A stretch of 64,000 nucleotides of DNA. It comes from Candidatus Multivoradales bacterium. GTDB lineage: Bacteria > Acidobacteriota > Thermoanaerobaculia > Multivoradales > J023. The notes beneath the pieces were generated by a model, which saw nothing but the letters and a program-made list of their open reading frames with translations, made no database searches and was not told the DNA's origin. Shown in pieces: positions 1 to 64,000 of this stretch; the stretch's first letter is position 1; every line of letters begins with the position of its first letter. The stretch spans positions 4,352,001 to 4,416,000 of the forward strand of contig CBDFLE010000006.1 in assembly GCA_965248925.1 (NCBI GenBank), given 5' to 3'. The position numbers and the translations under genes were made by a program.

Positions 1-139
1 TTACTTTGCCCTGGGCGAGGTGCTCTTCGAGTCCCTCGGTGCGATCGTAGACCTGGCCTCGCCAGGTCAGCTCTGCGAAGACGCTCAAAGCGGTACCTCC
101 TACGACCCGTGTCACTGCCGGGCGAACGGGCGCCGCTGA
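1..139 (+). CDS. 3' end of a gene entering from the left edge (unknown product)
   Basis: Frame from nt 2 is open (YFALGEVLFESLG...CHCRANGRR) to TGA at 137-139; no start in window. Confidence 0.35.
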   Translation, partial: YFALGEVLFESLGAIVDLASPGQLCEDAQSGTSYDPCHCRANGRR

Positions 140-229
140 GTTTGAAGAAGGGTCCGGTGCGGTAAATCGAGAAAGTCAGGCGCAGAGTAGCCGTGCAACT
201 GCTGCCGGCCGGCTGCGTATTGAAGGTCG

Positions 230-1309
230 ATGCTAGCATTCCCTGCCATGATTTGCCGGTTGCGAAGAACTCTATGCCAAGTCGTCATCGGTGGGCTTTT
301 TCTGCAATTGGGGGCGCTAGCCCCGGCCGCTGAGGCGGCTGCGGAAGGCCGTCAATTTCTCCGTGGCATGACGGTCTCCTGTCCGGGAGCCGGCCGCATC
401 TGGGGCAGCCCGGCGATGGCCGAGGCTCTAGATCAACTAGCTGATCTCGGGGTGGGCTGGGTGGCCATTCACCCTTATGGCTGGATCGGTCGCGATGGCG
501 AGGTGCGCTACCGGCCGGCCGCCGAAACCGGCTATCTAGAACGCTCGGTCGAGCTGGCTCGGGCGCGCGGTATCGAATTGTTCTGGAAGCCCCACTTGGG
601 CTATTGGGGCAGTTTCGAATGGCGGGGGGCGATCGAATTCGGCGAGGATCAGGCCGCTTGGAAGCGGTTCTTTGCCGACTACCGAGAATTTATTGTTGAC
701 CAAGCGCGTTTTGCCGAAAGCGCAGGTGTGCGGTTGTTCGCGGTGGGTGTCGAACTCGAAGGAACGACCGCTCGAGAGGCTGAATGGCGCGCCATCTTGG
801 CTGCGGTGCGGCAGGTTTACTCCGGTGAGCTGACCTACTCGGCCAACTGGGACACCCTTGATGAGGTGCCATTCTGGGACGCTCTCGACACTCTCGGGGT
901 GCAATTTTACTTTCCCTTGGCTACGGTTGATCAACCGGCCAGCGAGAGCTTGGAGGCGGCCTGGGATGGCCCCCTTGAGACCTTGCGCAGGCTGTCGCGG
1001 CGCCATGGCGGCAAGCCTGTCGTGCTGGCTGAGATCGGCTACGATCTGTCGCCGGTGGCGGCGAGCCAGCCTTGGGCATCACGTCGCCAGGACAATCCGG
1101 CCAACCGCTCTCTGCGTCGCCAGCTGATGGAAGTGGCTTTGGCGCGCGCCGAAGCCGAACCACTGATCCAGGGCATGTTCTGGTGGAAGTGGATGCCGGG
1201 CTCCCGACGGGGAGACTTTTCGATGCGTGACGCCGAGGCATTGGACATTCTGCGTCATGCCTGGGGGCAACAGTCCGCGGATCGCGGCAGCTCTTCCTCA
1301 ACTCCCTAG
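230..1309 (+). CDS. Secreted glycoside hydrolase, GH113-like TIM barrel
   Basis: Signal-peptide-like N-terminus; motifs KPHL, GVELEG, TYSANWD, WDALD, AEIGY and FWWKW typical of GH113. Confidence 0.7.
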   Translation: MLAFPAMICRLRRTLCQVVIGGLFLQLGALAPAAEAAAEGRQFLRGMTVSCPGAGRIWGSPAMAEALDQLADLGVGWVAIHPYGWIGRDGEVRYRPAAETGYLERSVELARARGIELFWKPHLGYWGSFEWRGAIEFGEDQAAWKRFFADYREFIVDQARFAESAGVRLFAVGVELEGTTAREAEWRAILAAVRQVYSGELTYSANWDTLDEVPFWDALDTLGVQFYFPLATVDQPASESLEAAWDGPLETLRRLSRRHGGKPVVLAEIGYDLSPVAASQPWASRRQDNPANRSLRRQLMEVALARAEAEPLIQGMFWWKWMPGSRRGDFSMRDAEALDILRHAWGQQSADRGSSSSTP

Positions 1310-1747
1310 CCGATTCCTTGCTGCCGCCTCGAGCAGGGTCCGCAAGATGGGCAGCAAGGGGCGATCGGCCGCCGCCCAGTCGAGTTCGTCGAGCTGGTCG
1401 TGACTCACCCAACGCAGAGCCAGGTGTTCGTTAGCCTTGGGTTCGCCGTGGAGAATTTGGGCTCGGTAGACCGCCAACGAAATGCTCCTGCCGTCGCCGT
1501 CGGCGCTGCCATGGCCGAGTAGTTGGCCGACCTCGATCTCGACCCCGAGTTCTTCGATGATTTCGCGCCGCAGGGCTTGACGGGGGCTCTCGCCGGATTC
1601 GATCTTACCGCCGGGGAGCTCCCACCGGAGTGCATTCGACATCTGCTCACCCCGTTGCGCGGCGAGTAGCCTGGGGCCGTCGAAGATCGCAGCTCCGACC
1701 ACCGGCAATGAATCGGCTGCCGCGGGCTGGCCGCGCGGGGTGTTCAT
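1298..1747 (-). CDS. NUDIX hydrolase, MutT/NudG-like
   Basis: Nudix box GGKIESGESPRQALRREIIEELG; start taken at MNTPRG (1747), overlapping the upstream stop. Confidence 0.85.
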   Translation of the reverse strand: MNTPRGQPAAADSLPVVGAAIFDGPRLLAAQRGEQMSNALRWELPGGKIESGESPRQALRREIIEELGVEIEVGQLLGHGSADGDGRSISLAVYRAQILHGEPKANEHLALRWVSHDQLDELDWAAADRPLLPILRTLLEAAARNRLGS

Positions 1748-2064
1748 TCCGGGTCGGTATCGGTATCGGTATCGGAATCGGAATCGGTATCGGCTGGCGC
1801 TTCGGTGGTGAAGGCGCCGAGGACGGCGAGGGCTTCCCCGGCCCTGTCGCGGGGTACCATCAGACGGGCGCCAAGGCCAGTCTTGGCCCGGCTGATCAGC
1901 TGCGATGGCATGGGCAGTAGGGCCTGAGCTTCCTCTCCTTGGACCAAGAAAGGGATGCCGGCGGATCTCAGCACGGATCTGATCACCGGCAGCAAGCTGC
2001 TGTCGGCAGTGGTGAAAACTTCCTGTAGATCCGAGTCGCTGGCGTTGGTTGGCGGAGTTCGCAT
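1744..2064 (-). CDS. DUF2007-like small protein with acidic DT/DS tail
   Basis: EVFTTADSSLLPVIRSVLRSAGIPFLVQGE...ARLMVPRD pattern; tail encoded by a hexamer repeat at ~1755-1792. Confidence 0.65.
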   Translation of the reverse strand: MRTPPTNASDSDLQEVFTTADSSLLPVIRSVLRSAGIPFLVQGEEAQALLPMPSQLISRAKTGLGARLMVPRDRAGEALAVLGAFTTEAPADTDSDSDTDTDTDPE

Positions 2065-2216
2065 GGCTTGCCTCGCTGGTTTGGTGATCTTCCTTCCCGG
2101 TGGGCCGAGCTGCATTTTTGCATAGTGGTTCCGGAGACTGGAAATCGGTCCTATAATCGCCCCACTCAGAGGGCCGGCGCGGCGCCTGGCCCCTAGAAGC
2201 CCCGGAGTATCCACCG

Positions 2217-2705
2217 ATGACGATCAGTAGCGAGAGCTTTCGCGATGTTTTGCGCCACTTCCCCGCGGGTGTCACTTTGCTCACCGCCTGTGTTGGCGGC
2301 GAACGACATGGCATGACGGTGTCGGCATTCTCCTCGGTATCGGCAGATCCGCCGCTGGTGACGGTGATCGTCGATCGTGCTCACTCGATGCACAGCCTGC
2401 TAGAAGATCCCGCCGCCGCTTTCGCCATCAATTTTCTCGCCGCCGATCAGCAGAACTTATCCGACCGCTTCGCCTTCGAGAAGACGGAAGACCGTTTTCT
2501 TCTCGGTAGCTGGCAGGTCGGCAGCAACGGCGCTCCGGTGCTGAGCGACGCAGTGGCGGTGCTCGAGTGTCGCCGGCATGCCAGCCACTCGGCTGGCAGC
2601 CATGTGATCTATATCGGCGCAGTCGTCGATTGTCGGGTGGCTCGGCCGGACGCTCGGCCGTTGGTGTATTGGAATCGCGGCTACCGCCAGCTCGCCGACA
2701 GCTGA
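2217..2705 (+). CDS. Flavin reductase family protein
   Basis: FRDVLRHFPAGVT, GMTVSAFSSVSADPPLV, GSHVIYIG, PLVYWNRGY. Confidence 0.9.
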   Translation: MTISSESFRDVLRHFPAGVTLLTACVGGERHGMTVSAFSSVSADPPLVTVIVDRAHSMHSLLEDPAAAFAINFLAADQQNLSDRFAFEKTEDRFLLGSWQVGSNGAPVLSDAVAVLECRRHASHSAGSHVIYIGAVVDCRVARPDARPLVYWNRGYRQLADS

Positions 2706-2776
2706 GCATCTCTGCCGTGGCCGATTCACCTTCTGATCCGTTGCCCGAGGTGCGAGCGTTGAATCCCAGGTCAGCG

Positions 2777-3937
2777 ATGGGCGAGCATACTGCTGCCACC
2801 CGGCGCTGGCTCGACCAACGCTACGCCCGCTATGCCGATGGTTCTTACCAGGGGCATCAGCCGATATATGGCTTTGGCTCGCCGCACAGTGAACCGCCGC
2901 ATTTACCGCGCTTGGCGCGAACCCTGAATTTGTTGCGTTGGACGGTGCCATTGAAACCGCGAACCGTGCTCGATATTGGTGGTGGCGAGGGTTATCTGGC
3001 GGCCCTGTTGCGGCGGGTGACGGGTGCCGAACCGGTTTGTGCCGACCTGAGTCGAGAAGCGGCACGGCGGGCTCGCGAGCTCTTTGGGGTTTCTTCCCTG
3101 GCGGCTGAGGGGGGGCGTTTGCCATTTGCTGACCGAGCTTTCGATGTGGTGATTGTCAGCGAGGTGATCGAGCATCTCGAAGATCCGATCGCCTGTTTGG
3201 CCGAGGCCCGGCGCTTGGCGGCACGTTGGTTGTTGGTCACCACGCAAGAGGCAGAGCCTATCGCTGGATTGCGCCGGGCGCGCTTGCGGCTGCGGCAGCC
3301 GGGAGTTCCCCACACCGAACTCAACTGGTGGACGGCGGCCGACCTGCGGCAGTTGTTGGGTTCACCGGCGCGCCTGAGTTCGCAGTATTTCGCCATGCTG
3401 TCCCGCGACGAAAGCCGGATGTCAGAGCGAGAGGCCGTGGCGGCGCTGCACCGAGTGCTCGATGTGCCGCCGCGCACTACTTGGCGTGGAGTTGGAGTGA
3501 TGGGGCTTTGGTCGCGCAGCGGCGACTCTGCGCCGCCACCGCTGGCGCTAGAGGATGCGCAGGTCGATCGTTGGGCGCGGCTGCTGTGTTCGCCCGAGAT
3601 CGGCGGCTATTTGGCCCGTCCGCTGGACTACGATCCGGCGTCCACGGCTAGCGGGATCAAACTCGACGACGGCGTTCCCACCTACTTTCCCGAGTCCCCG
3701 CCGCCGTCGGTCGAGCTGCCTGGTTGTGCCGACCTGCGGCGCCGTTTTGATCCGGCCAATGTTGCCACGGGTGACCGCGAACGCTGGTGGCTGCAACTTC
3801 GCCTCGATATTTTCCGGGCTTTCGTGGTGCTCATGATGGCGGAGCCGATCGCGGTCAAGGTTGCCTGGTTGCGGCGCAAGCTGGCCCTGCGGCGAGGGGT
3901 TCGGCCGGCGGCCGCTGAAGAACAAGATCTGGACTAG
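2777..3937 (+). CDS. Class I SAM-dependent methyltransferase
   Basis: VLDIGGGEG motif I; LPFADRAFDVVIVSEVIEHL; start uncertain. Confidence 0.75.
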   Translation: MGEHTAATRRWLDQRYARYADGSYQGHQPIYGFGSPHSEPPHLPRLARTLNLLRWTVPLKPRTVLDIGGGEGYLAALLRRVTGAEPVCADLSREAARRARELFGVSSLAAEGGRLPFADRAFDVVIVSEVIEHLEDPIACLAEARRLAARWLLVTTQEAEPIAGLRRARLRLRQPGVPHTELNWWTAADLRQLLGSPARLSSQYFAMLSRDESRMSEREAVAALHRVLDVPPRTTWRGVGVMGLWSRSGDSAPPPLALEDAQVDRWARLLCSPEIGGYLARPLDYDPASTASGIKLDDGVPTYFPESPPPSVELPGCADLRRRFDPANVATGDRERWWLQLRLDIFRAFVVLMMAEPIAVKVAWLRRKLALRRGVRPAAAEEQDLD

Positions 3938-3991
3938 CCAATTCTCACCAGTTGATTGGCACCCTGAGGGTGACCAGTGATAATAGGCCCC

Positions 3992-5752
3992 ATGAGTACC
4001 AACCGCGAATTGTCGAAGCTCTTCGGCCAAATGGCTGCCGCCTTGGAGTTGCTGGGTGCCAATCGATTCCGGGTCAATGCCCATCAGCGAGTAGCGCGCT
4101 TGCTCAAGGATCTGACCGAGGATGTGGCAGCGCTGGTTGAGGAGGATCCCGCGACCGCCGTCAAGCGGCTGGCCGAGCTGCCCGGTATCGGCAAGGGTTC
4201 GGCGGAGAAATTGGTCGAGTATGTCCAGACCGGTGCGATGGAGGAGCATGGCAAGCTGCTGCAGGAAGTGCCGAAAGGGCTCTTCGAGGTCCTCGATATT
4301 CCAGGCATCGGGCCGAAAGCGGCCAAGTTGATGTGGGATCAACTGGGCATTACTTCGGTGGCCGATCTCAAAGCCAAGATCGACTCGCCAGAGTTTGTGG
4401 CTTTGCCCCGGATGGGTCAGAAGTCGATCGACAACATCAAGAAAGCTATCGCCTTCAGCGAGAAGGCCGGCTCCCGGGTTCCTATCGGTATCGCTCGGCC
4501 GTTGGCGATCGAGTTGCGCCAGGCGCTGGCGGCGGTGCCTGGAGTGCAGCGGGTGGAGTACGCTGGAAGCTTGCGACGAGGCCGCGAGACCATCGGCGAT
4601 CTGGATTTTTTGGTTGCTGCCGAGGATCCCGAAGCGGTGCGCGAACACTTCGTCTCGCTGCCTGCGGTGACCCAAGTGTTGGCTCGCGGCGAGACCAAGT
4701 GCTCGGTGCGCTTGGAGGTCCAAGGGGTCGTCGTTCAAGCGGATCTGCGGTTAGTGCCGGAAGCGACCTACGGCGCTGCTCTGATGTACTTCACCGGATC
4801 CAAGGAGCATAACGTTCGCCTGCGGGAGCGAGCCCTCCAACGCGGCCAACGGCTCAACGAGTACGGACTCTTTGCCGGTACCGACGAGCGCCCTCAGGAC
4901 ACTGGCCAACTGCCGCTGGCGGTGACCGAGGAGGCTATCTACCAGACCCTCGAACTGCCGTTCATCGCTCCTGAACTACGCCAGGATCGTGGCGAGTTCG
5001 AAGGCCAGGCGCCCGTAAGGCTGATCGAGCTGGCCGACATCCGTGCTGAGTTGCATGCCCACACCATCGCCAGCGACGGTAGCCTGACCATCGACCAACT
5101 GGCTGCCGAAGCTCGGCGCCGAGGTTTCCACACTCTGGCGATTACCGACCATTCGCAAAGCTCGGTGATCGCCAATGGCTTGAAGCCTGATCGCTTGCGC
5201 CGTCACATCGAAGCGGTGCGCGAGGCCGACCAGCGAATCGACGGAATTCGCTTGCTAGCGGGTTCGGAAGTCGACATCCTGATCGATGGCTCACTGGACT
5301 ACGACGACGATTTGCTCGCCGAGCTCGACGCGGTGGTGGCTTCGCCCCATGCCTCGCTGCGGCAGGAACCGGCGGTCGCTACCGCCCGGCTACTGCGCGC
5401 CATTCGCCACCCTCTGGTGCATATCGTCGGTCACCCGACGGGGCGGATCATCAATCGGCGTGAAGGCCTGGCGCCCGACATGGGGGCCTTGTTCGCCGCC
5501 GCCGTCGAGCACGACACGGCGCTTGAGCTGAATGCCAACTGGCAGCGGTTGGATCTTCGCGACACCCACCTGAGGAGTGCTCTCGTAGCGGGTTGCAAGA
5601 TTGCTATCGACACCGATGCTCACGACACGCCGCACTTCGATTTTCTGATCTACGGCGTGCTCACCGCCCGTCGGGCTGGGCTCATCGCGGAGCGCTGCAT
5701 CAACACCTGGTCGGCTGATCGGCTGCACAGCTGGCTGCGTTCCAAGCGTTGA
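3992..5752 (+). CDS. polX: DNA polymerase X / PHP exonuclease
   Basis: HhH motifs (LPGIGK, IPGIGPK), GSLRRGRETIGDLD, YFTGSKEHN; PHP motifs LHAHT, TDHS, DTDAH. Confidence 0.93.
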   Translation: MSTNRELSKLFGQMAAALELLGANRFRVNAHQRVARLLKDLTEDVAALVEEDPATAVKRLAELPGIGKGSAEKLVEYVQTGAMEEHGKLLQEVPKGLFEVLDIPGIGPKAAKLMWDQLGITSVADLKAKIDSPEFVALPRMGQKSIDNIKKAIAFSEKAGSRVPIGIARPLAIELRQALAAVPGVQRVEYAGSLRRGRETIGDLDFLVAAEDPEAVREHFVSLPAVTQVLARGETKCSVRLEVQGVVVQADLRLVPEATYGAALMYFTGSKEHNVRLRERALQRGQRLNEYGLFAGTDERPQDTGQLPLAVTEEAIYQTLELPFIAPELRQDRGEFEGQAPVRLIELADIRAELHAHTIASDGSLTIDQLAAEARRRGFHTLAITDHSQSSVIANGLKPDRLRRHIEAVREADQRIDGIRLLAGSEVDILIDGSLDYDDDLLAELDAVVASPHASLRQEPAVATARLLRAIRHPLVHIVGHPTGRIINRREGLAPDMGALFAAAVEHDTALELNANWQRLDLRDTHLRSALVAGCKIAIDTDAHDTPHFDFLIYGVLTARRAGLIAERCINTWSADRLHSWLRSKR

Positions 5753-6843
5753 GTTCTAGGTCCACCTTGCCGGCTTTCGACGAGAACATTCCTCTCGCCC
5801 CGCTGACCACTCTTGGGGTCGGTGGCCCGGCGCGTTGGCTGGCTCGCTGCCGCAGCGTCACGGAGTTGCGGCACGCACTTGACTGGGCGCGGCGGCAGGC
5901 GGTGCCCAGCTTGGTGCTTGGTGGCGGTAGCAACCTGCTGGTCGCCGATCGCGGCTTCGATGGCTTGGTGGTGATCTGCGAAAGCTGCGACCTCGAGCTG
6001 AAGAGAGCCGGCGACGGGGTCCTGGCACGCATTGCCGCGGGTCATGATTGGGACCAGCTAGTGGCTATGACGGTGGCTGAGGGGCTCGGTGGTATCGAGT
6101 GCCTCAGCGGCATCCCAGGCCGAGTTGGCGCGGCGCCGATACAGAATATTGGCGCCTATGGACAGCAGTTGGAGGATTGCTTGACAGCGGTAGAGGTGAT
6201 CGATCGACAGAGTCTCGAATGCCGCCGCTTGAGCGCCGCTGAGTGTGGATTGAGCTACCGCCACAGCCACTTCAAGACGGTTTGGCGTGACCGCTTGGTG
6301 ATCACCGCTATCGAGCTGCGGCTACAGCCGGATGTCTTCGGTGCGGTGCGCTACGGAGATCTGCGGGGCCGCTTGCCCGATCCCTCTAACGCCAGCCTGG
6401 CCGAGGTGCGACGAGCGGTGCTGAAGGTCAGAGCGGAGAAGTCTATGTTGCTCGATGCCACGGACCCCAACCACCTGAGCGCTGGCTCTTTCTTTGTCAA
6501 CCCGGTGGTCGCCGCCAGCGTTGCAGAACGCTTGCGGCAGCAGACCGGTGCTGGTGCGGAGATGCCGGCCTATCCAGCGCTGGGCGGGGTCAAGCTGTCG
6601 GCCGCCTGGTTGATCGAGCGGGCCGGCTTTCGCCGGGGTGAGGTACGCGGCCGGGTAGGGTTGTCGAGTCGGCATGTCTTGGCATTGATCAACCGTGGTG
6701 GCGCCAGTGCCAGCGAGCTGATAGCTCTGGCTGGAGAAATCCGACGACGGGTTCGCCAACGTTTCGCCATCACCCTGTCTCCGGAGCCGGTGCTGGTCGG
6801 TTTCGAGGTTCCGCTCGACGAGTTGCTCGGGGGTTCAGGCTGA
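5749..6843 (+). CDS. murB: UDP-N-acetylenolpyruvoylglucosamine reductase
   Basis: LGGGSNLL, GIPGRVGAAPIQNIGAYG, SAGSFFVNP, KLSAAWLIE. Confidence 0.93.
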   Translation: MSSRSTLPAFDENIPLAPLTTLGVGGPARWLARCRSVTELRHALDWARRQAVPSLVLGGGSNLLVADRGFDGLVVICESCDLELKRAGDGVLARIAAGHDWDQLVAMTVAEGLGGIECLSGIPGRVGAAPIQNIGAYGQQLEDCLTAVEVIDRQSLECRRLSAAECGLSYRHSHFKTVWRDRLVITAIELRLQPDVFGAVRYGDLRGRLPDPSNASLAEVRRAVLKVRAEKSMLLDATDPNHLSAGSFFVNPVVAASVAERLRQQTGAGAEMPAYPALGGVKLSAAWLIERAGFRRGEVRGRVGLSSRHVLALINRGGASASELIALAGEIRRRVRQRFAITLSPEPVLVGFEVPLDELLGGSG

Positions 6844-6858
6844 TAACATCTCGCCCTC

Positions 6859-7539
6859 ATGAAACGGCAAGAAAAAGCAGTGCAGATTCAGCGGATCCTC
6901 GATCAGCTCTTTCCGCGGGTTCCCATCCCGCTTGATCACAGCGATCCCTTCACCCTTTTGGTGGCGGTGGTGCTGTCGGCGCAGACCACCGATAAGAAGG
7001 TCAACGAAGTGACCCCCGAGCTGTTTCGCAGGGCACCGACACCGGCGCGCCTCGGCGCTCTCGAAGTGGAGGAAGTTCGGCAGCTGATCCGCCAGATCGG
7101 GCTGGCGCCGCAGAAGGCGAAGAATCTGGTCGGGCTAGGCCAGTTGCTGGCCGCGGCCGGTGGCGAGGTACCACAGACTTTTGCCGAGCTCGAAGCCCTA
7201 CCGGGGGTCGGCCACAAGACTGCTTCGGTGGTGATGTCACAGGCTTTTGGCCATCCGGCGTTTCCAGTCGACACTCACATCCATCGCCTGGCGGCTCGTT
7301 GGGGACTGTCGAATGGTTCCAAGGTCGAACGCACCGAACGCGATCTGAAGCGGGTCTTCTCGCGAGACACTTGGAACAAGCTGCATTTGCAGATCATTTA
7401 CTTCGGCCGCGAGTACTGCCCGGCGCGCTACCACGATCTGGCCGCCTGCCCAATCTGCGGCTGGGCTGCAACCAAGAAACGCCAGCGGGAGGAAGCCGCG
7501 GCCGATGCGAAAATCCACCGGCGGCCGAGGCGTCGATAG
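6859..7539 (+). CDS. nth: Endonuclease III
   Basis: LLVAVVLSAQTTD, LPGVGHKTA, VDTH, Cys cluster CPARYHDLAACPIC. Confidence 0.92.
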   Translation: MKRQEKAVQIQRILDQLFPRVPIPLDHSDPFTLLVAVVLSAQTTDKKVNEVTPELFRRAPTPARLGALEVEEVRQLIRQIGLAPQKAKNLVGLGQLLAAAGGEVPQTFAELEALPGVGHKTASVVMSQAFGHPAFPVDTHIHRLAARWGLSNGSKVERTERDLKRVFSRDTWNKLHLQIIYFGREYCPARYHDLAACPICGWAATKKRQREEAAADAKIHRRPRRR

Positions 7540-7644
7540 GGCGCTCAGGTTCGTCGCGATCGTAGAACCCAAGCCGATAAACTGGCATATGTCTTCGAGA
7601 GTAAAGACCCGTCTTGTTTCAAAGTTCTTTGTAGGGAGGGCTCG

Positions 7645-8799
7645 ATGCGCTTAGCAGTAGTCTGCTACCCCACCTATGGCGGCAGCGGGGTCGTCGCCAC
7701 CGAGCTAGCCAGTCAGCTTGCTCGGCGCGGTCACCAGGTCTATCTGGTGTCCTATGACAAGCCATTTCGCTTCGATGACGGCATCGAGAACCTGCATTTT
7801 CACCAAGTCGAAGTCAGCGAGTATCCCCTTTTCCGCTACCAGCCTTACACCCTGAATCTGACCAACAAGATCATTGAATTGGTGGAAGAGCACGGGGTCG
7901 AGCTGGTCCATAGTCACTATGCGATTCCCCATGCCCAAGCAGCGTGGATGGCGCGGGAGGTGTTGCGCGAGGAGCGAGGCCTAGACGTCAAGCTGGCCTG
8001 TACCCTGCACGGCACCGACATCACGCTGGTGGGCGGGGAGCGTAGCTTTTTTGAACTCACCCGATTTTCGATCATCCGGCAGGATCTGCTGACCGCGCCG
8101 AGCCGCTGGTTGGCGGAGGAGACAGAGCGGCTGTTCAATATCCCGGCCCACCGCATAGAGGTAGTACCCAACTTTGTTGATATCGAGCGTTTTCGCCCCT
8201 CACCTGCAGAGCGAGAACGGCGGCAGCTGGGGGCCGAGGGGCGCTTCCTACTCACTCATGTGTCCAACTTCCGACCGGTCAAACGGGTCGAAGATGTGGT
8301 GCGGGGGTTCGCGGTCTTGCGCGAAAGGCTCGATGCCGTCCTGGCCTTGGTCGGCGAAGGACCTGAACTCGACAAAGCGGTGCGTCTGGCCGATGCTCTA
8401 GGAGTAGGTGACGACCTGCGAGTGCTCGGCAAGCGCGAGCGGCTAGAGACCGTGCTCCAGGCCAGCGACCTCTTCCTGCTGCCGAGCGTGGCTGAGAGCT
8501 TTGGCCTGGTGGCGTTGGAGGCCCAAGCCTGTGGTTGTCCGGTGATCGGCTACCACGCGGGCGGCTTGCCGGAGGTGGTGGAACACGGGGTCACCGGTTT
8601 GCTATGCCCAATCGGAGAGAATGTCTGCCTGGGTACCTTGGCGGCCGATTTGCTAAACGATCCGCAGCGCCACCAAGGGATGCGCCAAGCGGCTCGGCAG
8701 CGAGCCCTAGGATTCGCGGCGGAGTCCATTATCGACCGCTACCAACGAGTCTTGGGCCGTCTGGCGGAGTCGCCGACCGCAAAGAGTCTTGCCAATTAG
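7645..8799 (+). CDS. bshA: N-acetyl-alpha-D-glucosaminyl L-malate synthase (GT4)
   Basis: CYPTYGGSGVVATEL, HSHYAIPHA, TLHGTDITLVG, SNFRPVKR, ESFGLVALEA. Confidence 0.88.
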   Translation: MRLAVVCYPTYGGSGVVATELASQLARRGHQVYLVSYDKPFRFDDGIENLHFHQVEVSEYPLFRYQPYTLNLTNKIIELVEEHGVELVHSHYAIPHAQAAWMAREVLREERGLDVKLACTLHGTDITLVGGERSFFELTRFSIIRQDLLTAPSRWLAEETERLFNIPAHRIEVVPNFVDIERFRPSPAERERRQLGAEGRFLLTHVSNFRPVKRVEDVVRGFAVLRERLDAVLALVGEGPELDKAVRLADALGVGDDLRVLGKRERLETVLQASDLFLLPSVAESFGLVALEAQACGCPVIGYHAGGLPEVVEHGVTGLLCPIGENVCLGTLAADLLNDPQRHQGMRQAARQRALGFAAESIIDRYQRVLGRLAESPTAKSLAN

Positions 8800-8814
8800 C
8801 CAGGGTTTCCCTTC

Positions 8815-8843
8815 TTGAGCGACTTCCTCGGGGTCGCTACAAT
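8815..8843 (+). promoter_or_regulatory. Sigma70-type promoter
   Basis: TTGAGC (8815-8820), 17-nt spacer, TACAAT (8838-8843). Confidence 0.55.
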
Positions 8844-8849
8844 CGATTC

Positions 8850-9160
8850 AACAGAATGGAGATACGGTGGTGGCAGGGGCTGCTCGGAGATCCTTCGTTG
8901 GAAGGCGAGGCTCCCGACCGGGCTCTCACGGTGCTACGGCAGCCGACCGCCACCTAAAGATCCGATCGGCTCGGCCGATCAAAGGGCGAGAGAGAGGGAA
9001 CGCAAAAAAGCCTACGACCAATTCCTCCGCGATCGAGTTGGAATTGGATGCGGTGGGCTTCGCGGGAGCTGTACTGAGGGGTTAGCTTCCGCATCCTTCG
9101 GACGTATCCGTCCGGATGTCGGCGGGCGCTCCCGCGACGGAGCGCCCGTCACCACCTTCT
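8850..9160 (+). ncRNA. Candidate structured non-coding RNA (family unassigned)
   Basis: Follows a consensus-like promoter; two multibranch domains each closed by GGTGG...CCACC (8866-8954, 9052-9156) with two hairpins between; no convincing protein. Confidence 0.5.
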
Positions 9161-9201
9161 TGCAGTTTTGATCGGTGGGTAGCCGTGACCCACAGCGAGA
9201 G

Positions 9202-10491
9202 CTAGCCCGCCTGCAAAGGCGCATCGAGGGTCTGGCGGACCCGGTGCAACAGTGAAGTTCGTGAGTAGGGTTTGAGCAGTAGGTGAGTTTCCGGCATTCC
9301 GCGTGCTTCGGTCGGGAGCAGCTCAGCACTACAGCCGCTAGTAAAAAGGGTCGGAATCCGTGCTCCGAGGTGACGGATGCGGCTATAAGCTTCACTACCG
9401 TTGAGCCGCGGCATCAGAGCATCCAGCAAAAGCAACTCGATATCTTCGGCATGCCGTTGGTAGAGGTTCACCGCCTCCCTGCCGTCGGCAGCTTCCAGCA
9501 CCCGATAGCCAGCGGTACGTAGCACTCTGGCTACCGAGGTTCGCACCAGGGCTTCGTCTTCGGCCAGCAGGATGGTCTCGGTGCCGGCGATTGGCTGCGC
9601 TGGGTCCAGCTCGTCGATGGACGGCGCACGACAATTCTCTGTTGGCAGGAGAATGCGAAGCGTCGTGCCAGCGCCCGGTTGGCTGTCGAGTTCGACCAAG
9701 CCGCCATATTGCTGGACGATGCTGGCGACCGTCGCCAATCCTAAGCCGGTGTTCTCGCTCTTGGTAGTGAAGAAGGGCTCGAAGATCTGCCGGCGCAGCC
9801 GTGGATCGATTCCGCAACCGGTATCGCTAACCGCGATCTCGACCCAGTACTTGCTCGCCTCGCCGCTGAGCCGCTGGCGCTGCTCGTGGTTCAGGCGGAT
9901 CTCACGGGTGGTAAGGGTGAGGCTGCCGCCCGCGCTCATCGCATCGCGAGCATTGATGCACAGATTTAGCATCAGCTGGTCGAGTTGGCCGGGGTCGGCC
10001 CGCAGCAGAGGTAGCGAGGAAGACGCCTGTAGCTGCACCTCGATGGTGCTCGGCACCAGGCAGTGAAGAAGCAACAGCAGTGAACGGACCTGCTGATTCA
10101 AGTCCAGGGCCTGCGGTTCACTCGGCTGCTGTCGGCTGAAGGCCAAGAGGCGAGAAACCAGCTCGTTGCAGCGTTCGGTGGCGCTTTCCAGGCGATGTAA
10201 CTCGTCCAATAGCTGGTCATTGTTGGCCGCAAGATCCTGAGCAAGGTCGCAGTGCCCAAGAATTACCTGTAGCAGGTTCTTGAAATCGTGCGCGACCCCG
10301 TCGACCAGCTGGCCAAGGACTTCCATCTTCTGTGCCTGGCAGAGCTGTTTTTTGAGCTTGCGGTTCTCACGTTCGAGAGTGACGAGGTAGCTTTCTTCGC
10401 GTGGGACCTCCGCGTTCTCACGGGCGGCCAGTTGCCGACCGACATCTTGTCTCTCGCCTTGCTGGACGATGTCTTGCCGCTGATCCTCCAT
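9202..10491 (-). CDS. Hybrid histidine kinase / receiver, cytoplasmic
   Basis: QAQKMEVLGQLVDGVAHDFKNLL H-box, NLCINARDAM, DTGCGI, FEPFFTTK, GLGLA; C-terminal receiver domain. Confidence 0.9.
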   Translation of the reverse strand: MEDQRQDIVQQGERQDVGRQLAARENAEVPREESYLVTLERENRKLKKQLCQAQKMEVLGQLVDGVAHDFKNLLQVILGHCDLAQDLAANNDQLLDELHRLESATERCNELVSRLLAFSRQQPSEPQALDLNQQVRSLLLLLHCLVPSTIEVQLQASSSLPLLRADPGQLDQLMLNLCINARDAMSAGGSLTLTTREIRLNHEQRQRLSGEASKYWVEIAVSDTGCGIDPRLRRQIFEPFFTTKSENTGLGLATVASIVQQYGGLVELDSQPGAGTTLRILLPTENCRAPSIDELDPAQPIAGTETILLAEDEALVRTSVARVLRTAGYRVLEAADGREAVNLYQRHAEDIELLLLDALMPRLNGSEAYSRIRHLGARIPTLFTSGCSAELLPTEARGMPETHLLLKPYSRTSLLHRVRQTLDAPLQAG

Positions 10492-10559
10492 GTTCCCTCC
10501 CAGGCCATCCTCGGTGACTTTCGGAGCCAGTTCCAGCCCTTCCCGCCGTGAACGCGAAA

Positions 10560-10760
10560 GTTGTACCAGATGAGTAACAATAAATCGATTTTATCGCAGT
10601 AGTTTCATTTAGAGAAGAATATTTTTCGTAGTTTGACCATTTTAGAGTAATATCAAGATAGAAAACGCAGCGTTCTATCGATGTATTTTCAGATTATTGA
10701 GGAATTTTCATTTTAATTCGGAGAACTTTGAAAATTTTTCAGTTTCCCGCAGCCCAATAT
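10560..10760. promoter_or_regulatory. AT-rich divergent promoter region
   Basis: Sharp AT enrichment between the divergent kinase and oxidoreductase genes; no specific site assigned. Confidence 0.4.
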
Positions 10761-10957
10761 CTGAGAGTTTTGCGGCTTCGATACTCCAGATTGAATGCGG
10801 AAGAACGTCGTCTCTCGGCAGTGGCTCGGTAGACCTGGCGCTTAGGCAGGGCCAATCTGACTTCGTGCCGACAACGACACCCATCGTCGATCCGCATGGG
10901 AGTGGGTAGAATGCGTGGGCGGGCAAGATGCGCGGCGCCAGGTAGAATGCGCCGCAG

Positions 10958-13201
10958 ATGAGCTGGAAACCCTCGAGTTGGGCATCGCCCATTCCCACTG
11001 GCCTTGGCCACACCAAGCCGGGACATTTCCGTGGAATGCTGAAGGTGGCGTGGGACAATCGCCGCCAATTGCCCTACGCTTGGCGGATTCTGCGCGATGG
11101 AGTGTGCGATGGCTGCGCCCTCGGCACCAGCGGCTTGCGCGACTGGACGATCGACGGAACTCACCTATGCATGGTGCGCCTAGAGCTGCTGCAGCTCAAT
11201 ACCGCGGCGGCTTTTCCCCCCGAGATACTTGCCGATGTCAGTCGGCTGGCCGGCCAGACTTCGGCCGAGTTGCGCCAGCTCGGCCGCTTGCCAGCGCCGC
11301 TGGTCCGGCGTCGCGGTGAGGCAGGTTTCAGGGTGATCGACTGGCGGCAGGCGATCGAACTTGCCGGCGACCGGCTGGCGGCGATCGATCCCGCTCGTTT
11401 CGCCCTCTACCTGACCTCACGGGGGATCCCCAACGAGACTTACTACGTGGCGCAGAAAGCTGCCCGCTGTATCGGCACCCCCCATGTCGACAACTCGGCC
11501 CGGCTGTGCCACGCGGCATCGACAGTGGCGATGAAGGCCAGCCTTGGGCACGGCGCTTCGACCGGCTCGTATCGCGATTGGCTAGCGGCTGACTTGATCG
11601 TCTTCTTCGGCTCCAACACTCCCAATAATCAGCCGGTCAGCACCAAGTATCTGTATCTCGCCAAGCAGCGGGGGACCCAGGTTGCGGTGGTCAATCCCTA
11701 TCGCGAGCCAGGTTTGCAACGCTATTGGGTACCGTCGAATCCCGAGAGCGCGCTCTTTGGCACCCGCTTGGCGGACCATTGGTACGAGGTGGATACGGGT
11801 GGTGACTTGGCTTTTCTCAATGGTGTGTTGAAGGCTCTGCTGGAGCTACCAAAGGGGATCGATTGGCAGTTCATCGATCGTTCGACGGTGGGATTCACGG
11901 CTCTCGAAGAGGAACTGCGGCGGCAGCCTTGGCGGCTCTTGGAGCAGGGCAGCGGCATGCCTCGGCAGCAGATGGAGGCTTTCGCCGAGCTGTTGGTCGA
12001 GCGCCCCAAGGCGATCTTTGTCTGGTCGATGGGCCTGACCCAGCATGCCCATGGCGCCGACACCATCCGGGCATTGTGCAATCTTGGGTTGGCTCGCGGA
12101 CTGCTCGGTCGGCGCGGCTGTGGTTTGACGCCGATTCGCGGCCATTCGGGAGTTCAGGGTGGGGCCGAGGTCGGCGCTGTGCCGCTAAATGACGCAGTGC
12201 CCGCCGAAGCGGCGGTACTCGATCGTTGGGCCGAGGTCTGGGGCTTCGACCCACCGCGGCAACCGGGGATGACCACGATGGCGCAGATCGCCGCCGCCGC
12301 CGCTGGCGGACTGGATGCCTGGTGGCTGATCGGTGGCAACTTTCTCGAGACTGTTGGCGGCGAGCAGCGCAACCGGAGTGCTCTCGAGCGGCCCGGACTG
12401 CGCATCCACCAGGACATCATGTTGTCTTCGTCGATGCTGGTCGAGCCCAGCGATACAGTCTTGATCTTGCCCGCCACCACCCGCTACGAGATCGCTGGCG
12501 GGGTGACCGAGACCACCACCGAACGCCGCATTGTTTTCTCACCGGAGATCGCCGGGCCGCGGGTTGCCGGTGCTCGGTCGGAGTGGCAAGTGTTGAGCGA
12601 AGTGGCGCGGCGGGCGCGTCCCGAACGCGCGGTGGCCATGGATTTTGCTTCCACCGGCGAGATTCGCCGCGAGCTGGCGCGAGCAATTCCCCTCTATGCG
12701 GGCATCGATAAGTTGCGGCAGAAGGGGGACCAGTTGCAGTGGGGGAGTGCCACCCTCTTCGCCGAAGGTCGTTTTGCCACCGCCGATGGCAAGGCCCACT
12801 TTGCTCCCGTCGAAACACCATGGCGTGATCTTCCTGGCGACCACTTTCGCCTATCGACCCGGCGCGGCAAGCAGTTCAACTCGATGGTGCAGGCAGAGGT
12901 GGACCCGCTCAACGGGGCGGCTCGCGACGATGTATTGATCAATGAACTCGATCTGCGGCGTCTGGGCCTGCGGGCAGGAGATCCGATCGAGCTGCGCTCG
13001 GCGAGTGGAAGTTGGCAGGGCAGGGTTCTACCGGCGCCGATCAAGCCTGGCAATGTGGAGGTTCACTGGCCCGAAGCGATGGCCTTGCTGGCCGCTGACT
13101 TGTTGGATCCTTCCTCCGGTGAGCCCGACTACAATGCGGTGGTGACGATCGAGAAGCTCACCGGAACCCGCACCCCTGAACCGCCCTCGCCGTGGGTCTG
13201 A
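10958..13201 (+). CDS. FdhF/YdeP family molybdopterin oxidoreductase
   Basis: GVCDGCALG, DNSARLCHAAS, PIRGHSGVQG, STRRGKQFNSM, PDYNAVV. Confidence 0.9.
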   Translation: MSWKPSSWASPIPTGLGHTKPGHFRGMLKVAWDNRRQLPYAWRILRDGVCDGCALGTSGLRDWTIDGTHLCMVRLELLQLNTAAAFPPEILADVSRLAGQTSAELRQLGRLPAPLVRRRGEAGFRVIDWRQAIELAGDRLAAIDPARFALYLTSRGIPNETYYVAQKAARCIGTPHVDNSARLCHAASTVAMKASLGHGASTGSYRDWLAADLIVFFGSNTPNNQPVSTKYLYLAKQRGTQVAVVNPYREPGLQRYWVPSNPESALFGTRLADHWYEVDTGGDLAFLNGVLKALLELPKGIDWQFIDRSTVGFTALEEELRRQPWRLLEQGSGMPRQQMEAFAELLVERPKAIFVWSMGLTQHAHGADTIRALCNLGLARGLLGRRGCGLTPIRGHSGVQGGAEVGAVPLNDAVPAEAAVLDRWAEVWGFDPPRQPGMTTMAQIAAAAAGGLDAWWLIGGNFLETVGGEQRNRSALERPGLRIHQDIMLSSSMLVEPSDTVLILPATTRYEIAGGVTETTTERRIVFSPEIAGPRVAGARSEWQVLSEVARRARPERAVAMDFASTGEIRRELARAIPLYAGIDKLRQKGDQLQWGSATLFAEGRFATADGKAHFAPVETPWRDLPGDHFRLSTRRGKQFNSMVQAEVDPLNGAARDDVLINELDLRRLGLRAGDPIELRSASGSWQGRVLPAPIKPGNVEVHWPEAMALLAADLLDPSSGEPDYNAVVTIEKLTGTRTPEPPSPWV

Positions 13202-13219
13202 AGTCGTGGATTTGAAACC

Positions 13220-14071
13220 GTGGGTCTGAAGCCGGTGGCACCCCCTAGTCAGCACGGCCCATCTTCAGCCGCCAAGACAGGGTTGGCCGAAGTCCAGGTC
13301 GAGCGCGCCGCCGGCCCAGCTGGCAGGTCCTCCGGCCGCGATTGGGTGGTGGTGGAATCGCCCCTCGAAATTCGTGTCGATGGCCAGCCCCTGGCGGTGA
13401 TCATGCGAACTCCCGGCGAGGATCGAGAGCTGGCGGCGGGCTTTCTCTACAGCGAAGGGGTGATCGAGCACGCCGGTCAGCTGGCGGCCTTGGAAGAAGT
13501 CTCCGACCCCGAGCATCCCGAGGCCGAGAACTTGCTCTTTGTTCGCCTCGACCCAAGTGCTGGCGATGCTCGGGGACGCCTGCGCCGCGCACAGCGCGAG
13601 TTGGTAGCCGCGGCTGCTTGTGGGGTTTGCGGTAAGCGCCGTTTGGCGGACCTGCGGCTGCCGCCGCCGCCGATCGAGCCACGGGTGCCGGCGCTCGAAC
13701 TAATGGGGGAGTTGCCGGCCCGGCTGCGCCGGGGGCAGAGACTCTTTCAGCTCAGCGGCGGGCTCCACGGCGCGGCGCTGTTCACCGCCGAGGGCGAGCT
13801 GCTGCTGCTGCGTGAGGATATTGGTCGCCACAACGCGGTCGACAAGGTGATCGGCCAGCAGTTGCTTGCTGGCCATCTGCCTCTCGCTGGCCGTATCTTG
13901 CTGACCAGCGGACGGGTCGGCTTCGAAATCGCCCACAAAGCGATCCGCGCCGCGGTGCCGGCTCTTGGTGCCGTCGGCGCGGCTTCCAGCCTGGCGATCG
14001 AGTTGGCCGCCGAGGCTGGCATGGAGCTGTTTTCCTTCCTGGCTCCCGGTCGTGGCAATCGCCATCTCTAA
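13220..14071 (+). CDS. fdhD: Formate dehydrogenase accessory sulfurtransferase
   Basis: MRTPGEDRELAAGFL, ACGVCGK, GGLHGAA, REDIGRHNAVDKVIG. Confidence 0.92.
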   Translation: MGLKPVAPPSQHGPSSAAKTGLAEVQVERAAGPAGRSSGRDWVVVESPLEIRVDGQPLAVIMRTPGEDRELAAGFLYSEGVIEHAGQLAALEEVSDPEHPEAENLLFVRLDPSAGDARGRLRRAQRELVAAAACGVCGKRRLADLRLPPPPIEPRVPALELMGELPARLRRGQRLFQLSGGLHGAALFTAEGELLLLREDIGRHNAVDKVIGQQLLAGHLPLAGRILLTSGRVGFEIAHKAIRAAVPALGAVGAASSLAIELAAEAGMELFSFLAPGRGNRHL

Positions 14072-14101
14072 GGGGGCGATTTAGTCGGCCTGGCGGCGAA
14101 G

Positions 14102-15847
14102 CTAGGCGGGTCCGATCTGCACCAACTCGGCTTCTTGCACTTGTTGTGCCTCTCCAGAGTCACCTACCAAATCACTGTGGCAGGCTGCTTTGGCGCCATT
14201 CTCGGGGCTGATGGCGGCCCGAGTCTTCGAGGCCAGACGGTGGACTTCCGCGGGTGACAGGACGCCGCGTTGTTCGAGAATCTGTCGCTGTTCGGGGGTT
14301 AAGGCGGCGGAGATTTCAGGTTTGTCCCAGGCGTAGTCGGAGTCTTTGCCGGAGGCGAATTCGACGATTTCTTTGGAGATCCGCACGCTGCACCAGTCGT
14401 GGCCGCACATGGCGCAGAAGTCGGTGTCGACATCGAGGTCTTCGTCGTGGAACGCCCGCGCCGTGTCGCTGTCGAAGGCGAGGTCGAAGTGACGCTGCCA
14501 GTTGAGCGCCGCGCGGGCCTTGGTCAGTTCGTCGTCCCAATCGCGAGAGCCGGGAATGCCCAGCGCCACATCAGCGGCGTGGGCGGCGATCTTGTAGGCC
14601 ACGCAACCCTGTTTGACATCGTCCTTCTTAGGCAGGCCGAGATGCTCTTTGGGAGTGACGTAACACAACATGGCGGCACCGTGGTAGGCCGCGGCGGTGG
14701 CGCCGATCGATGAGGTGATGTGGTCATAGCCTGGGAAGACGTCGGTAACCAGTGGGCCCAAGACGTAGAACGGCGCGCCGTGGCATACCCGGCGCTGCTC
14801 TTTCATGTTGTACTCGATCTGATCGAAGGGCACATGGCCTGGCCCTTCCACCATCACCTGCACCCCCTTGGCCCAGGCGCGTTCAGTGAGTTCGCCCAGG
14901 GTGTCGAGTTCGGCTAGCTGGGCGGCGTCGGTGGCATCTGCCAATCCCCCCGGTCGCAGGCCGTCGCCGAGGGAGAAAGAGACGTCGTACTCGCGCATCA
15001 CGTCGCAGATATCGTCGAAGATCTCGTACAGGGGATTCTCTTTGCCGTGGTGTAGCATCCACTTGGCCAGCAAAGCGCCGCCGCGCGAGACGATGCCGAT
15101 CAGCCGGTTTTGGATCAACGGCAAGTGCGCCCGGCGAATGCCAGCGTGGATAGTGAAGTAGTCGACCCCCTGGCGTGCCTGATGCTCGAGGGAGCGCAAG
15201 ATCAGGTCGTAGTTCAGATCTTCGATTTTACGACCGATGATCATCGAGTAGATCGGTACGGTGCCTATCGGCACGGTCGATTCGTGCAGAATGGCTTCGC
15301 GGCAGGCGTCCAGGTCGCCACCGGTCGACAAGTCCATCACCGTGTCGGCTCCCCATTGCACCGCCCAGCGTAGCTTTTCGACCTCTTCTTCGATGCCCGA
15401 ACTCACCGGCGAGGTGCCCAGGTTGGCGTTGACCTTGGTGCGCGCCGCGCGACCGATGGCCATTGCATCGAGGCGAAGGCCCAGATGATTGCGATTGGCC
15501 GGGATGATCAGCCGTCCCGCCGCCACTTCGTCACGGATCTGCTCGGCGCTGAGGTGGGGCTCACGCTGTGCCACGCGTTGCATCTGTGGGGTGATTTCAC
15601 CGAGGCGGGCGCGTTCTAGCTGAGTCACCGCCGAACTCGCCGGGCGCGGCGCCGGGGAGAAATCACCAGCGGTGTGCTGGGACACCGGCGGCATGCCGGG
15701 GGTGTCGGGGGAGGAGAAGCTCAGCGGGCCGCCGATCTGTGATGCCAACGCGAAGCTGCCGGGGCTGGTGCCCTGAAAGTCGGTCGAGGGGTTGGCGGCG
15801 CCGTGGCGCGGCAGGGCGGGACGGGCTGGGCTGGGCTGGTGGCTCAT
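14102..15847 (-). CDS. thiC: Phosphomethylpyrimidine synthase
   Basis: [53 protein letters not shown]. Confidence 0.96.
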
Positions 15848-15974
15848 GGTTAGATCTCCTCGGTAGCCGCGGGCAGGTAAACGCGAAGGGCGTACGTCTT
15901 GCCGTCGGAGTGCTCAGAGACCGTGCTGCTGACCCCGCCACTCAGTTGGCGCTGGCGGTGAGATTAGGTGGCCT

Positions 15975-16055
15975 ACGCATTCCCTACGCCGGTGCGAGCC
16001 GGATCAGGTTCCACGGGTGCTTCTCAGCGGCCTGTTCTAGCCGTGCCCCGAGCGT
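15975..16055 (-). promoter_or_regulatory. TPP riboswitch
   Basis: Minus strand reads CTCGGGG...GCTGAGAAGCACCCGTGGAACCTGATCCGG...CCGGCGTAGGGA, matching TPP aptamer hallmarks, upstream of thiC. Confidence 0.93.
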
Positions 16056-16114
16056 GCTGCCATTCTATGCCCTTCCATCGCCTAGGAAGCAAGTCGGAGC
16101 TTAAATGAGGCAGC

Positions 16115-18481
16115 TCAATCGAGCGTTAGTTGCCGGCTTACCGGCGGTAAGCAACGTTGGTCGTCGCAAGCTTGGAAGATCAGCCGCAGGCCATGGCTGC
16201 CATAGAAGGTCCCGGTCAGGCTGACAGTGCCTTGATAGACGCTGATTTCCTGTTTGGCGAAAGCTGGCTTGAGCGGCTCGCCGGGTGGGTAGGAAATTGC
16301 TTCGAGGTCGCCCTCCGAGGCTTCGAGCTGGGTCGGAATCAGCAGCTCGTCCGAGGCTGGATTGGCGTTCAAGTGCCAGCCGTCAGCGATCTTCAGATGG
16401 ACGGTGATCAGGCGCCCGGCTCGGTCTTCGTGCTCAAGGGCGGTTGTCGTGACCGTCGACGCGACGACTCGCTGAGCCTCAGCCTCGAGCCGCGAGACAG
16501 CTGATGGAGTCGCAGCTGTTGGTGAGCTGCCTTGGCTGTGCCTCCAGGCCGCCAGAGCCAAGGTGCGACCACCGGCCGGGGATTTCTCGAGGCGTGGCGC
16601 GAAGGCTTTCAAACTGGTGGTTGCTCGCTCTCGCCAGCGTTGTTCGCCGGTAATTTCGCTGAGTCGCAGCAGGTTGAGCATGGCGATGCCGTTAGCGGCG
16701 GGAATCGCGCCATCGCTGAGGTCTTTGCTGCGATACAGCAGGTTGGGATTCTCGGCGGCGAGGAAAAACCCTCCCTGGGGGTCGCCGAGACGGGCGATCT
16801 GCTCGTCGGTGAGTTGGCGGGCGGCGCTTAGCCAGCGCGCATCGCCGGTGGCCTCATGCAGGGCTAGCAGCCCGCGGACCAAGAAGGCATAGTCGCTCAA
16901 ATAGGCGTCGATCTTGGCCGTGCCTTGGCGCCAGCTGTGTTGTAGCACACCGTCTTTGGGGCGAAGGTTGGACAATACGAAGCGCGCCGCGCGCTCGGCT
17001 TGTTCGAGATAGCGCGGTTCTTCGAGCAGCTGGCCGGCGGTGGCCAGGGCGGCGATCGCCATGCCATTCCAATCGGTCAGGATCTTGTCGTCGACCAGCG
17101 GCCGTGCGCGCCGTTGACGCTTTGCCAGCAGCTGCTGGCGCAGGGGTTGGAGCCGGGTCAGCAGCTGTTCGCGGGTTATTTGCAGGCGCGTGGCGTGCTG
17201 GTCGAGGGGCTGTGCCAGGTGCAAGACGTAGCGTTCTCCCTCGAAACTCGGCTCGCCATCGAAGGCGAAAATCGGCGCCAGAAAGGCCGCTTGCTCGCTG
17301 CCCAGCACTTGCTCCAGCTGGTCGCGGCTCCAGACATAGTAGGCACCCTCCTCGGCGTCGGTCTCGGCGTCGATGGCGCTGAGCAGAGCACCTTCTGGCG
17401 AGGTCAGTTCACGGGCGATAAAAGCGGCGGTTTCTTCGACCACGCGAGCTGCTTCCAGGTTGCCGGAACGGTGGTGCCAGCGAGCATAGAGTTCCAGCAA
17501 GTGGGCGTTGTCGTAGAGCATTTTCTCGAAATGCGGCACCCGCCACCAGGCGTCGGTGGAGTAGCGGTGGAAGCCGCCGCCGATCTGATCGTAGAGGCCG
17601 CCGCGAGCCATCCGGTCGAAGGTGGTGGCCAACATCTGCTCCGCCCCAGCGAAGGAATCGGCGAGTTCCAGCAGCAGGAAGAGGTTGGACGGCGAAGGGA
17701 ATTTCGGTGCTCGGCCAAATCCTCCCCATTCCTTGTCGAAGGTGCTGCTCAGATGCTCGGCCGCGCGTTGGGCGAGTTCCGCCGTAGGCGCCTCGGCAGC
17801 TGGTTCGACCGCCCCTTCGAGCACTTGCCCCATCACCTGAGCGAAGCGATCCGCTTGTTTGTCGATTTCTTGCCGCTGCTGCTGCCAGGCGGTGCTGAGC
17901 GATTTCAGCAGCGAGGCGAAACCCGGCCGTCCGCCGCGATCCTCAGGGGGAAAGTAGGTGCCGGCGAAGAACGGCTTGAGTTGCGGGGTCAAGAAGAGCG
18001 AGTTGGGCCAGCCACCGCGTTGGGTGAAGATTTGGGTGGCGGTCATGTAGATCTCATCCAGATCGGGGCGTTCCTCGCGATCCACCTTGATCGGCACGAA
18101 GTGCAGGTTGAGCAGCGCCGCGATTGCCGGGTTAGAGAAGCTCTCGCGCTCCATCACATGGCACCAATAGCAAGTCGAGTAACCCACCGAGAGGAAGATC
18201 GGCTTGTCCTCGCGGCGCGCCTTGGCCAGCGCTTCCTCCCCCCAGGGGTACCAGTCCACCGGATTGTTCTTGTGCAGCAGCAGATAGGGGCTGGTCTCGT
18301 CGGCGAGGCGGTTGGTGGGGCCGCCGTGCGGCGCCGTAGTTTCGGCGGTTTCGGTGGCCTCGGTGGTTTCGGTGGCCTCGTCACCACTGCCCGGGGAAGA
18401 GCCGGCGCAGGATACGGTTTGCAGGCCGGAGCAGAGGAAAGTGACACTGGTCAGCAAGGCGATTCGTTGGAGTATCGACAT
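16115..18481 (-). CDS. YyaL/DUF255 thioredoxin-domain protein with C-terminal DsbD-N-like domain
   Basis: [41 protein letters not shown]; C-terminal GWHLNANP...[11 protein letters not shown]. Confidence 0.88.
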
Positions 18482-18739
18482 CCAGTCACTCTATCGCCTA
18501 TCGCGCCATCGGATGCAGCAGAGGCGCCGCCGAAGGAGGGTGGCGAGTCGTGCACCGCTCCTCCAGCTAGTAGTCACCCCAGCCGCCCGACCTGACGTAA
18601 TCATCTGCCTCCACCCCGATCTCGGATCGCATGACCTTTGAGTTGTCGTTGTTGGAAGCAGAAGCAAGGTAGAGGAGAAATGGGTTGTTTGAACAGGGCT
18701 TGCCGTCGGGCGGGGACGAGGTCTACCAGGGTCCGTGCC

Positions 18740-19946
18740 GTTTCGGTTCACTGAAGGCGGGCCGCTGGCGACGTTGAACCAGGCGCCGTTTGGAATGTCT
18801 TCAGATGCGTTATATTCGCGGCAACTTTTCATGCGCTCCGGAAGCGCCCGCAGAGGTTTTTTTGCAAGATGAGTGATGGTCGGCGAAAATTGCGCAGTGT
18901 GTGTGTTTTTTGTGGTTCTAGCGAGGGGCGGGCAGCGGTTTACCGCTCCGCTGCCCAGAATCTTGGCCGATTGCTGGCGAAGCGCCGGCTGGAGCTGGTC
19001 TACGGCGGCGGCAGCGGCGGCCTGATGGGGTGCATTGCCGACGCGGCGCTGGCTGCCGGTGGCCGGGTGGTGGGGGTGATTCCTCGCGCCATGCTCGAAT
19101 GGGAGGTCGAGCACCGCCAGCTCGACGAACAGCATGTGGTGGGCTCGATGCATGAGCGCAAGGAGAAAATGCACCAGCTGTCGGATGCCTTCATCGCCAT
19201 GCCGGGAGGCCTGGGGACCCTGGAGGAGCTGTTTGAGATCTGGACTTGGCTCCAGCTCGGGGTGCATGGCAAGCCGGTGGCCTTGCTCAATGTCGAGGGC
19301 TATTGGGATCCGATGATCACCATGCTCGACCGGGCCACCGAACAAGGATTCATCAAGCTCGAACAGCGCCGGACGTTGATTGTCGAGGCGGAAGGCGAAG
19401 CTATCTTGGATCGCTTCGCAGATTTTCGCGACCCCCGGCTGCGACAATGGAACGATGGTGGCACCGGTGACGGCGCCGATTCTCAACCTCTCGACTCTGG
19501 AGATTCGTAATGCGATTTTTCGCCTCGCTGCTGGTTTCGCTTTCGCTTTTGTTACTGCTGGCCCACTGCGGGCAGCCAGATGGCGGTCACTCTGCAGCTA
19601 GCGCCGCACTCGACGCTGATCTGCGGGCGGTCGCGGTGGAGCTGCGCGACAGCTCTGCCGAGCGCTCGCAAGCCTATGAGTTTCTGCGTCAGCTGACTTC
19701 CGAAGTGGGGGCGCGGCCCGCAGGTTCGCCGGCCGACTCTCTGGCGGTGGCTTGGGCGGTGGCCAAGCTCGAGGAGATGGGTTTCGAAAATGTCCGCGCT
19801 GAGTCGGTGACCGTTCCCCATTGGCGGCGCGGTGAGGCGGCCGCGTCGCTGTTGGCGCCGGTGGCGGAGGAGCTGGTGGTGGTGGCGTTGGGGGGCAGCG
19901 TTGGCACCGCGGCAGGCGGGCTCGAAGCAGAAGTGGTGGAATTTCC
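18740..19946 (+). repeat. 1207-bp direct repeat, copy 1 (left island boundary)
   Basis: Colinear with 30695-31901 (offset 11955 at both ends), with scattered substitutions. Confidence 0.95.
18869..19510 (+). CDS. LOG family nucleotide phosphoribohydrolase (TIGR00730-like), copy 1
   Basis: VCVFCGSS, LVYGGG, MHERK, PGGLGTLEE. Confidence 0.92.
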   Translation: MSDGRRKLRSVCVFCGSSEGRAAVYRSAAQNLGRLLAKRRLELVYGGGSGGLMGCIADAALAAGGRVVGVIPRAMLEWEVEHRQLDEQHVVGSMHERKEKMHQLSDAFIAMPGGLGTLEELFEIWTWLQLGVHGKPVALLNVEGYWDPMITMLDRATEQGFIKLEQRRTLIVEAEGEAILDRFADFRDPRLRQWNDGGTGDGADSQPLDSGDS

Positions 19947-21321
19947 ACTCATAATGTGCCTGGCACCTCTTCTGGCAGATTCACTGAAGCAAAAGGCTAG
20001 AGCAGCCCTTGCGAATAAGAGATACAAAGATGCCGGGGAACTGTACGAACGGCTTCTAGAATTCCAGATCGAGAACTTTGGAGAAGAAGATATCCAAACG
20101 GCTACGACGCTCAATAACTTAGCCGCGTCTAACGAAGCGCAGGGTCGCTACGAGAGTGCCGAAGCCCTGTATCACCGAGCGCTGGAGATCCGGGAACACC
20201 TTCTCGGGCCAGATCACCCCGAGGTGGCGACGACACTGAACAACCTTGCTGCCCTTTACGAAGCGCAGGGTCGCTACGACAGCGCTGAAGACCTGTACCA
20301 CCGGGCGCTGGAGATTCGGAAACGCCTTTTCGGTCCAGACCACCCCGAGGTGGCGACGACACTGAACAACCTTGCTGCCCTTTACGAAGCGCAGGGTCGC
20401 TACGACAGTGCTGAAGCCCTGTACCACCGGGCGCTGGAGATTCGGGAACTCCTTCTCGGTCCAGACCATCCCGAAGTGGCGACGACGCTGAACAACCTTG
20501 CTGCCCTTTACGAAGCGCAGGGTCGCTACGAGAGTGCCGAAGCCCTGTATCACCGAGCGCTGGAGATTCGGGAACGCCTTCTCGGTCCAGACCACCCCGA
20601 AGTGGCGACGACACTGAACAACGTTGCTGCCCTTTACGAAGCGCAGGGTCGCTACGAGAGTGCCGAGGCCCTGTATCACCGAGCGCTGAAGATTCGGGAA
20701 CGCCTTCTCGGTCCAGACCACCCCGAAGTGGCGACGATACTGAACAACCTTGCTGCCCTTTACGAAGTGCAGGGTCGCTACGAGAGTGCCGAGGCCCTGT
20801 ATCACCGAGCGCTGAAGATTCGGGAACGCCTTCTCGGTCCAGACCACCCCGAAGTGGCGACGACGCTGAACAACCTTGCTGCCCTTTACGAAGCGCAGGA
20901 TCGCTACGAGAGTGCCGAAGCCCTGTATCACCGAGCGCTGGAGATTCGGGAACGCCTTCTCGGTCCAGACCACCCCGAAGTGGCGACGACACTGAACAAC
21001 CTTGCTGCCCTTCACGAAGCGCAGGGTCGCTACGAGAGTGCCGAAGCCCTGTATCACCGAGCGCTGGAGATTCGGGAACGCCTCATCGGCCCAGACCACC
21101 CTGATGTAGCTGTATTGCTTAACAATCTGGCTGGCTTATCCGCCAAAATCGGCCAACTAGATAGAGCAAATATGTTATATGACCGAGGTTTGGCAATTAT
21201 GAGAAAAGTGTTCGGAGACAACCACCGAAACACTGCGATAATACGTGCGAATAGACTTGCGTTGCAGTCGTCAGCACCTAACAAAGGCATACAGCGGACC
21301 CGCGAAGACGCGGGCCGCTGA
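19510..21321 (+). CDS. Chimeric ORF: M28 peptidase N-terminus with lipoprotein signal fused in frame to a TPR array
   Basis: Matches 31465-32907 up to EVVEFP, then LIMCLAPLL (27-bp site), then 42-aa TPR repeats. Confidence 0.8.
   Translation: [603 protein letters not shown]
19948..19974 (+). repeat. 27-bp junction repeat, copy A
   Basis: CTCATAATGTGCCTGGCACCTCTTCTG, identical to 21530-21556; core palindrome GTGCC-T-GGCAC. Confidence 0.95.
20100..21130 (+). repeat. Tandem 126-bp coding repeats (42-aa TPR), about 8 copies
   Basis: [42 protein letters not shown] repeated with near nucleotide identity. Confidence 0.95.
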
Positions 21322-21336
21322 TGCCTAACGTTAGGT
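21276..21336 (+). mobile_element. Integron attC site
   Basis: ACCTAAC (RYYYAAC) ... GTTAGGT (GTTRRRY) enclosing the imperfect palindrome GGCATACAGCGGACCCGCG/CGCGGGCCGCTGATGCC with unpaired bases; overlaps the TPR stop. Confidence 0.85.
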
Positions 21337-21409
21337 GTCGCAGAGACACCCGCTAAGCGAAGCCGACGCACCGAATCTCAGGGTGCAAGAAACTGCCTGA
21401 ACAGTGAGC

Positions 21410-21559
21410 ATGCGAGACCCACTCCTCTTCGTGTCCTACTCTCGCGCTGACTCGGATCGCGTCGTTCCACTCGTAGATGCGCTAGGGACTCAAGGGATCC
21501 CGTGTTGGCAGGATCGTCGTGAGATACCGCTCATAATGTGCCTGGCACCTCTTCTGTAG
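21410..21559 (+). pseudogene. Truncated TIR-domain 5' fragment
   Basis: MRDPLLFVSYSRADSDRVVPLVDALGTQGIPCWQDRREIP (FxSYSxxD...WxD TIR start), then LIMCLAPLL* from the 27-bp site. Confidence 0.75.
21530..21556 (+). repeat. 27-bp junction repeat, copy B
   Basis: Identical to 19948-19974. Confidence 0.95.
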
Positions 21560-21776
21560 CAGAACGCGATGACGTTCTCGTCGACCGTGGTACTTTTCTG
21601 CATGGCGTAACCTCCTTTCGCCGTTCTGGCGAAGTCATTTGCTGATTGGAGGTTACGCCATTTTCAGAAACTCTACAGGACGCGGGACGGATCCACTTAC
21701 GCTCAATGCTTGCTCTCCTGATCCGCAAGATGCCCGGCACTAATTCCCGACGTTAGTGGGAAGTATCCTTCAGGCC

Positions 21777-24218
21777 TCAGCGAGAACGCAAGGTCTCGCT
21801 CGGCGACAGCGTGCTCAGGCTGCGGGCCGGACGGTAGTAGGCTAAGAACGCGGTCACGAAGGTCAGCATCGGCACGACGCTGAAGACCAGCGCATCGCGG
21901 GTACCGATCTCGTACACCAGGCTGGCCAGGGCACGCTCGGCGTAGAGGGCGAGGCCGAGGCCAGAAACGGTGCCGATCAGGCTGACGACGAACCCCTGCT
22001 TGGCGATCAAGGTGAAGACCTGCCGCGGTGTTGCGCCCAGCGCCATCCGGATACCCGCCTCGCGCTGGCGCAGCTCGGCGAGGCATCGCATGACGCCATA
22101 GGTACCGATTTGGGTGAGAAAGAGGGCGATTGCGGCGAACACGCTCACCAGCAACAAGCTGAATCGCTGGGGAGCGATGGCCCTGCTGTAGGTCCGCTCC
22201 AGTGTGGTCCCGTTGGCCAAGGGTACCTCCGGATCGAGGCTGCGAAGCACGCTGCGCAGGGAGGGCATGAGCGCCAGGGGGTCGTCCAGGTCGGTCTTGA
22301 TAGCCAGAGTGGTGAACATGTAGCAGCGCTGCTGGTACGGCAGGTAGATGTAGGGCCGGGCGGTCTCCTCGAAAACGTCCTGCTGCACCGTGCCGACCAC
22401 GCCGACCACGGTCAGCGGGTCGTCGCTGGCGATGCGGATCGTCTGGCCGAGCGGTTCCTCGCCGCGGAAGTACTGCTGCACCATCCGCTGGTCGATGATC
22501 GCCACCAGCGGCATGTCGGCGGTATCTGTGGCCTGGAGCAGTCGGCCTTGCAAGAGCGGGATGCCGAGTGTTTCGAAGTACTCGGCGTTCACCAGTCCAA
22601 GATTGGCCGACTGTCTCTCACCAGCCTCAAGGGGCGTTCGGCCGTCGATCCTGAAACCGTTGGATGGGTTGACCCCGGTCAGTGGCAGACCATAGTTCAT
22701 GCCGGCCGAGGTCACCCCCGGCACGGCCCGCACCTCCTGGAGCAACGCCTGCAAAAAAGCGACTTTGCGGCCGGTGTCTCGATACCGCGAGAAGGGCAGG
22801 AAGAGTTCGAAGGTGACCACCTTCTCCACCGCAAAGCCGAGATCGGCGTGCGACAGCCGCACGAAGCTCCGCGCCGACAGGCCCATGCCGATCAAAAGTG
22901 TCGTGGTCAGCGCGATCTGGCTGACGACGAGAAGGCTGAGCGCCAACCTAGAGCGTCGGGTGAGCTTCGCGCGCCCCTCGCGCAAACCGGCCGCGGCGTC
23001 GATCCGGCTGGCGCGCACGGCCGGCAGCAGTCCGGAGAGCAGACCGGCGATCAGCGACACGACCAGAGTGAAGGCCACTATCCGGCCGCCCAGGGCCGGC
23101 GCGTAGCTGTGCAAGACGTTCACCGGTGCCAGTACGAGCAACAGGCGGTTGGCGGCATAGGCGACGGGCAAGGCCAGCGCTCCGCCGAGGAGGGCGACGA
23201 CGACGCTCTCGAGCAGTGAGCGGGCGACGATGCGCCCCCGGCTGGCGCCGAGCGCGAGACGGACGGCGACGTCCTGCTGCACGGCCTGGCCGCGGGCCAT
23301 GAGCAGTATGGCGAGATTGGTGCAGGCGATCAGCAAGACGAAGCTGGTGGCCGCCCACAGCGCCAGCAACACCGGCCGCAGCGGCGTGAAGATCTGATCG
23401 CGCAGCGACACGACCTGGAGGTCGAAGCCTTGGTCGCTGGCTGGATACTGCACCGCCGCCTGCTCGGCATAGGCACTGGCTTCGGCCTGCGCCACGGCGA
23501 CGCTGGTGCCGGGCTGCAATCGTGCCATGGTGACAAGGCTGTGGAAGCCTCTCTCGTGCTCTTGCTCGCCCAGGCGCAGCGTCGCCCAGAGATCGACCGG
23601 CGGCGACAGGCGTGGGTCGGACGCGGCCAGACTCTCGGTGAAGCGAAAGTCGTCGGGCAGCACGCCGACCACGGCGTACTCTCGGCGGCCGAGGCGCAGC
23701 TTCCTGCCGAGCACTTCCGGATCGCCTCCGAGCTGCTGCTGCCAATAGCGGTGGCTGATGACCACCACCCGATCGGCATCTGGCCTAACGTCTTCCGGTC
23801 CCAAGGGGCGTCCGCGCACCGTTCGGATCCGCAAAAGAGGGAAGAAGTCACCGGTCACCGACAGCAGGTGGACACGTCGCGGCTCGCCCTCGCTGGTCAC
23901 CGTCACCTGCTCCGAGACCAGCGCCGCAATCCGCTCGAAGCTGGTGGCTGAAGTGTGCAGATCGGTGAACACGCCGGGCGGTAACGGCAATCGGGCAGGC
24001 GGCTGGGGCTGGTCGCTCGGCACAGCCACCCGCCAGATCATCACCAGGCGCTCGGCTGCCTCGTAGGGCAGCGAGGATAGTAGGAAGCGATCGATCAGGG
24101 AGAACATCGCCGTCGACGCGCCGATGCTGATCGCCAGCGTGGTCGCGGCAACCACCACGAAGGGCCCACGGCGGCGCAGGCCGCGCACGGTGGCCCCGAA
24201 CTCGCCGAGCAGGCTCAT
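21777..24218 (-). CDS. ADOP-family duplicated MacB/FtsX-type ABC permease
   Basis: TLAISIGASTAMFS, LLIACTNLAILL, VRLALGASRGRI, LLVVSQIAL, GIRMALGA; ATG overlaps the upstream stop (ATGA). Confidence 0.88.
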   Translation of the reverse strand: MSLLGEFGATVRGLRRRGPFVVVAATTLAISIGASTAMFSLIDRFLLSSLPYEAAERLVMIWRVAVPSDQPQPPARLPLPPGVFTDLHTSATSFERIAALVSEQVTVTSEGEPRRVHLLSVTGDFFPLLRIRTVRGRPLGPEDVRPDADRVVVISHRYWQQQLGGDPEVLGRKLRLGRREYAVVGVLPDDFRFTESLAASDPRLSPPVDLWATLRLGEQEHERGFHSLVTMARLQPGTSVAVAQAEASAYAEQAAVQYPASDQGFDLQVVSLRDQIFTPLRPVLLALWAATSFVLLIACTNLAILLMARGQAVQQDVAVRLALGASRGRIVARSLLESVVVALLGGALALPVAYAANRLLLVLAPVNVLHSYAPALGGRIVAFTLVVSLIAGLLSGLLPAVRASRIDAAAGLREGRAKLTRRSRLALSLLVVSQIALTTTLLIGMGLSARSFVRLSHADLGFAVEKVVTFELFLPFSRYRDTGRKVAFLQALLQEVRAVPGVTSAGMNYGLPLTGVNPSNGFRIDGRTPLEAGERQSANLGLVNAEYFETLGIPLLQGRLLQATDTADMPLVAIIDQRMVQQYFRGEEPLGQTIRIASDDPLTVVGVVGTVQQDVFEETARPYIYLPYQQRCYMFTTLAIKTDLDDPLALMPSLRSVLRSLDPEVPLANGTTLERTYSRAIAPQRFSLLLVSVFAAIALFLTQIGTYGVMRCLAELRQREAGIRMALGATPRQVFTLIAKQGFVVSLIGTVSGLGLALYAERALASLVYEIGTRDALVFSVVPMLTFVTAFLAYYRPARSLSTLSPSETLRSR

Positions 24219-25867
24219 CGCGGCTCTCCCACGGCGGGTGGCATCGCCGCAAGGAAGGGTCGCCAAGAGGCTGGAGTCGCCTCGCCCGCGGGCGGGTCGA
24301 GGTCTAGCAGACGGTCGAAGCGGTCGTGGAACTCGTCGTCGCCGTGCATGATTACCATCAAGGTCTTGCCCTGCGTGGATTCGAGAATGGCGTGCATCAC
24401 GGGGCCTTTGCTGGCGACGTCGATGCCTGCCAATGGCTCGTCAATGATATACACATCCGCCGTTTTGAGCAGGGCCATCAACACCTCAAGCCGTTTACGC
24501 TGACCGGCGGAAAGCTCAGAGGGTTTCTTATCCAGAATTTCGCCGATACCCAGGTCACTCGACAGTTGCTCAAGGCGAACCTGCTGCTCCGAGCCGACGA
24601 AAGAAAGGTTGTCGCGCACCGTCCCCGGAATGAAGTCGTGGGGCAAGACCACGGCGCTGATCCGATCCAGCGGGTAGGTGGTAGTGACCCCGCTGGTCGG
24701 CTGCAGCAGACCGCAGATGAGGTGCGCGAGAGTGCTTTTGCCGCTGCCGTTGGCGCCGATGATGAGAATGCGCTCCCCCGGCTCGGGTGCGAGTGTGAGA
24801 TCCGAGAACACCTGATGATTGGTGTAGCCGAAGTCGATATGGTCGAGCTCGATCCGGTGCCCGTAGCGTACCTTCGGGAGGTCGACTTCCAGTGCCTCGA
24901 ACTCCCGCAGGCGCTCAGCCATGCCGCTGGCGCGCGACAGCTCGGGCACCAGCCCGAACACCCCGCGCACCGCCCCCATGACGGCCCAGAACGCGCTCAT
25001 AAAGCCCACGTAGCCGCCGAACGTCATGCGGCCGCTGAGGATTTCGTAGCCGGCAGCAACAATCGCGATATTCTCGACATAGGACATGAAGATGCCGCTC
25101 AGCATCTCGTAGCGGCTGGAGGTCTTGAAGCGCGCGAAGAACGCGTTGATGTATTCGCGAACCTGATCGCTCACCTTGCGCTGAGCTTGAGCCTCCAACT
25201 GGAAGATACGTGCCGTCTTATAAGAGCCCACCGCGCGCTCCAACACGCCGCGGACCTTCGCCTCCTCCTCCTGCTCCGCCATCGACTCGCGCTTGATCTT
25301 GTTGCCGTACTTCTGTGACAGGACATAGAGTACGGGCACGGCGATCAGCACCATCAGCGTGGCCCGCACGGAGATCGACAGGGCCACCGTAAGGGCGACA
25401 ACCAGCGTCACGAGCATGTTGCTCATCATTAGGGTGGTATCGATGACCAGCGCCGCGGTGGCCGAGACCTCGTCGAAGATGCGTGACAGGAAGTAGCCGC
25501 GGTCACGCTGGATCACTTCGCCGTAGGGAATCTTGTAGTACTTCCGAAGCATACTCTCGCTGAGCTGCGCGAAGACCGCGTTCTTCAGCCGCTGGGTATA
25601 GAGGCGGTAGACGAAAACACCCACCCGCCAGAGGGTGAAGATCGCAACGAAGCCGACGCTGATCAAGGCAAAGCGTTGAAAATTCTGCCGGATAATGCCC
25701 TCGTCGAAGAGATACTTTAGAGCGAGCGGGTTGGCCGCGCTGACGAAACCGTTGGACAGCAGCCCGAATAACAAGCAGGCGACGAACCAGCGCCGATTGC
25801 CGCGGACGGTGTACGTGAGGATGTCGAGCCAGTGGGCGATGGGGATCTTGATTTTCTTGTCCGTCAT
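24215..25867 (-). CDS. ABC exporter (TM + ATPase), LanT-like
   Basis: N-terminal TM helices; GANGSGKST, LSAGQRKR, IIDEP; directly downstream of lanKC. Confidence 0.88.
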   Translation of the reverse strand: MTDKKIKIPIAHWLDILTYTVRGNRRWFVACLLFGLLSNGFVSAANPLALKYLFDEGIIRQNFQRFALISVGFVAIFTLWRVGVFVYRLYTQRLKNAVFAQLSESMLRKYYKIPYGEVIQRDRGYFLSRIFDEVSATAALVIDTTLMMSNMLVTLVVALTVALSISVRATLMVLIAVPVLYVLSQKYGNKIKRESMAEQEEEAKVRGVLERAVGSYKTARIFQLEAQAQRKVSDQVREYINAFFARFKTSSRYEMLSGIFMSYVENIAIVAAGYEILSGRMTFGGYVGFMSAFWAVMGAVRGVFGLVPELSRASGMAERLREFEALEVDLPKVRYGHRIELDHIDFGYTNHQVFSDLTLAPEPGERILIIGANGSGKSTLAHLICGLLQPTSGVTTTYPLDRISAVVLPHDFIPGTVRDNLSFVGSEQQVRLEQLSSDLGIGEILDKKPSELSAGQRKRLEVLMALLKTADVYIIDEPLAGIDVASKGPVMHAILESTQGKTLMVIMHGDDEFHDRFDRLLDLDPPAGEATPASWRPFLAAMPPAVGEPR

Positions 25868-25956
25868 TGCGGGCCGCGCATGGAAGCCATAGTGAAGGCC
25901 CGTGCCGGGCCGAGATGCTCTTCGCTCATCACTTGCCGAGGCAGCGGGCACCTGCG

Positions 25957-28679
25957 CTAGGGCGCCAACGCCAGCAGCTCCGCGTCGGTGCCCGCCGACC
26001 GGGTCGTGAGCAGCTCGTCGACCACCAGAGGGGTCGGACCACCGTGAATCAAGCGGTGATAGAAACGCCCGACGCCGACGCTTCCCGTGGCCAGGTCACA
26101 GCAGATCTTGTTGAGAAAATCGCCGGGAAATGCCAGCCCCTCCGGCCGTTCGATCCGGAACAGAGACAGGCCGGTGGCGACCCGATACGCGGCCTCGCGG
26201 AAGCGCGCTTCACCGGTGAAGTGATGAAAATCTAGCAGGGTTTCGCCGAGGCCGGTCAAGCCGATGAAGAGGCCTGGAAATACCGCGTATTTGCGCTCCA
26301 GATCGAGGAAGATCTTCTCGAGGTACTCCCCGTAGCGTTCGGGTCCCAGCAGGCTGTAGTAGCGGATCAAGGCCATGCCGACCCCGGCGCTGCCATGCTT
26401 CCAGTAAGGGTAGATGATGCTGTGGTCGTCGTCCTGCCGGCGCCAGGACAATCCGCCGTCGGGCGTTTCGACACCCGAGCTCAGGTCGTAGTCGAGAGCC
26501 TTGATCCCGGCGTCAAGCAACTCCTCGCGACCGCAGGCACAGTAGAGGTACAAGAGGAACAGGCTAATGCCGCTACCACCGTGGGCTAGACCGAGCGAAA
26601 TGACCCCGTCGGTCTTCCCAGTACAGGCCCTTCTCGCTCGTCTGCGCTGCGGCCAGCAGATGCTCACCGGCGGCGATCGCCTTGCCCAGATAGAAATCGT
26701 CGTCGAGGGCCAGAAAGAACTTGAGATTGGCCATGCCCCAACCGGCGGCGCCATGGAAGAAATCGTAGGCGGTGCCATCGCTCTTGGTGACCAGCGGATG
26801 TTCGTGGCAACGGGCCATGATCCGCCGCGCGGGTTCCGTTCGGCCCAGGTCGATCAGGGCCCAGGCGATGCCCGAGAGCCCGGCGTAGAGCCCTGGAGGA
26901 TAAGTGTCGCGGTCGCTGGTCGGTTGCAAGATCCAGTCGAGAACCCGATCCGGTACCGCGCGTCCCATGGTGTGCATTGCGTGGGCGACGCCGCACGCAC
27001 CGTAGGCCAGGCTGAGCGGGTTGGAGTGGAAGACCTCGGCGAAGGCCGGGAACAGACGGTCCTTGCGATCGTAGTCGGCAAGTGCGAGACAGTAGTCACA
27101 CACGCGGTCGATGGTCTCCTGGTAGGTGGGGTTGGCGCTTTCATCATCCACTTGGATGGACGGCGGACGCAGGGTGTACTCGCCCTCCAGGACCTCGATC
27201 ACTTGCTGCGGCTTGGGCCGGCTACCGAAATCGTTCTCGATCAACGCCACGATCATCTCGTGGACCTCGCGCGGGAAACCGATGTCCTCGACCGCCGAGC
27301 GCAAGAAAGTGAACCGTGAACGGGGGGCGATGGCGAAAATCTGATTGAACGGCGCCAGGAAGTAGTGCATCACCGCACCGAGGGAGAAGTAATCGCTCTC
27401 GAAGTTAGACACCTCGCCGTACACCTGGTCGCGGTAGGCAAAGCCAGGCGTGTAGAGGAAGGCGGGCTTGTCGACACCGAGTTCGGAGGCACCTTCGAAG
27501 TCGATAATGCGCACTCGCAGCGGCTCGGTGAGGACGATGACGTTGTTGGGAGAAAGATCAGAGAAGACGATGCCGTGCTCGTGCAAGATCCTCACTATCT
27601 GGGCAAGCTGCACGAAGATCGCCCGGAAGTCGGCAAAGAACTTCGCCGTGTCCTCGAGCGTCGGCCGAGTCCGCAGGGTGACGTTGTTGATCGCGGAGAA
27701 CGTGGTGAGAGAAACCCCTTGGATGAACTCCTGCACCAGGAAGTAATGTTCCCAATCCTGGAACAGGTCGATCGGCTTCGGCGCTACGTTGGCGCCGGTC
27801 GCCGCGACCAGGGAAAGAATGCGGTACTCCTTCTTGAGCTAGGGAGATGGAGTCCTCGGTGTAGGTGACGAAAGGCCGCGCCTCCTTGATCACCACTTCC
27901 TCACCGGTCTCGGTGTCGTCGGCGATGTAGACTCCGCCCGAGTTGGAGTAGCCCAGCACATTCTTGACCAGATAGCGGCCGTCCTTGAGCGCGATGCGAC
28001 CTTCTTCGTCCTGGTAGTCAGGCTCGTGCTTGAGGTCGTCCGCGAAGGGGTCGCGCGCCCAGCTCGGGACGTGGAAGTAGGGCCGCCGCTCGTCGGGGAC
28101 CATCTCGCCGGACGGCGAGATCAGCATCGGGGTCTGTTCGCCCCTGGCGTTCGCCACCGCGATCCGCCGGATTCCCCCATAGCGATAGAACAGGATCTTG
28201 CTGTCCTTGTAGCGCCGGTCGGAAAGGATGTAGATGCCTTCGAACGCCCTTGTGACTGCGTGCAGATCGGCGAGCAGACGGAAGAACTCCGCCTCATCTA
28301 CGGGATAGATGGTCACGAACTTGCCGGCAGCCTGGCGTCCCCAGTTCTTGCTGTTCATCATACCCAGGATTTGCCGATCGAGAGCGAACTTGAAATCCAC
28401 GTCCTGCGCGTCAAGCACGGGAACGATCGCCTCAAGGATGTCGAGGGCGTTGGACAGCGCGCAGGACACATGGATCTTCCAGCCCTGACCGGGAAGATCG
28501 CGGGCCCGCCCTTCCGGCGGCGTGCAACCGAACCAGACCGCGCGCCGGTGGAAAGTCCAGGTGCCGGTAAGCATCTTGCGCACCGGCGCGAGAAAGTCAT
28601 CTTCGTTGACGTCGTACCGATCGACCGTCTCGTAGAAGAGCGGGTCGACAAAGGCCTCCAACGCGGTGACACGGCTCAT
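25957..28679 (-). pseudogene. lanKC: Class III lanthipeptide synthetase LanKC, split by two +1 frameshifts (~27840, ~26618)
   Basis: Lyase GWKIHVS, GKFVTIYP, SDRRY, YRYGG; kinase VVIKEAR, HGIVFSDLSPNN, IIDFE; cyclase YWKHGSAG, GLFIGLTG, DLATG without the Zn-ligand WCHG/CHG motifs. Confidence 0.88.
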
Positions 28680-28835
28680 CGATTCTCCTCAACCACGGGT
28701 GGTGAACCAGGGAAGAGCCAGAGATAGCCACAGACCCTGTCAGGTTGCGCTGCCAGGGCGTCGCATGGCATGAGCGCCACGAGACGCCGCCAGCCGCAAC
28801 GAGAACGCGGCCGGCGGGACGAGTTTCGGTCGCCG

Positions 28836-28991
28836 CTACCAGGCGAACAGACCTTTATTGTCTACACACTGGCTGCTCTGGGTTGAGCAGGCCGTGGTCG
28901 CCGACGAACAGTGGTTGCTCTCGCCGCTGAAGACAGCTTCAAGGCTAAGTGCGGTGCCGACAAGGCCTTGTAGTGAGAGGATCCTGTGCAT
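28836..28991 (-). CDS. Class III lanthipeptide precursor A2 (51 aa)
   Basis: RBS AAAGGAG; leader ILSLQ; core SGESNHC-SSATTAC-STQSSQC-VDNKGLFAW. Confidence 0.88.
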   Translation of the reverse strand: MHRILSLQGLVGTALSLEAVFSGESNHCSSATTACSTQSSQCVDNKGLFAW

Positions 28992-29191
28992 AAACGTGCT
29001 CCTTTGGGTTGTTGGGTTCCTGTCGCTCGAATCCGCCAAACCTTAGGGCGGCCCGAACTCCTGTTGGTGCCGTTTCCTTTTCTGGTCGGAAAACACCAGC
29101 AAACAAAGCGAGATCGGAGTTCCGATCCAGCTCTCGCCGCCGCCGGTGGCTGCAACGAAAATGCGGCCGGCGGGCCGGACTTCGGTCGCTG

Positions 29192-29347
29192 CTACCAGGC
29201 GAACAGACCCTTATTGTCTACACGCTGGTTGCTCTGGGTTGAGCAGGCCGTGGTCGCCGACGAGCAGTAGTTGCTCTGGTCGCTGTAGACAACTTCAAGG
29301 CTAAGTGCGGTGCCAATCAAGCCTTGCAATGCGAGGATCCTGTCCAT
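29192..29347 (-). CDS. Class III lanthipeptide precursor A1 (51 aa)
   Basis: RBS AAAGGAG; leader ILALQ; core SDQSNYC-SSATTAC-STQSNQR-VDNKGLFAW. Confidence 0.88.
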   Translation of the reverse strand: MDRILALQGLIGTALSLEVVYSDQSNYCSSATTACSTQSNQRVDNKGLFAW

Positions 29348-30298
29348 AACGTGCTCCTTTGGGTTGTTAGGTTCCTGTTTGCCCGAATCCGCCAAGCCTT
29401 AGAGCGGTCCAAACTCCGGTTGGTGCCGATTTCTTTTCTGGTTGGAAACCACCAGCAAACCTAGCGAGATCGGAATTCTGCCGGCAGCATCCTCTGTTCT
29501 GCTGACACCATCAGCTTTGAGTCGAACACTGCGCGGTCTCCGGCGAGCATTTTGTTCTTGCCGTGGCCAGCGACGGCATCGTCGCCAATCGCCCGCCTGC
29601 TCGTTTACGGCAATGCAAGCCGCTTCTTCAATTCGGATGCCTTGTGTTGCTCATCCCGTACTCCATGATTATTGCAACCCTCCTTTGTAGATTGAGAAGA
29701 CACACATCACCAACCCGGCGCACGGCGCCGCGTTTGAGTGCACGTTACCAGCGCGGCGCGTGCGCCGACTCGCCGAAAACCACGCGGAGGATATGGTCTT
29801 TGACTAGAGGCACGCCGCGCGGACCGACAGATCGGCACGGGCAATGTTCCAGGTTGTGGGATGGTCAGAAAGAATATTTTTAAAAATCCTCCAAATCCTA
29901 GAGTGACGACCGGATCTCGAAGGTCCGATCGAGATTTCATGACCGCAAGCTCGCAGGCCTCAGGAGCGAGGGTACATATTTTGTAGGGAAAACTATATCA
30001 TATGGGTTCATATGAAAGCAACGATCTCAGGAGAAATCCTCTCGAGACACCAGCTCCCGATACACCTGCGTCTCGCCAATACTCTGTCCGCCAGTAGAAT
30101 CAGAGAGGTGCAGCCCATAGGCGCCAACGCATACTTCTCTTCTCGGAGGTCTTCGTAGGGCATGATCGAGCCATGATCCGCGCTCTCCTAGCTTCCCTAC
30201 TTGGCTCCAGAGCCGACTTCGCCCTCCGGCAGATCCAGCCCCCGCCGCTTCGCCATCTTGGCTGCGACGTGCTCGAAGACGCGAGCAAACGCCCCAAA

Positions 30299-30325
30299 TG
30301 GAGCTACCCCGGTTTGGTGGACAGT
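30299..30325. mobile_element. Isolated IS3-family-like terminal inverted repeat
   Basis: TGGAGCTACCCCGGTTTGGTGGACAGT resembles IS3-family ends (TG...CCCC...GTGGACA); no partner end or transposase. Confidence 0.4.
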
Positions 30326-30694
30326 TTATCTCTTCGAACCTCCGTCAAAGTGGGGGTGTGGGAGCTGCTGTCCTGCCTCGCGGTTAGGTTGGACCCAAGA
30401 TGGCGTATTTCTTGTGAGTGTTGCTTTTCTTGCCCTACGTGCCCTCATCATTAGGCGACCGGCCGCTGGATGTCTCCGCCGAGCTATAGGCCACCCCAAG
30501 AGGACCCCAAGCTCCTGCATCACCACCAGCGTCCCGCATCCAAGCACCAAGAAGACACAGCCGAACATGCTCCTTGTCCTCATTCCTACAGTCGAAGGCG
30601 GTGGATGACCGCTCCTTCAACCTCGCTACCGCCTCGACGAAGCGATCGCCGGACCGGGGATCGACCCACCACCGTATTCGGCCGCCCATCAGCT

Positions 30695-31901
30695 GTTTCG
30701 GTTCGCTGAAGCCGGGCCGCTGGCGACGTGGGGCCAGGTGTCGTTTGGAATGTTCTCGGATGCGTTATATTCGCGGCAACTTTTCATGCGCTCCGGAAGC
30801 GCCCTCAGAGGCTTTTTTGCAAGATGAGTGATGGTCGGCGAGGTTTGCGCGGTGTGTGTGTTTTTTGTGGTTCTAGCGAGGGGCGGGCAGCGGCTTACCT
30901 CACCGCTGCCCAGAATCTCGGCCGATTGTTGGCGGAGCGCCGGCTGGAGCTGGTCTACGGCGGCGGCAGCGGCGGCCTGATGGGGTGCATTGCCGACGCG
31001 GCGCTGGCTGCCGGTGGCCGGGTGGTGGGGGTGATTCCTCGCGCCATGCTCGATTGGGAGGTCGAGCACCGCCAGCTCGACGAACAGCATGTGGTGGGCT
31101 CGATGCATGAGCGCAAGGAGAAAATGCACCAACTGTCGGATGCCTTCATCGCCATGCCGGGAGGCTTGGGGACCCTGGAGGAGCTGTTTGAGATCTGGAC
31201 TTGGCTCCAGCTCGGGGTGCATGGCAAGCCGGTGGCCTTGCTCAATGTCGAGGGCTATTGGGATCCGATGATCACTATGCTCGACCGGGCCACCGAGCAA
31301 GGATTCATCAAGCTCGAACAGCGCCGGACGTTGATTGTCGAGGCGGATGGCGAAGCTATTTTGGATCGCTTCGCAGATTTTCGCGACCCCCGGCTGCGAC
31401 AATGGAACGATGGTGGCACCGGTGACGGCGCCGATTCTCAACCTCTCGACTCTGGAGATTCGTAATGCGATTTTTCGCCTCGCTGCTGGTTTCGCTTTCG
31501 CTTTTGTTACTGCTGGCCCACTGCGGGCAGCCAGATGGTGGTCACTCTTCAGCTAGCGCCGCACTCGATGCTGATCTGCGAGCGGTTGCGGTGGAGTTGC
31601 GCGACAGCTCTGCCGAGCGCTCTCAGGCTTATGAGTTTCTGCGTCAGCTGACTTCTGAGGTGGGGGCGCGGCCCGCGGGTTCGCCGGCCGATTCTCTGGC
31701 GGTGGCTTGGGCGGTGGCCAAGCTCGAGGAGATGGGTTTCGAAAATGTCCGCGCTGAGTCGGTGACCGTTCCCCATTGGCGGCGCGGCGAGGCGGTCGCA
31801 TCGCTGTTGGCGCCAGTGGCGGAGGAGCTGGTGGTGGTGGCGCTGGGGGGCAGCGTTGGAACCGCGGCGGGTGGAGTCGAAGCCGAAGTGGTGGAATTTC
31901 C
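30695..31901 (+). repeat. 1207-bp direct repeat, copy 2 (right island boundary)
   Basis: Colinear with 18740-19946. Confidence 0.95.
30824..31465 (+). CDS. LOG family nucleotide phosphoribohydrolase, copy 2
   Basis: Same length and motifs as copy 1 with a few amino-acid changes. Confidence 0.92.
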   Translation: MSDGRRGLRGVCVFCGSSEGRAAAYLTAAQNLGRLLAERRLELVYGGGSGGLMGCIADAALAAGGRVVGVIPRAMLDWEVEHRQLDEQHVVGSMHERKEKMHQLSDAFIAMPGGLGTLEELFEIWTWLQLGVHGKPVALLNVEGYWDPMITMLDRATEQGFIKLEQRRTLIVEADGEAILDRFADFRDPRLRQWNDGGTGDGADSQPLDSGDS

Positions 31902-32907
31902 GTCTCTTGAGGCCTTGGAGGAGGAGGTGGCTGCGGAGCGGGTGGCAGGCAAGATTGTCTTCATCAACAAACGCATGCAGCGCAAGCGCGACGGCGCGGA
32001 CTATGGCCCAGCGGTGCAGGGGCGGGTCCACGGCGCTTCGCGGGCGGCGGAAAAAGGAGCTCTGGCGGTGGTTATTCGCTCGGCCGGCACCGCCACCGAA
32101 CGGGTGGCCAACACCGGTACGATGATCTACGCCGAGGGGGTGCCGCAGATTCCAGCGGCGGCACTGTCGAACCCCGATGCCGATCGGCTTGAGGAACTGC
32201 TCGCCGAGGGCGCGGTGCGATTGCGTCTCGAACTCGGTTGCGAGACTCTGCCGGACGAGCAATCGGCCAATGTCATCGGTGAGATTCCCGGCGGCGAGTC
32301 TCCCGAAGAGATTGTGCTGCTAGCGTGCCATCTGGACTCGTGGGGTCTTGGCGAAGGGGCCATCGACGATGGTCTGGGCTGTGCGACGATCACCGAGGCA
32401 GCGCGCCTGGTGGGCCAGTTGCCGCGCCATCCGCGGCGCACCCTGCGGGTGCTCCTAGCCGCCAACGAAGAGTTTGGACTTTCCGGTGCCAAGGCCTATG
32501 GGGTGGCCCATGCTGACGAACTCGACCGCCATGTGGTGGCGATGGAGTCAGATTTTGGCGTCGGCTGGGTGTGGACTTTGCGTTCGCGGGTCGATCCGGC
32601 GTTCGCGCCGACAGTGGCGGCGATTGCCGAAGTTCTCGAGCCGCTGGGCATCGCCTGGGATCAGCAGCAACCCGCATATGGCGGTGCCGATTTGAGTCCC
32701 CTGCGCCCCGCCGGAGTGCCGATGTTCGACCTGCCGGGGGACAGCACGCACTACTTCGACTATCACCACAACGCCAATGACACCTTTGCCGCGGTCGACA
32801 AAGAAGGGCTCGACCAAGCGGTTGCCGCCTGGGCGACGATGAGCTACATCCTGGCCGAACACGAGCCTGGTTTTGGCCGGGTACCACCGTCCGAGGACGG
32901 TCACTGA
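31465..32907 (+). CDS. M28 family metallopeptidase (carboxypeptidase Q-like), probable lipoprotein, intact
   Basis: Lipobox-like LLAHC; PA domain; HLDSW, GAIDDG, NEEFGL, MESD, YHH. Confidence 0.9.
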   Translation: MRFFASLLVSLSLLLLLAHCGQPDGGHSSASAALDADLRAVAVELRDSSAERSQAYEFLRQLTSEVGARPAGSPADSLAVAWAVAKLEEMGFENVRAESVTVPHWRRGEAVASLLAPVAEELVVVALGGSVGTAAGGVEAEVVEFPSLEALEEEVAAERVAGKIVFINKRMQRKRDGADYGPAVQGRVHGASRAAEKGALAVVIRSAGTATERVANTGTMIYAEGVPQIPAAALSNPDADRLEELLAEGAVRLRLELGCETLPDEQSANVIGEIPGGESPEEIVLLACHLDSWGLGEGAIDDGLGCATITEAARLVGQLPRHPRRTLRVLLAANEEFGLSGAKAYGVAHADELDRHVVAMESDFGVGWVWTLRSRVDPAFAPTVAAIAEVLEPLGIAWDQQQPAYGGADLSPLRPAGVPMFDLPGDSTHYFDYHHNANDTFAAVDKEGLDQAVAAWATMSYILAEHEPGFGRVPPSEDGH

Positions 32908-33058
32908 GAGGCGCTGGCTCTGCCAATGTAAGTGTCGAAGTGCCGTAATCCAAGAGTAGATAAAATGCGTTCGGACCTGAGAGTTCTGGGCAACAACTGG
33001 TAAGACTTGTTTAGAGGTCCAAAACGCACAGAGAAGGTTCTGTCTTTCCTCGTTATGC

Positions 33059-33163
33059 TCCGGTGACGGCAACGCGATTCTCGGACGAGCTTCAGCGGCC
33101 TTGTTCGTGGACGGCTTCGAGAGTGGTGATAGCGATAGTTGGAGCGCCAGTGTGACCGGCTAG
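33059..33163 (+). pseudogene. Orphan C-terminal DGFESGD-type tail remnant
   Basis: Reads ...ALFVDGFESGDSDSWSASVTG* with no in-frame start upstream. Confidence 0.5.
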
Positions 33164-33282
33164 ACGCCGGAATTTGCTGAGTCGGGACGACTTTGGGTCG
33201 GTTGTTCTTGCCGTTGACCGCCGATTGCAGGAGAATTCGGCCTGCCCGAGCCGCGCATGGTTCTTGCACAGGTTCAGAATCC

Positions 33283-34584
33283 ATGAGTTCATCCAGCACC
33301 CAACAGCCACGCCGTCTCTTGTATCGCCTCGCCGTTTCGCCGCGCTTGCCAGGCGCGGTGCTCCTTGGCCTGGCACTGCCCCTCGCTGTCGCGGTGCAGG
33401 GCCAGCCTGCGGTGCCAGATCCGTCGCCAGTGCCGGTGAACTCATCGACTTTCCAAGGTCAGCTCGAAGCTGAAACCGCCGAGGTGGTCAAACCACCGGC
33501 CGCGGATCGGCGCCAAGTCGAAGTGGTCAAGGCGGTGTTCGCGCCGCCGGGTCATCGCGAGGTCGAGGAGTTGCGCCTGTGGCGCCGGGGCGGTGGCCGC
33601 GTAGATTGGTCGCTGCAAGGGACTCAAATTGCCTGGGATCAGGCCGGTGAGGACGGCCTCTATGACCTGTGGGTCAGCGATATCGATGGCGGTACTGAGC
33701 GCTGCCTGACTTGCGACAACTTCGACTGGCGCAAAGTCAACGTCTTCAATCCAACCTGGCATCCGTCGGGGGATCTGCTGGTGGTGCAGGTTCAGGATGT
33801 AGCTCGCAAGCTGAAGATGGCGCCGGTGCCGCTGGCCACTGCCCACCGCGGTTTGCATAGCGAGTTCTGGGCTTTTACCGCGGACGGCAAGCGCTATTGG
33901 CGGCTGACCCGGTTCGACACTTTAGGCCACGCTGCCTTGGATCCCAAGTTCTCCAACGAGGGCAGCCGCTTGCTGTGGACCGAACGCTTGACCACCAAGG
34001 GTGGCCGTTGGGGGCGTTGGGCGGTGGGACTGGCCGATTTCAACATCAAACGCGGGGTGCCGCGGTTGGGTAAGCCCCACACCTACCAACCCTTCAGTGC
34101 CGCTGGCCTGCTCTTTGCCGACACCTTTACTCCCGACGATCGCGCGCTGTTGATCTCAGCCGGAACTCATCCCGGCACTGACGATCTGGTGGTGTTCAAG
34201 TACTCGCCCGAAGATGGCGAGCTGCGCCAGCTCAGCCCCCGCGGACGGGGCACGGACTCCAGTGCTCGTTTCGGTCCGCGCGGTCAGCGCATCGTCTGGG
34301 CTTCGAGCCGCGGCATCGGCTCGCCGCCCTGGTCGACTCGTTTGCCTTGGCACAACGACCTTTGGCGGATGGACGCTGATGGCAGTCACCAAGAGCGCCT
34401 GACCTATTTCAACGACCCTGACGGCGACTTCTACCTGGGCGAAGCGTTGATCGACGACTTGGCTTGGGACCCGCGCGGCCAGGGCCTGCTGGTGCATGTG
34501 GTCAATGCCGGACTCAACGGCGGCGAGCAGGCGGAGGAAGATCTCTACTTGCTGCGCTTTGCGGGTGAACCCCAGCGACCATGA
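33283..34584 (+). CDS. Secreted TolB-like/PD40 beta-propeller protein
   Basis: Repeated NPTWHPSGD, DPKFSNEG, FTPDDR, LWRMDADGS motifs; start uncertain. Confidence 0.65.
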   Translation: MSSSSTQQPRRLLYRLAVSPRLPGAVLLGLALPLAVAVQGQPAVPDPSPVPVNSSTFQGQLEAETAEVVKPPAADRRQVEVVKAVFAPPGHREVEELRLWRRGGGRVDWSLQGTQIAWDQAGEDGLYDLWVSDIDGGTERCLTCDNFDWRKVNVFNPTWHPSGDLLVVQVQDVARKLKMAPVPLATAHRGLHSEFWAFTADGKRYWRLTRFDTLGHAALDPKFSNEGSRLLWTERLTTKGGRWGRWAVGLADFNIKRGVPRLGKPHTYQPFSAAGLLFADTFTPDDRALLISAGTHPGTDDLVVFKYSPEDGELRQLSPRGRGTDSSARFGPRGQRIVWASSRGIGSPPWSTRLPWHNDLWRMDADGSHQERLTYFNDPDGDFYLGEALIDDLAWDPRGQGLLVHVVNAGLNGGEQAEEDLYLLRFAGEPQRP

Positions 34585-35750
34585 ATTCAGCGGCCGGCGC
34601 CTGGGAGGCAGTGGTCTTGGGGGGCGGCGTGGTCGGCGCGGCAGCGGCTGAGATCCTTGGCCGAAGAGGCCACCGTACTCTGCTGGTCGAGCGTTTTAGC
34701 CCGGGCCACGAACACGGCAGCTCGCACGGCGATGGGCGGATCATCCGCTATTCATATCCCGAAGAAGTCTATGTCGAGATGGCGGGGCAGGCCTACGCTG
34801 CCTGGCGGCGGCTCGAGCGTGCTGCCGGCACGGTGCTGCTAGAGCGCACCGGCAGCCTGGAGTGCGGGCCGCTGGGCTGTGCTGAGTTGGCCGATCTCGA
34901 AGCGAGTTTCCGGCGCTCGTCAATCGCTTACCAACACCTCGACGCGGCGGCGGTCAACCGCCGCTTTGCCGGCCTGCGGATCAGCGACCAACTCGAAGCG
35001 CTCTACCAAGAGGATGGTGGGATTGTCCGCGCCGGTCGCGCCGTGAAGACTCTGTGGCGCCTTTTGCGGCGGCAAGGAGTGGAGACTATGGCTGGCATGC
35101 GGGTGGTGGCGATCGAAGTGGTTGGAGATTGTCTTGTCTTGGTGGCTGCAGACGGTCGCCGGATCAGCACCGAGCGTTTGCTGTTGGCGGCCGGCAGCTG
35201 GTCTGGCCAGTTGCTTGCCGGGCTCGGGCTCGAACTGCCGCTGACGGTGACTCAAGAGCAAGTGGCCTACTTCGCCGCGCCGGGGGTAGACCACGGAATC
35301 GGCGCGATGCCGACCCTGATCGACTACTCCGATCCGCTGCCGTTCTATGCCTTGCCGCAAATCGACATCGCCGGGGTCAAGGTGGGTTGGCATCGCAGTG
35401 GTTGGCCGGTGGATCCTGATCAGCGGCCGCCGACCCGCGGCCGCCGGCTACGACGGTTAGCGAGCTACGTGGCGGAACGTTTGCCCCATCTCGAGCCGCG
35501 GCCGATGGCGGTGGTCGACTGCTTGTACACCAACACCCCGGACTTACATTTCATCATCGACCGCCATCCGGAATTGCCTCGGGTGAGTTTTGCCTGCGGG
35601 CTGTCGGGTCACGGTTTCAAGTTCGCTCCGGTCATCGCCGAGGCGTTGGTGGCGCTGGCGATGGAGCAGCCGCCGTCAATGCCGCTCGCGATGTTCGCTG
35701 CCGATCGCTTTGGCGCTCCGCAGGCCCCCGCCCGCCGCACCGGCGCCTAG
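34581..35750 (+). CDS. Monomeric sarcosine oxidase / N-methyl-L-tryptophan oxidase family
   Basis: GGGVVG, HGSSHGDGRIIR, CLYTNTPD, GLSGHGFKF. Confidence 0.88.
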   Translation: MNSAAGAWEAVVLGGGVVGAAAAEILGRRGHRTLLVERFSPGHEHGSSHGDGRIIRYSYPEEVYVEMAGQAYAAWRRLERAAGTVLLERTGSLECGPLGCAELADLEASFRRSSIAYQHLDAAAVNRRFAGLRISDQLEALYQEDGGIVRAGRAVKTLWRLLRRQGVETMAGMRVVAIEVVGDCLVLVAADGRRISTERLLLAAGSWSGQLLAGLGLELPLTVTQEQVAYFAAPGVDHGIGAMPTLIDYSDPLPFYALPQIDIAGVKVGWHRSGWPVDPDQRPPTRGRRLRRLASYVAERLPHLEPRPMAVVDCLYTNTPDLHFIIDRHPELPRVSFACGLSGHGFKFAPVIAEALVALAMEQPPSMPLAMFAADRFGAPQAPARRTGA

Positions 35751-35839
35751 CGCCGGCTGATTGAGGCCGGCCTCGGGCGTAATGACGACAGCTTTTGGGG
35801 GCGTCTACGTCCCCTACCGAGGACGAAAAGCGGGCCGTC

Positions 35840-36424
35840 TTAGAAACGTCCGGCAAGCCGTAGTAGCCGCCGGAGGGAGTCGTCCAGATCCAGCTGTTCA
35901 GTCTGCTCAAGCCGCCACCATTTGACCGCCCACGACTCGGTGCTCACCACCGGCTCGGCGTTGGCCGGGGCCAAGACCAAAAATCGACAGTCGAAGTGCA
36001 GATGCTCAGGCTCTCCCGGTCGCCGGGGAATGGAGTGGATGTCGAGATCGATCGGCTCGGCAAAGATGCGCAGTCCCTCGATTCCCCCTTCTTCCGTCGC
36101 TTCTCGCAGCGCTACCCCGGCGAGGTTGGCGTCGCCGTCGCAATGGCCACCGAGTTGCAACCAGCGGCCGAGCTTGCGGTGATGGGTGAGCAAGACCTGC
36201 CGTCGCGGCGGGTCGACCACCAGGGCGGAGGCGGTTAGATGACCCGGCCGGCAGCTTCGCTGGTGGGCGTCTTGCGGGTGTTGCTCGACGAAGGTCAGCA
36301 GGCGCCGCTTGAGGGTGGCCTGCGCTGGGTCTGGTGCGCGATAGGCTGCCAAGGTGTGGCGGGCAGCGTCGAGGTTGGGGTCGGGGGGTAGTTCGGCGAG
36401 GTTGCGCGCGAGTCTTGAGCCCAT
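35840..36424 (-). CDS. NUDIX hydrolase
   Basis: GHLTASALV, HHRKLGRWLQLGGHCDGD...ALREATEEGG, HLHFD. Confidence 0.88.
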   Translation of the reverse strand: MGSRLARNLAELPPDPNLDAARHTLAAYRAPDPAQATLKRRLLTFVEQHPQDAHQRSCRPGHLTASALVVDPPRRQVLLTHHRKLGRWLQLGGHCDGDANLAGVALREATEEGGIEGLRIFAEPIDLDIHSIPRRPGEPEHLHFDCRFLVLAPANAEPVVSTESWAVKWWRLEQTEQLDLDDSLRRLLRLAGRF

Positions 36425-36492
36425 GCCGTGGATGCTATCGCAGGTGGGCCCGCGACAGGTCGATGGTCACCCGCCGCCTTGGGTCTTGCCGC

Positions 36493-36530
36493 CTGCTCTG
36501 TGCCGCTGCTCTGTGCCGCTGCTCTGTGCC
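36493..36530. repeat. 13-bp tandem repeat x3
   Basis: CTGCTCTGTGCCG three times in a divergent intergenic region. Confidence 0.85.
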
Positions 36531-36651
36531 TTGCTAACATCTACTCCTCGCTACCGTAGAAAATGGGTGGGCGGATAGGTTGGCGGCTTTCTTGCTTCGG
36601 CTAATGACGTCGCTCCGAGATTTTGCACTGTATGACTTTCCGAGGTATTCC

Positions 36652-38460
36652 ATGCTCCATTCAGGTCGCCGATTCTCCCTTCGTGGATCGATTCTCTTGC
36701 AGCTGCTGTTGTTGGCCGCCTGGGTGCTACTGCCGCTGAGCAGTCGGCTGGCGGCACAAGACGATACGCCGGCTGAGCTATTTATCGATCGGGTTGATGT
36801 CAACGTGGTCAATGTCGAGGTCTTCGTTTCCGACCGGGACGGTAACCATGTGACCGACCTGAGCGTCGAGGAATTCGAGATTCTCGAGGATGGCCAGCCG
36901 GTGGAGATCTCCAATTTCTTCACCGTCGCCCGTCGCGACAAAGTGCTGGACAACCTGGAGCGCGACCGCGACCTGATCAGCGGTCAGTCGCCGCCGATCG
37001 GCGCGGCGCCACGCATCCGTGAAGTACCGGAAGATCAGCGCTTGCATCTGCTGATCTACATGGACCTGCTGAATATGCGGCCGCAGAGCAAGAAGCGAGT
37101 GCTGGCAGATCTCAAGGGTTTTCTCGAAGATCGCATGACTCAGGGCGATCGGGTCATGCTGGTCGGCTTCAATCGGTCGATCGATGTCGTCGAGCCCTTC
37201 ACGGAAGACCGCGAAGCGATCTTCCGTGGTCTGGCGGCGTTGGAGAAAGCGGCTACTTATCGCCAGATCGATCTCGCCAACCTGCGCCGCACGGTGCGCA
37301 ACATGTCGACTGACGCGGCCGCCGGTGACTTCGATTCCGCCTACCAGAACCTTCGTTCCTATGTGCAAGGGGCGAACAACGATCTACGCCAGACCATCAA
37401 GGGGCTGGGCTCGGTGGTGCGGTCATTGGCCGGTTTGCCAGGACGCAAGGCGCTTCTCTATGTCTCCGACGGGTTGCCACAACGTCCCGGCGAAGAACTC
37501 TACTCACTGCTCAGGGAGCTTACCGGTACCGAGTCGTTCAGTGGTTTCGGCGGTGATTTGATCGACCCGTCGATCGAGGCCCTACGCCAGGACCAAAGCT
37601 CGCTTTACTCTTCTGTCACCCGCGAAGCCAATGCCCACCAGGTCACCCTTTACACGATGGATGCCCGCGGCAGCGCCGGCGAGTCGACGCTCTCTGCCGA
37701 GTTCAATTTCTTCACCGAGACGGCTGGGGGACGAGGGGATTTCGACGCTATTCGCTCGATGAGTTTTCAAGAGCCCTTGCTTGAACTGGCCATCACCACC
37801 GGTGGGTCAGCGGTGCTGAATACCTTCAATTTCGAGCAGGCTCTGGGTGGCATCAGCCGCGATTTCGACAGCTTCTACTCCTTGGGCTATCGCTCGCGCC
37901 GGGGCGGCGATGGCAAGTACCACGATATCGAGGTGCGGATAACCCGTCCGGGCCTCCGTGTCCGTCACCGCGAGGGCTATCTGGACAAGCCTGAGGGCGA
38001 GCGGGTCGCCGACCGCGTGCTGTCGTCGTTGATTCTCGACCTGGAGAAGAACCCGCTGGGGGTGGAACTCGATTTTGGCACTCCCGAGAAGATAGGTCGA
38101 GGCAAGTACCTACTGCCGATCATTGTCCGGGTGCCGTTCCGCGACCTCACACTTTTGCCCCATGGCGAGGTCGAAGAGGGCCGCCTGTCGATTTTTGTGG
38201 CGGTGCAGGACGAGCGCGGAGGAATCTCGGACCTGGCCAAGATTCCCTATCCACTGTCGATTCCCAATGCCCTGGTGGCGCGGGCCCGCGAGCAGGAGCT
38301 GGGCTATCAAACGCAGCTGAAGATTGGCCGGGGAACGCCCAAGATAGTGGTCGGGGTGTGGGACGAACTCTCCGGCACCGAGTCCTTCGTCCAGAAGCGA
38401 GTGCTGGTGGGTGAGGAGAAGGGGCGCAAGAAAAAGAAAAGCGGCCGCCGCGGTCTTTAG
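36652..38460 (+). CDS. Acidobacterial-type VWA domain protein, secreted
   Basis: VDVNVVNVEVFVSDRDGNHVTDL, LPGRKALLYVSDG, TGG, YSLGY, VRHREGY. Confidence 0.8.
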   Translation: MLHSGRRFSLRGSILLQLLLLAAWVLLPLSSRLAAQDDTPAELFIDRVDVNVVNVEVFVSDRDGNHVTDLSVEEFEILEDGQPVEISNFFTVARRDKVLDNLERDRDLISGQSPPIGAAPRIREVPEDQRLHLLIYMDLLNMRPQSKKRVLADLKGFLEDRMTQGDRVMLVGFNRSIDVVEPFTEDREAIFRGLAALEKAATYRQIDLANLRRTVRNMSTDAAAGDFDSAYQNLRSYVQGANNDLRQTIKGLGSVVRSLAGLPGRKALLYVSDGLPQRPGEELYSLLRELTGTESFSGFGGDLIDPSIEALRQDQSSLYSSVTREANAHQVTLYTMDARGSAGESTLSAEFNFFTETAGGRGDFDAIRSMSFQEPLLELAITTGGSAVLNTFNFEQALGGISRDFDSFYSLGYRSRRGGDGKYHDIEVRITRPGLRVRHREGYLDKPEGERVADRVLSSLILDLEKNPLGVELDFGTPEKIGRGKYLLPIIVRVPFRDLTLLPHGEVEEGRLSIFVAVQDERGGISDLAKIPYPLSIPNALVARAREQELGYQTQLKIGRGTPKIVVGVWDELSGTESFVQKRVLVGEEKGRKKKKSGRRGL

Positions 38461-38471
38461 TTGATCGGTCG

Positions 38472-40457
38472 CTAGTTAAACAGGGGCAAGGTGTCGTCTG
38501 CGATGAAGACCTGCTTGTCGGCGGCGGTGGCGCCAGCGATCGCCGGCACCGAGGTGGCGACGATTACCTGAATGGAGTTGGCGTGCTGCTGCTCGATCTG
38601 CTGTAGCAGCTCGACCACCGCGGCGAAGTCGCGCTCGACCATCTCTTCTTTGCCCGGCGAGTCGATCAGCACCAATCCGGGGTGGCCTCCCGCGTCGGGT
38701 TCTTCGGCGGTGATCAGCGCCAGCGCCAAGTAGAAAGCCAGGACGAAGCGCACTTTCTCACCGGCGCTGAGTTCTTCAAAGACGTAGTCATCGCCATTCT
38801 GGCGGATCCGCGGCCGCAGCTGGGAATCGAGTTCGACCGTTTCGAGTCCAGGGAAACCAATCTGCTGGCAGAATGCTTCGACCCGGCCGGCGAAGCTGCC
38901 TTTGAGGCCCTCGTTGAACTCTGCATCGCGGGTTCGCAGATGGTCCAGCACGGCATCCAGCACCCGCTTGCGGGTCAGTTGCTGATCCATCTCGTCGCCA
39001 TCTTTGCCGGTTGAGCTTAACTGGGTGCTGGCCTCGAACTTGGCTTCGAGGCGACCGAGGAAACGACTCTCGAGTTCGATCTCCCGCTCGACTTCCTCGG
39101 TACCCTGGTGGGCAGCTCGCAGTTGGGCTTGGAGCTGTCCCTTGCGTTGGGTGAGTTGGCGTGCTCGGCCTTCGGTGGTGGCCAAACGGCGGCGCAGCCG
39201 CTCGTCCAATTGCTGCTGCTCTTGCAGGCGCTGGCGGGCTTCCTCAAGCCGCGCCTCAAGGGCTTGCTGGCGGTCGCTGGGGAGGTCTTCATGGCACAGG
39301 CCGCAGTGCTCAGCTTCAGCCTCTGCGGCGGGGAATCGACGGCGCTGATCCAGGGCCACGTTGCAGGCCGGGCAGCTGCTGAGTTCCTCACCCAACAGGC
39401 CGCGCTCTCGGGTTGCCTCCAGGCGTTCGATTTCGGCCGTGCTGCGGCTGCTGGCCTGCTCGGCCTCTTGCAGCTGCAAGGCGGTCTGGTGACGCTCTTC
39501 GTCGGCCTCCAACAAGGTGGTGGTGAGATCGGTGAGGCGCTTGTCGAGGTCGGCCGTCGTGGACCGCAGGCGCTGCGTTGTCCGCTTGTTCTTGAGCTCG
39601 TCGACGTAGCCCTGCAAGCGCTCGATTTCCTCGCTCAAGCTCTTGAGATCAGGGGTGCCCAGTGCCTTCTCGGTGCGTTGTTGATAGCGCTGCTCGGTGG
39701 CCAGCCGATGCTCTAGCAGAGCGCGTTCTGCTTCGACCGCAAAGAAGGCGTCGATGCCGCGCAGGCCCAGCAACATGCCGACGATCTTCATGAACAGATT
39801 GCCATAGCCCTTGCCGTCGGTGACCAGGTTTACGTAGCCGTGGTCTTGGGGAATCGACAAGCCGCGGAAGTAGGCGCGGTAGGAAGTCACCGACTCGTGC
39901 AGCGCGTTACCTGACTTGCGCGAGTCTTTCTGCGTGCCACGCAGCGGACGCAAGCCAAAGGCCTGGTTGAAGAATTTCTCCAACCGGCGCTGCATGTCGC
40001 TGCCGTTGTGAAACTCGAGCAAGGTCTGATCGGCGGCAGGCCCCTTGTGGTCGGGGTCGGCGAGCTTCAGCAGGCGACCCTGGGGGCGACTCGCTTTTTC
40101 CACCTGCACCGCATGCACCACGCCGTCGAGCTCGAAAACCAGCTCGACCTGCTCGATCCAACCATCAACATCCCGCTTAAGCTCATTCTTGCCGGTCAAG
40201 CAGAGTTGGATGAGCTTGAGAATCGACGTCTTGCCCTTGTCGTTGCCGGCCCGCAGTACGTTCACCCCTGGACGGAAGATGAACTGGCCGGACTTCTCGC
40301 CGCGGAATCGTAAACCTCGCAGGGTCAGCTGGGTACGGCGGTGCGGAGCGGCTTTCAGGGCAGGTTCCAGTCCGCTCAAGGCGGCGCGAAAGCGGCGTTT
40401 GGAGAGTTTTCCGAGGCTTGGGCTAACGGCGGCGTGGAGCTGATCCAAAAGGTCCAT
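38472..40457 (-). CDS. SMC/Rad50-like coiled-coil ABC ATPase
   Basis: Walker A AGNDKGKTS, long coiled coil with CPAC and CGLC, signature LSAGEK, Walker B LVLIDSP. Confidence 0.8.
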   Translation of the reverse strand: MDLLDQLHAAVSPSLGKLSKRRFRAALSGLEPALKAAPHRRTQLTLRGLRFRGEKSGQFIFRPGVNVLRAGNDKGKTSILKLIQLCLTGKNELKRDVDGWIEQVELVFELDGVVHAVQVEKASRPQGRLLKLADPDHKGPAADQTLLEFHNGSDMQRRLEKFFNQAFGLRPLRGTQKDSRKSGNALHESVTSYRAYFRGLSIPQDHGYVNLVTDGKGYGNLFMKIVGMLLGLRGIDAFFAVEAERALLEHRLATEQRYQQRTEKALGTPDLKSLSEEIERLQGYVDELKNKRTTQRLRSTTADLDKRLTDLTTTLLEADEERHQTALQLQEAEQASSRSTAEIERLEATRERGLLGEELSSCPACNVALDQRRRFPAAEAEAEHCGLCHEDLPSDRQQALEARLEEARQRLQEQQQLDERLRRRLATTEGRARQLTQRKGQLQAQLRAAHQGTEEVEREIELESRFLGRLEAKFEASTQLSSTGKDGDEMDQQLTRKRVLDAVLDHLRTRDAEFNEGLKGSFAGRVEAFCQQIGFPGLETVELDSQLRPRIRQNGDDYVFEELSAGEKVRFVLAFYLALALITAEEPDAGGHPGLVLIDSPGKEEMVERDFAAVVELLQQIEQQHANSIQVIVATSVPAIAGATAADKQVFIADDTLPLFN

Positions 40458-40677
40458 AAACAGGGGGTTCTCACTGCCTCGGCAAGGCGTTGTTGGGACG
40501 AGTCGCGGGTCGAGAGTAGGGGCATTATATGGCAGAGTGGCGCATTTTCACCGTCCAGTGATCGGCGATTTTAGAGCGCAGACTCGGGGAACGGGAAAAA
40601 CCGCAGGTACCAAGAAACCCGCCCTCTGTGGGCGGGTCGAGTTGCGGCGCGGCAGCGCGCCGAGAGCTGGGCGCAGG

Positions 40678-41133
40678 TCAGTTGATGGCGATCTTGCGTG
40701 GCTTGGCGGATTCGCTCTTCGGCACCGACAGGGTCAGCAGGCCATCCTTGAACTTGGCTGCAACCTTGGTCGCGTCGATTCCAGAGGGTAGCGAGAAGGC
40801 CCGGCGGAAAGTGCCGTAGGCGCGCTCTACGCGGTGGTAGTTGTCGTTTTCTCCAGCCTTGGTGAAAGTGCGCTCGCCGCTGACCGTGAGGACATTGTCA
40901 TCGAGCGAGATGTCGAGGTCCTTCTTGCTCAGCCCCGGCAGCTCAGCGGTGAAGATGAAGGCCGTGTCGGTTTCTAGCAAATCTACCGGCGGTACCCAGT
41001 TGGCGCTTTCGACGGCTTCGTTGGTCGCGCCGTTGCCGCTGTCGAGCACCCGCTCGACCAACTCGAACAGCGGGTCGCGGCGGTTGGTGAAAGTGGCGGC
41101 GGGGAAACAACGAGTTAGGGAGGTGTGAAACAT
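40678..41133 (-). CDS. Hsp20/alpha-crystallin small heat shock protein
   Basis: WVPPVDL, AELPG, LTVSGER, ERAYGTFRRAFSLP, FKDGLLTL. Confidence 0.93.
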   Translation of the reverse strand: MFHTSLTRCFPAATFTNRRDPLFELVERVLDSGNGATNEAVESANWVPPVDLLETDTAFIFTAELPGLSKKDLDISLDDNVLTVSGERTFTKAGENDNYHRVERAYGTFRRAFSLPSGIDATKVAAKFKDGLLTLSVPKSESAKPRKIAIN

Positions 41134-41269
41134 GGAGAGTCTCCTTCGACTAGTGGGTGTTTGTGACCTGGATCGCTTGAGTGGCCAAAGCCACGGGGTT
41201 CGAAATTTTGTAGGTCGTGAGGCTCTTCCGGGTTGGATTCCTTGGCGGCTGATGAACTCTCGGCCCTTT

Positions 41270-41441
41270 CATGAGTAGACAACGCTAAGGTCTGAGTGGT
41301 TATTCCAAAATCTTCAGAAATAGGCTCAGATTTTTGAAATTGACTCCGCTATCGTCCGAATTGAGCGAGATCTTTGCCCACAAACGAGGCTGTGGCTTGG
41401 TTTTCTAGCTTTTGAAGCTGACCTGAGTGACTTTCGCTAAG
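41270..41441. promoter_or_regulatory. Two HAIR-like (HspR-type) operator candidates upstream of hsp20
   Basis: CATGAGT-N7-GCTAAG (41270-41289) and CCTGAGT-N7-GCTAAG (41422-41441) versus HAIR CTTGAGT-N7-ACTCAAG. Confidence 0.35.
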
Positions 41442-41921
41442 ATTTATATCCGCGGAATCACTTTAGCTCATGAATGGCAGATCATGCCGACGGGCAGGCT
41501 GCGTCTGGCATTCCGCGGTGCTGAGAGCGCCTACTGGGGTGCAATACGGGTCGGGGAGTGAGCCTTAGACGGGTGATGGAGAGAAATAGGTGGGACACGA
41601 AGCGAAGACGTTACTTGCTCAGTCGCGTCAGAGGGAGATGGCATTAAGGGCTTCGAGAGAAAGTTCGCCTCCGCTCCGTGTCCCAAACACTGGCTTGAAA
41701 AGATCGAAAAGCAGGTAAGGACGGATGTTCTGACCGGTTGACCAGGGCCTTGCCGGCGCGCCAGTAGCGCCCGCGTTGGCCGTCCTGATGTCCTTATTTT
41801 GTGCTCACACCCTCTATAGGCGTCTGGCGGCGCGAAACGTTACAAGGCAATTAGAATTTTTTTCACGAGGAGGGCTCGACGAGTCGCCGGGATCACCGGC
41901 CGTGGCCGATATAGTGGGCTA

Positions 41922-43112
41922 GTGAGCACCGAGAACCTCTCCCTCCGCCCCCTTGGCAGGCCGATCAGTCGTCGTGGTTTGTTGGGTGGAGGCTTGGCGG
42001 CGTTGGCCTCCTGGGGTTTGGGTCGCTGGGGTCGGCTGCTGGCCGAGCCGCCGATTGCTGGCGCTGTCTGGGTTGACGACCTTCCCTTTGAGGGGGAGTC
42101 GCGGGCGTCCTTGGGCGAGCTGCGCGGAGTAGGGCTGGATGCTCGACGCCTTTTCGACTTGGCTACTCTGCGCCGCGATCAGCTGGCAGCCGCCAGCGGT
42201 GAGTTCTTTGTCCGTACCGGCGTTCCGGACGGCTTGCGGCTTGAGTCTGATTGGCGGTTGGCGGTGGATGGCTTGGTCCAGCGGCCGCTGAGTCTCTCCA
42301 TCGATCAGCTCGGCGGGCTGGCGGTGGATCAAGGGGAGCGGTTGATCGAGTGTGCTGGTAACACTCGTTTTACCCGCTTTGGTTTGATTGGCAGCGCTCG
42401 CTGGCAGGGGGTGGCGGTCGCCGATTTGCTCGATCGCGCCGGGCCGAGTACCGCGGCACGGGCGTTGCGGGCCAGCGGTTTTGATGTTCACTCGCGGACC
42501 TCGACCAACTCGGCGGCGGGTTGCAGCTGGGTTTTCACCCTCGATCAGCTGCGCTCGGCGGGCGCTTTTATAGCGCTGCGAATGAATGACCAGCCGTTGC
42601 CGGCCGAGCACGGCTGGCCGCTGCGCTTGGTGGTGCCGGGGTGGTACGGCTGCTGCTCGGTCAAGTGGTTGCAGCGACTCGAGCTGGTCGCTGGCGATAG
42701 CCCCTCGACCGGCCATATGCGCGAGTTCGCCAGTCGCACTCACCAGGAAGGGGTGCCGCAGCGGGCGCTCGACTTCCGCCCGGCGCGGATCGATCCGGCG
42801 GCACTGCCGATCCGGGTGGAACGCTGGCGGGTGGGCGAGAACTGGCTCTACCGGGTGGTGGGCATTGCCTGGGGTGGGCCGCCGCCGAGCGGCACGCTAA
42901 AGATCCGCTTTGCTCCCCAGGACCGCTTGGTCTCCCTGGATCAGCCGCCGCCGAGTTGGACCGCTTCGGGATGGAGCCTCTGGTCGCACCTCTGGCGACC
43001 GCCGGCCGCCGGCCGCTACTTGATCGACCTGGCCTTTTCTCCGGCACCGCCGCGCGCCCCGAGAATGGCGATGGGGCATTACCTGCGCGGGGTGGTGGTG
43101 GCCGAGGTCTGA
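41922..43112 (+). CDS. Sulfite-oxidase-family molybdopterin oxidoreductase with Tat signal
   Basis: SRRGLL Tat motif; FFVR, IECAGN, HGWPLRLVVPGWYG, SVKWL. Confidence 0.85.
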   Translation: MSTENLSLRPLGRPISRRGLLGGGLAALASWGLGRWGRLLAEPPIAGAVWVDDLPFEGESRASLGELRGVGLDARRLFDLATLRRDQLAAASGEFFVRTGVPDGLRLESDWRLAVDGLVQRPLSLSIDQLGGLAVDQGERLIECAGNTRFTRFGLIGSARWQGVAVADLLDRAGPSTAARALRASGFDVHSRTSTNSAAGCSWVFTLDQLRSAGAFIALRMNDQPLPAEHGWPLRLVVPGWYGCCSVKWLQRLELVAGDSPSTGHMREFASRTHQEGVPQRALDFRPARIDPAALPIRVERWRVGENWLYRVVGIAWGGPPPSGTLKIRFAPQDRLVSLDQPPPSWTASGWSLWSHLWRPPAAGRYLIDLAFSPAPPRAPRMAMGHYLRGVVVAEV

Positions 43113-43133
43113 GGGCTGCCTCTGGCTTGCAGC

Positions 43134-45041
43134 CTACTCTTGATCGTTGCTCCCCAGCACCACTCGGGCCCGCAGTCCGGGCCGGCGTAGGCGCACCTCT
43201 AGCTGGCGCAGGTCTGCCGGCGCCAGGTCGCGGTCGGCGTAGAAGCGCACCGTGTACTGGCTGCGCAGCTCGGCGTTGATCTCGGCGTAGGCCTGGCTCA
43301 GTTGATCGACCGAGTCGACAAAATACAACCTGCCGCCGGTCTCCGAAGTCAGCTTGCGCAGCTCGCGTTTGGGGTAGGTGCGGGGGATGTCGTCGAGCGC
43401 GCCGAGGCCGATGATGTAAACAGGAACGCCGGTCTTGCGCCCCATTTCGATGCCATTCTTGGGGCCGTAGCGACTGTCGCGATCATCGCCGTCAGAGAGC
43501 ACCACCAGGGCTTTGCGGCCCGGCTGCCGCTCGAACTGTAGCATTGAGAAGACCACCGCGTCGTACAGCGCGGTGGCGCCCTCGGGATTGAGCTGGCCGA
43601 GGCCGCGGATCAACTCACCCATGTCGCCGGTGATCGGCTGGCGCAGTCGCGGCTGTTGGTCGAAGTCGACCAAGAATGCCTGATCTTCGGGACGCAGGGT
43701 ATCGCTCAAGAAGCGGGCAGCGGCGCGTTGGGTGGCGGGCATGAGCAAACGCATGCTGCCTGAGGTGTCGATCACCAAGCCCATCAGCAAGGGAACATCG
43801 TCGGCGTAGGCCAGGCTGTCGAGGGTTCGTGGGCGATCGTCGAGCAGGATTTCGAACTCGTCCTGGCGCAGATCCTCGACCGGTGCGCCCATTTCATCGG
43901 TGACCACCAGACGGATCTCGACTAAGTTGACTTCCACCTCCTCGCCACCGGCGTCGCTGGCCAGCAAGACGACGTCGTCGATCGTGCGGCCGTCTGCCAA
44001 GTAGGCCGCTACCCGGATCCAATCGCTGGGTCCAGCGTTGGCGGTCGCTATCCGGGCGCGGAATGGGGGCTGGCTCAAAGTCTCGACCAATTGCTCGTTG
44101 CGATAGACCTCGACCCTGCTCAGCTGGCCGTCGGCGGGTACGGTAACTTCGACTTCGAGGTCGGTCTCGGCGCCGCCTGCCCGTGGCCGCAGATTGCGGA
44201 TCCACACCCGAAAAGGAGCGTCCAGGCGGTTGACTTCGAAGCTGTCCTTGCCCAGCAAAACCTCGCCACCACGGCCCCAAGCCTCGACTCGCACCTCTTG
44301 GGTTCGTGCTGGGCTGGCCAGATTCAAGCGCGCGTTGTAGGGGCGCAGGCGGTCCTCAGCTACCTGCTTGCCGTCGAGGAAGAAGATCACCCGGCGCACC
44401 TCTGGGCTTGAAATCAAAGTGTCGAAGCGGGTGCTGCCGGTGGCTGGCTGGCGCCGCGGCGGGATGATTCGCACCACCGTCTGGCGCTGCTGCTTGGCGC
44501 CAGGAGTCGCGGCGACGGTGATCTGGTACCAGGCCTTACCGGCGCCGTTGAGATGCACCGCCGCGCTGCCGGCGGAGTGCTGTCGGGCGTCGGCTTCCTC
44601 GACCTGCACCGCTGCCCAAGGACCGTCGCCGAGCTGTACCACGGCCAGCACTGACAGCACGTCCTCGGGCAGCTCGATCGCGGCGGAATAGACCATTTGG
44701 CCACCGCCAGTCGGCCGCAGCCGTTGGCGATGGGCGACCTGCAACGCCTCGCCGTTGTCGACCAGCAGGGCCAGGCACAGCTGGGAGGTAGCGGGGAGGG
44801 CGAATTCAAGCTCGACTCGGGCCAACCAGCGGCCCTGATCGAGGAGTGCTTCGTCGAGGAGGTAGCCAGCATTTAGGGGTAGTTGGCCGCTGGCCTCTCC
44901 TTGAAGAAGTTTGTCAGCGAGCTGCTCAGCTGGTCGACAATCAGCCGTGGCAGATGCTGAGCGCGGTGCGAAGGCCGCCAGGGCGATTGCCAACGTGAGG
45001 AGGACGAGTCTGGATAGAGAGAGCGACGGAGGGCTTGGCAT
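43134..45041 (-). CDS. Secreted Ig-like + VWA domain protein
   Basis: MIDAS motif DTSGSM, TALYDAV, RKALVVLSDG, ETGGR, ELRSQY. Confidence 0.8.
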   Translation of the reverse strand: MPSPPSLSLSRLVLLTLAIALAAFAPRSASATADCRPAEQLADKLLQGEASGQLPLNAGYLLDEALLDQGRWLARVELEFALPATSQLCLALLVDNGEALQVAHRQRLRPTGGGQMVYSAAIELPEDVLSVLAVVQLGDGPWAAVQVEEADARQHSAGSAAVHLNGAGKAWYQITVAATPGAKQQRQTVVRIIPPRRQPATGSTRFDTLISSPEVRRVIFFLDGKQVAEDRLRPYNARLNLASPARTQEVRVEAWGRGGEVLLGKDSFEVNRLDAPFRVWIRNLRPRAGGAETDLEVEVTVPADGQLSRVEVYRNEQLVETLSQPPFRARIATANAGPSDWIRVAAYLADGRTIDDVVLLASDAGGEEVEVNLVEIRLVVTDEMGAPVEDLRQDEFEILLDDRPRTLDSLAYADDVPLLMGLVIDTSGSMRLLMPATQRAAARFLSDTLRPEDQAFLVDFDQQPRLRQPITGDMGELIRGLGQLNPEGATALYDAVVFSMLQFERQPGRKALVVLSDGDDRDSRYGPKNGIEMGRKTGVPVYIIGLGALDDIPRTYPKRELRKLTSETGGRLYFVDSVDQLSQAYAEINAELRSQYTVRFYADRDLAPADLRQLEVRLRRPGLRARVVLGSNDQE

Positions 45042-45148
45042 GCGATCCTCATGAGTGGTGCGAGTTGGCAGGGCAGGGGGATTGCCAGTCGAGGACAATT
45101 TCTTGGGATTTCCGGAAGGAAAAGTGACCTGATGAGGTTGATTGCAGT

Positions 45149-46165
45149 ATGTCTTCCGATCCGCCAGCGGCGAATTCAGCATCTAGGATAGCGCGACTCG
45201 GTTTCCTGCGACGGCTCGCTCAAGGGGCGACGGCGCTTGCCGTCGTTTTTGGTTTGCCGTGGGCAGCGATCGGTCTGCAAGATGACTTGGCGGTCGTTGA
45301 CTCGCGAGTCGAGCAGTTGCAGGCGGTCTGGGCGGCGGCATCGGCGCCCTGTGCCGCAGCTGCCGAGCAACGATTGGCGGCGACTAGCGAAGCCGCGGTC
45401 AAGGCCCCCACCGAGAAGGCGGTTGCTCTCAAGCGCAGGCCGGCGCCGTACAAGACCGGCGAGTTGGCACTCTACGATGTGCGCTGGGGGTTATTAAAAG
45501 CTGGCGAGATCCGCCTCGAAGTGCTGCCGCAGGCACGGATCTCGGGTCGGCCGGCATGGCATTTTGCCGGCACGGCCGAGTCGTCGGCACTGGTGCGGGT
45601 GGTCTATCGGGCCGAGGATAGCTTCGACAGCTTGGTCGATCAGCAGAGCTTCTTGCCCGTTGGTCTGCACATCGAAGTTGACGAATCCGGTGAGCGCGGC
45701 GAGCGCTCGGTATTCTACGACCACCGGCAAGGCATCGCTCACTATCTGAAGGATCGCACCCGCCACAAGCATGGAGCGAAAACCACTTGCCGCAAGGATC
45801 CGATCGACGCGCAGGCTTTAGATGTGTTCGCTGCCCTCTATCGTCTGCGCACGGTAGAACTCGAGCCGGGCAAGACGATTTACCTGCCGGTGTACGACAA
45901 CGGCAAGAGCTGGAAGGCTCGCGTCGAAGTTCTCCCGCGGACGCAGATCAACACTGGCCTCGGCCGTCAGTCGGCGATTCCGCTGCTTATCTCCTCACAG
46001 ATCGAGGGCAAGCTGAATTCCAAGAAAGATCTCCGCATCTGGCTCAGTGACGACGAGCACCGGGTGATGCTGCGTTTCGAGGCCGCCCTGGCCTGGGGCA
46101 AACTGCGGGTCGGCCTACGCAGCTACCGGCCGGCGGCCGGTCAGCAGCTGCAGGGCCGTGGTTGA
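45149..46165 (+). CDS. DUF3108-like protein
   Basis: GELALYDVRWGLLKAG, DVFAALYRLR, IWLSDDEHRV pattern. Confidence 0.65.
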   Translation: MSSDPPAANSASRIARLGFLRRLAQGATALAVVFGLPWAAIGLQDDLAVVDSRVEQLQAVWAAASAPCAAAAEQRLAATSEAAVKAPTEKAVALKRRPAPYKTGELALYDVRWGLLKAGEIRLEVLPQARISGRPAWHFAGTAESSALVRVVYRAEDSFDSLVDQQSFLPVGLHIEVDESGERGERSVFYDHRQGIAHYLKDRTRHKHGAKTTCRKDPIDAQALDVFAALYRLRTVELEPGKTIYLPVYDNGKSWKARVEVLPRTQINTGLGRQSAIPLLISSQIEGKLNSKKDLRIWLSDDEHRVMLRFEAALAWGKLRVGLRSYRPAAGQQLQGRG

Positions 46166-46296
46166 CCGGCGACCCAGATCCACGATCTTCCCCCCGCGAG
46201 AATTCAAGACCACGGTTGTCTTTTGTAGGGGCGCCCAGCGTGCGCCCGGTTTGGCCAAGCGAGGTCGTTCTGCGGCGAGGCCACCGCCGTACGCCC

Positions 46297-46692
46297 CTAC
46301 GAGAGATCTTCGGGCCATTCAAAAGGGGCCGGGTGCAGCTCGCGCAACCGAAAGTGGCGTCGCACGCCGCTTAGATTGGCCACCTGGATCGGCAGGTCTT
46401 TGCAGAACTCGGTCAGTGATTCCAGGCACATGCCGCAGGGGGTAGCCGGGGGATCGGTGTCGGTGACCACGGCGATGGCGCGGAACTCGCGGTGCCCCTG
46501 CGCTACCGCCTGCACCAGCGCGGTTCGTTCGGCGCAAATAGCCAGGCCGAAAGAGCGGTTTTCGACATTGCAACCGGTGATGATGCTGCCATCCGGGAGC
46601 AGCAAGGCGGCGCCGACTTGGAAGCGGCTGTAGGGTGAATAGGAACGCTCGCGAGCTTGCCGAGCTGCCTCATGAAGTGCTTCCCAATCCAT
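46297..46692 (-). CDS. cdd: Cytidine deaminase (homotetrameric)
   Basis: YSPYSRFQVGAA, GCNVEN, CAERTA, PCGMC. Confidence 0.93.
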   Translation of the reverse strand: MDWEALHEAARQARERSYSPYSRFQVGAALLLPDGSIITGCNVENRSFGLAICAERTALVQAVAQGHREFRAIAVVTDTDPPATPCGMCLESLTEFCKDLPIQVANLSGVRRHFRLRELHPAPFEWPEDLS

Positions 46693-46869
46693 TTTCCCAG
46701 TCTACCAGTCTGGCTCTATCCATAGGCTCTGGCCGCGCGGCCTAGCGGAGGCTGAGGCTCAGGCCTGTGATAGCGTGATGTCGATTCGACTTGCCTATCG
46801 ATACGCATTTCAAGCCCTTGGGTCGCCGCCTTCCATGGCTCGGCAGACCCACCTCCAGGAGGAGAAGAT

Positions 46870-48117
46870 ATGACTACTCAAGGGGATTTCTACAAGCCGC
46901 CGGCCGATGGCCAGGAGATTAGTTTTGGCGACAGCAGGCTAAATATTCCAGATCGTCCGATCCTGCCCTTCATCGAGGGCGATGGCATCGGTCCGGACAT
47001 CTGGCGAGCCACTCGGCGGGTACTCGATGCAGCGGTAGAGAAGAGCTACGGTGGCCAGCGTCGCCTGGCCTGGATGGAAGTGCTGGCTGGAGAGAAGGCG
47101 CAAGAGCATGCCGGTGAATGGCTGCCCGAGGCCACCTTCGAGGCTATCCGCCATTACCACGGGGCGATCAAAGGACCGCTGACCACGCCGGTGGGGGGTG
47201 GTTTCCGCAGTCTCAACGTTACCCTGCGTCAGGTGCTCGACCTGTATGCCTGCGTGCGGCCGGTGAAGCACTACCCGTTGGTGCCCTCGCCGGTGAAGAC
47301 GCCAGAGAGGGTCGACATGGTGCTGTTCCGCGAGAACACCGAAGATGTCTACTCGGGCATCGAGTGGCCATCGGGTAGTGACGAGGTCGGTCATCTGATC
47401 CGCTTCATGAAAGAAGAGCTGGGCAAGGATGTCAGGCCGGATAGCGGCATCGGCATCAAGCCGATCTCTCCCTTCGGCAGCAAACGGTTGGTGCGTAAGG
47501 CGATTGAGTTTGCTATCGCCGAGCAGCGTGACAGCGTCACTTTGGTGCACAAGGGCAACATCATGAAATTCACCGAGGGTGCGTTCAAAGATTGGGGCTA
47601 CGAGTTGGCGCGCGATGAGTTCGCCGAGCAGACGATCACCGAGGCAGAGGTTTGGGACCAGCACGGCGGCAAGGCACCCGCCGGCAAGGTGGTGATCAAG
47701 GACCGCATTGCCGACGCAATGTTCCAACAGGTCTTGCTGCGCCCCGCCGAGTACGAGGTGTTGGCCACTACCAACCTGAACGGCGACTATCTCTCAGATG
47801 CCTTGGCTGCCCAGGTTGGCGGTCTGGGGATGGCGCCGGGCTCTAACGAGAGTGACGACTTGGCGCTGTTCGAGGCGACCCACGGCACCGCTCCCAAATA
47901 TGCCGGGTTGGACAAAGTCAACCCGGGTTCGCTGATTCTCTCCGGCGTCATGTTGTTGCGCTGGTTGGGATGGCCAGAGGCGGCCAATTCGGTAGAGCAG
48001 GCGATCGGTGCCACCATCTCGCAGAAACGGGTCACCTACGATCTGGAAAGGCAGATGGATGGTGCTACTTTGCTCAAGACCTCGGAGTTTGGTGAGGCCA
48101 TCGTCGCCAATCTGTGA
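46870..48117 (+). CDS. icd: NADP-dependent isocitrate dehydrogenase
   Basis: [54 protein letters not shown]. Confidence 0.96.
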
Positions 48118-48218
48118 GCTAAGTCGGCCGGGCGAAACATCGCCCGGCCGTCGAGCGTAATTTCCTGGGAGGGGCACCGATTCCCTGGCCCTGGACACCT
48201 TAACGAGACCACCTACCA

Positions 48219-50636
48219 ATGTCTGCAAGAAACCGCCCACTTGTTTTATGGCTAGCCGTGTCGCTGGTCGGTGTGCTGCTGTTGTGGTTGGCCTTCCCCT
48301 ACGCCTTTCCGCTACTTTCCGACGATTGGCAAGTGACCCGTAGTGAAGCTCGCGCCATCGCCTTGGAGCGTTTGCGCGATCTCGGCGAGCCGATCGACAA
48401 CGCTTATGTGGTGGTCGAACTCGATGGCGACGGCTTGCTCGAGCGTCGTCTATTGGAAGAACTACCGGCAGTTGGCAATGAGGCGGTACGGTCGAGCTTG
48501 CTGGCCAAGGCACATCGCCGCTGGGAGGTGCGGGTCTACTCTCCGGGCGCCAGAGTGCGGGAGTGGGTATATCAATGTTTGGTAGCCTTCGATGGTGAGG
48601 TGCTGGCTCTCCGCCGTCGGTTGCCGCGGGCGGACGCCGAGGAAGCGATCGACGAGACCGACGCGATGGGTCAGGCGCTGACCTATCTACGGTCGCAGGG
48701 GATTGACCTTGGGGGGCTCGAACACGAGCCCAAGATCCTGCGTGACCAGCGGACCGAGCGTCGTGATCTGACCTTGCAATATCGGTTCAAGGACTCGGTG
48801 CTGGGGGCTGATCTGCCGCACGGTTGGGAGGTGTGGTTTACCGGCGATACTCTGGCTGGTTTCGGTCTTTGGTATGAGGATCCGAAGAGTGAGCAGTTGG
48901 GGGGCTTGTTTCGCCAGCTGCAGTTGATTAATTTCGGCCAGTACGGCATCGCCATCCTACTGCTGGTTCTAGTGACGATTCCTTTTCTCAAGCGCTATCA
49001 CGACGGTCAGCTGGGAGTGCGGCGCGGGGCTCAGCTGCTGCTGGCGGTGTTGGCCGCGGGGCTGGTCTTCGTCTTGCTATGCAGCCAGAGCATGTCCAGC
49101 GGCGCTAACGTTGGCTTTCTCACCCGCCGCCAAACCACCTGGTTCATCGGCACCTTTGTGGTGCTGACCCAGATGTTGATGTTGGGGATGCTGGCGCTGA
49201 CTTCGTGGTCGGTAGGCGAGTCTCTGTGTCGCGACCGCTGGCCGCAGAAGCTGGCTTCTTTCGACGCCTTGTTCCGGCTGCGGTGGGCGAATGCGACGGT
49301 AGCCCTGTCGTCGTTGCGCGGCATCGCCGGCGGCTTGTTGATGGCCGGCTTGCTGGTGGGTGGTGCCGCGTTGCTGCGGCGCGCCGGCGCCTGGATACCC
49401 AGCAGCATGGTGATGGGTATGGAACTTGGTACCGCGCTGCCGAGTCTGGCCCTGCTGAGCATTGTGCCGAGTTTCTTGTTGGCGCCGGCGATTTTCGTTT
49501 GTCTGTTGCTGCCGACCTGGGCGAGCGACCGACTCGGTGATGGGTTGGGCCTGGTTATCTCAGTGTTGGCAGCGGCGATCTTGCTGCCGATGTTCCTGAT
49601 TGCTCTGCCGTTGCAGTGGGGTTTTTTGGCGTGGGCGCTGGCGGCGGTGGTGCCGGTGCTGATCTTTCGCTACGGCGACTTGCTATCGGCGTTGCTGACG
49701 GTGCTATTCGCGGCTTTGACGCCGAGTGTTATGCCACTGCTCGGGGCCGTCGATCCGGCCATCCAGGTACATGGCTACGCCACTTTGCTGATCGCCGCCT
49801 TGCCGATGTTGTTGAGCTTGCGACGGCTGGGTAGTGACGACGAGTTCGTCTACTTTTACGACGATGTGCCGCCCCACGTGCGGCGAATTGCCGAGCGCGA
49901 GCGGCAGTCGGTCGAGTTGGAGACCGCGCGTCGCATCCAGAGTTCGATTTTGCCCCGGCTGCCACCCCAGCTCAACGGCGTGGAGATTGCTCACAGTTAC
50001 CTGCCGGCCTCAGAGGTGGGCGGGGATTTCTACGACGTGTTGGCGCTCGAGGACGGCCGCTTGGCGGTGGCGGTGGGTGATGTCGCGGGCCACGGAGTGT
50101 CTTCCGGATTGGTGATGTCGATGGCCAAGTCGGCGTTGGCGGTGCAGGTGAGCTTCAATCCGGAGATTGAGGCGGTGTTGGAAACCCTCAACCGCACCGT
50201 TTACCAGGGTGCCCGCCAACGCTTGCTAACCACCCTGTGCTATGCCCTGATCGATCCGGCCAGGAACGAGATGCTCTATGCCAGCGCCGGCCACCTATTC
50301 CCCTATCGGGTGTCGGCCAACGGTCAGGTCGAGCCCCTCGTGACCGCTTCTTACCCCCTCGGGGTGCGTGGCGAGATCGATGTGCAGGTCAAAAATGCCC
50401 GCCTCGAGGATGGTGACACCGTCTTTCTCTACAGCGACGGCCTGGTCGAAGCGACTCCGGAAGCTAGTGACGAGCCATTCGGCTTCACCCGCCTCGAAGC
50501 AAGTCTGGCGCGCCACGCCGGCATGGCGCCGGGGCAGCTGCGCGATGCAGTGCTGCTCGATGTCGAAGCCTTCACCGGCGCCCACCCCCGCGCCGACGAC
50601 TTGACCGTGCTGGTGCTGCGGCTGGGTGCCAACTGA
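48219..50636 (+). CDS. Multi-TM PP2C/SpoIIE (RsbU-like) phosphatase
   Basis: Many TM segments; ELETARRIQ, EVGGDFYD, GDVAGHG, SAGH, YSDGLVE, DDLT. Confidence 0.88.
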   Translation: MSARNRPLVLWLAVSLVGVLLLWLAFPYAFPLLSDDWQVTRSEARAIALERLRDLGEPIDNAYVVVELDGDGLLERRLLEELPAVGNEAVRSSLLAKAHRRWEVRVYSPGARVREWVYQCLVAFDGEVLALRRRLPRADAEEAIDETDAMGQALTYLRSQGIDLGGLEHEPKILRDQRTERRDLTLQYRFKDSVLGADLPHGWEVWFTGDTLAGFGLWYEDPKSEQLGGLFRQLQLINFGQYGIAILLLVLVTIPFLKRYHDGQLGVRRGAQLLLAVLAAGLVFVLLCSQSMSSGANVGFLTRRQTTWFIGTFVVLTQMLMLGMLALTSWSVGESLCRDRWPQKLASFDALFRLRWANATVALSSLRGIAGGLLMAGLLVGGAALLRRAGAWIPSSMVMGMELGTALPSLALLSIVPSFLLAPAIFVCLLLPTWASDRLGDGLGLVISVLAAAILLPMFLIALPLQWGFLAWALAAVVPVLIFRYGDLLSALLTVLFAALTPSVMPLLGAVDPAIQVHGYATLLIAALPMLLSLRRLGSDDEFVYFYDDVPPHVRRIAERERQSVELETARRIQSSILPRLPPQLNGVEIAHSYLPASEVGGDFYDVLALEDGRLAVAVGDVAGHGVSSGLVMSMAKSALAVQVSFNPEIEAVLETLNRTVYQGARQRLLTTLCYALIDPARNEMLYASAGHLFPYRVSANGQVEPLVTASYPLGVRGEIDVQVKNARLEDGDTVFLYSDGLVEATPEASDEPFGFTRLEASLARHAGMAPGQLRDAVLLDVEAFTGAHPRADDLTVLVLRLGAN

Positions 50637-50711
50637 TCGGCTGTCCAGGTGGCCGTTGTCGCTAGCGACCAGCGCTCGGGTTGCTCTTGGCGGTACAGTA
50701 GACTGAAGGCA

Positions 50712-51854
50712 ATGAGACCTGGAAAAAGCGCTTTGGATGTTTCCTCATGGTTGGTTTCGGCAGGGCGGCAGGGGCTGCCCGGAGAGCCGCTCAACACTCC
50801 TTTGGTGCCGGCTTCTAATTTCGTTCGTGGTGGCGAGCGGGTCTATGCTCGTGACGATGGAACGGCTACGTGGCAGGCCCTGGAAGACTTAGTCGGCGGC
50901 CTGGAAGGGGGGCGGTCGATCGCTTTTGCATCGGGAATGGCGGCGATAGCCGCGGTTTTCGATCAGCTCGGCTCCGGGGCCAAAATCGTGCTGCCAGACG
51001 ATTGTTACCACGCCGTCGCCCAGCTTGCCGAAGGTGGTGGGCGTAAGGGCTTCTGGCAGGTCGATAGGCTGGCGGTCGGCGATACTGCCGGCTGGATCAC
51101 CGCCGCCAAGTCCGCCGATTTGCTGTGGTTGGAATCGCCCTCAAACCCGCTGTTGCAGGTGGCGGATGTGGTCGCGATCTGTCCGGCGGAGCGCCAGCCG
51201 GGATCGCTCTTGGTGGTCGACAACACCTTTGCTACCCCGCTCAATCAGCGGCCCTTGGAGCTGGGTGCCGACATCTCGGTACAATCGGCGACCAAGTTCA
51301 TCGGTGGGCACTCGGATCTGCTGGCTGGTGTCGCTACCACCGCCGATGAAGATCTGGCCCAACGACTAGCCCACAGTCGAGTCCTGAGTGGTGCCACACC
51401 GGGTGCCTTGGAAACCTATCTGGCAGTCCGTGGAGCCCGCACGATGGCGCTGCGCCTGGAACGCGGGCAGCAGACCGCGGCGGTGATCGCCGAGCGTCTT
51501 GAGCACCATCGTGCGGTGCGGCTGACCCGCTATCCCGGCCTCCCATCCCACCCTGGCCACCAGTTGGCGCGGCGGCAGCTAGGGGGCTTCGGCACCATCA
51601 TCTCGTTTGATGTGCACGGAGGAGCTGCGGCTGCCGACCAGGTCTGTCAGGCGGTCGAGCTGATCCACCACGCCACCAGCCTCGGGGCGGTGGAGTCGAC
51701 CATGGAGCGCCGCGGGGGGATCTCCGGCCAGCAGCATCTACCGCCTTCGCTGCTTCGCCTCAGTGTCGGTATCGAAGATCCGCAGGATCTCTGGACGGAT
51801 CTCGATCGGGCCTTGTGCTTACTCCCCGATCCAGGTCTCGATCTTGGCCTCTAG
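50712..51854 (+). CDS. Cys/Met metabolism PLP enzyme (cystathionine gamma-synthase/lyase family)
   Basis: FASGMAA, ESPSNP, DNTFATP, SATKFIGGHSD, SLGAVES, RLSVGIED. Confidence 0.9.
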   Translation: MRPGKSALDVSSWLVSAGRQGLPGEPLNTPLVPASNFVRGGERVYARDDGTATWQALEDLVGGLEGGRSIAFASGMAAIAAVFDQLGSGAKIVLPDDCYHAVAQLAEGGGRKGFWQVDRLAVGDTAGWITAAKSADLLWLESPSNPLLQVADVVAICPAERQPGSLLVVDNTFATPLNQRPLELGADISVQSATKFIGGHSDLLAGVATTADEDLAQRLAHSRVLSGATPGALETYLAVRGARTMALRLERGQQTAAVIAERLEHHRAVRLTRYPGLPSHPGHQLARRQLGGFGTIISFDVHGGAAAADQVCQAVELIHHATSLGAVESTMERRGGISGQQHLPPSLLRLSVGIEDPQDLWTDLDRALCLLPDPGLDLGL

Positions 51855-52873
51855 AACCGGCAGTGGTAGTGCTCCGGTGTCGAGTACTTGGGCGTGAAAG
51901 GCGGCCAGGCTGAAGCTCTCGCCAAACTCGGCTTCGGCTTTCTGGCGCAGTTCTAGCAAACTTAGTTGACCCAGTTTGTAGGCCAGGAGCGGTAGAGCTT
52001 GTCGCCATCGGTCATCGATGCCAGGCCGGGAACTCCGCGGCGGCTGGCTGGCAAATAGCGCTGTTGCAAGAACCGGCGCAGACGCTGGTAGGCGGGCAGG
52101 ACCTTGCTGGCGATGGCAGCTTGGTAAGCATCGACCAGCCGCTGCCGGTCGGCCGCGGAGATCTGCTCGGGGAAGTTCTGGCTGGGCTGCAAGAAGGTGC
52201 TGCCGTCTACTCCACGAGCGATCGCGACGTCGAGTTGCGCGATGACTTTGAGAGTTACGAACTCAGGTTGGGTGTGGCCGCTAGCGATGCCCTCGAGCAT
52301 CGCCTGCTGCGCTCGCTTCAGGTAGGTGACAAAGCCATCGAGACGCTGCAAACCGTGCTCGAAATCCGCCAACGTGTTGAAAGGCAGCATCGATTGTCCC
52401 GAGGACATTTCGGGAAAAGAGACGTGGTAGCCGAAAAGTTGATCGAAGGGCAGTTGGCGCAGCATCTCGGCCGCGCCGCTTTTGAACTTGCTCAGCTCGG
52501 CCTCGGCTTGATAGCGAAAAACGTCATAGCTGATCTTATTCTCGGCGGTCAGGTCTTGGCGATCGATGGTCTCCAGCCGCTGTAAATCTAGGCTCGCTTT
52601 GGCGGCCATGGCGGCGATGTACTCGTGGCTGATGTAGTCGCCAAACTGCTCGGCGTGAGCCTGTTCGCCGCGCGCCAGGGCGCCTAGAGGATCCAGCGCG
52701 AGCTGTCGTTGGTCGCTGCTGTCGAACAGAGCGGCGAGGGCCGCGCCGCCGCGGCCTTCGGCCGCTGGCTTGGCCGGAGTGCTCGACGCTTGAGAATCTG
52801 CTAGGCCGCTGCAGCCGAGGAAGCTGCCGCCCAATATCAAGACAGCAAGGGGTGCAAGAGCTTTATGTGCCAT
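51819..52873 (-). pseudogene. DUF885-family lipoprotein with internal deletion
   Basis: N-terminal half ends at GDKLYR and joins out of frame (~51987) to the C-terminal LAYKLGQL...FHAQVLDTGALPLPVLEAKIETWIGE*. Confidence 0.75.
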
Positions 52874-52900
52874 TTATGTTCTCCAAGTTTGCGTTTGCGA

Positions 52901-53668
52901 TCAAGGGGTGATGCTGAAGTAAATGCCGCCCCACAATTTCACCGGTTGCTCTCTCAGTACCTGCTGGTCGAGACTGTCGCTGTAGGCCATGCGCAGCTTC
53001 AGCGCACCTTTTGCCAGGGCGAAGTCGAGATCTCCAGTGGCTCCCCAATGGTGCCAACCGGGGTCAGTGGCGTCGAAGAATCTGGCGAACTGCTCGCCGG
53101 CGTAGGCGATTGTTGTCTTTAGCGAGGCGCTGATCTTACGGTTTAGCTGGCGACTGTCTTGCAAGTGTAAAAGTACGAAGTAGTCACGTAGCAGGTCGAC
53201 GTTGTAGTTGATCTCGAGGCTCGGAGAAAGCAAGGTTTTTGACCGCAAGTGGAGGTAGGCCTCACCGGTACTGTCGATGCCGCCAGGAAAGATCAGCTCG
53301 ACGTAGCCGGCCTTGAAACTGATCTGCCCCAAGTCCCAGCGATAATAAAAATCGAGATCGATCTCCTGCACCTCACCTGCTTGGTGGCGCTCGTTGCTGA
53401 GGTCCAGACCGGCCCAAAAACTGAGGCCGAACCCGCTCGGATGATCCATCGTCGCCGAGACATTGAACACCGGGAACTCGCGCAGGGTGATGCCTCGCCA
53501 GACGTGTGGGTAGCGGTAGGCGAATGCATAGGTGAATTCGGCCGCCGCCGCTGTCGAGGCTGATAAGCCTGACAGGGCCAACGCGGCGACGGCTATCACC
53601 ATGACCGTCGAGCGGCACCGCCTGTGGCCGGCCTCGACAGTTGATTCGGGGTGGGGAGTGGCTGTCAT
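52901..53668 (-). CDS. Putative outer-membrane beta-barrel (TorF/TIGR02001-like)
   Basis: Signal peptide; HVWRGITL, EIDLDFYY, alternating beta-strand pattern. Confidence 0.55.
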   Translation of the reverse strand: MTATPHPESTVEAGHRRCRSTVMVIAVAALALSGLSASTAAAAEFTYAFAYRYPHVWRGITLREFPVFNVSATMDHPSGFGLSFWAGLDLSNERHQAGEVQEIDLDFYYRWDLGQISFKAGYVELIFPGGIDSTGEAYLHLRSKTLLSPSLEINYNVDLLRDYFVLLHLQDSRQLNRKISASLKTTIAYAGEQFARFFDATDPGWHHWGATGDLDFALAKGALKLRMAYSDSLDQQVLREQPVKLWGGIYFSITP

Positions 53669-53946
53669 GGGATAGAGATTTGCACGGAGCAGGGGGGTAG
53701 AAAAGTGGCAGAATCGTCATTTATAGTCCTAATCGCGCCAAGCTAATTGAGTTACGCTGGTAGGTCCAACTGTGGCCGTCCGACTGCTGCCGAGGTACCG
53801 GCTGATCTGCTCGAGGGTGGTGTTTGGCGTGCTAAGCTGACGCTCCCGAAAACAGGTTCTTCCCTGCATCACTTAGGGTTTTGCAGTGCCTCGGTATGGG
53901 CCGGCTCGACGGCAGCTCCGGGGATCCGAGAGACAAGGAGGCAGTC

Positions 53947-55116
53947 TTGAAAATACACGAGTACCAGGCCAAGGAGATCTTGCGCCGGTATGGGGTGATC
54001 ACCCCCAGGGGCAAAGTGACGGACGAGGCGTCCGAGGCGCGTTCAATCTGCGAGGAATTCGGCGGCTGCTGCGTGGTCAAGGCGCAGATTCACGCCGGTG
54101 GGCGGGGCAAGGGCGGTGGCGTCAAGTTGGCCAATTCGGCGGCCGAGGCCGAGCAATTTGCCGAGCAGATTCTCGGCATGCGGTTGGTCACCCCGCAGAC
54201 CGGTGCGGAGGGTCAGTTGGTGCGTCAGGTGCTGATCGAGGAAGCGGTCGATATCGATCGTGAGCTCTACCTGGCGGTGCTGCTCGATCGCGACGCTTCG
54301 AGACCGCTGGTCATGGCCTCACTGGCCGGTGGCATGGACATCGAAGAAGTTGCCGCCGAGACTCCCGAGGCGATCGTCCGCCAGCATTTTGACCCCCACC
54401 TTGGCTTGCTGCCGTTCGAAGCGCGGGCGGTCACCAACGGCCTCGGCCTGCGCGGCAAGACCGCTCGCCAAGCGGCCAAGCTGATCACCGCCTTGAGCCG
54501 GGCTTTCCTCGAAACCGATGCTTCCCTGGCCGAGATCAATCCGCTGTTGATCACTGGTGCTGGTGAGGTGTTGGCGCTGGACGCGAAGATGGACTTCGAC
54601 TCCAACGCCCTCTTCCGCCACCGCGACATCGCTGAAATGCGGGACGTGGCCGAGGAGAATCCGCTCGAGGTGCGGGCCAGTGAGCATGGTTTGAACTACA
54701 TCAAGCTCGATGGCAACATCGCTTGCATGGTCAACGGTGCTGGGTTGGCGATGGGCACCATGGACATCATCAAGCTCTACGGCGGTGAGCCGGCCAATTT
54801 CCTCGACGTCGGTGGCTCGGCCAGCCAAGAAGCGGTAAAGAGCGCTTTCGAGATCTTGGTTTCCGACCCGTCGGTGAAGGCGGTGTTGATCAACATTTTT
54901 GGCGGTATTGCCCGCACCGACCGCATTGCCCGCGGGGTGGTCAGCGCGATTTCCGAACTTGGCGATGTCAAGCTGCCGGTGGTGGTGCGGCTCGAAGGCA
55001 CCAACGTCGAAGAAGGGCGCCGGGTGCTGCGCGAAGCAGGCTTTGATTTCATCGTTGCGCGGCAGATGGCCGACGCGGCCGAGAAGGTCGTGGCGGCGGT
55101 CGGAGGAGGTCAGTAA
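53947..55116 (+). CDS. sucC: Succinyl-CoA synthetase beta subunit
   Basis: TTG start after AAGGAGG; [37 protein letters not shown]. Confidence 0.96.
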
Positions 55117-55994
55117 TGGCTATTTGGGTCGACAACGACACGAGGTTGCTAGTCCAGGGTGTGACCGGCAAGGAAGGTGGTTTCCATGCCGCGGGCTGCC
55201 GCGAATACGGCACTCAGGTAGTTGCCGGCGTTACCCCTGGCAAGGGGGGGCAGGAGGCTGAGGGCATTCCAGTTTACGATTCGGTGGCTGAGGCTCGTGC
55301 CGCCACCGGCTGCAACGCGACGATGATTTTCGTCCCGCCTCCCTTCGCCGCCGATGCCATCATGGAAGCGGCGGCAGCCGGTATCGAGCTGATCGTTTGT
55401 ATCACCGAGGGCATTCCGGTCAACGACATGCTCAAGGTGCGGGCCTTCATGGCCAACGGCGACAGCCGTCTGATCGGTCCCAACTGTCCCGGCATCATCA
55501 CCCCCGGCCAGGCCAAGATCGGCATTATGCCGGGTCATATTCATCTGCCGGGTCGAGTGGGGGTGATCAGTCGCTCTGGCACCCTGACCTATGAGGCGGT
55601 GTGGCAGCTGACCAACCTGCGGCTCGGCCAGTCGACCTGCGTTGGCATCGGTGGCGATCCGGTCAATGGCACCAGCTTCATCGATGTGTTGAGTGCTTTC
55701 AACGCGGACCCCGACACCGACGCGGTGATCATGATCGGTGAGATCGGCGGCAACGCCGAAGAGCAGGCGGCGGCATGGATCCGCGATCACTTCACCAAGC
55801 CGGTGGTGGGGTTTATCGCCGGTCGCACGGCGCCGCCGGGACGCCGCATGGGTCACGCCGGCGCTATCGTCTCGGGCGGGCAAGGCACCGCCGAAGCCAA
55901 GATGAAGGCGCTGACCGTTTGTGGAATCCACGTTGTCGAATCACCGGCCGAACTCGGGGTGACGATGCAGAAAGCGCTTGGTGAGTCGGCCTAG
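55116..55994 (+). CDS. sucD: Succinyl-CoA synthetase alpha subunit
   Basis: [32 protein letters not shown]. Confidence 0.96.
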
Positions 55995-56695
55995 ATGGAG
56001 GGACTACGGAGAATTCCGGGCGCCGGTTGGTTGGCGCTGATTGGCGGCGGCGAGTTTAGCTTCGAGGAAACCGAAGTGGCCGACGCCGCCTGGTTGGCCA
56101 AGACCGGTCCGGGAGGACTGGGATTCATCCCCGCGGCCAGTGGTTCTGACGACTACGGCCGGCATTTCGGGGTCTATCTCGACGAGTATTTCGAGCGCCA
56201 GATCGATCTCTTGCCGATCTACCGACCGCGCGACGCACGCCGCGCCAAGAACGCTCAGCGAATCGAAGAGTGCGCTGCGATCTACCTCGGTGGCGGGGTG
56301 CCCGAGGCCCTCCTCGACACACTGTTGGCGACGCGGTGTCACGATAGTTTGACCGCCAAGCTCAAAGATGGCGGCGTGGTGGTGGCTATCGCTACCGCCG
56401 CGCAAGCCGCCGGTGAGCGGCTGCGCGGGCTGCGAGGCAAGGGGTTGTTGGATGGTTTCGCTTGGTTGCCAGGAGGCTTTGTCGAACCCAACTTCGATCC
56501 CGCCCACGATCGTCGCTTGCGCGCGGCGTTGGCCGCGGGCGAGGCGAGTTGGGGTTTGGGCATCCCGAGTGGCGCGGCGGTTCTGCTGGTCCGAACGGTG
56601 CAGTCGAAGTCAGCGGCTTGGCCTTCTTCTTGGCCGATGCCGAAGCCGACTACCAGATTCTTGGTGACACTGACAAAGAAACCCTGCCGAGTTGA
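55995..56695 (+). CDS. Peptidase S51/cyanophycinase-like protein with an apparent one-base deletion near 56588
   Basis: LALIGGGE, FIPAAS, IYLGGG, VEPNFD; natural C-terminus (GPNGAVEVSG...) lies in another frame ending at 56695. Confidence 0.65.
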
Positions 56696-56875
56696 ACATA
56701 GGTAGGGGCCTACGGGGATTGCTCTAAGAGTGCTTCCGGCATAAGGTGCCCCCTCCGGTGGCGGCTGGTTTTGGCCGGCTGTCTCACCCTGAAGACGACC
56801 CCATTCCGGGTATTGCCGCCCGGCTGCAAATCGCGCCGATCTGCTCCTCAGATCGGGCCCGCGTAGGAGATCACC

Positions 56876-57298
56876 ATGGCCACTACCCTGACCATCGTCA
56901 AACCCGACGCCTTCGCCGCCGGCAACGCCGGCAACATCCTCGCTCTGCTGGAGAAAGAGGGCTTCACCATTCGCTGCGTCAAGCTGTTGCGGCTTACCGA
57001 GGCCCAAGCCGGTGCTTTCTACGAAGTTCACCGAGAGCGTCCGTTCTATGGCAGCCTGGTCGAGTTCATGACCAGCGGTCCGGCCTTGGCGGTGGCTCTG
57101 GAGCGCGACAACGCCGTCGCCCACCTGCGCCAGGTGATGGGCGCTACCGACGTTAGCCAAGCCGAGGTCGGCACCATCCGCGCGCTCTACGGCACCTCGA
57201 TCGAAAAGAACGCCATCCACGGCAGCGACTCGGCAGAGAATGCGGCGCTCGAAACCAGCTTCTTCTTCTCCCGCACCGAGTTGCTAGCGGCGGGCTGA
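56876..57298 (+). CDS. ndk: Nucleoside diphosphate kinase
   Basis: IVKPDA, FYEVHRERPF, FMTSGP, NAIHGSDS. Confidence 0.96.
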   Translation: MATTLTIVKPDAFAAGNAGNILALLEKEGFTIRCVKLLRLTEAQAGAFYEVHRERPFYGSLVEFMTSGPALAVALERDNAVAHLRQVMGATDVSQAEVGTIRALYGTSIEKNAIHGSDSAENAALETSFFFSRTELLAAG

Positions 57299-57385
57299 GG
57301 AACAGGCCCCAGCGGCCCCCGGAAGCAGCTGATATGCTTCAGCTGTCGGAGAAGGCTGTGACTTCAGGTCACAATCGGAGTCCCC

Positions 57386-57616
57386 ATGGTGGTGCCAGCA
57401 ATCAAGCAGCAGATCCTCGAGGATCTAGACCAGCTCTCGCCCGCTAGGCAGCGGCGCGTTGCGGAACTAATTCGCGGTCTGGTTTCGGCCCCGCCGCGTG
57501 GAACAGCTGGCCGAGATCTGCTGCGTTTCGCTGGCACCCTCGACGACCAGTCCGCTCGCGAGATGACCCAGGCGATCGAAGAGGGGTGCGAACGGGTAGA
57601 CATCGATGGATGGTAG
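57386..57616 (+). CDS. Probable antitoxin
   Basis: 76 aa overlapping a PIN gene; LLRFAGTLDD...MTQAIEEGCERVD tail. Confidence 0.7.
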   Translation: MVVPAIKQQILEDLDQLSPARQRRVAELIRGLVSAPPRGTAGRDLLRFAGTLDDQSAREMTQAIEEGCERVDIDGW

Positions 57617-57995
57617 GTATCTTCTAGACACCAATATTGTCGTCGCACTCTTTAACGGCGACTCCGGGATCGACCGCCAACTCCGCCTGGTCTCGGAAGT
57701 TTTCCTACCGTCCATTGCGCTTGGCGAACTCTACTTCGGTGCGGCTCACTCTGGCCGACCGGAGGCCAACGCCGCTCGAATCGATGATTTTGCCGAGACC
57801 TGCACGATTCATAGGGTTGACGACCGGACAGCGCGCGAATATGGCCGCATCAAGGGCGAACTACGAAGGCGAGGGCGGCCGATTCCTGAGAACGATATTT
57901 GGATTGCTGCCTGCGCTCTCCAGCATGAACTGATCCTGGTCACTCGTGACAATCACTTCAGTTCGGTCGATGATCTCGCCGCCGAATGTTGGTAG
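57606..57995 (+). CDS. vapC: VapC-family PIN toxin
   Basis: YLLDTNIV, GELYFGA, PIPENDIWIAA, LVTRDNHF. Confidence 0.92.
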   Translation: MDGRYLLDTNIVVALFNGDSGIDRQLRLVSEVFLPSIALGELYFGAAHSGRPEANAARIDDFAETCTIHRVDDRTAREYGRIKGELRRRGRPIPENDIWIAACALQHELILVTRDNHFSSVDDLAAECW

Positions 57996-58037
57996 GGCTT
58001 CCAAGAGGACCCATTCCAGGCAGCGAGTTGCCAAGGA

Positions 58038-59477
58038 TCAGGCTGCGGTTGTCGTCTCGGCACTGCCGACACCCTCTTCAGTGGACCGTGCCGGGCCGGC
58101 TGACTTTCTACGCCCGCCGCGGCGGGCGATTCTGGCCATGCGGGCGATGTCTTCTTCGAGTTCACGGCGCTTGCCGCGCAAATATCCCTGGAGATCGCGG
58201 CGGCGCAGGAACATCAAGAACACTCGGGTGTTCTCGAATATGCGCTGGCGCTCTTTATGGACTTTGACTGCGATGGCGGTGGTGATCGGTAGGCTGAGGG
58301 CGTAGAGGCCGGCTACCAGCGGACCGAAGAAGAAGGCCACCGCCAAGGTCTGAGATCCCCAGAACAGCAAGTAGAGGAAGAGGCCGCCGACGATGCTGGC
58401 GGTGTCGTATTGGTCGCGAGCCTTGGACGCCCGGCGGCTGATCAAGGCGGTGAAACCTTGGGGTAGGGCAGTGTTGATCAAACCCCACAAGGCGAGTGGC
58501 ATGACCAGCAGCAAGAAGAGCAGGGAGCGCAAGGCGAAGCGCGCCACGAGCAAGGGTTGATAGCGCACTTGCAGGTGGTAATCCTTGACCCCGAAGCGTT
58601 GGCAGAGGCGTTCGAAGCGGCGCAAGCGGGCACTGACTCGGGAGACTAGGGCGGGCTCGCGCCGGCTCATCCAGCGATGGGTTTGAATCAGCTGCTGCAA
58701 AGCGCGGAACCGCTGGCTCAAGGTTCTCTGCCGTTGTCGCCCCTTGCGAAAAGCAAAGAATTGTTGCAGTTGCTTGAGCAGTCTCAAATCTTTCCACGAA
58801 TCAATGTTCAAGGTGACTTCGGCTAGGCCCCGTTCAATTTCGCGAGTGGCGTTACGCACGCGATCTTCGTGCGTCTCACCGGTCCGCTGAGCGACCTTGA
58901 TCGGACTGCCGACTTGCACCAGCACGCTGGAGCGGAAGCGGCCTTTGTGGGTGAAGGTCAGGCCGACCGGGGTCACCACCGGGGATTGGCTGGCCTGTTC
59001 GGCGGCACCCAAGGCGAGGCGCGCGGCGCCGGTTTTCAGCGGCCGCAAGCTGGGGTCGGAATGGCTCTGCCCCTCGGGAAAGATCAGCAGCACCCGGCCA
59101 TCGGCAAGATACTCAAAGCAACGCTCGAAGCTGCCCTGGTTGCGGTTGGTGTCGGTTTGCTCCGGGTTGCGGCGGTAGATCGGTACCGCCTGCAGCACTG
59201 CCAGGATGGGCCGCAGCAGGGGCTTGCGGAATAGGCCGCCGCGGGCCAAGGGGTGGATCGGGCGGGGGATGGCGGCTTGCACGATCAACGCATCGACCAG
59301 CGCATTGGCGTGGTTGGCGCAGAGCACCACCGCGCCGTCGCTCGGCAGGCGCTCCAGGCCGCTGACTTCGAAGCGGCGGTAGAACAACTTGACGGTGATG
59401 CGGCACAGGCGGCGCCATGCCCGCTGGCCCAGGGTCGGCGGCGGCGAAGCTGCCGAGGATGTCGGTAGCGAATTCAT
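58038..59477 (-). CDS. Lysophospholipid/glycerol acyltransferase family membrane protein
   Basis: NHANALVD (HX4D), IFPEG, LKTGAAR; C-terminal TM helices. Confidence 0.85.
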   Translation of the reverse strand: MNSLPTSSAASPPPTLGQRAWRRLCRITVKLFYRRFEVSGLERLPSDGAVVLCANHANALVDALIVQAAIPRPIHPLARGGLFRKPLLRPILAVLQAVPIYRRNPEQTDTNRNQGSFERCFEYLADGRVLLIFPEGQSHSDPSLRPLKTGAARLALGAAEQASQSPVVTPVGLTFTHKGRFRSSVLVQVGSPIKVAQRTGETHEDRVRNATREIERGLAEVTLNIDSWKDLRLLKQLQQFFAFRKGRQRQRTLSQRFRALQQLIQTHRWMSRREPALVSRVSARLRRFERLCQRFGVKDYHLQVRYQPLLVARFALRSLLFLLLVMPLALWGLINTALPQGFTALISRRASKARDQYDTASIVGGLFLYLLFWGSQTLAVAFFFGPLVAGLYALSLPITTAIAVKVHKERQRIFENTRVFLMFLRRRDLQGYLRGKRRELEEDIARMARIARRGGRRKSAGPARSTEEGVGSAETTTAA

Positions 59478-59524
59478 GACAGTGGCAATTCTATGGCATA
59501 GGCTGGGTCCAAAGGAGATATGGG

Positions 59525-60484
59525 TTGTCGAGCTTGAAAGGGCATCTGTGGACCCTTGGACCGGTTCTCGGCCAACGGCTGCGGCCGCCGCGGGTGGTGG
59601 CGGGTGAGTCCTGGCGCCTCCGGCTGACCGATCCAGAAGTTGGTGAGGTCGAGCTCAGCGGCCAATTGCACGCGGTGCCAGGCAGTCCCTCACTGGTGGT
59701 CCTGGTGCATGGCTTGGGCGGCTGCATCGACAGCCAATACGTCATCCACGCCGCCCGCGAGGCGCACGCCCGCGGTGTGTCTTGCTTGCGTCTCAACATG
59801 CGCGGTGCCGATCGCCAGGGCGCGGACCTGCATCATGCCGGGCTCAGCGCGGATCTCGAAGCAGTGCTGGCCAGTGCCGAGTTGGCGCCCTATGACCATC
59901 TCTACGTGGCCGGTTTTTCGCTCGGTGGCCATCTGGCTCTGCACCTTGCCACTTGCGTTCGCGAGCCCCGCCTGCGGGCGGTGGCGGCGACTTGCTCGCC
60001 CCTCGACTTGTCGCAGTCGGTGGCCGCGTTCGATATCCCTCGCCGGGCGGTTTACCGGCGCTACGTGCTGGCGGGCTTGGTCGACATCTACAGCGCCATT
60101 GCCGCCCGTCGTACTCTGCCGGTGCCGCTGGCGCGAATGCGCCAGGTGCGCAAGCTGCGGGAGTGGGATCGTCTGTCGGTGGTGCCGCGGTTCGGCTTTA
60201 GCAGCACCGCCGATTACTACGCTCGCGCCAGCGTGGCGGCGCGGCTCGGTGAGCTGCGGGTGCCGGCATTGTTGGTGCTCAGCGAAGGCGATCCGATGGT
60301 GCCGACCGAGGCGGTGCGTCCGGTGTTGGAGGGCGCTCTGCCGCCCAGGCTGGAGGTGCGCTGGACGAAGCGCGGTGGGCACATGGGCTTTCCCTCCAAT
60401 CTCGATCTCGGCCTCGGTCAACGCAGCGGTATCTACGGCCAGGTGTTCAGCTGGTTGCTACAGCCCTCGCTGCAGGCGGTCTAG
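59525..60484 (+). CDS. YheT-like alpha/beta hydrolase
   Basis: HGLGG, GFSLGG nucleophile elbow, DPMV, GGHMGF; start uncertain. Confidence 0.85.
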   Translation: MSSLKGHLWTLGPVLGQRLRPPRVVAGESWRLRLTDPEVGEVELSGQLHAVPGSPSLVVLVHGLGGCIDSQYVIHAAREAHARGVSCLRLNMRGADRQGADLHHAGLSADLEAVLASAELAPYDHLYVAGFSLGGHLALHLATCVREPRLRAVAATCSPLDLSQSVAAFDIPRRAVYRRYVLAGLVDIYSAIAARRTLPVPLARMRQVRKLREWDRLSVVPRFGFSSTADYYARASVAARLGELRVPALLVLSEGDPMVPTEAVRPVLEGALPPRLEVRWTKRGGHMGFPSNLDLGLGQRSGIYGQVFSWLLQPSLQAV

Positions 60485-60736
60485 GGACGTATCCTACGGA
60501 AGGCGTGGGTGATACGCCTCTCTAAGCATTGACCGTCAGGAGTCTTTCTGAGATAGACTGCGGGCTCTAGAGCCGAAGTACCTTCGGCGGTGGGGTCTTG
60601 CCGCGTGGCCAACTCCTCTGTCGAGCCGATATCTCGCCTGAGTCCCGTGCCGCTCAGTCGGTTCAATACACCCGTTAGGAAGAGCTGGTGGCGGCAGGCG
60701 AGTGATCTAGTTCAATATTCCGGAAGGAGAATTCCG

Positions 60737-62428
60737 ATGCGTAGGAGCGGAGTCGCGACATGGACCACGTTGGCGGCGTTGTTGCTCGCCGTGGTCGCTG
60801 CAAGTCCCGCCACGGCAGATAATAATTGCTGGGATCAGGGATACAAGACAGCCTACGACCGGGTAGGGCGCCTGGGTGGCCCGAACAAAATCGCCGGTCC
60901 GGTGAAGAGTCCAGCTGAACTTGCCGAGTTGCTGCGTGCCGAGCCGGCGATCTGGAACGAACTCGTCGAGCTGATGAATCAAAAGGGGCAGGGCGATGTT
61001 GCCGACCTGCTCTACGGCGCGATTCAGTCTGGGAATGCCGAAGTAGCACCAATCCTCGAAGGCCAGGTCTATCAGTGGATGGCGTTCAAGAAGCGCGGTT
61101 CGCCGAAGACCTCGCGTGGCGCGGTCTGCATGGTGGTGCCCGACGGGCGTTACACGTCCTACAACTACGAGGTCGTTCAGGTTGGGCCAGTGATGGCCGA
61201 CAAGATGGGCGATTTCGGCCTCCTGGCCAGCAATCCCGAGCCGGGCGTGGTGCGGCTGGAGGTCACCGGCAACGCCGAGGGCGTAGACGTAGTGGGTCCG
61301 GACGGCCCCATAACTTTGAGCGGTGGTAGCTGGACCCAGAACATTGATGAGTCTGAAGATGCGCGCACGATGGAGTTCACCGCCAGCCGCGCCAACTGGG
61401 GCACCCAGACCGAGACCCCGCATCGGTTCGCTATCCCCCCGGCTTGCGTCAACTTGTCTTACATCGGCGCGGGCCCGACCCAAACCAAGAAAGTCGAGCT
61501 CGATCCGACCCACCAGTCGGCTTCGGTTGCCGTTCCGGCGACTATCCGCGCCAGCTGCGAAATCTCAGTGGAGCCGGAGACGGTCAAGCGCAAGGGCTCG
61601 GTGGTAGCCACCGTCAGCGGTGAGTTCGACGAGGTCGTCACCGTCGTGATCGGCCCGGACGGCAGCGAGATCACTACCTTCAGTGGTACTTCCAGTGGCC
61701 CGATCAAGCTGAAGAAGAAGGGTGCCTACACCTTCCGCGGCAAGGCTACTCGGGGCAGCAAGACCGCCACTTGTAGCGCCGAAGCGTGGGCTGGTCGCCG
61801 ACCGAAGGGGGCCGCTGTAGCCGCCGCCGCGGGCGCTTGTCATGAGCATGGTAGTGGCAGCTGGATCTTGCGACCATTCGCCAGCTACCTGGGCAGTTCA
61901 GGTTCGAGCGTCTTCACCAGCAGCTTCCGGGCTGACGGTACCAACGAGCGCAGTCAACTCGAACTGGCGGATGGCAGTGCCCTCGGGGTCAGTCTTGAGC
62001 GCCTGTTCGGTAATTGCCGGGCTGGACTCGAAGGCACTTTGATCGCCGGCAACCTCGATGCCAAGCTGTTCTTTGACCTCGACGAGGCCTGGGACCATGA
62101 TGACGAGGATCTCGGCTTCCTGGCCTTCACCCTCGGGCCGAATTTCCACCTGACGCCGAACAGCAATGTGGATCTCTACTTCGGCCCGTTTGTGGGCTAC
62201 GTCACGGTCGACGACGTCAGCTTCTCGGTGTTGGGCGAGACCCAGCGCCGCAATTTCGAAGACGGGGTGACTTTCGGCGCCCAGCTCGGACTCGATATCC
62301 CCTTTGGCGGTAGCGCCTGGGGACTGCATCTGGGCACCCGCTTCTTGGAGATTAGTAGCGAAGTCAGTGATATCGATACCGATCTGGATACCTTGACCGC
62401 TGACCTGGGCTTGGCCTTCAGGTTCTGA
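60737..62428 (+). CDS. Secreted protein with C-terminal OmpW-like beta-barrel
   Basis: RBS GAAGGAG, signal peptide; C-terminal NFHLTP..VDLYFGPFVGY..FGAQLGLD..LGLAFRF. Confidence 0.65.
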   Translation: MRRSGVATWTTLAALLLAVVAASPATADNNCWDQGYKTAYDRVGRLGGPNKIAGPVKSPAELAELLRAEPAIWNELVELMNQKGQGDVADLLYGAIQSGNAEVAPILEGQVYQWMAFKKRGSPKTSRGAVCMVVPDGRYTSYNYEVVQVGPVMADKMGDFGLLASNPEPGVVRLEVTGNAEGVDVVGPDGPITLSGGSWTQNIDESEDARTMEFTASRANWGTQTETPHRFAIPPACVNLSYIGAGPTQTKKVELDPTHQSASVAVPATIRASCEISVEPETVKRKGSVVATVSGEFDEVVTVVIGPDGSEITTFSGTSSGPIKLKKKGAYTFRGKATRGSKTATCSAEAWAGRRPKGAAVAAAAGACHEHGSGSWILRPFASYLGSSGSSVFTSSFRADGTNERSQLELADGSALGVSLERLFGNCRAGLEGTLIAGNLDAKLFFDLDEAWDHDDEDLGFLAFTLGPNFHLTPNSNVDLYFGPFVGYVTVDDVSFSVLGETQRRNFEDGVTFGAQLGLDIPFGGSAWGLHLGTRFLEISSEVSDIDTDLDTLTADLGLAFRF

Positions 62429-62572
62429 TACTCGGGCCGAAGGTTCGGCTCTCTGCCGGACTCTAGTTTGCGAGTAGATCCGCAACGCGCTCGTCGGCAC
62501 AGCTGGCGGGCGCGTTGGTCGTATGGGGACCATGAATTGGCGCTCGGTGGCGCTGCCGGGCGAGGGGAAGGT

Positions 62573-64000
62573 TCAGCGCTTGTCTGTCGGGCGGTTGGGT
62601 AGCCGAACCTCGAAACGGGCGCCGCCACTTTTGCGGTTGCTGACACTGACCATGCCGCCGTAACCCTCGACGATCGCCTTGACAATGGCCAATCCAAGCC
62701 CGGAATGGCAGCTAGGGGTGGGTCTTGGAGCGGCGCGATAAGTGAAGAAGCGGTCGAAAATCTTTTCCAGGTGCTCTGTCGGTACCCCCGGACCCCGATC
62801 GAGGATGTTGACTTGCGCAGCCTCTTTGTCGCGGCTGAGTTCGATCCGGATCTCAGAATCGTCCGCTGAGAAGTCCGCCGCGTTGGCGAGTAGATTCTCG
62901 AATACCTGGGTAAGGCGGTCGGCAGAGGCCGCGACCCAAACGGCCCGCGACGGCATTTCCAGATGGAAGCGTAGGCGCTGTTCGCCGAGCATCTCAAAGC
63001 GTTCGACCAAGCCGCCGAGCAGCTGACGTAGGTCGAGCGGCGCTGCCGCTTCGTCGAGTTCGAGATCGATCTGAGTCACTTCGCGGACATCGGTGAGCAG
63101 GCGTTCCAGGCGCGCGACCTCACCCTGCGCCAGGGTGAGAAAGCGCTGTCGCTGCACCGGGTCTTCGACTTCCTCCAATAACTCAGTAGCGCTGCGAATC
63201 GCCGCTAGCGGATTCTTGAATTCGTGGGACACATCCGAGGCGAATGACTCGACGAACTTCAGGTGGCTTTCCAAGCGCCGGGTTAGTTCGGCCAGCGCCC
63301 GGCTCAGATCGCCGATCTCGTCGAGACTACGGGAGCCGCGAAAACGACCGCGCAACCGGCCCCGACGATCCAGCAGAGCCAATGCTTGCAGGCGCAACCG
63401 GCTCACCGGGCGGGCGATGGTGGTTGCCACAAGAAGGCTGAGCACGATCGCCGCCAACACCGAGGCCATCACCACCTTAAAGGCTGCCAGGCGTAGCTCG
63501 TAGAGGTCGCTCAAGATCTGGACAGTGGACTTCGACACCAGAACAACGCCGATCACCCTGTCGCCGTTGCGCACCGGTAGGGCGCTATAGAGGGTCAGGG
63601 AAGTCTGGCCGGGGAAACGTCGATAAGTGGCGCCATAGCTGCCCTCCAGAGCTTTCTGAATTTCGGGGCCGGTGAACTTAGCGCCGCGGGCATAGAACTC
63701 GGCATCGGGTGGCGATTCTGGGGGGTCGAAGAGTAAGCCGTAGAGGAATGAGCCGAGGCGATAGAGGGCGTTGTGTCGCGTCGCGTCGGCCACCTGACCG
63801 TCATAGGTTTGGCCCTCAACTTCAATGCGTGGTCCGAGCCGGCTGGAATCTGCCAGCAAATTGCCCTGCTGATCGATCACCCGCAGGCGAGCTTGGAATT
63901 CCTGGCGCATGTTGACCAGAATGCTTTGGGCGTTGGCTAGCTCCAGGGACTCGTGGGCGGCCAACGCGGCGGCGAAGATGCGTCCTTGCTGCACCATCGA
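62573..64000 (-). CDS. Membrane sensor histidine kinase (ChvG/CreC-like), 5' end beyond window
   Basis: HAMP DEIGDLSRAL, DVSHEFKNPL, NLLANA, DRGPG, GLGLAI. Confidence 0.9.
   Translation of the reverse strand, partial: SMVQQGRIFAAALAAHESLELANAQSILVNMRQEFQARLRVIDQQGNLLADSSRLGPRIEVEGQTYDGQVADATRHNALYRLGSFLYGLLFDPPESPPDAEFYARGAKFTGPEIQKALEGSYGATYRRFPGQTSLTLYSALPVRNGDRVIGVVLVSKSTVQILSDLYELRLAAFKVVMASVLAAIVLSLLVATTIARPVSRLRLQALALLDRRGRLRGRFRGSRSLDEIGDLSRALAELTRRLESHLKFVESFASDVSHEFKNPLAAIRSATELLEEVEDPVQRQRFLTLAQGEVARLERLLTDVREVTQIDLELDEAAAPLDLRQLLGGLVERFEMLGEQRLRFHLEMPSRAVWVAASADRLTQVFENLLANAADFSADDSEIRIELSRDKEAAQVNILDRGPGVPTEHLEKIFDRFFTYRAAPRPTPSCHSGLGLAIVKAIVEGYGGMVSVSNRKSGGARFEVRLPNRPTDKR

What the first reader, a model, noticed from the sequence alone, without database searches (positions are those of the whole stretch)
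19948..21556. Circularly permuted integron cassette integrated through a non-attC 27-bp site
Seen: between two identical 27-bp sites the order is TPR 3' half, attC, TIR 5' end. Joining the two sites gives a 1582-bp circle with one attC and one continuous ORF (MRDPLLFVSY...[20 protein letters not shown]...TPR...stop in attC); both junctions are in the same frame. The attC ends pair perfectly over 8 bp (CACCTAAC/GTTAGGTG). Known: integron cassettes excise as circles whose attC core sites come from the same cassette and tend to be complementary, and TIR-TPR architectures are common. Inference: an excised cassette circle carrying one 27-bp site integrated Campbell-style at a second copy, far from any intI. 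This would be a route for moving cassettes outside integrons and fusing them to host genes.
Basis: partly seen in the sequence, partly recalled or inferred. Interest (0 to 1): 0.9.

Follow-up and report, generated by a model that had tools for sequence, protein, structure and literature searches.

The report
Integron fragment bracketed by REP-like repeats
A 1.6-kb scrap of integron DNA, with a genuine attC site but only broken genes, sits between two copies of a short palindromic repeat that is scattered about 57 times through this genome, so the "27-bp site" is a dispersed repeat rather than a one-off integration site.

Summary
There are two exact 27-bp direct repeats (19948-19974 and 21530-21556). 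Between them lie a TPR 3' part, an attC hairpin and a TIR 5' end. Short-read contigs from four runs of one sample bridge both junctions.

The attC is genuine. A covariance model built from it and four natural homologues finds cassette arrays beside integron integrases in other genomes of the phylum. This genome has no such integrase and only one other, weaker attC-like site.

The interpretation needs revision on two points.
- **The site is not unique.** It belongs to a family of 57 copies (core cATAAKGTGCCTGGCACCTnTT) at 17 loci. Copies within a locus always point the same way and often form scrambled arrays. The same core flanks a RAYT-type Y1 transposase gene in Bacillus caseinilyticus and ends a RAYT-like gene here.
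- **The continuous ORF is a frame coincidence.** All four flanks of the two copies are truncated: an M28 peptidase, the TPR gene, the TIR gene (35 of 122 profile positions) and an IS256-family transposase.

Whether the insert is one permuted cassette or two neighbouring cassettes remains open. The patch lies at the edge of a 12-kb segment flanked by 1.2-kb diverged duplicates.

The parts
18737..19946 (+). R1: diverged duplicate (95.5%) of the LOG-family gene plus the first 146 codons of an M28 peptidase. The peptidase copy is cut off at 19946.
   Evidence: Window self-BLAST pairs 18737-19946 with 30692-31901. The intact paralogue at 31465-32907 has PA and Peptidase_M28 domains. There are 54 differences; in the peptidase part 21 are synonymous and 3 non-synonymous.
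19948..19974 (+). REP-like site, copy 1. It has the core GTGCC-T-GGCAC and is a sister of copy 2.
   Evidence: It is a member of the 57-copy family, and its 27-mer variant occurs only in these two copies.
19975..21321 (+). 3' part (448 aa) of a TPR_12/TPR_10 repeat gene with nine 126-bp repeat units. Its stop codon lies inside the attC. It is fused in frame to the peptidase stub.
   Evidence: The best homologues are at most 63% identical and are generic CHAT/NB-ARC/TIR-TPR proteins.
21276..21336 (+). attC site: R'' ACCTAAC, R' GTTAGGT, an internal loop, and two single-base bulges on the R''-L'' arm.
   Evidence: Fold z -9.4/-10.1. It is the best of 48 candidates in my crude genome scan. It is homologous to attC sites in 5 other genomes of the phylum. 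Model R1 scores it 78.8 bits and finds arrays beside IntI elsewhere.
21410..21529 (+). First 40 codons of a TIR-domain gene, the start of the next cassette, about 70 nt after the attC crossover point.
   Evidence: TIR_2 at 26.3 bits, profile positions 2-35 of 122. The nearest relatives are 39-63% identical.
21530..21556 (+). REP-like site, copy 2. Its left flank TACCG is shared with the array at G000:C6:2177247-2177500.
   Evidence: A 26-nt identity to the array copies appears.
21557..21694 (-). Remnant of the 5' end of an IS256-family element. It holds a leader hairpin (21602-21661) and the first 15 codons of the transposase, cut off by site copy 2.
   Evidence: Homology to G000:C6:5004316-5004412 and two other copies. 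The intact copy carries Transposase_mut. Hairpin fold z -9.2.
21777..30691 (.). Rest of the accessory segment. It carries a MacB/FtsX-type permease, an ABC exporter, a RamC-like class III lanthipeptide synthetase split into three overlapping ORFs, two tandem 338-bp repeats and 1.2 kb without matches.
30692..31901 (+). R2: the second copy of the LOG-peptidase segment. It continues into the intact peptidase gene.
   Evidence: The R2 allele and its continuation GTCTCTTGAGG are seen in Logan contigs (table 7).

Best explanation
The two 27-bp sites are sister copies of a dispersed REP-like palindromic repeat. They bracket a 1.55-kb fragment of foreign integron DNA: the end of a TPR gene, its genuine attC, and the first 40 codons of the TIR gene of the next cassette.

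Shown:
- The site belongs to a repeat family of 57 copies.
- The attC is authentic.
- All four sequences abutting the two copies are truncated.
- Both junctions exist in the reads.

Inferred:
- Recombination at one REP copy placed the fragment there and left the REP duplicated on both sides. The same process would have produced the other same-orientation REP arrays and the REP-bracketed gene fragments elsewhere in this genome.
- The most likely enzyme is the RAYT-type Y1 (HUH) transposase whose gene ends in a copy of this repeat. It would act on single strands as IS200/IS605 transposases do. REP-provoked illegitimate or short-homology recombination by host enzymes would give the same product.
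- The fragment is more likely a contiguous piece of a linear cassette array than a permuted single cassette, but this is not settled.

The whole patch sits at the left edge of a roughly 12-kb accessory segment that looks like a Campbell-type insertion by homologous recombination through a 1.2-kb LOG-peptidase segment from a relative about 95% identical.
For: **Repeat family**
- GTGCCWGGCAC occurs 70 times, against 3-47 for seven control palindromes.
- 57 copies share cATAA(T/G)GTGCCTGGCACCTnTT, in 28 distinct 27-mer variants. The window's variant is found only in its two copies.
- The copies lie at 17 loci, 11 of them with more than one copy. Every locus has a single orientation. Arrays contain half-site duplications.
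- In the nine loci mapped, the arrays lie in gaps between long ORFs.

**RAYT link**
- In B. caseinilyticus a 193-aa Y1_Tnp ORF (42.9 bits) is flanked on both sides by inverted pairs of the same core.
- In this genome a 313-aa Y1_Tnp protein (30.7 bits against a cut-off of 23, with an HFH motif) has its stop codon inside a site copy. It occurs as 3 full and 2 partial copies.
- These three full copies are the only tblastn hits of the Bacillus RAYT in this genome.

**Truncated flanks**.

**Other bracketed or junction cases**
- A 2-kb segment lies between copies at C6:2382503 and 2384542, next to a truncated DUF480 gene.
- An RHS gene fragment lies between copies at C5:1440525 and 1443400.
- In 4 of 22 arrays or singletons the sequence abutting the site is a 93-96% duplicate of DNA 4-12 kb away.

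**attC**.

**Reads**.

**Campbell-type outer structure**. The third-position bias in the truncated peptidase copy shows that it diverged while it was still a working gene.

**Base rate for 'attC then TIR'**: the only other attC-like site in the genome is also followed by a TIR_2-like ORF.
Against: - The window's site folds weakly as single-stranded DNA (z -1.1 and +0.5), unlike classical REP hairpins.
- Copies here are never in the inverted pairs that define REPINs.
- The RAYT-like gene has a copy only at its 3' end; none was found within about 2.5 kb upstream.
- A GTAG tag is seen beside only a few copies.
- The Bacillus-to-local RAYT similarity is weak: 30% over 77 aa, E about 3e-6.
- Only 1 of 60 relatives has even one copy of the 17-mer, so the family cannot be traced by comparison.
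- No excision or empty-site form was seen, so no step of the mechanism has been observed.
- For a single permuted cassette: R'' and R' pair perfectly over 8 bp, while only 1 of the 4 homologous attC sites aligned does so. Also, 4 of the 10 nearest TIR relatives carry TPR repeats.
- In 2 of the 3 other flank duplications the differences are not concentrated at third codon positions, so the Campbell reading may not extend to those loci.
Confidence: 0.5

Rival explanations
1. A single TIR-...-TPR cassette, already carrying one copy of the repeat where its middle had been deleted, was excised as a circle by an integron integrase in a donor cell. It then integrated Campbell-style at a second copy of the repeat. 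This gives the permuted order site-TPR3'-attC-TIR5'-site.
For: The topology fits exactly. R''/R' pair perfectly over 8 bp, which is expected when both come from one cassette; only 1 of 4 homologous attC sites from other genomes does so. TIR with TPR repeats occurs in 4 of the 10 nearest TIR relatives and in several TPR homologues. Large cassettes exist in this attC family: a 5.3-kb cassette appears. The two site copies are identical and private to this locus.
Against: No integrase is present in this genome. The joined ORF would lack at least 87 of the 122 TIR profile positions, so an earlier deletion is needed as well. The peptidase is in frame too. 0 of 62 complete ORFs of the nearest TIR relatives resemble this TPR part. 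0 of 10 cassette ORFs sampled in related integrons are TIR or TPR. Excised cassette circles are rare and do not replicate (established knowledge). The model needs the same private repeat variant in both circle and target beforehand.
Confidence: 0.22
2. No dedicated enzyme is involved. The two copies and their truncated flanks are by-products of ordinary RecA-dependent or illegitimate recombination between short dispersed repeats, of the kind known for REP join-points of duplications. The RAYT-like gene is irrelevant.
For: 27 bp is about the minimum length for efficient RecA recombination (recalled from the literature, not checked). The outer 12-kb structure is explained by plain homologous recombination. 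No recombinase gene lies in or beside the segments examined.
Against: Half-site duplications that break at the centre of the palindrome and the strict single orientation in 11 of 11 multi-copy loci look like the work of a site- and strand-specific activity. Each locus has its own variant, so different loci share only about 17-19 nt of identity.
Confidence: 0.2
3. Assembly artefact. The patchwork arose from chimeric joins at a short repeat during assembly of a metagenome-derived genome.
For: The genome is specific to one sample. The repeat family is almost absent from the relatives searched. The lanthipeptide synthetase nearby looks frameshifted.
Against: k=31 contigs built independently of the assembly bridge both junctions without a difference in 4 of 4 runs, at the depth of the neighbouring DNA. 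The repeat (27 nt) is shorter than the word length. Family members occur in isolates and assemblies of other phyla.
Confidence: 0.03

Closest known systems
[quoted passage not shown]
   Same: A genuine attC with cassette-type ORFs in a genome without intI. Only one other, weaker attC-like site exists in the genome.
   Different: An IntI-made insertion is linearised at the attC, leaving the attC at the 3' end of an intact cassette. Here the attC is internal, both ORFs are truncated, and the boundaries are copies of a REP-like repeat.
REP / REPIN elements with their RAYT (Y1 HUH) transposases (PMC3116915 and PMC3337134 seen as search listing and abstracts; PMC3733652 passages)
   Same: A short palindromic core repeated tens of times and mostly lying between genes. 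The same core flanks a RAYT gene in another phylum, and a RAYT-like gene here ends in a copy.
   Different: There are no inverted doublets: all copies in a locus point the same way. The hairpin is weak, there is no consistent GTAG tag, and the RAYT-like gene is multi-copy (3 full copies). Copies bracket kb-sized cargo and abut truncated genes.
IS200/IS605 'peel and paste' transposition (PMC6006769, abstract only; details recalled)
   Same: A Y1 HUH enzyme, element ends carrying similar small hairpins in direct orientation, and strand-specific single-strand circles. These features would explain direct repeats around cargo and the uniform orientation.
   Different: No transposase gene lies between the two window copies. 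The left and right ends are identical rather than distinct. No target tetranucleotide was identified.
REP sequences as join-points of chromosomal duplications and of aberrant prophage excision (recalled from the older E. coli/Salmonella literature; no paper read)
   Same: Rearrangement junctions coincide with short dispersed palindromes.
   Different: Those cases join two existing REP loci. Here a REP copy abuts broken coding sequence on both sides.

Membership tests
Integron attC site | R'' (RYYYAAC) and R' (GTTRRRY) boxes that pair with each other | tested here: met
   ACCTAAC and GTTAGGT pair over 7 bp, or 8 with the flanking C-G. The consensus itself is recalled.
Integron attC site | A folded single strand with an unpaired central spacer, extrahelical bases on the R''-L'' arm and a terminal loop | tested here: met
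   The fold shows a 2/3-nt internal loop, two single-base bulges on one arm and a 4-nt loop. z is -9.4 and -10.1, with 0 of 200 shuffles as stable.
Integron attC site | Homologous sites form same-strand arrays at cassette spacing next to an integron integrase | tested here: met
   Model R1 gives 12, 6, 7 and 22 hits in four genomes of the phylum, in same-strand arrays. IntI exceeds the TIGR02249 cut-off in 3 of the 4, beside the hits.
Complete integron or CALIN in this genome | An intI gene, or at least 2 attC sites in a cluster | tested here: not met
   The best TIGR02249 match is 72 bits against 265. The 64-kb window holds one attC. The only other hit in the genome is about 580 kb away.
IntI-mediated attC x attG insertion | The cassette is linearised at the attC crossover, with the ORF intact and the attC at its 3' end | tested here: not met
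   The attC lies 1.3 kb inside the insert, and both ORFs are truncated.
Intact TIR-TPR gene after circular joining | A complete TIR domain followed by the repeat domain | tested here: not met
   Only TIR_2 profile positions 2-35 of 122 are present. 10 of 10 nearest relatives match from profile position 1 or 2 through position 92 or beyond, 9 of them through 111 or beyond.
REP / REPIN | A short imperfect palindrome in many copies, mainly extragenic | tested here: met
   57 copies. Arrays lie between long ORFs in the nine loci mapped. The two window copies are exceptions, sitting between broken ORFs.
REP / REPIN | Inverted doublets (REPINs) and a stable hairpin | tested here: not met
   Each of the 11 multi-copy loci has a single orientation. 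The site fold gives z -1.1 and +0.5.
REP / REPIN | A cognate RAYT gene flanked by the repeat | tested here: inconclusive
   B. caseinilyticus has copies on both sides of the gene. This genome has a copy at the 3' end only.
Campbell-type integration by homologous recombination (outer 12-kb segment) | Direct duplication of a host segment flanking the insert, with one intact and one truncated gene copy and alleles that diverged as working genes | tested here: met
   1210-bp repeats at 95.5% identity, an intact peptidase only at the right-hand copy, and 21 synonymous against 3 non-synonymous differences.

The most novel reading that the evidence does not exclude
A RAYT/REP system in this lineage does more than copy its own repeats. 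Pairs of direct REP copies act as ends that let the Y1 transposase lift out and re-insert arbitrary kb-sized DNA as single-strand circles. This would make a cassette-like shuffling system independent of integron integrases. Here it has moved integron cassette DNA into a genome without intI and built chimeric ORFs.
Probability: 0.17. Interest if true: 0.75.

Novelty: new variant of a known kind. Interest (0 to 1): 0.45.

Why it matters
- If REP copies can bracket and relocate cargo, integron cassettes and other accessory genes have a route into genomes that lack an integrase. That would explain some solitary attC sites without invoking IntI.
- It would also give REP/RAYT systems, usually seen as moving only themselves, a role in gene shuffling and in making fusion ORFs.
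- Practically, the 603-aa 'peptidase-TPR' ORF is a chimera and should not be annotated as a gene.
- The 27-bp repeat should not be read as a specific attachment site.

Tried and rejected
- **Unique-site idea.** The exact 27-mer gave 0 hits in genome contigs and 0 in metagenome contigs. The shorter core then revealed the family.
- **Adapter or barcode contamination.** I considered this because of the constant core with locus-specific flanks. I rejected it because k=31 contigs of four runs carry the junctions at normal depth and because copies occur in unrelated isolates.
- **Sigma-54 promoter and dif/Xer site resemblances** (both recalled). I rejected them because of the variable spacing, the 57 copies and the arrays. 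I ran no dedicated test.
- **A transposon with half-sites as its ends.** Of 17 isolated left half-sites, 9 lie in or next to the site arrays, 2 belong to degenerate full sites, and 6 stand alone with no sign of an element.
- **A linked recombinase.** None was found among the ORFs around nine arrays or inside the four flank-duplicated segments.
- **Rfam.** There was no attC match. The only hit was a chance miRNA match to the IS256 leader hairpin.
- **TIR fragment searches.** The word-based search gave nothing. blastp-short against the 120 TPR homologues gave nothing. In 400 genomes of the phylum only two weak hits appeared, at 38-39% identity.
- **TPR part.** Only generic repeat proteins at 63% identity or less were found.
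- **Excision or empty-site forms.** No joints appeared in the contigs of the four runs (table 5). The lines in table 5c are cross-matches from other arrays of the repeat. Contigs drop rare variants, so this says nothing either way.
- **Literature.** A full-text search for the core motif returned three unrelated papers, so I found no description of this repeat in the held library. The supplements of the papers cited are closed and may list REP families I could not see.
- **Codon-position test on the three other flank duplications.** The result was mixed.
Full report
**Observation.** The window holds an exact 27-bp direct repeat at 19948-19974 and 21530-21556, spaced 1582 bp. No other match with up to 3 mismatches exists in the window, and none was expected in shuffles. 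The 7.98-Mb, six-contig genome has only these two copies. Between them lie three features. The first is the last 448 codons of a TPR_12/TPR_10 repeat gene. The second is a 61-nt hairpin at 21276-21336 with ACCTAAC and GTTAGGT ends. The third is the first 40 codons of a TIR gene. Both ORFs read the repeat in the same frame. Logan contigs from four runs of one sample bridge both outer junctions without a difference, at the depth of the neighbouring DNA. The 27-nt repeat is shorter than the contigs' word length. The structure is therefore in the DNA and is not a product of the long assembly.

**The attC is genuine.**
- It folds far better than shuffles (z -9.4 and -10.1). It has paired R boxes, a small internal loop and two single-base bulges on one arm.
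- A crude genome-wide scan for complementary RYYYAAC/GTTRRRY pairs gave 48 candidates. This one was far the most stable per nucleotide.
- BLASTN of 21100-21529 against 400 sampled genomes of the same phylum matched only the hairpin, in five other genomes. One of them is unpublished and was not used further.
- I aligned the window site with four natural homologues and built a covariance model.
- The model finds 12, 6, 7 and 22 sites in four of those genomes, in same-strand arrays at cassette spacing.
- Three of the four genomes encode an integrase above the curated integron-integrase cut-off, next to such sites.
- The window's own genome has no such integrase; the best match is 72 bits against 265.
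- It has only one other model hit, at 38 bits and about 580 kb away. That site is also followed by a TIR_2-like ORF.

This is integron DNA in a genome without an integron, which is the known SALIN situation.

**The 27-bp site is a dispersed repeat.**
- Its core GTGCCWGGCAC occurs 70 times in the genome, against 3-47 for seven control palindromes.
- 57 copies share cATAA(T/G)GTGCCTGGCACCTnTT.
- They lie at 17 loci. In all 11 loci with more than one copy, every copy points the same way.
- Many loci are scrambled arrays in which half-sites, broken at the centre of the palindrome, are duplicated beside full sites.
- There are 28 distinct 27-mer variants, mostly locus-specific. The window's variant occurs only in its two copies, so these are sisters.
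- Only one of 60 relatives has even one copy of the 17-mer core.
- The 19-mer occurs in several copies in Bacillus caseinilyticus and in a deltaproteobacterial assembly. It occurs as tandem partial copies in acidobacterial and acidimicrobial assemblies.

**Link to a RAYT-type transposase.**
- In B. caseinilyticus a Y1_Tnp ORF is flanked on both sides by inverted pairs of this core. That is the arrangement that defines REP-RAYT units (literature).
- In the window's genome a 313-aa Y1_Tnp protein with the HUH motif has its stop codon inside a copy of the repeat. It occurs as three full and two partial copies.
- Those three copies are the only hits of the Bacillus RAYT in this genome, although the similarity is weak.
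- Against a classical REP reading: the window variant folds weakly, there are no inverted doublets, and no copy lies upstream of the local RAYT-like gene.

**All four flanks are broken.**
- Left of copy 1 is the first 146 codons of an M28 peptidase. Its intact paralogue lies 12 kb downstream.
- Right of copy 1 is a TPR gene without its 5' part.
- Left of copy 2 is a TIR gene cut at profile position 35 of 122.
- Right of copy 2, on the other strand, is the leader and first 15 codons of an IS256-family transposase.

The peptidase also runs in frame into the TPR part, so in-frame continuity through the repeat is not evidence of an ancestral gene. A circularised ORF would lack most of the TIR domain, which 10 of 10 nearest relatives have in full.

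**Other bracketed cases.** The repeat brackets or abuts gene fragments elsewhere in the genome.
- A 2-kb segment lies next to a truncated DUF480 gene.
- An RHS fragment lies between copies.
- In 4 of 22 arrays or singletons the DNA abutting the repeat is a 93-96% duplicate of DNA 4-12 kb away.

**Outer context.** 18737-19946 and 30692-31901 are 95.5% identical direct repeats. They enclose the patch together with a permease, an ABC exporter and a class III lanthipeptide cluster. In the truncated peptidase copy 21 of 24 differing codons are synonymous. The two copies therefore diverged as working genes. This fits a Campbell-type insertion of DNA from a relative by homologous recombination, with the repeat at the junction where the donor's peptidase had been broken.

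**One cassette or two?**

For one permuted cassette:
- R''/R' pair perfectly over 8 bp, as in only one of four homologous sites.
- TPR repeats follow TIR in 4 of the 10 nearest TIR relatives.
- A 5.3-kb cassette exists in this attC family.

Against it:
- 0 of 62 complete ORFs of the nearest TIR relatives resemble this TPR part. The positive control worked.
- No close TIR relative was found in 400 genomes.
- 0 of 10 sampled cassette ORFs are TIR or TPR.
- 'attC followed by TIR' recurs at the genome's other attC-like site.
- Excised circles are rare.

I rate a contiguous piece of a linear array as somewhat more likely, but this remains open.

**Mechanism.** The sister copies flanking the insert, the uniform orientation and the half-site scars point to a site- and strand-specific activity that duplicates the repeat when DNA is placed at it. 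A Y1 HUH transposase acting as in IS200/IS605 transposition is the best candidate. Host recombination at short repeats is the main alternative. No step of either has been observed.

**Verdict.** The feature is a new variant of known kinds: a solitary attC whose boundaries are REP-like repeats rather than IntI crossover points.

Noticed in passing
window 18737-31901: A 12-kb accessory segment is flanked by 1210-bp direct repeats at 95.5% identity. Only the right-hand repeat continues into an intact M28 peptidase. The differences are mosaic: dense at both ends and sparse in the middle.
   Followed up: partly
window 25957-28679 (-) and 28785-29478: A RamC-like class III lanthipeptide synthetase is read as three overlapping ORFs (RamC_N; kinase plus part of LanC; LanC). 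This could be two frameshifts or assembly indels. Next to it are two tandem 338-bp repeats at 87% identity, which may hold precursor genes.
   Followed up: no
G000:C6:4952518-4952582 (L086:1501-1565): A second solitary attC-like site (38 bits with model R1). A 257-aa TIR_2-like ORF starts about 480 bp downstream of it.
   Followed up: partly
G000:C5:923000-976000, C6:3501000-3518000 and elsewhere: At least 13 near-identical copies of a 372-aa tyrosine recombinase gene. Seven lie in one stretch at 7.5-12-kb spacing.
   Followed up: no
G000:C5:681882-716068 (L021-L023): Repeated units hold a 1576-1681-aa RHS gene, a variable downstream region, a copy of the REP-like repeat and the RAYT-like gene.
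   Followed up: partly
window 21602-21661: A 14-bp perfect inverted repeat (fold z -9.2) pairs the ribosome-binding site of the IS256-family transposase gene. Leader sequence homologous to this region, with some substitutions in the repeat arms, is present in three other copies of the element.
   Followed up: partly
G000:C6:1195567-1207382, C6:2380603-2384921, C6:1083527-1090580: Three further loci where a 0.4-0.7-kb host segment is duplicated at 93-96% identity on either side of an accessory segment. An array of the repeat abuts one copy in each case. Cargo includes a Ser/Thr kinase-TPR protein and a HipA toxin.
   Followed up: partly
G191:C14 (L097:1465-6820): A 5.3-kb integron cassette lies between two high-scoring attC sites. 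It holds a single 1752-aa ORF with helicase-type AAA domains and a C-terminal MTES_1575/DUF559 nuclease domain.
   Followed up: no
G000:C5:1066668-1078667 and C6:4642495-4654494 (L024, L025): Copies of the repeat lie directly beside a group II intron (RT-maturase ORF) and an IS21 element. The same pieces occur in a different order at the two loci.
   Followed up: no
window 56740 (G000:C6:4408740): An isolated left half-site (CATAAGGTGCC) without the right half. It may be chance.
   Followed up: no
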